This document shows, piece by piece, positions 1-64,000 of a stretch of 64,000 bases of DNA. Position numbers and translations under genes: made by a program. The notes beneath the pieces were generated by a model, which saw nothing but the letters and a program-made list of their open reading frames with translations, did not search any database and was not told where the DNA came from. The stretch comes from the human T2T-CHM13v2.0 reference genome, Homo sapiens. Every line of letters begins with the position of its first letter. The stretch's first letter is position 1. The stretch lies in assembly GCF_009914755.1 (NCBI RefSeq), contig NC_060934.1. One strand, 5' to 3'.

Positions 1-126
<126 letters not shown>

Positions 127-141
127 TTCATTTTACATATA

Positions 142-488
142 CAGTCAGCCCTCTGTATTCATGGGTTCCACATTCATGGATTCAACCAACCACAGATAAA
201 AAAACATTTGAAAAAAAGAAAGAAAAGAATAGTTGCATCTATACTGAACATGTACAGACTTTTTTCTTATAATTTCCTAAGTGACACAGTATAACAACTA
301 CTTACATAGCCTTTACCTGGTGTTAGAGGTTATAAGTAATCTAGAGATGATTTAAAGCATACAGAAAAATGTGCATAGGTTCTATGCAAATACTACATCA
401 TTTTGTATAAGGGACTTGAGCATCTGTGGATTTTTGTATCTGTGAGGGGTCCTGGAAGCAATCCCCCATGTATACTGAGAGACAACTG
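142..488 (-). mobile_element. MER2 (TcMar-Tigger MITE)
   Basis: ~347 bp, CAGT...ACTG terminal inverted repeats, TA at left flank; reverse complement begins CAGTTGTCTCTCAGTATACATGGGGGATTGCTTCCAGGACCCC like the MER2 consensus. Confidence 0.85.
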
Positions 489-556
489 TGTGTGTGCATG
501 TGTGTGTGTATTTATTTATGCATATGTGTGTGTGTGTATATATATATATATTTATA
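487..556. repeat. compound (TG)n/(TA)n microsatellite
   Basis: Direct reading, adjacent to the MER2 end. Confidence 0.95.
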
Positions 557-1321
557 TCTCCTGTGGGTTCTGTTTCTCTGGAAAACTCGAATACACAGGG
601 TATTAGATGATTTTCATAAAAATGAACATTCACACCCACTGCAAATACCCTAATTTTGAGTTCACATTGCACTTCACATTACACTTGTATTTTTCAAGTG
701 TATTTTTTGGAAACCATAGCACTATAATACTGTGTTCTGCTGCATCCCAGGAGATTCCTCGGTTGGCCACATACTTGCCCTTTTATAGATAGTCCCTGGT
801 GGGTTTGATGGTCTAGCAGGGATCAAAATGAGCTGGCTTTCTGACCCTTCCCTTCATCTCTGCTTCCTAAAGAATCCCACATTGGTTGCTGCAAGGACTT
901 CCAATTGCTGTCAGAACTTTCAGATCTAATTAGATTGGATTTTAATTACTGCGTCAGCAGTGAGCCTGATCTGACTTTTGGAGAGCTAAGGTTGACCCCC
1001 ACTAAGGGTGCAACCGCCCAAGAAATGCAAAGTGGCTCACTCCATTTAGACTTGGAGGCCAAATGCCAGAAATAGTTCAGAAAAGTAGTGGTGGCTGGCT
1101 ATGGAAGCCTCTTCCTTAATTTGAGTAGCTCTCTTCCCTGCTTTACGGAGCAGTGGAGATGGCGGCCCAAACCAAAGCCAAGTAAGTAATTTACAAGTGA
1201 AGGCACATGCACCTTCCTGAGTGCTGACAGGATGTATTTCCAATTTACCAAGTGGCTGCAGGTCCTCATCTTTCTTGGCTGTCAACAGTTAAGAGACGAT
1301 TATTTTAAAATATACAATCTA

Positions 1322-1780
<459 letters not shown>

Positions 1781-1915
1781 AAAATGTACAATTTAAACAA
1801 GGTGTCTCAGATATCTACTTTGTAGCACTGCATTGATTTGCATTTGGCGAGTTTCCTTTAACATCACCATACTTCTCCCGCATCACTGACCTCCTCAGGC
1901 CAAAACTAGACCAGC

Positions 1916-1918
1916 GTT

Positions 1919-1984
<66 letters not shown>

Positions 1985-2260
1985 ATTTAAGATGGCTCTG
2001 TCATCCTGGCTGGAGCACAGTGGCAGGATCTCAGCTCACTGCAGCCTCTGCCTACTGGATTGAAGTGATTCTCATGCCTCGGCCTCCCAACTAGCTGGGA
2101 CTACAAGTGTGTGCCACGCCCAGCTAATTTTTGTATTTTTAGTAGAGACTGGGTTTCACCACGTTGGCCAGGCTGGTCTCGAACTCCTGACCTCAAATGA
2201 TCTGCCCACCTCAGCCTCCTAAAGTGCTGAGATTATAGGTGTGAGCCACTGCGCCCGGCC
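1916..2260 (-). mobile_element. AluS with (TG)29 in its tail
   Basis: TSD ACTAGACCAGC at 1905-1915 and 2261-2271; TG repeat 1923-1980. Confidence 0.92.
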
Positions 2261-2799
2261 ACTAGACCAGCTTTGTTTCTGCTAAAAGTAGATCTGAGCT
2301 TATCATATCTGTTTTTTCCCCTAGAAGACAAACAACCTGAAAACTATCCACTTAAGAATGCTGAGGCTCTCTGCATAGGACTGAGTACTGAGCTAGGGAC
2401 AGCCCCATAAGCTAGTTGATACCTGAACAGGGCTGCTTATGAAAGTCACAGAAAATTTTCATCTTTTTTCTGCAACACCAAAGTTCCTCCAAGGAAAATA
2501 TCAGCCTGGCCATCCAAGTATAAAAACAGCAATCCACTAAGTTTATTCCTTACCCGAGGCTGCAAACTTCAACACAGTCTACAATTCTTCAATTACTAGA
2601 ACTGTAAATAGCAAGTTACTAACAATGGAGAAAAAGAAAACAATAACAAAACATCTAATACCGCCCTTTGTTATTCAAATTCTTTTCCACAAGTTAGTTC
2701 CCAAAGATCTCTTCCTTTGCTGATGATTCCTTTTAAGCTTGCCAGGAGTGCAGTGCAAAAGCAGTAGTGGGCAAAGATTTATGAATATAAGAAAGAACT

Positions 2800-3058
2800 G
2801 GCCGGGCACAGTGGCTCACGCCTGTAATCCTAGCACTTTGGGAGGCCAAGGCAGGTGGATCACGAGGTTAAGAGATCAAGACCATCCTGGCCTCTCTACG
2901 AAAAATACAAAAAAATTATCTGGGCGTGGTGGTACATGCCTGTAGTCCCAGCTACTCGAGAGGCTGAGGCAGGAGGATCACCTGAACCTGGAGGTGGAGG
3001 TTGCAGTGAGCCGAGATCGCGTCACTGCACTCCAGCCTGGTGACAGAGTGAGACTCTG
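2800..3058 (+). mobile_element. AluS (tail missing)
   Basis: Alu consensus. Confidence 0.9.
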
Positions 3059-3671
3059 GCAGGTTCACTTTGGGCACAATGACCCCGCTTCTGTAAATGT
3101 GTCCTCACCTCAAAGCGGGGGTGACAAGACCACTCACTGAAACACAGGAAGGCAAATCCTAGAATGTATTAATATATAAATAACTAAAGGAAAAATCTCA
3201 TTCCTCTTCATTCCTGCTTTTATGACTTAACATGTCTGCAACATATTCATGTGGTAGTAAATGTTTGGTATTCTCTAGTCACGATGAACCTGGAAAGTGT
3301 TGACTCATGGGCTAGGGTAAGAGAAAGGAGAATAGTTCAAACAGCTTCTACAGATTGGTTTCTAAGAATCAGGATGGGAACATGTGCACAGTGAACTTTC
3401 AGCCTTTACGACCAACCACCTGCTGCACTTGGACATCTCAAAAGCACATCAAGTACACACTGTCTAAAACCAAGCCTACTAACTTCCTTCTCCTTTCGGG
3501 CTTCTAGGATCCCCCTAACTCACTAAATGGCATTAGTTGTGAAAGCCAAAAATCTAGGTTGCCATCATTGACTCATCTGTTCCCCCACTCACCCTGTCAC
3601 AATCCATAAGTCACTCCGGTTCATCCACTTTATCCCTCTAGAAGTAGTCACTGTCATTAGGATCACTCCTG

Positions 3672-4300
<629 letters not shown>

Positions 4301-5084
4301 TTACAAATATTATGACATAGTTCACAAACGCCAAAGCAAAATAATATATAAATATGCACACCATAAAGCATGTTAACAAAATGAACATTCACACACTGAC
4401 TAGCCAAGTTGTGAAAACATTACCATCATCTTTTAAAAATGTAAATATAACCAAATCACTCTTTGCTTACAATGCACATAATTCAGCCACACTGGTCTTT
4501 TCGATTTCCCAGTTCTGGCTGCCTCTTATCTTAGGATCTTTGCTGTCACTTCCGTTAAGAATGTGCTCTCCCACCTTCATTCTCCACCCGTTAACCTCTC
4601 TTATGAAATCCTCCTGAGTAGTCACGATTTCCTTCACAAGCACTTACCACATCTGGAATGACACAGTTCTGACTGATTGTTAAAGACCGGAAGCTCCATG
4701 TGAGCACAGACAGCATCTTTTCTGCTCATCACCGCATATCTTGTACCCAGCGTAATGCCCTGGCACCAGTACCTGTTTGCTAGATGATAAAACGAAGAGG
4801 AATTTCCTGGGTTGTGGATAGGGGCCAGTGGAAGAAAAAAAAATCTCTTACAATTTCATAGGTAGCACAGCCATTCCTTATGAAAATTATCATTCTTCCC
4901 CATCAGTAAATCCTACCTTTAATGAATTCTAGCCTATGGGGCCATATATTTCAAAGGATTGCCTAATTTAATTGCTTTGGCCTTGATACGCTTCAAGAAC
5001 ACAGCAATCTTCTACTAGTGGGTCTCTCCATATTAATTTCCACTCATTTCGCTATCGCCCATCTGCAACAGACCTTAGGACTAG

Positions 5085-5392
<308 letters not shown>

Positions 5393-6087
5393 AGGACTAG
5401 TATTTTTAAAGTTCGCATCTTGACTTTGACCTTGCTCGACCAAGAATTTATTCTTGGAACCAAAAATCAAGAGGTGAATAATTATCCTTTTCTAGTACAT
5501 AGCTCAACAAAATTAACTGATAACAACTTTTAAGTATATATACACTGTGAAATAAATGTTCTGTAATAGTACATGTGAATGTAAAACACTAAATTCACAA
5601 ATACGCTTTGTCATGAATCAGCTATGTGCCAAGACAAATTCCTTAACCGTGTTTACATCATCTTAAGTATCTTAAGAAAAATATGATGTGTTTATCATAC
5701 ATTATTTAACTAGAAACAAATTGTTATTCTAAAAGGTCAGGAAAAACTATTCTTTATGTATGAAATGAAGTTATTTCTACTTATTTTAGAGGCTATATAC
5801 CTATACAGAGAGGCCATACTTATAACATCCATGGATTTGACTGGCATTTAAATTCAGGTTCTGCAGTTTACAACAGTAACTCCTGGAAAAGTCTCATTTA
5901 GTTTCCTCACCTATGAAAAAGAGAAGCATTGCCTATCAAACAGGATTACCTGAAGATTAAACAAAATAACATAGGTGGAAGCACCTGTCATCATTTATAC
6001 TCAAAAAGGTTTTTTAAAAAAGTGAACAGACATGGGATAGCATGGTAGCGTACATAGGTTACAAAATCCTAAAAAGATAGTAAGTTA

Positions 6088-6420
<333 letters not shown>

Positions 6421-7499
6421 TTAAAGCAAATGGTCATAAAATATTGGACTAAACCTTAAAATAAGTCTGCACCTTCAGTAGCAATTAAATATTTGCTTTC
6501 AAAGGGAAAGGACTGGCATGTGGACAAGGCCTCATGCTGGCTGGCTATAAAATGCATCACTGACTCACATACGTAAACTACCTTAGTATTAATGACTTCT
6601 AAAAAACTTCTGAGGGTTTTGCTTACTTGTGTTTTCTGCAGTGAAGCATAGAAAATCCTCCTCTCCTTGCTCCTTTTTCCTTTTCATAGCTCTGAGCTGT
6701 TTTGCCCACTCGCACTAGTTACTGCACAGCAGGGCGGCCAGGTCAGAGCTCTGGGCTGTGTGCTACAGCTTCTGCAGTGATGACTTCAATCTCCTGACCT
6801 AACTTGACAAGACTGCAACTCTTCCCAGCACTCTCTGCAGGGGAAGGTGTGCGCTGCAATGAATTCCAAACATTGCTCCCTTTCTGAATGGTGCCTTGGT
6901 TGAACAGATTTGGCCTCTCTTCCTCATGCGAGAGATGTTTCCTTTCAGATAAAATGGAGAAAGGATGTGAAGAAAACTCTTGTAAGCCATCTCTGTAGAC
7001 CTCCGCACAAGTATTTTGTCCATTTTTCAGTATATTTTCTTGACAATTAGATACCAGGATAAGACTTAATTTAACATTTATAAATATTTAAGAAAAAAAG
7101 GAATCAATTTGGAAAACTTTTATCAATCAACAAGTTATCAAAACAAGGGTTTGCTTTTTGACAGTGAATGTACAATATTATATGGTTTGCCATTATTTCC
7201 TCTTTTGGAAGAAAGGTAAAATGAGAAATACATTATATAAGTCATTATAAGTTCAGTAGATTTTTAAAACACTTGAGACACGAGTTAGAAAAAATGCAAT
7301 TGAATAAACCAATTGTAAGACCCATCTCAAAACAACAAATTTAAATATGAACCACATATTAGATGATACTAAGTAATTATTGTTTTTGTTAGGAGTAATA
7401 ATATCACTGTGGATTTTTTAAAGGCCTTACTGAAGTATTATAAGTGAAATAATTTGTGTGATTTGCTTTAAAATATTCCGATTTTAAAAATTTTGTGTT

Positions 7500-7635
7500 G
7501 GATGGATGCAGTGGCTCATGCTTGTAATCCCAGCACTTTGGGAGACAGAGATAGGATTGCTTGAGGCCAGAAGTTCCAGACTAGCCTGGGAAACATGGCG
7601 AAACCCCGTCTCTTATTTTTTTTAAAATAAAGAAA
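7500..7635 (+). mobile_element. FLAM / Alu left monomer
   Basis: Left-arm consensus only. Confidence 0.8.
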
Positions 7636-8420
7636 AATTGTATGTTGAGGGAGGAGGGGTGTGGTGGTGGTGGTGATGGTGTGGATAGACAATAAATATG
7701 ATAATAGATCGCAGTACTCTTAACACTGCTGTTGAGATATATATATATATATATTATATATATATATATATATATAAAATAAACAAAATAATGGGATTTA
7801 TATATGTGGCACCCAGTACAATGTACAATTTTCTTTTTTAAAAAAGTATTTAGGTTATGCATTGCTAAGCACATCTGTGATTGATGAGAGTGACTCTAGT
7901 ATCTAAACTGTTGGAGGAGGGTTGTAAGGGTAACAGGTAGGGGAGGCATATAGAAGGAATATGTTGGTATCATAGATTTCCTAAGACTCAGGGAAGGCCA
8001 CAGAGCTAGGGTACTAGTCTATGCTAGAATTAATGGATTATGCAACCGAAGAAAGACAACTTTTGAATGAAAAGCTCTCTCTGTGCCAGACTTGAGGTCA
8101 CCAAGCATCCTGCTCACACTCTGCGATGTCTGTGGAGTAGCACACCACCAGAAACTGCTGATGGAATTACATCTTCAAGATTCAAAATGTTTAGATCCAA
8201 TATATCTAATCCATAAAAATAAAGCATTCTTTATGCTGAATGCAGTCCTATGCAGTCAAGAACAATAATCTAGACATTTTTCATGTAGGATTTAAATAGG
8301 AGTACAAGTGAATTAAACCATTCAGATAAAAACGCAACTAAAGATGCATTAGCTGCTTTGAGTCAATATATTTTGTGGTCAACCTGATACTCCATCCACA
8401 TAAAAAAGGCATTCTATTTC

Positions 8421-8437
8421 TTTATTTTTTTTTTATT
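8421..8437 (-). terminator. CUL2: twin AATAAA polyadenylation signals of CUL2
   Basis: tttatt at 8421-8426 and 8432-8437, ~430 nt past the stop; followed on the minus strand by U/GU-rich TTTTTTATGTGG. Confidence 0.75.
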
Positions 8438-8865
8438 TGACAAGCAGCAGTATCATGTTTGTCATTTTAATGTAGATACAATTATTAGGTTATCTGTCAT
8501 ATTACAATATTTAAGTTTTTAAATTTTATGTCCTTTAAGATACATTAAAAAAAAAAAAAAAGACACATCAACTGCAAACGTGAAGGGGAGAAAAAGCATG
8601 GTACCCAACCGAATTTCCACTTTTCAGCAATACTTCACTCATTCTTTTAATAAAGTTTTAAGAAATGTCATAATGACATGAGCTTGAAATATCTCTAGGC
8701 ATTTTCTTTGATGCTCATGACGTGGCACTGGTGATGTTGTAAACAGCAGAAAACAGGGGCTGCCAAATGACCAAATTATGGAGGCACAGTCCTGCTTTTT
8801 CCCACAGGAACACACCAAATGGTGATGGCAATGATCTTCTCACACCACGCTGGAGGAGAGCGACA

Positions 8866-9036
<171 letters not shown>

Positions 9037-9639
9037 TCAGCTATTAAGTAATGACTTTTAACCAATCAGTTTAAAGTGCCTCAAATGTACTGAGGTTTCA
9101 ACAAATGGGCCAAATTAAGTATGAAAATAGGAACTACAATGTGGAAAATGGATACAGCAAAATCTAATAATGATACATAATTAAGTGAAACAATAAACTA
9201 ATTAACCTAAGTACTCACACACAACCCCAAGCTTCTATTTAACTCAACTCTCAGCTCTTAGTTCAAACACTTTCTCAAGAAAGTTTTCCCCAGCAGCCCC
9301 TAGGCCAGGATATTTAAATACATTCTCATAGTACTGTATACGTTTCCTTCAGTGCATGCTAATGTAATTTTACATTTATTTGCATATCATTTCAATAGTG
9401 TATTTCTTCCCCCATTAAACTGTGAACTCCAAAAAAGCCTGCCATATCTTCAGCTGCTCTGTGCTATATCCCAGGGACCAGCCCAGCTGTCTATCACATG
9501 GTAGGCTCAGATAGTTATGGAATGAATGAATATCTGATGGGTCAATTTCCTTCAATAACTGGACAGAAGACTCAATGAATCAGCAAGTTTTAGACCTCTA
9601 AAATAAAGCCAAAGCAAATATGAATTTATTATTATCATT

Positions 9640-10220
<581 letters not shown>

Positions 10221-10327
10221 TGCAAATCTGAATTTAATACTGAAATTGTGAGTGAGTACGATTCTGATTAAGTATGAAACATTTCTTTATGCTATCTGAG
10301 GATCAGGTTATTTCTGTATCCTCTTTA

Positions 10328-10558
<231 letters not shown>

Positions 10559-10607
10559 TTAAGTCACTGAACTTGTTTTCAATTCATTTTATCAGTGAGT
10601 GCAAATA

Positions 10608-10761
10608 CTTTTTTTTTTTTTTTTTTGAGACAGGGTTTCACTCTGTCGTCCTGGCTGGAGTTCAGTGACTCGCTCTCAGCTCACCGCAACCTCCATCTCC
10701 TGGGTTCATGTGATTCTCATGCCTCAGACTCCTGAGCAGCTGGGATTACAGGTATGCACCA
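10608..10761 (-). mobile_element. partial Alu (right arm)
   Basis: Poly-T followed by right-arm consensus. Confidence 0.88.
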
Positions 10762-11489
10762 CAATATTGAGCAAATTATATAGTTATGTTGTGCCAATAT
10801 CACATAACCACTGCTAAAACATCTACAATTTCTAGGGTTAAAGTTGAAAGATTAGAAAAAAATTTACATTATTGTAAACTGTACTGTTAAGGTAAAGAGG
10901 CAATAAAGGAGGACACAGCAATAATTTGCAAGATCATTTTCTTATCAGTGATTACAGAATCTTTCATGACGCTTTTAGATGGAGTTGTGTCAACTGCAGT
11001 AATTAGCTCCAAATGCATACTGGATCAGGCTTCAAAGGGAAGAGCTGTGAAGTGGCATTTTATGTGGCTCAAGCAGAGAAGCCAGGAGAGGGGGCCTATC
11101 TCCACGGAGCTCAAGAAACACAGAAGCAAGGCATAGAAGCAGACCATGCCACATTAAGAGGATCTCCTCACAGCGTTTCAAAGACAAAATACAATCTATA
11201 TATTGCAAATTATTATTTATTAGCCTGGAGGAAAATGGAATCTTGACCATTTTAGGTTTCAAAGTAAATGGCAATTAATATTTGTCTCCCCCCATCGGGA
11301 ATTAAGTTTCTGGAGAGGGTCTAACATCTTATATTATCTTCACATCCTGCATCAGCCCAAGGACTGCACACCGGAGGCAATCAGGAAGCATAAGTGATAG
11401 AAACAGTCTATCCCAGACCAAAGCAACAATCACTGCTGAGTTAAAATAATGAAGAGCAGAAGTCCCCTCCTCACACTGGCCTGTCAGTA

Positions 11490-11580
11490 CCTCACTCCAC
11501 ACCCACTAGATCACAATCTGCATTTGAACAAGATGCCCAGGTGGCTCATTTGCATATGAAAGTTTAAGAAGCATTTTCTA
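11490..11580. mobile_element. MER5-type hAT relic
   Basis: AATCTGCATTTGAACAAGATGCCCAGGTG...AAAGTTTAAGAAGCA resembles the MER5A end. Confidence 0.6.
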
Positions 11581-11613
11581 CTGACAAATTTTCTTTGAAA
11601 GAAATGAGCTGTA

Positions 11614-11915
11614 GGCCAGGCGCGGTGGTTCACACCTGTAATCCCAGCACTTTGGCAGGCTGAGGCGGGCGGATCACGATGTCAGGAGATCGAGACCACC
11701 CTGGCTAACACAGTGAAACCCCGTCTATACTAAAAGTACAAAAAACAAAATTAGCCAGGCATAGTGGTGGGCGCCTGTAGTCCCAGCTACTCAGGAGGCT
11801 GAGGCAGGAGAATGGCGTGAACCCGGGAGGCAGAGCTTGCAGTGAGCCGAGATCACACCACTGCACTCCAGCCTGGGCGAGAGAGCAAGACTCCGTCTCA
11901 AAAAAAAAAAAAAAA
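11614..11915 (+). mobile_element. AluY
   Basis: GAGAATGGCGTGAACCCGGG and CTGGCTAACA diagnostics. Confidence 0.93.
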
Positions 11916-12181
11916 ATGAACTGGAGAACTTTCCCTTATTTTACAAATGAAAAATATGAAATTTTATTACTTCTCAATGTGGGAATTTTCGGAGAGAATG
12001 CATAGTTACACATTCTAATGGTTTAAGAGCAAATACAACAAAACCATACCCTTTTCCTTAGAAAAAACTAAAATACAAGTAGAGATTTCTGTTTGACTGT
12101 AAGGTTAATAAATGCCAACAACAAACCAGAAAAGACATATCCCATTATTAATTTTGCTGTGCAAAGTTTTGCACAATCTCA

Positions 12182-12355
<174 letters not shown>

Positions 12356-13105
12356 CTACATTTAAAAATAAAACATTTATATTTATAAAAACCAAAATCT
12401 TTAAATAAGAGTTTGCTGCAAGCAATTCTGCTAAATTAATGACCAAGCAAAAAAGCCTCCACTCTCATAACTTTTATATTATAGATTACCAAATTTAAGA
12501 GAAAAATAATTCTTTTGTTCAAACAAACAGGAAAAAACCCAATTATTTTCTACTTTTACATCTGCCAGAATCTTAAGCAGTTTATGTTTGGGAATAAGCT
12601 ATTTTCTGGTCCTACTATTCTATATACACTACTTTTTGATAAAATAAGAGTCAAGCTCATTGCCTAGAGTTTGACATTTTAATTTTTATGAAACACCAAA
12701 GTGCGTAACTTTTCCATCACCCCATTTTGAAAAAGCAACCACATTTTTTTTTACAAATGCCGCAGTAACAAAATACCCACTGTAAATGGCCTGATGACAA
12801 GAGAAAGCTGTGCCTCCAGTAGCACACAGCATCAATTTGCTGTGACCTGGGGTGATGGTGAAAACATTTATTTCAATCCATGTTTTATTCACTCTTCAAG
12901 AAGCAAGTGGCCTTTGCTCAGGGGAAAACTGTTTAGGCAATTTTTAGAATAACAACTTCTGTATCAGGCTTAAGAAAGCCACTGATATCATAGAGTGGAA
13001 TTTCTCTGGCAGCAGAATCAAAAGGCACTTGGAAGATGAAATAATTCTCAATAATAATCTAAGACATTCTGCTAAGGAATGGACAGATTCATAATTAAAT
13101 TTAAA

Positions 13106-13867
<762 letters not shown>

Positions 13868-14692
13868 CCATATTTTGCTAAGATTCTGATGCCAGATAAA
13901 TCATTTCTCAAAATTATGAAAACATTGATTTGAATTTCAGAATATGCCTTTTACAGTTGTTCAGTTATAGACTATAAAATGTCATCATAATCCTAGGGAT
14001 GTCAGCAAAATGAATTAATGAGAGAAATAAACTGTAGGCTATTAACTTTACAAAAATAAAAACAAAACATTATTTATAGGAATTTTTTCTTATAAGCACA
14101 ATAATTTGAAGGAGATATAATCCCACCTCTGTTGCATTTTTAACTATTTAAACATCTAGGATATACTATGACAACAAAACAGCAAAATCTTGTAACTAGA
14201 AAAAAAGTTACAGAGAAAAAAAGTAATATACTAATGGCTTGTTATTCTTGTGACAGATATTAAAAATATATGGTGGTTAAAAACAGATGACAGTTAATTG
14301 AGTGCTGACATTAAGAACACTTGGAATGGAGTTACACATATTAAATATGTGTACAAACAGACATCAACAGGCTGTCATTTCCTGTTATAGAACCATGAAA
14401 TTAAGCACATTTATAAAACCAAAAACCTGGAAAGTCTTTAAAGGCTAGTTTCAAAATCTCAATTAATCAAAATCTTCCAGATGGCAATTCTTTTACAATT
14501 ATTCAATAAGCTGTAACAGTATAGGACAAATAAAATCAAACTATAAACGGCACATGGCACCAACTCACACAGCATGCTCTGTGATGCCTTAACGCTCGCA
14601 GCTCTATGGAGCGTACAGTAACGTAGTGAATACAAGTGCTTTCCAGAGCACAATAACAATTACAGCCTTATTTTAAAACTGCAAACATCTCA

Positions 14693-14986
<294 letters not shown>

Positions 14987-15199
14987 TCAAAGAAACATTT
15001 CAAATTTACTTTATTTCAGACATTTTCTTCGGAAAGAGTGAACCAATAATTTTATTAAATTGTTGTAAAGCCACTGCTGTTAACAAGGTAGTCATTTTGT
15101 TTCTTGGGGAGGTGAGGATGGAAGTCTATTAGTTTTGAGTATATGGTATAAATCAGTAAAACTATCATAACTTCACCAGTAGGTTAAAACAGTCTTTAA

Positions 15200-17348
<2,149 letters not shown>

Positions 17349-18429
17349 CTATGAGTGAATTCATTAGCTTAATATCACCATAAATGCAATATTATCTTGA
17401 TTATTATCATTTATGCCTTGACATTTCAGATAAAACTGATATTTAGAAACATTTTTCAGAATTATCTGGATGGGAATACCAAGAGAAAAAATTCATAGCC
17501 CTCTAAATTTTCACAAAAGGAGGTTTAATATATTAAATTCAATATCCAATTCATAGAAACAGCTTGTGCAAAAAATTATCATTTGGAGTATACTATTAAC
17601 AATTTCTATAAAAAGGACTCTTATCAACATTTAAGTTTGGAAAATGTAAGTAAAACATTACATAAATTGCATTTTGTTATTTCTGCAATGACGACTTAAT
17701 CATATGCAGAAATAAGTAGAGAATTATGCATCAAGCACCAAGATGATTAAGTGGCACCATCAGCCAGGATGTCACTGATGCTGTAATATGCTGCCGTGGG
17801 TTTGAAAGCAGAATGAGTCTTCTGCCGTCTTTCAGCACCACGAGACCCAAAGAGCATTAGGAGATCATGCGAGGGGCCAAAGCATCATTTACTTCTTATT
17901 GAGTTCATTCTTTCATTGTGCCCTTTCTTGCTATTTTTCAATACTCTACCAGGGATCAGGGGTACACTGACCTCTTCCCACTTTTCTTAGCACCATACTC
18001 TTACTGAAAAGACTGGGGAAGGGGTGGGAAGACACGACAGGGGAAAGGAAACTTCAAACTTGGATGATTCATTTAATTACTGTGGTGTAAACACAAATGA
18101 GAAACAACAAGAGTGGTGATTTACCCTGCAGAATAGGTTGGCAAACCCTAAGAGACTAAAAACTAAAATAAAACATTCTGATACATGCATACTTAAAGTA
18201 AGCCAACAATAAATAATTCAAGCAGCATTTACAATGACAGGAAATAAAGAGCGGGCAGAACTCTCACAATAGTTTCATCCAAGTCACTCCCCAGTATCTG
18301 TGTCAGCTCTCTACTCTCTCAGGGCAAGTTGAAGGCATGATAGGATATCACCATTTTGCAACCAGTAATGAAACAACTGATTCTGGCAAGGATCATCAGT
18401 GGAGGCTAAAACTACATTAGGTTCCTGGA

Positions 18430-18950
18430 ACAGGGTATTCATGCCAAAGTATCATCCCTCAGACTGTCTGCTAAGCTAACTGAAGAGGGGAAAGAGTGCC
18501 TCTACAATGGAGATATCTGGTGGTTACCGCCTTCATCAAGTGACCAAATTTAGCATCTCTAATAGTGAGACAATCTGACATTAGATGCCTTTGAAATATG
18601 CAATATGAAATACACAGGACCACCTATGAAATATCCTTGCCAATAATACTTAACTGAATATAATCAAACCTTTAGAACTAATTTCCACTTTCCAGAACAT
18701 ACAAGGAATAGAAAACAAATTTAAAAAAAAAAAAAATAAATCACAAATAAGTAATCCAAAGTACTGGATATTCTACAAGACAACTGGCCTGGTCTGTTCA
18801 AAACAGTGTGTCAAAGAATGCTGAGAAGTGGGGAGGTGGAAGGGAAATGTAACAACCAAATACAATTAGTGACCTCTGACAGTCAAGCAAGTCACCTTGG
18901 GACAGTCAGGGAAATTTGAATATGGACTGGACATTAGACAATACTAACAT
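18430..18950 (+). mobile_element. ancient L1ME-type 3' fragment
   Basis: Resembles L1ME 3' UTR (CAAGTGACCAAATTTAGCATC; GAAATTTGAATATGGACTGG). Confidence 0.6.
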
Positions 18951-19519
18951 CCCTCCCTATTTTTAGCTGTTGGAATTATTTGAAAACAAAAGCAGGACAA
19001 ATTTAGTCAATAGAATCGTTATCTTTTAAGGTATGCACAATGATATGGTGTTACTTTTATTCTGGCAAACACTAGTAACTACCAACACATACTATGATGT
19101 AGGGTTCACAAAATTCTAGCCTGATCCATACTATGTACTGTCTGGTGAAGTTTTTTTTATCTTCCTTGAGTTCATCATTTCTCAACGTGTCTTTCAGCAA
19201 CTGACCAGCAATCTCTACAACTTCTTGCTCTGCCACAAATAAAACTTATTTATACAAAGACAGTGTAATGGTTTCTGTCACACTGTCTGGTTATATCTCT
19301 TTATCAAGTATCTGTATGTCTTTATCAAACTGTTCCTTATCGTTAATTCTATCCAAAGCCTTAGTCATAAATCCAGTGGAATTTTCAGGATTTTTCTCAC
19401 TCTGTCACATCTGGCATCACAGATTGCTTCTTAAAATTCTTCCTCTGTTGGAAATACACTCTCAACACTCTCCTTTACGTAGCTTGGTTAAGTCCTATTC
19501 ATTCTTTTTATTTTATGGG

Positions 19520-19630
19520 TTTTTTTTTTTTTTTTTCAAGACAGGGTCTCACTATGTTGCCCAGGCTGATCTTGAACTCCTGGGCTCAAGTGATACTCCT
19601 GCCTCAGCCTCCCACAGTGCTAGATTACTA
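19520..19630 (-). mobile_element. partial Alu (left arm)
   Basis: Poly-T followed by left-arm consensus. Confidence 0.85.
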
Positions 19631-19799
19631 TGACCTTATTTAACCTTGATCACCTTCTCATGGACCTTAGGGGTTAGAGCTTCAACAGAAGACTTTGTAG
19701 GGAGCACATTACAGTCTCTGCAAGCCATGGACATGGTGACAATTTTATTCCATTCTAACTGCAGATTAAATTAACCTCCATGTTAATCTGCAGCATGTT

Positions 19800-19931
19800 T
19801 TCTTTCTTTCTTTCTTTCTTTTTTTTTTTTGAGACGGAGTCTTGCTCTGTCGCCCAGGCTGGAGTGCAGTGGCGTGATCTCGGCTCACTGCAATCTCCGC
19901 CACCCGGGTTCATGCCATTCTCCTGCCTCAG
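19800..19931 (-). mobile_element. AluY 3' portion, truncated abruptly
   Basis: (TTTC)n/T tail, GGGTTCATGCCATTCTCCTGCCTCAG, then non-Alu sequence. Confidence 0.92.
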
Positions 19932-19934
19932 AGA

Positions 19935-19983
19935 ATCTTATTTTCTGCACACTGCTGTGTATAAACATACATTTTTTTATATA

Positions 19984-20017
<34 letters not shown>

Positions 20018-20484
20018 CACACACACAAATATGTAGTGATAAAACTATATAGATGATATTTCCATAATTAATACATGTTTATATTAATGTCAATTTTAAT
20101 GTATGAATATGTATTAAATAAAAACCCATTTCATTTACATATACATGTATATCCTTCCTTCCTTCCTTCTTTCATTTATTATTTTTTATTTTCATTTATT
20201 TATTTTCTTTTTGGGCCTGCCTGGTCTTCTCACTCTGGGCTCTGGTGACCTCAGCCTCCCAAGTAGCTGGGACTACAGGGATCTCTTAAGCCCGGGAGGC
20301 AGAGGCTAATGTGGGCTGTGATCGCGCACCTCCACTCCAGCTTACGTGAGGTGGGGTGAGGAGAGGCGAGGTGGGGTGAGGTGAGGCGAGGTGAGGTGAG
20401 GTGAGGTGAGGTGAGGTGGGGTGGGGTGAGGTGGGGTGAGGTGGGGTGAGGTGGGGTGAGGTGGGGCGAAGTGGGGCGAGGGGG
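19935..20484 (+). other. dispersed rDNA intergenic-spacer-like fragment
   Basis: Colinear motifs recalled from the human rDNA IGS: TCTTATTTTCTG..(CA)n..GTAGTGATAAAACTAT..GATATTTCCATAATTAATAC..GGGACTACAGGGATCTCTTAAGCCCGGGAGG..CCACTCCAGCTTACGTG..(GTGGG)n; not verified by search. Confidence 0.8.
20346..20484 (+). repeat. G-rich pentamer tandem repeat (GTGAG/GTGGG/GCGAG)n
   Basis: Direct reading, ~27 pentamers. Confidence 0.95.
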
Positions 20485-20499
20485 CACCCGGCCCTATTA

Positions 20500-20760
20500 G
20501 CTCTTGAAAACAAGTTGAGATGTGATTTCCCCAGAAGACTTCCCTCGCAAGGACCTGACTGCCACCACCATTCTGTGATATGCCCTGGGCTGGCCTCTAT
20601 CACATTCAAAACACCGTACTGTAACTATGTACGTATGTCTGTCTTCCTACTAGACATGAGTTTTTTTTGAGGGCCAAGGCTCTGTATTTTATTTCTGTCC
20701 ACTTGGCGTTTAGAAGTACCTGAGACATAGAAAATGTTCTTTGAGTTGATCAATGAATTT
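20500..20760 (+). mobile_element. L2 3' relic
   Basis: GTCTGTCTTCCTACTAGAC...TTGATCAATGAA resembles the L2 3' end. Confidence 0.55.
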
Positions 20761-21204
20761 TACAACAATAAAGAGAAGGAAACAGGCTCAAAGGAGTTAA
20801 GTAATTTGCTTAAGATTACACAGCTAATAAGTTGTGAGCTAATAACTCCAGCCACAGGTCTTCTGATTCTAAATTCCCCCAAACACCACCTTGTGCACCA
20901 TCAACCATTTGTGAAGACTCTTCATTTACAATACAAAAATTAACCTTTTCTTGGGTATTCCATGAGCTGGGAATGTAGAAATAGACTAGGCAAGAAAAAT
21001 TTTCATTCTATGTTTAAGCAGAAGTAACAGGGGTTCTCAAGAAACAGAACTCTGAGAGATCTGTCCAGCCTCAGAGCCAGTGTTTTAAAGAAGTCCTGGA
21101 GCCTTAGGCCATATATGGGTAATCTAGAACAAGTATCTTCAATACACATAGCGTGTGAGAAACTTTTTGTTAAATGAATAAATGGAGAACAAAAATAAAA
21201 TGAA

Positions 21205-21810
21205 AAATGTTGATCAAAGGGGACAAAGTTTCAGTTAGGACCAGTAAGTTCTGGAGATCTATCATATAGCATGGTGACTGTTAATCTACTGTGGAGTAAA
21301 CTTGAAAATTACTGTGACAAGGCTGGGCACGGTGGCTCATGCCTGTAATCCCAGCACTTTAGGAGGCCGAGGTGGGTGGATCACGAGGTCAGGCGTTCGA
21401 GACCAGCCTGGCCAACATGGTGAAACACCGTCTCTACTAAAAATACAAAAATTAGCTGGGAGTGGTAGTGTGTGCCTGTAATCCCAGCTACTCAGAAGGC
21501 TGAGGCAGGAGAATCACTTGAACCCAGAAGGTGGAGGTTGCAGTGAGCCGAGATCGCCACTGCACTCCAGCCTGGGTGACAGAGCAAGACCCCATCTCAA
21601 AGAAAAAAAGAAAAAGAAAATTGCTGTGACAGTAATTGCTGTGACAGTAGATGTTAAATGCTCTCACCACAAATAAAGATAAGTGAGAAGCTACTTATGT
21701 TAATTAGCTTGAGTTAATCATTTTACAATATAAACATAACAAAGCATCACACTGTACACTGTAAACAGATACAATTTTTATGTGTCAATTGTATCTTATC
21801 AAAGTTGGGA
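21205..21810 (+). mobile_element. old L1M 3' end interrupted by AluS (21321-21615)
   Basis: AAAGTTTCAGTTAGG...TCTGGAGATCTA...AATTTTTATGTGTCAATT; Alu TSD GAAAATT(A/G)CTGTGACA. Confidence 0.8.
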
Positions 21811-22388
21811 AGAAAAACAACTCTAACTCCTGGTTTCACTGATAGGTCACAGGTGTTTTCAGTACCTTCGGTGACTCAAAACAAAAAAATAAACTTATAA
21901 GGTTCTCTTTCCAAAGGAAGTAACTATTTGGTTTTAACTAAAACACAAATAATATTAAATAAAAGAAATGAACAAACAAAAGAGCTCCCCAAATCAACTT
22001 ATGTATCAGCTTAGAAATTTAGTATAGCTCAAAAACAGAAAGAAAGTTATTCTCTTTCCTATTTAGGTGATATTGGTGACTATTTTCAAACTAAATTCCA
22101 ATGGCTAAAAAACTATGTGCATAAATTTATTTTCTTCTTATACACCACTGGTTGTTAAAATGAGCCCCTTACTAAAATTACTTTAGGAGACACATTGATT
22201 ATTGCTGAAATAATGAGAATAACCAAGAATGTTTAAACTCCCCCAGACAGATATTCATGGAAAGTAAAAGCAAGCTAAATCGAACTGCACTAAGATATAT
22301 TAGTTTTCTTAGGGGAAAAAAAAAAAATCTAAAACCCTGGTCCAGCATTTTTTTCTTAAAATCAATTATGTTTACTAAATGAAAATAG

Positions 22389-22690
<302 letters not shown>

Positions 22691-23646
22691 AAAAGTCAAA
22701 TTAAAATTTGACCTTTGACTACCACTAAGAGTATCAGTAAAAAATCTCATTTCAAAAATTATTTTAAAAATTAGAATGTCCAACTTGCTCAGTAAAGATC
22801 GACTTATATAAGTAATGCAAAATGTATTACTAATACAATGAGCCATCACGTTCCCAAGATGTAAATTAGTCAAATAAACACCAAGTATCATAGTTACTTG
22901 GATAAAGTAACTCTTGGGGAGGGGATAGAAAACATTTCCTAATAAAGGTTATGGCAAATGATTTTCTTGTACCATCTCTAAGAAATATTAGCATATATAC
23001 CCTTTCCTTCTTGTACAAAGAAAAAGTGATTCAATGAACTTGTCAAAGCATAGTTTAGCAAAAAAAGAGAAAATTCAAGTGTCTGCTTTGGCTTACATCT
23101 TCAGGCAACTCCACACACAGTCCACAATAATTCAGGTATTAATCCTACTGTAAGTAAGTGGACTCCATTGTTCCAGAAAGAAGCAAAGGAAATTAGATTG
23201 TGATAAAAGTTTTTTAAAATTGGAAACTATTGAAAATTAAGTAGGACTTTCTGCAAAAAGCTTTACTATTGCATTCACTGCAGTATCACAAGTAAAAATC
23301 AAATGGTTAGGTCTCCTTATGATGCTATAATAAAGAAACTGGCAAGAGGATCTGGCATACTTAGAGAACAAGTTTCTAAGTGTGTCTGCCCCATCAAATG
23401 TGAGTTTCTAAATACATTTGCTAATGAAGTGGTTGGCTAGAGAAATGTAATAAATCAGTATAAAGTCAGAACATTTCTTTAAAAGCAGCAAGATTATAAA
23501 CAGTGTAATTATAAAATACTATGAAAAAGTGCTATACTTGGATTTCATTGTTAGTTGCTTTAATGGGGAAAGGTTGATGGAGGAGAAAAGGTTAAAAACT
23601 GTAATTGGGCCATAGAAAACCTCTTTCTAAATTAATATAATCATCA

Positions 23647-23790
<144 letters not shown>

Positions 23791-25381
23791 CTACTATAAC
23801 TTGCCTAGTTAATTAACACAATACTACAAAAGCAATGAAAACCATTCATATTAGAAGAGACATTAAAGCCCATCTGGTTTACCTCCTTCTTTTACAGAGG
23901 AGAAAGCACGTTCCTGTGGTCCCTAATCAAGGCTATACACATATATTCCAGCTCTTTTAATTGACAACTTGTTCTAGAGTTCTCTCCACTAAACCACAGC
24001 ACTGCAAATTTGACTTTCTGTATGACACAGTGATTCATTATCATTTCTGAATAATACTAACATGGACTTTATAAATTCTACTAACCAAACACAGCAACAT
24101 ATATATTTCACCATGAAAAGAGAAACCCTACCTTCATCTCTAATCTCCCATTTGCCAACATATAGCTTCCACATTCAATTAGACACAAATACGAAGTTTT
24201 AGGGTATATCTCTGGATTATTCTTTTGCTGATATTATTGTGAACAATTAAATTTAAATTCTATTAATGTAGCCTTCAAATTTTAAACATTCCTCCCTGGA
24301 CTGAATGTGTAATTACAGAACAAAAATACAGAGTTCTTTTTTCTTTAATAAAGAGCTAGTATACAATAAAAAGTGGAAAAATGATACTGGATGTGAAAAA
24401 GATAAAAACTCAATTTCTTTATAAAACTAAAAAATAAACTGCATTATGCCAGTTCAGAATTCTGAATAAACTTTTAGCATGATGTACCATATATAACATA
24501 CTTAAAGCTTTTATTTGTATATCAAACTTTACCTTTTGTACTTTAAAAAGGAAGTTCACATAAAGCAGTCAGCAATGACTGACCTATCAGCTATATTATG
24601 ACCACTCCTTAACAGCAAAAGTTAATAGCTCCAGCCAAGAAAATGAGTCAATTCCTTCAGCAGTTACTCTAAGTTTGCCTAGTCCTGGGAAGCTGAAATA
24701 TGTTGAGCCTATTTTCCCTCTAATGGTGCAGCATCCTCCTCTACCAGCAGATCCACCAATCCCTTTGCAGGATGAACAGGAGATGACTAGCACCTGGAAT
24801 ACTTCAGATTGCCTGCTTAGTTCTAATCCAGACAAACAGCAAATTGAAATATGTCATAAGAGGATTTCAGAAGTATGATCTGACTAACTAATAACTCCCA
24901 GGGATATCAATAAAATTCAATCACTACTATATAATTCACAATTTATAACACATTTACAATGAATCTGGACAAAAGCAAAATAAAAGTTAAAAAAACTTTC
25001 ATTTTTTTCTCAAAACACTTTCGGAAATGAGAAATTCCAGCTTTAAAATGCTCATAATTTAAAGTGCAAAGCTGGCTTTAAAAGGTATATTCCAAGCTCT
25101 AAAAACATGTTTTACCTCTTCAGTAGTACTATTTGGTAAAGTTTTATTGACGATAATATCAATATGCCAAAAGAAGATACTGATTCATCCTTACATTTAA
25201 AATCTGACTACAAAGACTCTCGTATCTATAGCTAGTCAAGAACAAACAGACTCCAATAAATTCATCAATTCATATGGCACTACAAAGACCAAAGTTATAA
25301 AACCTTCCTTGATTATATCATTAAAATAATTGTGTTAGCAAAGCTTATTAGTAAAAAATATATGTTGACTAAACTTATTTT

Positions 25382-25548
25382 ATTTTTTTAAATTTTATTA
25401 TTATTATACTTTAAGTTTTAGGGTACATGTGCACAATGTGCAGGTTAGTTACATATGCATACATGTGCCATGCTGGTGTGCTGCACCCACTAACTCGTCA
25501 TTTAGCATTAGGTATATCTCCTAATGCTATCCCTCCCCCCTCCTCCCA
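25382..25548 (-). mobile_element. 5'-truncated L1PA2/PA3 3' end
   Basis: TTATACTTTAAGTTTTAGGGTACATGTGCAC...; TSD GACTAAACTTATTTT at 25367-25381 and 25549-25563. Confidence 0.92.
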
Positions 25549-25667
25549 GACTAAACTTATTTTAAAATAAACAGGATAAAAAACAGCATTTTTCAAACAC
25601 TGTTTAAGGGCATTAATTAGATCTCAAAGAGCCTTAAAAATTCAATGAGTTTATTTACCTTTAATAG

Positions 25668-26012
<345 letters not shown>

Positions 26013-27344
26013 CTAATATTATTCAGGTTTTTGGCCTAGGTAAAAAAGAAATGTAACAATTAAGATTGACTGGCCTAAAGTATAAAATAAATTACTTTTA
26101 ATTACAGCTTTAATTCCACAGTTTTGAGATACTTTGGTGTAAAATAAAGGTAATTCTTGATAGTTATATTTAAGATTAAGATGTAAAAAATGCAAATCAT
26201 CACTAAGGCAGGATGGATTAATTTACATGAGAAAACTGTACACTATTAAGTATACAAATGGATTTCAATCCTATGTATCTGAAAACTTGGACTTACTAGA
26301 AAAAAAATAAAGGACAAACTCCCTCTACTGGTAATTGGAGACAATTCAAATGGAGAGAATAGTATTTTTGGAATCAGAATTTTACAGACAGAAACTCACT
26401 TCCTATTTGTAAATGGGGAAACTAAAACCTGAGGAAGACTATACATCAACAAATAAAGTTTAAAGAGTTAAAAACTATAAATAGAAAATAATTATTTCAA
26501 GGAAAGAGGAAAGAAAAAACTAAAGGAAAACTTCATTTCTGCCAGCTCCTATTCTCTCCCTTAATTTCAATCAGGGACACATGATATTTAAAAAGAAATG
26601 TAAAAGACTGCCAAGGCCAGGCATGGTGGCTCATGCCTGAAATCCCAGCACTTTGGGATGTATCCTTTCTGCAAAATTTGTAATAACCTTGGATTATAGT
26701 CTGCCCCATCCAATGAATGTCTGCACAAATGCTCTTCTTCACATAGTTTCTAAAATAGTCTGTGCTACAATCTCTTTTCAAAGAAGATGTAAGAAGTCCT
26801 AATTTAGCCTCCTATTCTGAAAGTCTATCATGCTTGCCTTCCTGAAACCTACCTGACTGGTTACAGGACTCTCCTCTATTAGTTATTACCACGAAACTAA
26901 TAACCACTATCAATCACTGTTACTACTTACTCTACTAGCAGTTACTTCACATATATTTACCTACATTACAGGACAGAAATAAAAATATTACAAGGGCTGA
27001 ATGAGGTATTTGGTCAAAATTCAAAAGGAAAACTGGTAAGTGATATTTTAGGTGTTGAATTCTAAGCTTTCTTCTGATATCAACATTTTTATAATTTAAA
27101 ACTGCTTAATAGCAGATGATAGACTTACTCAGAATAAGAGACATGCTTTGACAAAGAACTGTATGACATTCTTCTTAGCATTTTAGTATTAATATTAGTA
27201 ACTACAATAACTTACATTCTTCCTAAAGGGCAGACTGACTATAATTTCTGAATCTATTTTTATCACATGAACCCTTAAGACTCTGAAAAAATATTAAAGG
27301 TGATATAATATGAAGACAATTATTAAAATTCCTTTAGTCTTCTA

Positions 27345-27443
<99 letters not shown>

Positions 27444-27569
27444 CTAGAAGGAAAAAAATAAAATAAAATAAGCTAAATGGATCAACATCTAAATTCAAAG
27501 TAAATATTTATTAAATAATCTAAGCATCTAAAACATTTTTTTCTTCCTCAAAATGTTGATGAAATCTGA

Positions 27570-27928
<359 letters not shown>

Positions 27929-28040
27929 TAGAAGCCACAATCTACTCACAGAACCAAACGTAATCAGGCATCCATTTATGAATCATTTGTATCAACGTAC
28001 TGAAATGATTAGTAAATGCTCATAGTAAAACACATATTCA

Positions 28041-28196
<156 letters not shown>

Positions 28197-28549
28197 CTAT
28201 AAAAAAGTTTTAGAAAATACATGAATTCAAAAGAAAAATAATAAGTCATATTGGTTAATAATAATGTGTCGGTATTGCTAGGTCTTTGATCAAAGGTTCT
28301 TGCATATACACTTATACCCAAGGACTAGTAATATATTCTTCATAAGTCAAAGCAACTAATCAAAACCTTTCAAACTTTCTTTTTAAAGACGTATTTTAAA
28401 TAAGTGAATAAAAACCACCTATCTAGGAACAATAAATCTCCCCTTAAACAAAAACTTTTTTATACATTCATCTCTTATTTCAGCACTGCAAAATGCCCCG
28501 TTACTATACATAAGATACCTTAAAAGGATTTTATGTTGTGTTTTGTTTT

Positions 28550-29238
28550 AAAGACTTGGGGTCTCACTGTTGCCCATGCTGCAACGCAGTGGCTATTCAT
28601 TGGAGCCATCATGGTGCACTACAACTTCGAACACCTGGGCTCAAGTGATCCTCCTATCTCACTCTCCCAGTAGCTGGGACTATTGGCACATGCCACAGCT
28701 GCTGGCTCTTATAAGGTTTACAGATAGTATCAAATGAAAGATTACATAAATGATTACTGGGAATACTCCAGCCTGTAGTCAATTGAAAAAGTTCTATTTA
28801 GGCATATTTTTAATAGCATCTACTGAGTGCTGAAGAAAACTATTTCTTTAAAATTATTCAAAATTCTGTTGTTACCAGGTCAGAAAATCTGAATCTCTAA
28901 TCTTGAAATATAAAAAGCTCATTAACACTACTTTTTTTTTGTAATTAATCTATTTAGAGGCAGGATCTTGCTCTGTCACTCAGGATGGAGTGCAGTGGTA
29001 TGATCATGGCTCACAGCAGCCTTGATGTCCCAGGCTCCAGCAATCCTCCCACCTCAGCCACCTGAGTAACTGGGACTAGAGGAACACGCCACCAAGCCCA
29101 GCTAACTTTTGTATTTTTGGTAGAGACAGGGTTTTGCCATGTTTCCCAGGCTGGTCTTGAACTACTGAGCTCAAACAATCTACATGCCTTGGCCTCCCAA
29201 AGTGCTACTATTATAGGCATGAACCACCACACCTGGCC
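28550..29238 (-). mobile_element. FRAM/AluJ piece (28550-28710) and AluJ (28935-29238)
   Basis: Alu consensus; TSD AACACTACTTTT around the second. Confidence 0.85.
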
Positions 29239-29303
29239 AACACTACTTTTAGAAATTAAAAATTAAGTTTCTTTTTGGAGGTTTAAAAAAGAGCACACAG
29301 CAA

Positions 29304-29440
29304 CTGGGTGCAGTGGTGCACACCTATTGTCCCAGCTGCTCAGGAGGCTGAGGCGGGAGGATCGCTTGAGCCCAGGAGGATCGCTTGAGTCCAGCCTGGG
29401 CAACATAGTGAGACCCTATCTCTTAAAAAAAGAAAAAGGA
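29304..29440 (+). mobile_element. FLAM/FAM monomer
   Basis: 7SL-like monomer with internal duplication of GGAGGATCGCTTGAG. Confidence 0.8.
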
Positions 29441-29854
29441 AAAAAGGAATGCATATTATATTCAAAATGTCTACTATGCAAGAAAATTTATTGAATAACA
29501 CAGGATAAATATGAACCTGCTACCACTTATCGGTATGTAAGCAAGCTGAAATGATGTAAAAATAAATTGAAATGGAATTGCACTCCAAAATCTGTACTTA
29601 AAGGAATATTTTAGGTGTATTCATTTATAAGTAGTAATAATCTTTTATCATTAATACTGATTATCTTGTGAATCTTCATATATAAACATATACATTTTGT
29701 CCTTTTAATACAGTATTTGTATATCCCACTGTGTGACTACACAAATACACATTTAACCAGATGAATTGTTTCCTGTTACTGTACACAATGCTGCAATGAA
29801 CATCTTTATGTGCTTGTGAATGAATTTCTAGGACAATACCACATTAAAGACTTA

Positions 29855-29947
<93 letters not shown>

Positions 29948-29994
29948 CTACATTTAAAAATATTTTAAAAGATTACTTCCTTTCTAATGATTTA

Positions 29995-30446
<452 letters not shown>

Positions 30447-30995
30447 TTCTAAAGCTTTATGTAATAATCATAAATGTAAACTAAATAAAATATACATCAT
30501 AAGGTAAATTTTTAAAAAGAACAAGTCAAATATCAAATCATCACTTATTGACCAATAAAGCAACTGATATAAGTAATACAAATTTTTAAAAGAACACCTA
30601 GGTGAGTTTCGAGTGGTTTTATAATTTTTGACATTGAACAAGTACTTTAAAAAAAAGTTACAAAAATCTTGTAAGCAAGTTTCCTTCAAAGGTTACCCAA
30701 ACTTTATCATCAGATTTCCTTTAGATTTCAGATGTAACAGAATCTACATGAAAAGTATTGCAAATTATTTCAAAGTAGATATACATTAAAACCCAAACTT
30801 TGTAAAATGGTTATTCTTTAAGACACATAGTATATTGCATTCCTTACATAAATGCCAAACTATATACAATGTAGATAATTTTCCTTCTATTTTTCTGAAA
30901 AATGCTACAAAAACCAAATTAATTTGATATTCTGAGTTCTCATTTTCTAATACTGACTTTTCATAAGATTACTTTTCAGCAACCACCAAACTTAC

Positions 30996-31055
30996 CAGTT
31001 CAGGTGCTTTGCAAACAGACTTAGGTTCTCTGTAATTTACAACTGACGTAAGGGC
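30996..31055 (-). CDS. CUL2: cullin-2 exon 12
   Basis: cag|GCC...CTG|gtaagt; ALTSVVNYREPKSVCKAPEL; 60 nt. Confidence 0.97.
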
Positions 31056-31630
31056 CTGAATAAAAAAACACGCCATAATTAACCACCAGCCATAGGGAAA
31101 AAGTACAGCTAGTTCAATATAAGCCATAATCTGTACATCCAAAAATTACCCCGCCACATAAAACACAGCATTGCCGGTAGTTTGTTAATATTTTCATGCC
31201 TAACATGGTAGACTCCTCTGACTTTATTCTCTAATTACAAAATATCTATATATCCTGTTGCTATTCCAAGATATTCTGTAACTCATTATCGAAATTTGAA
31301 CAGATAAAATAACGTTACTTAAAAAAAAACTTACAATCTTGTAAGCAGCTTTCCTTTAACGTATGCAAAAGTTCATGTAAAACATATCTATTCTCTTTTC
31401 AAATATTATTCAATATAGCCTAAGTATTATGGCCAAAGAAAAAAAATCAGTACTAAAAATTGCAAAATTATGCATGTCTATCCAGAACATATCAGATTAA
31501 AAATTCCCCTTATATAGCATAATCACGGGACATTCTACAAGCATTCAATTTAACTATTCAGTTAATAATTTAAAAATTATATTATTTCTATTTTGAATTT
31601 CATATCAAAATTACTTAATCTCCATGTCTA

Positions 31631-31834
<204 letters not shown>

Positions 31835-32014
31835 CTAAAAATGAAATATAAGTACAAAACCACATTTTAAGAGGTTCAAGGATATCCAAACTATGAGGTT
31901 TATTAGACTTATTAGTAAATTTTTCCTCAAGGAAATTATGTTTCACACATGCACACTTCTCAGAAAATGGTTTTAGCTAAGACGGTCTTAGAAATTTACA
32001 ACTTTGGTGTTGAA

Positions 32015-32371
<357 letters not shown>

Positions 32372-33668
32372 TCATAGACTGTCTAGTACCTGTCAGAAGA
32401 ACCCACCAAAAGCATACTTTTCTACTGTGTTGGAATAACTTATCTTAAGGATAACAAGACCTGAACTACCAGGTCTATCACTTTCATAGAGGCTTAAATA
32501 AGCAAAGACTGCCTGCAAAGTCACTAAAGGCTGAGAGAAAGGAGAGTTAAAAAGCCAATAATCCTGAGAACAGAGACCCCTTGAACTCGGCAAGACAATC
32601 CCTCACATCTCAGAGAGAAGAAATACCTAATAGTACAAAAGTGAGTTTTCCCTCTTAATGGAGATAACCATGAAGAAGTTACTACCTAAGACTTAACTAA
32701 GTCAGTTGGATTTGAGTCTACCACAAATGTATTCACTTATGTTTCCATCTCCCAGCCTTGATACAAAATTCGATGCTTCTATGCCCAATGTCATTGGACA
32801 TGGAATCTATAAACGTAATAATGTAAACTAGTAAGTTTGACAAATAATAGAGTAATAAACCTGAATACTATAAACTAATAGTTCTACAAAAAATAGAAAA
32901 CTGTGGTAAAGGGAATTTGAAGAAATAAAAAAATAGAAAACTTACACATTATTGTGGCATAACATAAAAACTAAAAATTATTACTTGCCAAAAACCAATC
33001 TGCAGCTAAGGTAACAGCCTCTAAAAAGTGCTCCTGAACAGTGACGTCTATACACAGATACTATCTTATAGATGAAGGGCAAACAGCTCTACTTAAGAAG
33101 AGACAGTAACATTTGAAGTTATTTCTCTCTTGCTCATCAAACATTACCAGTAATAACAAGATTTGGTGATGGGAAAGACAAACTGTTACAGTACAAACTG
33201 TTACAGTCATGTGATTGGCAAAGTATTCGAGAAAGATGAGTATTAGGGATATGAGGGTTATTGTTTTAGGTATTTGGGGCAGCAAGCATATACTTACAGA
33301 AGATTATTTTAATCTAAATTTGCTTCCTGGACAACCAAATTCAGAGGATATGGAAAGGAGGCAAATTGCAAGTCGTCTATATTACCACTGATTAATACTA
33401 CTACCATGACAACAAACTACGTTATCAATGCCAATTACACAAAAACACAGTTATTTAAAAATGGCGAGCTTATTTTCCTGTGGAAAGTTAACAACTGTTC
33501 AATGGACACCCTCCGTATGGCTAAGCAGCAGCCTATCAATAGCTTTCTAATAATCTGATAATTCCAAAATGAGTCCAACAAATTCTAGGTTTAAAACATT
33601 TGAATAAAGACATTTCTTTCGTTGGCATGGTAAGACTTTTTCTTTCATCTTTCAAAACAATAAAGTCA

Positions 33669-33881
<213 letters not shown>

Positions 33882-34179
33882 TTAACTCCCAAATATTTTC
33901 ATTTATTAGGTAATATATGGATCCAAGTGCAGGAGTACAATATACGGATCCAAGTGCAGAGCACCCAGAGAAAAGTCCCCCATGCCCACCTCCCAGCCAC
34001 CCAAGCCCCTCTCCCCACAGGAAAGGGATGTGGTTATTTAACATCTTCCCAAAGATATTTTGTGCAAATTCAAGTGAATACATATATTCTTCCCTTTGCC
34101 CCTTTTAATACAGTGTACTGTATTTTGTATATTATTTGTAGCTTCAGAACACATTTTAACTTAGTGGTCTTTTCCTATC

Positions 34180-36110
<1,931 letters not shown>

Positions 36111-36123
36111 GTAAAAAACACGG

Positions 36124-37112
<989 letters not shown>

Positions 37113-37476
37113 TCAGATATAGCTGATTTTTTATATTATATAAATTATTACATTTATTACATAATATTTGTATTTCCTTTTTATAGTCTTTGCCTTTATT
37201 CCTACTGTTTATCAGGAATTCTAAATGCATTAAGGAAATTAGCTCTTGTAATATATAAAAATGTATAAACACAATTTCCCACTTTTTCTTCTGATTTTAG
37301 AACACTCTGAAAACACTTTCCTAAAATAGTCTTTCAAAATAAAGTATTAATAATCTGTAAAAGGTTATTTAAAATATTTTAAAGACTATTACTAAAATAG
37401 GCATTAAATCAAGGGTGACTAGAGGATGATATAAAAGGTGGATTTATAATTTAATTTCTACTCATGTTTGGTGTCA

Positions 37477-37644
<168 letters not shown>

Positions 37645-38143
37645 CTATAAAAATATTTTCTTACAGTCATGAACACAAAGTTTTACTATGAGGAAAAATC
37701 TGTAATATCAGCAAGTAACTCAGCCAAATTTTAATGGCTGAATTAAACATGGCAAAGGTAATAAGGGTTACATAAGCAATTTAAACCCACATTCTATAAA
37801 TCATTTCAAATTTTTATTTAAGCTACTAGCTGTCATCTACATTCCACCAGTCTTATAAGCAAGAACTAAAGTTAAATAGTCTGCATTTTGTCTTCATTTA
37901 CCTACACCATTCATCCTATTACATGGACAACATAACATGTAACAGGAAAAGTGGGTACAGATGATTAAATTCAGAACAGGTGATCTCTGTTATGAATAAC
38001 TATCAAACTAAAAAATAAATTATATTGAAATCAAGTAGATGAATCTAATTATTTTACGTTGGTTTCTCTTCTTGTAAATGGAACTGTATGTGCATGATAG
38101 TTAACTACCATATTAAAGATTTAATTAAAATTTTTGAAAGTAG

Positions 38144-38745
<602 letters not shown>

Positions 38746-39224
38746 TTTGAAAGTAAATATAATTTAGTCATAGTCAAGTATGTCAATCAAGACTTTTATT
38801 AAAGTTTATCCTACATAAAGCGCTGAGCTACAAATAACACTGGTTAATATCAACAAGAACTAGCCCATAAGGAAAATAACCAAAGAATTTGACTAATTTC
38901 TGTCTCAAGACAAAACAACAACATATACACAGACAAATGCACCGGCTTGGAAACACTCTGGAACATAAAGCTGTGTAATTAGAGTTTCTGAAATTAAGTG
39001 TTCCCGGGGAACTACATACACCTGGCACTTTGGAGAGTGCTGCTGAGTTGGCCTGGGCACAAGGAGTGAAAATCATTCCTGGAAAGCGGATCAGAAATTT
39101 TCAATAAAAATGAGGCTCCAGACAGTAGGTTCCCACAGTCCTGTCTTTCCTATTGTGCGACCCTTTGAAGCCAGGAGTTCAGGGCAAAGTCACAGACTCA
39201 GGTCGGGCAAGAAGGGGTCTAGAG

Positions 39225-39630
39225 CAGCAGTCCCTAACCTTTTAGGCACCAGGCTCTGCTTTTGTGGAAGACAATTTTTCCACAGACGGAGTGCGGGCGG
39301 CATTGGTGGGGGCAGGTGGCTTCCAGGTGAAGTATTCCACCTCAGATCCTCAGGCATTAGATTCTTCTGAAGAGCGCACATCCTAGACCCCTTGCATGCA
39401 GAGTTCACAATGGAGTTTGCGCTCTGTGAGAATCTATGAGAATCTAATGCTGCTGCTGATGTGACAGGAGGCGGAGCTCAGGCAGTAGGTAATGCTCACA
39501 CAGTGGCTGCTCACTCCCTGCTGTGCAGCCCGGTTCCTCCTAACAGGCCACAGGTCAGTACTGGTCCTCCCCAGTTCCTAACAGGCCACAGGTCAGTACT
39601 GGTCCTCAGCCTGAGGGTCAGGGACCCCTG
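39225..39630 (+). mobile_element. MER1B (hAT-Charlie MITE)
   Basis: CAGCAGTCCCTAACC...GGGACCCCTG termini; perfect 8-bp TSD GTCTAGAG at 39217-39224 and 39631-39638. Confidence 0.9.
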
Positions 39631-40094
39631 GTCTAGAGGACAAAAGTGTTCACCACATATTACATCAGCTAAGAAAGGCACTTTGATTAACAATAAATCC
39701 TTTAAGGGCTATTTTTATAACAAAAAGGATTAAGTCTATTAGTCATTCAGAGCATACTATAGTGACTTTAATCTGCTTGCCAAGTTAATGCAACAGGAAT
39801 TACAGTGGGTCTGAGAGAGGTGAAGGAGGATGGAAGAAGGAAAAAATAAAACAATGATAACTTGGGAGAGAGAGGCGCATATCAAGAGAAATGTAGAGAA
39901 GGTTGGACTGCCCCAGTGCAGGGCTTCAAACAGCTGTAAAACCCCTGGGGGAAAGAAAGGCCAAAGCTATAAGAGGAACGCAGCAAGGAGGCAGGAAGGC
40001 TGTACTGACTCATTCCCCAATTAACTAAATGGAGAGCAAAGCCCAGGGTTTTGCCCTTGAAGCTAATATGGTCCAACATTATTTCCTGAAATGA

Positions 40095-40398
40095 GCTTTT
40101 CTTTTTCTTTCTTTTGTCAGACAGGATCTCGCTCTCTGGCCCAGGCAGGAGGGCAGTGGTGCAATCTCGGCTCACTGCAACTTCCGCCTCTCAGGCTCAA
40201 GTGATCTTCCCACCTCAGCGTCCCAAGAGCTATGACCAGACGACTACACCACCATGTGTGGCTAGTTTTTTAATTTTTTGTAGAGATGGGGTTTTGCCAC
40301 GTTGCCCAGGCTTGTCCTGAACTCCTGGACTTGCGTAATCTGCCCGCCTCAGCCTCCCAAAGTGCTGCAATTACAGGTCTGAGCCACCGTGCCCAGCC
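40095..40398 (-). mobile_element. AluJ
   Basis: TSD TGAAAT(G/A)AGCTTTT. Confidence 0.9.
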
Positions 40399-40474
40399 TG
40401 AAATAAGCTTTTCTAATAAACATTCTTTTCCAAACATAATTTATTCCAATGTCCCTCCTTCCCTTTTAACACCT

Positions 40475-41770
40475 TGAGATGTAATTTACATATTAAATAA
40501 TTCACCCATTTAAAGTGTGCAATTCAATGGTTTTGGTATATTACATTATCAATGTTTTTAAATTGTGGTAAAAACATAGATAATAAAATTTACATTAGCC
40601 ATTTTTATGTGGGCAATTCAGTGGCATTAAATAACGCTCACTATGTTGTGTAATCACCCCCATTGTCTACTTCCAAATATTTTTCATTACCCCATCAGAA
40701 ACTTTATAACCATTAAGTAACAACTCCTCACATCCTCCTCCCCTGATAACCTCTAATCTATCTTCTGTCCTTTTGAATTTGTCTGTTCTAGATATTTCCT
40801 ATAAATTGAACCACAGAATATTTGCCCTTTTGTGTCTGTCTTTTTCCACTTAGCATAACATTTTCATGGTTCATCCATGTTGTATCATGTATAACTTCAA
40901 TTCTTTTTAAAGACTGTGTGGTGTTGTGATATGTAAGTACATTGGTTTTCATCTGTGGTTCCTGGTTCATAACTCCCTTAGCCCTAGTTACAGTCTTTAG
41001 TTATAATGTTGAGTGTGTTAGGTCTCAGGAAACAGAATTTCTCTCCTACTCTCCTTTCACCTGCCTCAAGGCAGGACTCTAATCTTGCCCTACCTTTCTG
41101 ACTGTGGGTCATAAGACCCTCCCCAGAGAAAGCCCCACCCTGTACGCTGGGGGAAAGACTACTGACATCATGAAGCTTCCACAAAAATCCAAGAAGACTG
41201 GGTTCCACAGGGATAGAAGCTCCTGCACTCATGGTGATTTCAGACCTTCCCTTATGTGTCTCCTCAAGTGGTTGTTTATTTGTATCCTCTAAAATATCCT
41301 TCTTAATGAACTAGTAAACATTAAGTGAGTGTTTCCCTAAGTTCTGTGAGCTGCTCTAGCAAATTAATGGAACCCAAACAGTGTACTGTAGGACTTCAAC
41401 TTGAAAGCCAGTCGGTCAGTAGTCCGGAGGCCCAGATTTGTGACTGGTGTCTGGGGGTGTGCAGGGCAGTCTTGGAGACTCAGTCCCCAAACTGTGGGAT
41501 TAGCCACTATCTCAAGTAGATGGTGTTAGAGTTGAACTGGAGGACACCTAGCTGGTGTCTGCTGCTTGGTGTGTGGGAGAAGAGAGCCACACCTTTGTTT
41601 ACAGAAGCCTTCTGTGCTGATGATTGTTGCTGTGGTGTGAGAGTAGAGGAAAAACATGGTTTGAGAGAGTTTTTCACTACACACGATGAATAATATTCCA
41701 ATGCACATATGTATCACATTTTGCTTATTCTTTCAACTTCTAACAGACATCTGGGCTACTGCCACCACTT
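40475..41770 (-). mobile_element. old L1M 3' region split by an LTR
   Basis: Antisense L1M motifs resume after the LTR (TGAATAATATTCCA). Confidence 0.7.
40917..41683. mobile_element. MER21-type solo LTR
   Basis: TG...CA termini, ~770 bp, MER21-like internal motifs (TTCCTGGTTCATAACTCC; GGTCATAAGACCCT). Confidence 0.75.
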
Positions 41771-42346
41771 GCCAGTGGCATATTTTTGACAGCCAGACAG
41801 AGCAAAGTGCATGTATCACAGATAATCTGTGTGTGATTCTTGGGGCTGGATCTAGAGGCTTCAACAAAAGTCTAAGGTGCAATAAGGGCTAAGAGCTTAG
41901 AACCACTGATCTAGTGTAACCTGAACTTAATTGATGGGGGAAAAGTTCCAGATAATTTGCTCAGGGGACAGAGCTAACTAGTAAGAAAAGCAGGAAGATA
42001 ATCAAACAACTAAGACCTCTAGATCTGGGCTTTGTGGATGACACAACAGTGTATCGGTAAGCACGGATGCTTTGTGACTTGTGGCCTAGGGATGTAGGAT
42101 GACAGCTCACCCACTTAAACTACTCGACCTTTCTTGGCTACATAAACTAACACAAACCATCCCAAAATAAAATGCTTGAAATCCAACACTGCAGATTTAA
42201 AAACCTGGCTAGAAGTTCTAATATATCTTACATATGGTGGTTTAATTTGTATGAACACTTTTTTCTTCTACTACTGAGAAAATAAACATGGGATTTAACA
42301 TATGATAACCAATATGTACTGGTTTAGTGATCAATTAAAATTTCTT

Positions 42347-42638
42347 GGCTGGGTGCAATGGCTCACATCTAAAATCCCAGCGCTTTGGGAGGCTGAGGCA
42401 GGAGGACTGCTCAAGTTGAGGAGTTCTGAGACCAGCCTGGGCAACACAGCAAGACCCCATCTCTATAACAAATTTTAAAAGTTGCTGGGCGTGGTGGTGT
42501 GTGCCTGTAGTCCCAGCTACTTCGTAGGCTGAGACAGGAGGACCACTTGAGCCTGGGAGCCATGATCAAGCCACTGCACTCTAGTCTGGGCACCAGAGCA
42601 AGACCACATCTCCAAAAAAAAAAAAAAAAAAAAAAAAA
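42347..42638 (+). mobile_element. AluJ
   Basis: Alu consensus. Confidence 0.9.
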
Positions 42639-42963
42639 CACCTCACGTGGGGTTGTCTCTCAGCCTTTCAAGAACTTAACAGACCAAAAGAGTGACTCAT
42701 CCAAATGTCTAGAATTACTATATTTTCCTCATATTTTTCCTCTCATTTTAAAGGAAGAAAAAAACCTCAACACAGAGCTTCTGCACTTATCCTATTCTCT
42801 AAACTAACCACTAAGCATGAAATCCAGTATAAACTGATTATTCTGCCAAGAATGTGCATATATATTAATTTCAAGGACAAGTAAACCAAGCAGTCAGGAT
42901 TTATCAAAAAGCATCAATTATGATGAAAACTGGAAGGGTATTGTAAAGAGCAATGACTTATCA

Positions 42964-43248
<285 letters not shown>

Positions 43249-43319
43249 TCAATTACATCATATTAGAAGAAATTAGAACAAGCAGTTTAAGAAATTAACA
43301 GTCTGATTATTTGTTTTTA

Positions 43320-43472
<153 letters not shown>

Positions 43473-43870
43473 TTATCTATGGAAATATACCCAAAATATG
43501 CCAAAATATGGCTCCTTATTCTATTGGTCTAATCAAAGTGTAAAGAACTATAAAAAGGTACATGCATGAATCTTAACAATGATTTTTTTTATATCACAGC
43601 TGAGTTAATATTCATGATAGTTAATGTATACATTAGATGTCATTTCAAGAAATAAAAAGAAAACTGATTGTAAAGTTCAAGATACTATGTCAGTAATAAG
43701 ATAACACTTCTTTAATTTTAACAAAGTAGATACGAGCCCATCAATTCAAAACTTTAATACTGGCGGTTAAGAATGCTTGATTTTCACTCACTACAAACTA
43801 CAAAGTCTTAATCATATTAAGACATGTAGGTGAAATGTTAGCTTTTCTAATAAAAGGAATATGAAATAGA

Positions 43871-44310
43871 ACCAGGCACCGTGGCTCGTGCCTGTAATCC
43901 CAACACTTTGGGAGGCCAAGGTGGGAGGATCCCTGAGTGCTGAATTTGTGAGCTGCCTGGGCAATAGAGCGAGACCTCATTCAAAAAAAAAATTAGCCAT
44001 GCATGGTGGCACACACCTGTGGTCCCAGCTACTCTGGAGGCTGAGGTGGGATGATCCCTTGAGTCCTGAGTTTGAGACTAGCCTGGGCAACATAGCAAGA
44101 CCCCATACAAAAAAAAAAAAAAAACAACTTAGCTGTGCATGGTGGCACATGCTTGTGGTCCCAGCTACTCTGGAGGCTGAGGTGGGAGGATCGTTTGAGC
44201 CCAGGAGGAGTCGAGGCTACAGTGAGCCACGATTGCACCACTGCACTCCAGCCTGGGTGACAGAGCAAGACCCTGTCTCAAAAATTAAAAAATAAAAATA
44301 AAAATAAAAT
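43871..44310 (+). mobile_element. three-arm AluJ
   Basis: Left arm, hybrid arm and right arm separated by A-linkers. Confidence 0.88.
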
Positions 44311-45172
44311 AGAAAAAAAGTTTGCTTAAAGCCACAGTAAAATAATCTAGCTCTAAATTGGGATTTTGTGACTCTAGTACCAATGCTCAAATCAAACCAT
44401 TATGGTTTACCTCACTACACACTCTTCCAACCTACTTTAAAATAATTTCTTCTTTGCATTAATAATGTCACAAAGAGAGCAACAGAAAACTTATTATCAT
44501 CATTCCCTAGTAAGAGCTTGTTGCTCTATATATAGGATGTAAGAATTTTCTATCATTGAAGAAAAGCATCAAGGAAAAGCATCCAGGCAATTACCTTTAC
44601 ATACTAGAGTCCTTCCCTGCCTCTGAACCCCTCTAGTCCTCTTTGATTCTTCCTTTAATTATTTGGATATTCTGAGAACTATTTTTTGGACATGAATTAA
44701 TATGGCTACAGTAATTCTGTCAGTCATAGAGAATCTTGATATCTTGATATCACTGACTAGTTCATATAATAAGGTCACACATGTGAGCTCATTTCCTTGG
44801 CTTGGGTCACATGCATGACCTCACATAAGCCCACATTCAATCTGGTGAGATACTGATCTGAACTGTTACCTATTTTCTCATGTTCTGCTTATGGTGGAAG
44901 AACAGATACTGTGGAGGACATACTGGCAAAACTCTAAGTATACACACCCTATGACCCCAAGCAAACATCTACATATGTGTACAACAGAAACAAGAGTGGT
45001 GTTAGTGGAAAAACTGGAAGGAACCTAATATACGCCACTAGGAGAAGAGTTTAATAAAGTGAGGTAGGCCTCTCTAGTTTAAGTCTGAGTTCATCCTGGT
45101 AAAGTTTAAAAAGCTAACTGGTCACCTAAGGATGACAGCAAACCAACTCATTATCTTAAAAACTGGGTTATT

Positions 45173-46487
<1,315 letters not shown>

Positions 46488-48244
46488 GGACAGGCATAAT
46501 GAATTCAGAGTTAGATTAGCCCAGATGTGAATCCCTAGAATTATTATTAGATGGAGGCTGGAGTCAAATGATCTGAGTCAGATCACCACCATTGACTTTT
46601 GCATGTCAAGGATGTCATGCATGTAAAATGGTGACACTAATAGTATTAGCCTTCCAGTGTTGTGAGGATTAAATGGGAAGATGGATGTAAAATTTTTAGC
46701 ACAATGCTTGGTATGTAGTTCCCATGTTTAATTTCTATTATTAATATGCCTTAGTTTCCTTAACTTTAACATGCAAAACTCTAAGAGAGCTGTCATGAAG
46801 AATAAGTGAGATCTTAGTAAAGCATGTGAAACAATGCTTTAATGGAAGCCGATTATAACAACAAAAATAAGACAAGCAGACCAGATAATCTATCTTTTCC
46901 AGAACTAATATGCTTTAGTTGTATTATTTTTCTTACATTGTTTCCTTCATTTTTTATCATATTGATTTTTAGCAAACTAACAATCACACTAAAAATTTAC
47001 TAGGTTGGGACAAAATTATATTAAAAAAGATATTTCACAAAAGTACATTTAGAAAGTATAACAGTATTGTCATTATACTTTTAAATACTTGAATTCCAAG
47101 TCAAAAGAAAAGTTAGTATATTTTAGCAGGAGAAATTATATTAGAACTTAGAAGTTTTGTTGGGAGTGTTCTTTTAGTTCACAGTTTTGTAAAGAAAAGA
47201 GGAAGAAAAACAACGGGTTACACCCTACTGCTTCAGTATTGCCTTTCCTCTCCAGCTCTCTATCTCTAAAAACAATGGAATCACTCAAACGGTCAGTGAC
47301 AATTTTTAAAAATCAAGTTACTAGTTGTTACCACCTACTTTCTATTGGGTATCAAAAATTTAAAAATATTCTCTTATCTTCTTATGTGAGGCATAGGGGT
47401 GGGTGTGTGTGTTTAATCCCTTACTTCCTCCCAGGAGTCCCATACTAAATACCACGGCTTTGACAAAGTATTCCTCATATAAAAAAAACTCCTTATTTAG
47501 GTCTTCTTGATGAGCACAGATATAGGTGGAGTGGCCATTATTACACTACAATTCACTGGTCTAGATAATTCCTATAACATCAGTTCCAGTAACCTGGAAT
47601 TTACTGGATATATATTTGTGTGACTGACAGAGTGCTTCTGAGAGTCTTTGAGCCAGAGCTAATCCAAGGATGTTCTATTCTAGACTCCACAGGAAAATGT
47701 TCTTTGTACTAAATTGTATTCACACAGCACTAGGGTAAAAAGTGTTAACCACTCTGAGCCATGGGTAGAGTGGGAAACCATTTTCCCATAAATTTATCTC
47801 ACAGAATTAGGCAAGTTATTGATTATAACACTGAGGCTAAGAGGTAGCCAACTAACTAGAAGAATGTCTTCCTCAATAGGTGGTCCTCACGAGGATTTAA
47901 ACAGGTAATATGTACAAGCAACTCAGGGCACTGCCTAGAAAGTCTAAGAGTTTTCAGCTCTGAAAAGCAATAAGTCACTTCCCTCAGATACTTATTTATA
48001 TACTAAGCATATTAGGGTATAAGAAAAGACCAGAGCTCCCCCCACCAAAAAGAAAAAAAAAGAAAGAAGAAGAAGAAGAAGAAAATAAAACAACTTAAAA
48101 AATGCTGGCATTGGAAGTAAAATGAGGCTCATTACAGTAAAACCAGCCCCAAGGCTAGTCACTGGCTCTGCAATTGTACACTATTTTAAAACCATATCAA
48201 ACAACAAAATAAAATTGACTCAGTAAGATAAATGTCAGCACTCA

Positions 48245-48361
<117 letters not shown>

Positions 48362-48603
48362 TTACTTAGTATATGTTTAACATTTCCTCAAGGTTTTTTT
48401 TAACTAAAAATACTCATCAAAAGAAGTATTTATACTAATACTTCAAAATTCAAATAAAACCTGAACAAAAATTTAAAAACTCAAAGAAAACAAATTTCTA
48501 ATTTGAAATATCAGTGACCACTCTACTAGCCTTATCAACATTAAGGTTTTATTATTAGTTGAAAATCTTAAGAAATAATTGATTATTATAAAACCTTAAT
48601 TTA

Positions 48604-48978
<375 letters not shown>

Positions 48979-49596
48979 TTATGTTAAATGAAATAATGTG
49001 ATTTGGCTGTAGACTGATTTTTTTAATTATGAAAAATTTTATACCAACATAAAAAGAGCAAGTCGGTTAAAAGAGTAATAAAACATTCCTGTATTCACTA
49101 CCCAGTTTAAGAAATACAACTTCATCATTACCATTGTCCCAGATATCCTCCTCCTTTCCCCTCAGGTTATTACAATCCACAATTTTGTGAAACCCATCCA
49201 GTGGAAACATACAGCCATAGCTCAATCATTGGCACTGCTATACAGCATCCTGTTGCATAAATATGCCATGATTTATTTTTCCACTCTACTGCTGATGACT
49301 GCTGATGTGTCTGTGATTCCTATTTTCTGCTACTGGAAACAATGCTGTGATTCCTGTATGCATCATTTGGCCCACATAAGCAACAGATTCTCTGATATAC
49401 ATCTACAAGTTGAGATCCTGTACTGAACAATCAAGTGCTCATGCAGCTTTACTAAATCAAGCCAAATGATTTTCCAATTTATACTTGCATAGCAAAGCAC
49501 AAGATTTCCCATTAGTCCCCATCCTTGACAACAAGTGGTACTGCCAGGCTTTAGTCAAATTTTGCCAGTCTGCTGGACATAAAATAGTGTCTCCTT

Positions 49597-50217
<621 letters not shown>

Positions 50218-51177
50218 TTAACTCTCATTTTACTGAATGAAGCTGGGAATTCTTTAATGTTTATTGTCCATTTTGGGTTCTTCCCTGTGAAACGCCCATT
50301 CCTAATTTTGCCCGTTAGTCTGTTAAAGTTTGTCTTGTTCTTAATAAAAGCTAGAGTTTTTTATATATTGTGGAAATTAATCCCTTGAAAGTTTCACAGT
50401 CTGTCCCAGTAAATCAACTGCTCGGTTTCTTTATTGTGTTTTGGTAAAAATATATTAAAGTTTAATATACTCAAATTTACCAATCTTCTTTATCATGGGT
50501 ATTTTTTAAGAAATCCTTCTCTGCCCTAAGGTAATAGGCATATGTGTGGTCCTACTCTGCCTTCCAAGTTTTCAAGCTTTGCCTTTCACATTTAGGCCTT
50601 TAAACTTCAAATATATTTTCCCCACATAGAGTATAAATTATTCCAGTACTGAAAACCAATTTTTTGTTTGTTTGACTCTTCTCTTTTTCCACCCTAACTA
50701 CATCCAGATAGGCTGTTGCTAGCCTCCCTATTGTTTCCCTAGGGTAATTTTATTCTGATCCATTGGTAATTAAGCATCTGTCTTCCCACAAGGAACACTG
50801 TTCAAGTTTTGCCTTTCTTTCTTAATAGCATGAATGGGGGTTGGGGAGGCAATACATGAAAAACTGGTATTTTACACATGTGGTGGAAGGGCAAACTGGT
50901 AAAGGCCCTTCTGAAAGGCAATGGGGCAGAGCTGCGAAACTTCAGGATGTGCTTCGACAGAGGCTCCACTTCCTGACACCCAGTCTATAAAAAGTTCTGC
51001 TCATGTACCAAGAGATACACATAAATATAACTCCATGAGCATAAGATTTTTCTCTATTTTGTTCACTGTTGTATTCAACATATATAACACAGACGGGTTC
51101 AAAAATACTTAATGAATGAATAAATGAATAGTGGTGTTCACTGCAGTGTTGTTTGTAATAACAAAAAATTAAAAATT

Positions 51178-51482
<305 letters not shown>

Positions 51483-52975
51483 TAAAGGGATAGTTTAAAA
51501 AATTATTCTGTATCTCTACAGAATATTAAGCTTTCACAAAAAACAAACTTATGTAAAAAGACAGACAGTAACAAATAACAAAAAAAAAGGCAAGAAATAT
51601 AGGCTGTAGAACTTTATGTGTGCCGTTTTATCGCAGTTTGAAAAATAAAATCAAAACTGCTGTGTGTGTGTGTGTTTATGTAAATATTTATAAATACACA
51701 GGTAAAGTTCAGAAAAGATGCGAACTAAATTGTTTACAGTGATTTTCTGGGAAGAGAAGTGTGCTTGACAGTGCTGGTGATAAGGGAATGATTTATTCAC
51801 TTACAATGCTACTAACTAAAAGCAACTACTGTTAATATTTTGGTATTTCTCATTGATCTTTTTCTCTATATCATCTTTTCCCTATAATTGTATTTGTATT
51901 CAACATATACCTATAATTTTGTGTCCAAATTTTTTCATAAACAATGTCCCCTTTGTTAAAGTTTCTATGAACAATTTTCTGCTATTAATTTATCCATTTG
52001 CCTACTTTTATAACAAAATCATATCATATATAATACATTCTTCTTCCATGCTTTTTATTGCTGAATGTTGGATGCTGAAATTTTACACTGTTCAGCCATT
52101 AGGCACCCTATTAACAATGATTGCAAAGAATACTTTTAAACATTAAACTCTTTTCTAATATTTATTATTTTCCAAGTATGGATCACTAGGCTTAGGACTT
52201 GGGATTACTTGGTCAAAAGGTATTAAGTATTTTAAACTGTACTGAAAGAAAGACACTGATCAATTTCTTTCGGAAAGGATTACACTACCTTAAATGTCTC
52301 CTAATGCTGCCTCTTAGCCTGTTTATTTCCTTCATTAACATAAATCACAAGTTAACATTAATTTCCTATTTGGCATCTGCTTCCCTTACATGAACTTACA
52401 AGCTTTTGTGTGCAGGGACCTTCTGTCTGTTCACCATTGTATCCCCAATGCCTGGCTACTCAATAAAGATGTATTAAATGAATAAACAAGCTTGTACAAT
52501 AATACTTCTTTCACAATCAGCATAATTTTCCATATTTTAATTTGCACTGTACCTCAAGAACTTGAATGGACCAAACTGCCCATTTAATTGTTTCACTCTG
52601 AATTTAATTACTTTTAAAGTAAAGTTACAATAAATTTGTTGTATCCATAAATTTGTGTTTCCTCTCCTCTAGCCTGTCTTTTAAGTACTTGTCCCCTGCA
52701 CTTTTTAACTACAGGGCCGTCAACACTTTATAATTGTTTCTGAGTTTTTTCACAATGCAGAACCATTAACTCTATCATTCATCCATTATAAATTTAATTA
52801 TCAAAAGAGTAGTTGTCACATCTTTTTCGTTCCTGAGGATTCTTAGGAAATCACTATAGCATTTTATTTAGGATCTTTTAAATCTTGACCATTTTAAGCT
52901 AGCCAAATCAGTGTCCTTAAAAAATGATGTGCAATCAAATTACCTCAGTGTATAAAAACATACTTATGTTTGCTA

Positions 52976-53131
<156 letters not shown>

Positions 53132-54013
53132 TTAAGTTAAAGTCAGTAGGAAAGCAAATGACTTGCAACTTTAGAAGAATATTTTTAAGATTACATATAA
53201 GCCATGGAATAGCCTACTAACAAATCCAAAAGAAATGAATTATGTAGAGATTAGAAATATAATAAAAATTAAAATTATCAGCCCACCTTTCTCTGCAAGC
53301 CCTTACAATACCCTTCTAGCCCAACAGCTCTTATCCAAGTTTCAGAATTTCTATAATCTCGTTTGCTACTTCCCAGACTCTTCTTGGGAAAGTCAAGATA
53401 AAGTCCACTTTCCAAAAATTAAACAGAGAATGGTTAAAAGATAAAAGTCAAGTTAGCTTTCTAATTTATATTCTAATCACCAGGAAGAAATGCAATTTTT
53501 CATTTTTAAACAAAAAAGATCACAATCAGTAGGTAAGAAAATGGAACACAGTGTTACAGATAGTAAGTATGGGCAAGATTGACAGATACAAGATGACTTT
53601 GTCTACCAGAGGAAAATGAATTATACTAAAAATGTTTAATATATTTCAAGACTAATATATGTGATTAACTCAGAATAACTGAGATGAATACAGAAATCTA
53701 AAATAAAATAAAACATGGAGAAAGGACTCGTAATGTTCAACTGTGTAGTTTTTAGGATTCCAGATTTCACTATAATGCCTTTAAACAGTCACCACCTAAA
53801 ACTATTCATTTGAAAGGTTCTGCTAGTGTAAATAGCTACTGACAATACAAGTATTTTAGGCAACAACCCATGAAATCTATACATGAATATATACACTTTT
53901 CAAAATTCACTACACCAAAATGAAGGGTCCACTCAGCATTTACAGACAAATTAAAAACGAAGACAACCAAAACAAGACAACAATTTTGGGAAACAATTAA
54001 ACACATAATTCCT

Positions 54014-54140
54014 GGCCAGGCGTCGGGGCTCACGCCTGTAATCCCAGTGCTTTGGGAGGCTGAGGCGGGAGGATCACTTGAGGCCAGCAGTTTGAGAGCA
54101 GCCTGGGTAACAGCGAGACTGTCTCTTAAGGAAATAATAA
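54014..54140 (+). mobile_element. FLAM
   Basis: Monomeric left arm. Confidence 0.8.
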
Positions 54141-55937
54141 TAATAACTCCTAGAAAATTGACTCCAAAGTGGTATACCCACAACCATTTACACAAGCTCC
54201 ATCTCCATATTCACTAGTCAAGGCTCTAGACTCCATGGCTTACAACCTTGATGTACCATTTGATATTTTAGTGTCCTCTGACCATAAGTTACAAGATCAT
54301 ACTCTTTTTTTTCCCCTTTAAAATGCCATTTATTCCTTCCTCTCTATCCTCACTGTAACTCTCAAAATTTCATGCTGAGTTTCCAACCATGCCTTCCAGC
54401 TAAGGAAAGAGGAATAAGATTGAGAGACAAAAGTAAAAGGTAAAGAGGGGATGGCCTCTCCACCTAAGTGCCCCATCCCAGATATTCTGAGGGTAGTCAG
54501 TCCCCTTTCATCCGAGTCTCAGCACAGACACACCTTTCAGGTGTGCCCTGAACCCCAGAGGAGTTAGCCTTCACTTCCCAGCCCTAAGCAAGTAACTATT
54601 TAACGCACAACTGTTTTACTTTCTTCACAGTAATTGCTACTATATGAAATAATCCTATGCTTTTATTGGTTTCTTTTTTTGTGCATTCATCTTCTCTCTA
54701 GAATGTACAGTATACAAAGCAAGAACCTCCTCTTGTAGACAGCATCCACAGTAGTGGCAGGCAAAAGTCAAGTCCTCAAAAAATAATTACTAAATAAATA
54801 AATGGATAACATTCCAGACAGCAAGGATAGCAAAAGCTAACAGTAGAACACAAACCTGGAAAAGCAGCCTGCAGCCAGATCATAAAAGCCATGAATACCA
54901 GGAAATAAAAGTAATCACTAACATTTATTGAGATCACCTGTCAGACACAGCCCTAAGCATTTTATGTGGCTGAATACTATAAGACAGATGTATGTGGTAC
55001 TCCTATGATCATTTTATACATAAGAAAGCTGCAGCCTAGAGAGGTTAAAGAGCTTGCCAAAGGTCAATCGGCTCCTAAGTGGCAGGGCTGGCACAGAAAC
55101 TCAGGAGAGGTCTTCCACTCCCATTCAACATCGGCTGAGGGTATATCGTGTGCCAGGTCAACATGAGGCACTGGAAACACAAAGATGAAAAGCAAAAATA
55201 TGGTCTCTGCCCACACAGAGCTCACTCTGTGGTACAATATACAAACAAATATAAGATTTCGTCAGGAGCGGTGCTCCCTCAGTAGAGGGTACTTAATTGT
55301 CATATTACCATTTACATATGCCTTCCAATACGGAATCTGCTCCAAACCAGTTTTCTTTTCTGGTCACTGGCACCAAGACCATTCCAGTAACCTCGCCTAA
55401 AACATCAGAATCACTTATCTCATCCTTCCATTTTGCCTGCTTTAATCAGTCAGTCTTCCTGTCTTCCTAAAGTATGCATCACTTCCTCTCACTACTTCCT
55501 TTGACTTCCAATCTACTTGCTGACCCTCTGCCCCGATTATGTGGAACACTTTTATGACTGGGCTCTACTTCAGTTTCTGGCATCTTTAATTCATCTAAAA
55601 ATTCTGCTGTCAGGATGTTACTTTCCTATTCAGAATTCTACAGGAGCTTCCTTTACCTACATAATAAGTGTAAACTGCCTAGCATAGAAGCAGATGCTAA
55701 ATCTGCAGATCAGGCCTGCATTCACTAATCCATTCCAAAGATCTAGATGTATATTCTTGAGCCAGGTATTGATTTAGTGCAGCTTTACATGCTTTGTATC
55801 TGCAAAGACAAACCAGTATTATCTTTTCCTCACAGAATAAAATTTAAACTAACTTACATTAACTATGTCTTTCTTATTGCAGATTTTTACTCTTGGTAAA
55901 TTTAAGCTTGAAATACAATGTTTTAAAATAAAGTCAT

Positions 55938-56665
<728 letters not shown>

Positions 56666-56689
56666 AGTAATAAAATTTTTAAAAAAAGA

Positions 56690-58228
56690 ACATTTATGAT
56701 TCATGGGAGAAGGTCTAAATATCATTATGAACAGGTGATTAGAAGATGCTGATTCTATAAAGGGAAATAAAATCTCAGGATTCCCAAAACTCCTATGCCA
56801 AAACAGGAATTTAACCTTGGAGGCTGAGTCATGCTAAATGGCCATCCTCTTCCTGGACGAATAACTCTTACAAGTTTGTGTCGAAACATTATATATTAGC
56901 CAGACCCCCGTGGTAAGGCAAAAAGCCTCAGCCATTTCCTGATGACTAACCCGCCTCAAAAAGTCACTCATTCGTAAATTCTTTGCTAGCCTCGAAACCA
57001 TTAAAATGTAAATCCTCCCATAACACAAGGACAGGTCCATTGTAACTCCAGATCTGTAGTCTAAAGTCTAGTTCCTAAAACCTAAGGTCTGCTAGCATCC
57101 ACCTGATAAGTGTCGATTCTTAGCTGATAATTCCCAGGCACAGAGCAAAGGCAAGATGAGAGTAATCATTCCTTCCCTGAGATGTCTGCACAACTGTTTT
57201 CTTCTTCTATTTCCTTTTGCTTCAAAGGTTTATCTTATATAAAATGTAGATTTACTGGGCATTAATTAGTCTCACAAGTAGGTAACCATTTGCCTCACTG
57301 CCACCACCCCTCATGTTTTAAGGAAAATGTATAAACACTAACCCTCCTAAGAACCTCTTTGGACAAAACAGCCACAGATGCATCTGTGCCTTGCGTTTTT
57401 CCTGGGAGCATCCTTAAGCTAGCTCAATAAACCTTGATTGAGACAGCTGCCTCAGTCACTCAATTCAGTTAACACTTCCAACCCTCATGGATGAGTTAGG
57501 GGGTCAAGACTTCAGGGGAGGAAGTGACTGGAGGTGTGGTGGAAACATCAAGAGAACTCAGAAGTGGATCCTGAAGATGGGACTGAATTGCTGCAATCTC
57601 ATGATATAACTTGAATGGATAAGGAGTTGCTTCTTATGGATGAGAAAGTGGTTTCTTGAGACAGAATCTACTCCTAATAAGACGGTATGAACATTGTTGA
57701 AATGACAACAAAGGATTCAAATATTACATAAGCCTAGCTGATAAGGTGGTGGCAGGGTTTGAGAGGACTGACTCCAATTTCGTAAGAATTTCTACTGCAG
57801 GTAAAATGCTATCCAACAGCATTGCACCCTAGAGAGAAATCTTTTGTGAAGAAAGAGTCAACTGATGCAGCTAACTTCATTGTTGTCTTATTTTAAGACA
57901 TTGCCACAGCCTCCCCAACCTTCAGCAACCACCACCATGATCAGTCAGCAGCCATCAACACCGAGGTAAGAAGACTGGCAAAAGGATTACAACTTGCTGA
58001 AGGCTCAAATGATCAACAGCATTTTTTTTAGCAATAAAGTAATTTTAAATTAAGTTGTGCACATTTTTTTAGACAATGCTACTGCACACTTAACAGACTA
58101 CAGTATAGCATAAACATAACTTATATGCACTGGGAAACCAAACAACTTGTGTGACTTGTCTTACTGCAATATTCCCTTTACATGTGGTGGTCTGGAACTG
58201 AACCCACATCATCTCCAAAGTATGCCTG
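56690..58228 (+). mobile_element. Tigger1 3' portion interrupted by an LTR
   Basis: GATTCATGGGAG...GATTC|CAACCCTCATGGATGA...ATCTCCAAAGTATGCCTG-TA matches the Tigger1 3' half and TIR. Confidence 0.88.
56756..57474 (+). mobile_element. MER4-group (ERV1) solo LTR
   Basis: Starts TATAAAGGGAAATAAAATCTCAGG, ends AATAAACC...GTTAACA; 4-bp TSD-like ATTC/CTTC. Confidence 0.75.
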
Positions 58229-58539
58229 TACAAGAAGATTGAGAATAGAATCTACTTAAGTGAAATACCATGTTTCTGGAACAAGATTATGGTAGAATGA
58301 AGTGGTTAAATGGATGGGCTTTGGATTCAGACTGATCTGGGTTTAAATCCTGCCTTTGTGATTCATTAGCTGAGTGACCTTCAACAAAATCATGCTCTCA
58401 GCATTGCTTTCTTCCTCTGTAAAAAACAGAGATACTAACTAACTCATATCATTTTACACACACATACACAAACACATATTAAATAGGCTGCAACATTTAC
58501 TAAAAGTTCACAAATAGCACCAATTTAATAGTACTAATT

Positions 58540-58870
58540 TAGCCAGGCACAGTGGCTCATGCCTGTAATCCCAGCACTTTGGGAGACTGAGGAGGGAGGA
58601 CTGCTTAAGCTCAGGAGTTCAAGACCATCCTGGGCAACATAGTGAGACAGCATCTCTACAAAAAATGAACAACATTAGCCAGGCATGGCGGTGCACACCT
58701 GTTGTTCCAGCAACTGGGGAGAAGGGTGTTCGAGGTGGGAGGATTGCTAGGGCCCAGGAGGCTGAGGCTGCAGTGAGCTGAGATCATGCAACTACACTGC
58801 AGCCTAGGTGAGATCCTGCCTCAAAAAATAAAAAATAAAAAAAAGGACAAAATAAAAGAAAGAAAAATAG
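58540..58870 (+). mobile_element. AluJ
   Basis: Alu consensus. Confidence 0.88.
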
Positions 58871-59435
58871 AAAAAGAAAGAGAAGCAATCCAGGCAGATG
58901 GAACAGCACCAGGAAAGGCAGGAAGATGGGAGAGACCATGGGCCATTAGGAAACTACAAGTAATTCAATATGCCTAGACCATGGGGAATGCAGAACTTCA
59001 AGGGGAAAATAACCCAGTAATTTATCTAACATCGTTTGCATCAAACATAAAATACTGAATGCTAGAGTCAAATAAGAACATATCGAGGGGACATGAGCTG
59101 AGATTTTCCCACTAAGTTTCATGCAAGTTGAATTTTCACATTGATCTCTGTTGAGATTAAACATGTGCTACAGGTTGTAAACAATCAGAAGAAACAGAGC
59201 CATGCAATCGAGTACAGTTTTACTTTTCACAGAACGTTCCACACACTCCCTGGCTCCTAAATACCCACCTTACCCTGACTATAGACCTTTCCCCACAGCA
59301 GAGAAAAGTCCATGTCAGAGAGAATGCTTTAGTTTTGCATATGTGAATGAGAAATAGGCAATAAAAAAATTATCCTGTCAACTACTGAATGCAGGCAACG
59401 CTGCTTAGCTTGTCTAGATTTTAAAGGCACACTCA

Positions 59436-59531
<96 letters not shown>

Positions 59532-59717
59532 CTATATAAAGAGGAAAAATATTTTTACTTGAAAAGCAATAATCATTTTCACTGTCAACAATAAAATGTA
59601 TCAAAATTAATGTTCTAAAATAATTTACATAATTCTAGCTGTACAAATTACATTTACACAACACATATTAACTACACGTATTAAAAATGAAACAACTGGG
59701 AAAGATGTGAGTCTTCA

Positions 59718-60040
<323 letters not shown>

Positions 60041-60331
60041 ATCACACTTATAATGTAACCTAAAATATAAAATTGCAAAAAAATTATTAATGTCTTACAT
60101 AGTTATCACTTATGGTGTTAACCAAAGCTCACTAGCTTACAATAGCAGAACTTTAACATACTAAACACTTTAAGACCACTTTAACACACTTGCTATCAAA
60201 AGCACTTTTATAAGCAGATAAATGATCACATTAGAACACTAAAATGCACATGCCATATACTATCAAAAGTAGAGCATTTTCCAATATTTTCAGGGAAACA
60301 GCACACAATCAATTGTGCCTTACTTATGAGG

Positions 60332-60470
60332 GTTTTTTTTTTTTTTTTTTGGTACAGGTAGTGTCTCACTATATTGCCCAGGCTGCTCTTGAACTCCTGG
60401 CCTCATATGATCCTCCTGCCTCAGCCTCCCAAAGTACAGAGATTACAGGTGTAAGCCACCGCACCAGGCC
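60332..60470 (-). mobile_element. FLAM / left arm
   Basis: Poly-T followed by left-arm consensus. Confidence 0.85.
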
Positions 60471-61151
60471 AGTTCTTACCATTTAAAAAAGTATCTACTC
60501 CTGACCACGTGCAGGGTTAGACAGTTTAAATAAAACTGTGTTGTTTTATTCCCATTTTATAGATAAAGTCAAAACTCAGTCCATAAGGTAGTTGTTAAGT
60601 GAGTTGCCCGTGGTTACAACAGCTAATAAAAAGCAGAGTGAAGATTCTTACGCAGGCACTAAATTATCTCATCCAGTTCCTGATTAGATCAGTAGTCTAA
60701 ATTAAGTTGGAAATGCTGTCTATAGCAAAATACTGCAAAATTCACTGTTTATACACAGATCATGTCTGTGATGCTGCCCCTCTATGTACAGCATACTAAT
60801 AAAAAAACTGGTCACAGAGACAGCTTCTATCACCATTTACCATTTCTTTTTAATTTTAGATTTTGGGAAGACTTCATATAGCACATGAAAGGCAGCTAAA
60901 AAGCTGAAAATAATAAAGACAGAGATTTACCAAGAGATAGGAATAAAAAACGAGGGAAAATTTGGCTGTATAAACACTATCCAGAGGACGTAGGAGCACA
61001 TTTTAAAACTCAACAAACCCTGAGCTGACCCTCTCCTTCATTTACTAATTACGAGATGCTGAGCAAGTAAACTGATTTCCCTAACACAGTGCTTGACTCA
61101 AAGATCTTAATATGTATATATTTTTAAAATGCTGATTAAGAAGCAAAAACA

Positions 61152-61410
61152 AGGGAGGCCAAGGCCGGAGGATCACTGGAGCCCAGGAGTTTGAGACCAG
61201 CCTAGGCAATATAGTGAGACCCCCATCTCTACCAAAAAAAAAAAAAAAAAATTGCCAGGTGTGGTGGTGTGTGTCTGTATTCCTAGCTACTCGGGAGGCT
61301 GAGGTGGGAGGATCACGTAAGCCAGGGAAGTCGGGGCTGCAGTGAGCCATGATCGCGCCACTGCACCCTAGCCTGGGCAACAGAGCAAGACCCTGTATTT
61401 AAAAAAAGCA
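61152..61410 (+). mobile_element. 5'-truncated AluJ
   Basis: Alu consensus; AGCAAAA(A)CAAG on both flanks. Confidence 0.88.
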
Positions 61411-61498
61411 GCAGCAGCAGCAAAACAAGCTGACCTTGATAAAAGTTCTACACTGGAAAACAGTAAACTAGTAAAGTATACAACTATCAACATATTTA

Positions 61499-61684
<186 letters not shown>

Positions 61685-63279
61685 TTACCTTGTTTGGCAT
61701 TAAAAAATGAAAAAACATTTCTTTTTGTGGTTTAGCTTATAATATACATAATACTGTTGTATATATGACAAGATAGAATACATAACCATGCTTACTTTAT
61801 CTAAGATTCATTCACTTATTCATTCCACAAGTATTTATTGAGAATTATTTGAAGACACTGTAAGGAAAATGGTTCTTATCAGAGAGGTTAAAATCCAGAG
61901 GGAGTTTCTGGAAAATCAAATTACCCAGAATCCTACAAAATAAGGTTTATATTAGAATGGATATTAGTATCAATAGTATCAATGATATTAGTATTCATAG
62001 TATCAATGAAGGGCTATGGAATATGACAAGAGGCAGACATGTCTAAGCAATTCTGAGAAACTAAACAAAAATTATTCATTTGACACAGCCTCCTACATCA
62101 TAGCAGTCAGGATACTCTACCGTTATTCTATCAGAAGAAATATACCATGAATAGGAATATCAATTAAGTTTCTGAACATCAACTAAGTACCTTGCTAAGT
62201 CTCACCGGAGGTAGATAACAGAAGGAGTGGAAAGAAGTAAGACCTGAGACTTTACCTTTCACTAGCCAGTGATCTTAACCAAGTTTCCTAGCCTCTCTCG
62301 GGTGGCATTTCCTTTTTTTTTTTTTTTTTTAATATCCTTTGCTTTATTGGATCTTCTCAACATCTCCAATAATTAGAAACATTATAAACCAAGAAGAACA
62401 AAAGATAAGACTTAAGGCAAAGCCCATTTATAACTTTGGGGCCAGACACGGTATTAGATTATGATTCTGGGAACTAGGTGTTTCATATGCTGCCTCCAAC
62501 TACTGTGACAAGGCATTTTGGAGGTAACAGCTCATTTGTCCACAGGAACAATGACACCAGAGCAACACAGAGGTCAGGACCTCCTGGTGGTTATACTCCA
62601 GACTGTTCCATGATAAAGCTATGCCATCTTATCAGTACGATGACCACCACCAAGTGTCTCCAAGGTAAAGATAATGAATCTTTCCCTGACATCTCCACAG
62701 GTCCTGTAAGACCCAAATAAATTCATATATGTTAAAGTACTTTATAAACTGTCCATCATTAACCAAATATAGAAGATAAAGGACCTATGAGCAACCTGAG
62801 ACCAGCCTAACTAAAGATGCAGATACAAACTGGAAATAAGGCTGATGATTCAGGATGAAGTCAGGTATTAAAGTTTAATAGAAAGATTAGGAAATACTAT
62901 GAAATAAAAATGTTAACTTAAAAATAAGGATGCAAATTCTTTCTCCTCTATGTCCCCCCGACACTTCATATACATTCTTCTACAAAATTTATTTTTATAC
63001 AGTAAAATTTATTTATACTTTTCCCAACCACATTAGCCTATTCTTCATCAACTCCATACTCCCAGCTCCCAGGCATGGTTCCTAGCACTTGATGATTTAT
63101 TAAATCCTGCTGAAGGAAAGGAGATGCAAAATCAATCTCACATGCTCCATTTACCTAGCATCCTTACTCCAGAAAGCGCAAGCAGCCCTCTCCACATTTA
63201 TTTACTTACTTATAAATTTTTTATCAGTTCTATTTATATATTTTTAAGCTTTATTTATTTATATTTTTACTTGAAAAAA

Positions 63280-63400
63280 TTTTTTTGTAGAAACAGGGTC
63301 TCACCATGTTGTCTAGGCTGGTCTCAAACTCTTGGGCTCAGGCAATCCTTCTGCCTCGGCCTCCCAAAGTGCTAGGATTACAGGTATGAGCCACCGCTCA
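63280..63400 (-). mobile_element. Alu left arm
   Basis: Left-arm consensus. Confidence 0.85.
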
Positions 63401-63821
63401 ATATATCCACTGCATGTAAATGTAAACAAAATCTACTGGAAGGATTTGTGCCAAATCTCCAGCTTAAGGAGAAAGGAGCTACACAAGAGAGGTGGTACAG
63501 GGAGACTCTCCCATTTCATTCCATATACAGTACTTCTGCACTGTTGGACTCCTTCAGAATATACATATTTTTTTAATGCAGTGAATCCACCTTAATAAAA
63601 TTTTAAAGTTTATGTTTTAACTCACCATAGTTTTGGGTCTCAAATCACTGTATAATTTTAACCAATTAACTATGTTCTTTTTCTCTAACCTATTCAAATA
63701 TCCAACCAACCAGGAAACGTTTAGCCCTTATGAAGAACACCTACGAAAATGAGATTTTCAACCTCCAACACTCAGTTATGACTTGATTATAGACAAGACA
63801 CTTTAAAAGACAAAAAATGTT

Positions 63822-64000
63822 GGCTGGGCATGATGGCTGATGCCTGTAATCCCAGCACTTTGGGAAGCCAAGGCGGGCAGATCACCAGGTCAAGAGATCG
63901 AGGCCAGCCATGATGACTCACGCCTGTAATCCCAGCACTTTAGGAGGCCAAGGTGGGCAGATCATGAGGTCAGGAGATCGAGACCATCCTGGCTAACATG
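63822..64000 (+). mobile_element. Alu 5' part followed by a second Alu start at ~63902 (nested or duplicated; window edge)
   Basis: Left-arm start repeated after AAGAGATCGA. Confidence 0.85.

What the first reader, a model, noticed from the sequence alone, without database searches (positions are those of the whole stretch)
19800..20505. Ribosomal-DNA intergenic spacer fragment captured in CUL2 intron 17 between two Alu ends
Seen: an antisense AluY stops at 19931 (…CCTGCCTCAG) and switches to ~550 bp of other sequence. That sequence contains a (CA/TA) tract, an AT-rich block, a (CCTT)/T-rich block, an inverted Alu-fragment junction (antisense 20249-20279 fused to sense 20280-20342) and a G-rich pentamer array. 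It ends at a 10-nt Alu 5' terminus (GCACCCGGCC, 20484-20493). The outer flanks differ (…GCAGCATGTTTT versus CTATTAGCTCTT), so there is no shared TSD. From memory, this motif order, especially GGGACTACAGGGATCTCTTAAGCCCGGGAGG…CCACTCCAGCTTACGTG followed by (GGGGT)n, is colinear with the human 45S rDNA IGS, with several recalled CpGs decayed to TG/CA here. Inference: nucleolar-organiser sequence was pasted into a euchromatic gene. One route is filler capture in double-strand-break repair that deleted DNA between two Alus; another is an L1 reverse-transcriptase template switch from Alu RNA to an antisense IGS transcript. CUL2 pre-mRNA would then carry antisense-IGS sequence. The copy would also be a dated fossil of ancestral IGS and a mismapping source for rDNA reads.
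Basis: partly seen in the sequence, partly recalled or inferred. Interest (0 to 1): 0.8.

Follow-up and report, generated by a model that had tools for sequence, protein, structure and literature searches.

The report
Ribosomal-spacer fragment patched into CUL2 intron
A roughly 550-base copy of the spacer between ribosomal RNA genes really does sit in an intron of CUL2, as one of three unrelated DNA pieces that were stitched together into an old Alu element, most likely when a chromosome break was repaired millions of years ago.

Summary
Window 19934-20483 is colinear with the rDNA intergenic spacer: 82% identity to tandem units of 44,929 bp on C15, which Rfam confirms as rDNA. The match lies 2.77-3.22 kb past the 28S end, on the sense strand.

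- The supposed native left flank (19629-19808) is a 180-bp copy of C6:15.26 Mb at 95% identity.
- The 10-nt Alu terminus at 20484-20493 pairs with an older Alu monomer at 19514-19628, not with the AluY fragment. About 14 nt are missing between the two.
- An 855-bp, three-piece insert (chr6 piece, AluY 3' end with tail, IGS piece) therefore splits one old Alu. It has no TSD, and both tested junctions are unique in the genome.

The chr10 IGS copy is closer (86-88%) to degenerate rDNA units on chr2, chr15p and chr20, but lacks their two shared indels. The donor was either an older-type array unit or an early dispersed unit.

My best reading is a single break-repair patch of the endonuclease-independent or templated-insertion type. 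Whether the templates were RNA or DNA is unresolved. It is a new member of a known kind, of moderate interest.

The parts
19514..19628 (-). Left half of the target: an old Alu left-monomer (antisense on +) with a T17 run at 19520-19536, cut off 24 nt short of the Alu 5' end
   Evidence: 44 non-self alignments to other window Alus at 78-85% identity. Of these, 20 end at 19628 and 1 at 19627, and the other Alus continue for about 24 more bases. Searches show the T17 run.
19629..19808 (+). Donor piece 1: a 180-bp copy of C6:15260693-15260872 (+). Its last 11 nt (19798-19808, T-rich) overlap the Alu tail
   Evidence: only 2 copies in the genome (self and C6), 95% identity; 185 nt at 94.6%; in chr6 the stretch runs on into flanking sequence on both sides; 9 substitutions in 180 nt, no indel; homology ends at 19808.
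19809..19931 (-). Donor piece 2: the 3' end of a Y-type Alu (antisense on +) with its (TTTC)n-T12 tail (to 19830) and body 19831-19931. It breaks about 100 nt into the right arm
   Evidence: 91-96.5% identity to the best Alu in each of 8 of 9 fetched loci (80.9% in the ninth, L035), with every listed alignment ending at 19931; maps to positions 197-321 of a full Alu with tail; 34-mer shared exactly with 2 other Alus. The 'AluY' label rests on recalled diagnostic bases.
19932..19933 (.). Two-base filler (AG) between the Alu piece and the IGS piece
   Evidence: Alu similarity ends at 19931 and IGS similarity starts at 19934.
19934..20345 (+). Donor piece 3a: the non-array part of the rDNA IGS fragment, in sense orientation. 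It corresponds to 2.77-3.2 kb downstream of the 28S 3' end
   Evidence: 82% identity to array units, 86-88% to the chr2, chr15p and chr20 degenerate units.
20346..20483 (+). Donor piece 3b: G-rich 5/10-nt array that continues the IGS array. It is about 136 bp here against about 37 bp in array units and about 50 bp in the chr2 copy
   Evidence: period 5 and 10, score 167/188; the IGS and chr2 copies carry the same array at the same place; no IGS similarity beyond it.
20484..20493 (-). Right half of the target: the last 10 nt (5' terminus) of the same old Alu monomer
   Evidence: 9 matches against 0.64 expected; the other matches checked against one search are Alu termini. (register with 19514-19628, about 14 nt missing).

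Best explanation
A chromosome break inside an old Alu monomer in CUL2 intron 17 was repaired by end joining with an 855-bp patch (19629-20483). About 14 nt of the Alu were lost.

The patch is a chain of three templated pieces from unrelated places:
- 180 bp of chr6;
- the 3' ~100 nt plus tail of a Y-type Alu;
- about 450 bp of rDNA intergenic spacer with its G-rich array, later expanded to 136 bp.

I take it to be one event of the endonuclease-independent, 'class 2 templated insertion' type. At least the Alu piece was copied by reverse transcriptase, and the polymerase switched templates at short overlaps: 1 nt, 11 nt of T-rich sequence, a 2-nt filler, and about 3 nt.

The IGS donor was a unit of an older sequence type. 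It was either the array itself at that time or an early dispersed rDNA unit. It was not the present chr2, chr15p or chr20 copies.

Per-branch divergence of about 1.7-2.5% puts the event very roughly 15-30 Myr ago, using a recalled rate of ~1e-9 per site per year. No function is implied. CUL2 pre-mRNA simply carries antisense IGS and a C-rich repeat.

Shown: the identity and limits of the pieces, the split Alu, the lack of a TSD, and the uniqueness of the junctions. Inferred: a single event, break repair, RT involvement and the age.
For: IGS origin:
- 36 of 40 scored hits lie in arrays with a 44,929-bp period at 82% identity.
- 18S, 5.8S, 28S, pRNA and mir-663 are on the same strand; the match lies 2765-3221 nt past the 28S end.
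- a 20-mer from the piece occurs at 220 forward places, including chr10; the listed places are almost all periodic array units.

Three pieces and a split Alu:
- define the chr6 piece (2 copies genome-wide; 9/180 substitutions).
- Alu alignments all stop at 19931.
- 21 of 44 Alu alignments stop at 19627/19628.
- the 10-mer occurs 9 times against 0.64 expected.

Not a mobile composite:
- each junction pattern with <=3 mismatches has 1 hit, controls 0.
- both outer flanks are unique to chr10 apart from short (38-84-nt) repeat-like hits within 20767-20876.

No TSD.

Similar ages of the pieces:
- chr10 tip of the IGS tree is 0.017.
- chr6/chr10 pair is 5.0%, so about 2.5% per branch.
- The Alu piece is 3.5-9% from other Y-type copies.

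Precedents:
- Sen et al. 2007 (PMC1920257, section 11 and passages read): 15 of 21 endonuclease-independent L1 insertions carried 4-312 nt of extra DNA. One had 267 nt from another chromosome at 94%. 18 had target deletions.
- Onozawa & Aplan 2016 (PMC5110952, abstract and sections 4 and 9 read): class 2 templated insertions lack a TSD and show microdeletion, microhomology and non-templated bases.
- IGS is transcribed on both strands (Feng & Manley 2022, PMC9575697, passages read).
Against: - No pre-insertion (empty) site could be examined. The single-event claim therefore rests on parsimony: an Alu landing exactly on a chr6/IGS junction is otherwise needed.
- Nothing distinguishes RNA from DNA templates.
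- The Alu piece keeps its tail, unlike the 3'-truncated elements used to define endonuclease-independent insertions (Sen 2007).
- If synthesis ran left to right, the chr6 and IGS templates would have to be antisense to the likely host gene (JmjC exons on C6 +) and to Pol I transcription. If it ran right to left, the Alu template would have to be an antisense Alu embedded in another RNA.
- The IGS piece has only 4 private changes in 330 columns. That is somewhat fewer than the ~2.5% per branch of the chr6 piece would predict, though small numbers allow it.
- The old Alu's own TSD is not demonstrable.
Confidence: 0.5

Rival explanations
1. DNA-only replicative template switching (MMBIR/FoSTeS-like, or synthesis-dependent repair with several invasions). 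A broken or stalled 3' end copied three genomic DNA templates in turn (rDNA IGS, a genomic Y-type Alu with a (TTTC)n tail, chr6) and returned to the old Alu. No RNA or reverse transcriptase was involved.
For: Short overlaps occur at 3 of 4 junctions: 1 nt at 19628, 11 nt of T-rich sequence at 19798-19808, and about 3 nt (GCA) at the array/Alu-terminus junction. Piece sizes are 100-550 bp. Read right to left, the exit from the Alu tail into chr6 falls exactly at an 11-nt match. A genomic Alu with the same 34-mer and a TTTC-type tail exists (L037, 95.3%).
Against: Three donors on different chromosomes is unusual for germline replicative switching (recalled knowledge). One junction has a 2-nt filler rather than an overlap. 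No donor Alu could be identified: the best match is 96.5% over 113 nt, no better than expected between unrelated Y-type copies. The Alu piece spans exactly tail to break, as a partial cDNA would.
Confidence: 0.25
2. The three pieces were already joined elsewhere, for example in a pericentromeric or acrocentric duplication mosaic. One 855-bp DNA fragment of that mosaic was then captured in CUL2, and the donor has since been lost or is absent from this genome.
For: The closest relatives of the IGS piece lie in pericentromeric degenerate rDNA units. Such regions are patchworks (recalled knowledge; Robicheau 2017 notes the centromere-proximal bias).
Against: Both junction patterns are unique in this complete genome. 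The chr6 piece has only two copies. Only 4 old-type IGS copies exist, and the other three continue colinearly with IGS on both sides.
Confidence: 0.08
3. Separate events over time. An IGS fragment and a chr6 fragment were inserted independently, and a 5'-truncated AluY later retrotransposed exactly between them.
For: Alu insertions are very common. The Alu piece has a normal tail.
Against: The Alu would have to land precisely on the boundary of two foreign pieces. It has no TSD: the sequences on its two sides come from different chromosomes and share no repeat. The divergences of the three pieces are compatible with one age.
Confidence: 0.07
4. Classical L1 endonuclease-dependent chimeric retrocopy. 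Target-primed reverse transcription started on Alu RNA and jumped to an antisense IGS transcript.
For: On the minus strand the order is IGS(antisense) then Alu 3' end then A-rich tail, as in known bipartite chimeras (recalled). Antisense IGS transcripts exist (Feng & Manley 2022, passages read).
Against: There is no TSD. The insertion site lies inside an Alu body rather than at a T-rich nick site. A 180-bp chr6 piece lies 3' of the Alu tail, so the tail is not at the end of the insert. About 14 nt of the target are deleted.
Confidence: 0.03

Closest known systems
Endonuclease-independent (non-classical) L1/Alu insertions at double-strand breaks (Sen et al. 2007, PMC1920257; the Alu counterpart study is recalled, not read)
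   Same: There is no TSD and a small target-site deletion, and the site is not at an L1 nick site. A retroelement fragment is accompanied by 'extra nucleotides' that match other chromosomes. Their NCLI65 carries 267 nt from chr8 at 94%.
   Different: The Alu piece here keeps its A-rich tail. There are two long foreign pieces (180 and ~550 bp), one on each side, and one of them comes from the rDNA spacer.
Class 2 templated sequence insertions / TSIPs (Onozawa & Aplan 2016, PMC5110952)
   Same: A patch templated from distant loci sits at a break. It shows microdeletion, microhomology and a short non-templated filler, with no TSD and no terminal poly(A).
   Different: This is a chain of three donors rather than one. 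It is old and presumably fixed rather than polymorphic. Its 855 bp exceeds the 73-414 bp of their experimental events.
Dispersed degenerate rDNA units and 'rDNA-like signal' (Robicheau et al. 2017, PMC5381670)
   Same: The sequence is of rDNA IGS ancestry and lies outside the arrays. The chr2 and chr20 relatives found here lie in the regions where that paper describes near-full-length units.
   Different: Those are near-full-length, centromere-proximal units thought to move as DNA blocks. This is a 0.5-kb fragment inside a euchromatic gene intron, joined to non-rDNA pieces. That paper's main text has 0 occurrences of 'chromosome 10', 'HSA10', 'CUL2' or 'intron'; its supplements were not seen.
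NUMT-type capture of organelle or foreign DNA at breaks (Hazkani-Covo & Covo 2008, PMC2567098; search listing and abstract start only)
   Same: Non-homologous end joining uses unrelated DNA as filler during primate evolution.
   Different: The donor here is nuclear rDNA spacer plus chr6 plus an Alu, not mitochondrial DNA.

Membership tests
Human 45S rDNA intergenic spacer (derived copy) | Colinear similarity that includes the non-Alu, non-microsatellite parts | tested here: met
   One block covers 19934 to about 20394. Outside the microsatellites, 330 gap-free columns were compared and 268 of them are invariant.
Human 45S rDNA intergenic spacer (derived copy) | The matching array is truly rDNA, and the position in the unit is defined | tested here: met
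   18S, 5.8S and 28S on C15 +. The match lies 2765-3221 nt past the 28S end. The period is 44,929 bp.
Human 45S rDNA intergenic spacer (derived copy) | Direct descent from the arrays rather than from a dispersed pseudo-unit | tested here: inconclusive
   chr10 groups with the chr2, chr15p and chr20 copies against modern rDNA at 28 of 330 columns, but lacks their two shared indels. The tree is an unresolved star. No outgroup was available.
Class 2 templated sequence insertion | No TSD and no terminal poly(A) | tested here: met
   (9/12 match, reached by 169 of 500 shuffles). The only A/T tail is internal, at 19798-19830.
Class 2 templated sequence insertion | End-joining marks: microdeletion, microhomology, non-templated bases | tested here: met
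   About 14 nt of the Alu are missing. Overlaps are 1 nt, 11 nt and about 3 nt, with a 2-nt AG filler.
Class 2 templated sequence insertion | Template was RNA | not testable with these tools
   No splice junction or other RNA mark lies in the pieces. The orientation argument cuts both ways.
Endonuclease-independent retroelement insertion (NCLI/NCAI) | Absence of TSD, a target deletion, and a site unlike the L1 nick consensus | tested here: met
   The break lies inside the Alu body between 19628 and the last 10 nt of the Alu.
Endonuclease-independent retroelement insertion (NCLI/NCAI) | 3' truncation or absence of the poly(A) tail of the element | tested here: not met
   The Alu piece keeps T12 plus (TTTC)n at 19809-19830.
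L1 template-switch chimeric retrocopy (target-primed) | TSD around the whole chimera, with poly(A) at its 3' end | tested here: not met
   No TSD. The 180-bp chr6 piece follows the tail.
   The Y-type piece covers only the last ~100 nt plus tail. The 10-nt terminus is in register with the older monomer at 19514-19628, not with the Y-type piece.
Replicative template switching (MMBIR/FoSTeS) | Microhomology at every junction | tested here: inconclusive
   3 of 4 junctions show an overlap. One of these is a single base, and the fourth junction has a filler.

The most novel reading that the evidence does not exclude
The insert is a germline fossil of RNA-templated break repair. One polymerase run strung together three cellular RNAs: a nucleolar spacer transcript from the ~16-kb IGS region (where heat-shock-induced IGS16 RNA is said to arise), an Alu-bearing RNA, and a pre-mRNA of a chr6 JmjC gene. 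That would be direct evidence that nucleolar non-coding RNA can be written back into a euchromatic gene.
Probability: 0.3. Interest if true: 0.6.

Novelty: new member of a known kind. Interest (0 to 1): 0.42.

Why it matters
This locus is a clean, fully resolved natural example of a multi-donor patch at an ancient chromosome break, with an unusual donor, the rDNA spacer, inside a normal gene. It shows that short rDNA-spacer fragments can reach euchromatin by patch repair, and not only as whole units near centromeres. It preserves an older version of a fast-changing spacer region, which could help polarise spacer evolution. It also gives four exact junctions against which RNA-templated and DNA-templated repair models can be tested once primate orthologs are compared. 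It is unlikely to affect CUL2 function.

Tried and rejected
1. Mobile composite. Both junction patterns are unique in the genome. Rejected.

2. The chr10 Alu fragment as the Alu that neighbours this segment in the IGS. That IGS Alu is degenerate and matches only 71 nt at 83%, against 91-96.5% for ordinary Y-type Alus. Rejected.

3. Alu-homology-guided capture. The donor-side Alu in the IGS is not in register with the chr10 junction, and the only Alu-like match in the fetched chr6 locus is a 57-nt stretch about 1 kb from the donor piece. Rejected.

4. IGS homology continuing past the array into 20482-20900. Nothing was found even at word size 7 and E<=0.01. Rejected.

5. Finding the donor Alu by its two rare bases. 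There were 32 places with <=1 mismatch and 3 exact including self, none clearly closer than background. Inconclusive.

6. A TSD for the old Alu monomer. The best match is 9/12, starting exactly at 20494, but it is not significant.

7. More old-type or outgroup IGS copies. Only 4 old-type copies were found. A shared 20-mer gave 224 places, of which 124 were not listed, and the fourth reverse-strand hit was not examined.

8. A tree to place chr10. It is unresolved on substitutions alone, and only two indels separate chr10 from the other three copies.

10. Primate IGS identities. The table in Agrawal & Ganley 2018 (S4) is an old .xls supplement and was not opened. The main text gives no numbers.

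11. Literature. One paper holds 'CUL2', 'rDNA' and 'intergenic spacer' together. It is a review on stress organelles, seen in the search listing only, and by its title it is unrelated to this locus.

Full report
**What is there**

Window 19400-20900 contains the following, left to right:
- a T17 run followed by an antisense Alu-like stretch (19514-19628);
- about 180 bp of ordinary-looking sequence;
- a (TTTC)n-T12 tract and about 100 nt of antisense Alu ending at 19931;
- an AT-rich stretch with CA/TA and TCCT microsatellites;
- a short antisense Alu bit;
- a 136-bp G-rich array with 5/10-nt period at 20346-20481;
- the 10-mer GCACCCGGCC at 20484-20493.

One exception is that the 'sense' half of its inverted Alu junction is only weakly Alu-like: 9-14-nt matches at E 0.037-0.15, against 31 nt at 96.8% for the antisense half.

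**The rDNA claim is right**

I searched the window's own genome with 19932-20493. Forty of 622 candidates were scored:
- the window itself;
- 36 hits at 82% identity covering query positions 3-452..477, of which 32 lie on C15 spaced 43,949-44,929 bp apart, 3 on C21 and 1 on C22;
- three better hits at 86-88%, at C2:132.71 Mb, C15:14.79 Mb and C20:29.98 Mb.

I fetched 50 kb spanning one C15 unit. Rfam found 18S, 5.8S, 28S, pRNA and mir-663 there, all on the + strand. The match lies 2765-3221 nt downstream of the 28S 3' end. That is about 15.8-16.2 kb from the transcription start if the 5'ETS is ~3.66 kb, a length I recall rather than measured.

The window + strand is therefore the IGS sense strand, and the minus-strand CUL2 pre-mRNA carries antisense IGS.

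A 20-mer from the piece occurs at 224 places, 220 of them forward. One is chr10. All other forward places among the 100 listed are periodic array units; 124 places were not listed.

Homology starts at exactly 19934 and runs into the G-rich array. Beyond the array the IGS and chr10 share nothing, even at word size 7.

**Which rDNA?**

The alignment was reduced to 330 gap-free, non-microsatellite columns, which divide as follows.

| Pattern | Columns |
|---|---|
| Invariant | 268 |
| chr10 agrees with chr2, chr15p and chr20 against modern rDNA | 28 (22 outside CpG context) |
| Private to chr10 | 4 (1 outside CpG context) |
| Shared by the three paralogs alone | 1 |
| Private to one paralog | 21 |
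| Shared by two paralogs | 4 |
| chr10 shares a state with only some paralogs | 4 |

Points bearing on the donor:
- The three paralogs share a 3-nt deletion and a 3-nt insertion that chr10 and rDNA lack.
- The maximum-likelihood tree is an unresolved star of the four copies. Tips are chr10 0.017, chr2 0.009, chr20 0.027 and chr15p 0.06, and the star lies 0.109 from modern rDNA.
- Only these four 'old-type' copies exist genome-wide.
- The chr2, chr15p and chr20 loci are colinear with the IGS across most or all of the ~3.4 kb fetched. This fits the near-full-length degenerate rDNA units reported on HSA2 and HSA20 (Robicheau et al. 2017, PMC5381670; abstract, section 24 part 1 and passages read).

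So the chr10 piece is of rDNA-IGS lineage, but it is not a descendant of the three extant paralogs. Without an outgroup I cannot say whether its donor was the array in an older sequence state or an early dispersed unit.

The 'native' left flank is foreign:
- Window 19632-19798 has exactly one other match in the genome, at C6:15,260,696-15,260,862, with 95% identity.
- Aligned, the homology spans 19628-19812 at 94.6%. More precisely it is 19629-19808, with 9 substitutions, no indel and one CpG change.
- In chr6 the stretch runs on into its surroundings on both sides, so chr6 is the donor.
- JmjC-domain exons lie 120 kb downstream on the same strand. By recalled coordinates the site is probably intronic in JARID2.

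Further left, 18900-19530 is unique to chr10. To the right, 20482-20900 is unique apart from short repeat-like hits.

The Alu-like stretch at 19514-19628 is older than the Y-type fragment: 78-85% identity to other window Alus, against 91-96.5% for the Y-type fragment. Of its 44 non-self alignments, 21 stop at 19627 or 19628. The other Alus then continue for about 24 more bases, and the last ten are the 10-mer type found at 20484-20493. That 10-mer is far above chance: 9 matches against 0.64 expected.

So 19514-19628 and 20484-20493 are the two halves of one old Alu monomer, missing about 14 nt and split by 855 bp.

**Junctions**

| Junction | Feature |
|---|---|
| Old Alu / chr6 piece | 1 shared base, at 19628 |
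| chr6 piece / Alu tail | 11 shared T-rich bases, 19798-19808 |
| Alu body / IGS piece | 2-base filler AG, 19932-19933 |
| IGS array / Alu terminus | about 3 shared bases (GCA) |

There is no TSD: the best flank repeat is 9/12, reached by 169 of 500 shuffles. Both tested junction patterns are unique in the genome. No donor Alu could be singled out.

**Mechanism**

Foreign sequence from different chromosomes lies on both sides of the Alu fragment. An independent Alu insertion would therefore have had to hit that boundary exactly, so a single composite event is the economical reading.

The marks fit repair of a double-strand break with templated patches: no TSD, a small target deletion, a site inside an Alu body, short overlaps, and one filler. 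Two described classes match:
- class 2 templated sequence insertions (Onozawa & Aplan 2016, PMC5110952);
- endonuclease-independent retroelement insertions, in which 15 of 21 cases carried 4-312 nt of extra DNA, including 267 nt from another chromosome at 94%, and 18 had target deletions (Sen et al. 2007, PMC1920257).

The Alu piece runs from its tail to an internal break, as a partial cDNA would. That is why I favour reverse-transcriptase involvement with template switching.

The direction of synthesis is open:
- Left to right needs ordinary Alu RNA plus antisense IGS and antisense chr6 transcripts.
- Right to left needs sense IGS and sense chr6 transcripts plus an antisense Alu embedded in some RNA.

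Both IGS strands are transcribed (Feng & Manley 2022, PMC9575697, passages read).

A purely DNA-templated chain (MMBIR-like) explains the overlaps equally well and is my main rival.

**Age**

Three divergence measures bear on the age:
- the chr10 tip of the IGS tree, 0.017;
- about 2.5% per branch for the chr6 piece;
- 3.5-9% between the Alu piece and other Y-type copies.

All are compatible with one event roughly 15-30 Myr ago at a recalled rate of ~1e-9 per site per year. The counts are small, and this needs primate orthologs.

**Novelty and importance**

Dispersed rDNA units, templated patches and filler-bearing endonuclease-independent insertions are all in print. This locus is a new and unusually clear member, with three donors, one of them the rDNA spacer, inside a gene.

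I found no description of it:
- Robicheau 2017's main text has 0 occurrences of 'chromosome 10', 'HSA10', 'CUL2' or 'intron'. Its supplements were not seen.
- A library search for CUL2 + rDNA + intergenic spacer returned one paper, a review that by its title does not concern this locus.

No function is suggested. At 82% identity it is an unlikely sink for modern rDNA reads; that is inference.

Noticed in passing
window 19931 and 20249-20254: The Y-type Alu fragment breaks at CCTCAG. The IGS-internal antisense Alu bit begins with the same CCTCAG at essentially the same Alu position, so the two Alu pieces would join almost seamlessly if 19932-20248 were removed. The IGS bit is present in all rDNA copies, so this is probably coincidence.
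   Followed up: partly
L008 1200-1483 (C15 rDNA unit) and L002 reverse complement 1202-1490: In the IGS the captured segment is preceded by a (TTTC)n(TC)n tract and a degenerate antisense Alu plus about 16-19 nt. This is the same order (T-rich tract, antisense Alu, segment) as in chr10, although the chr10 Alu is a different, younger copy.
   Followed up: partly
L024 1309-1398 and L023 9135-9224 (C15 rDNA unit): Rfam places a mir-663 precursor match (102.5 bits) in the 5' external transcribed spacer and pRNA just upstream of the start site in the fetched rDNA unit.
   Followed up: no
L029 about 1280-1500 (C6:15.2605 Mb): The chr6 donor stretch begins inside what looks, by recall only, like an old interspersed repeat that continues to its left. 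The chr10 copy starts in the middle of it, which supports chr6 as the source.
   Followed up: partly
window 20767-20876: Twenty-seven short (38-84-nt, 76-92%) matches scattered over many chromosomes point to an old interspersed repeat in the native right flank.
   Followed up: no
G000: One of the four reverse-strand matches to the shared 20-mer is not among the chr2, chr15p and chr20 copies and was not listed. It may be a chance match (the control gave 1) or a fifth dispersed copy.
   Followed up: no
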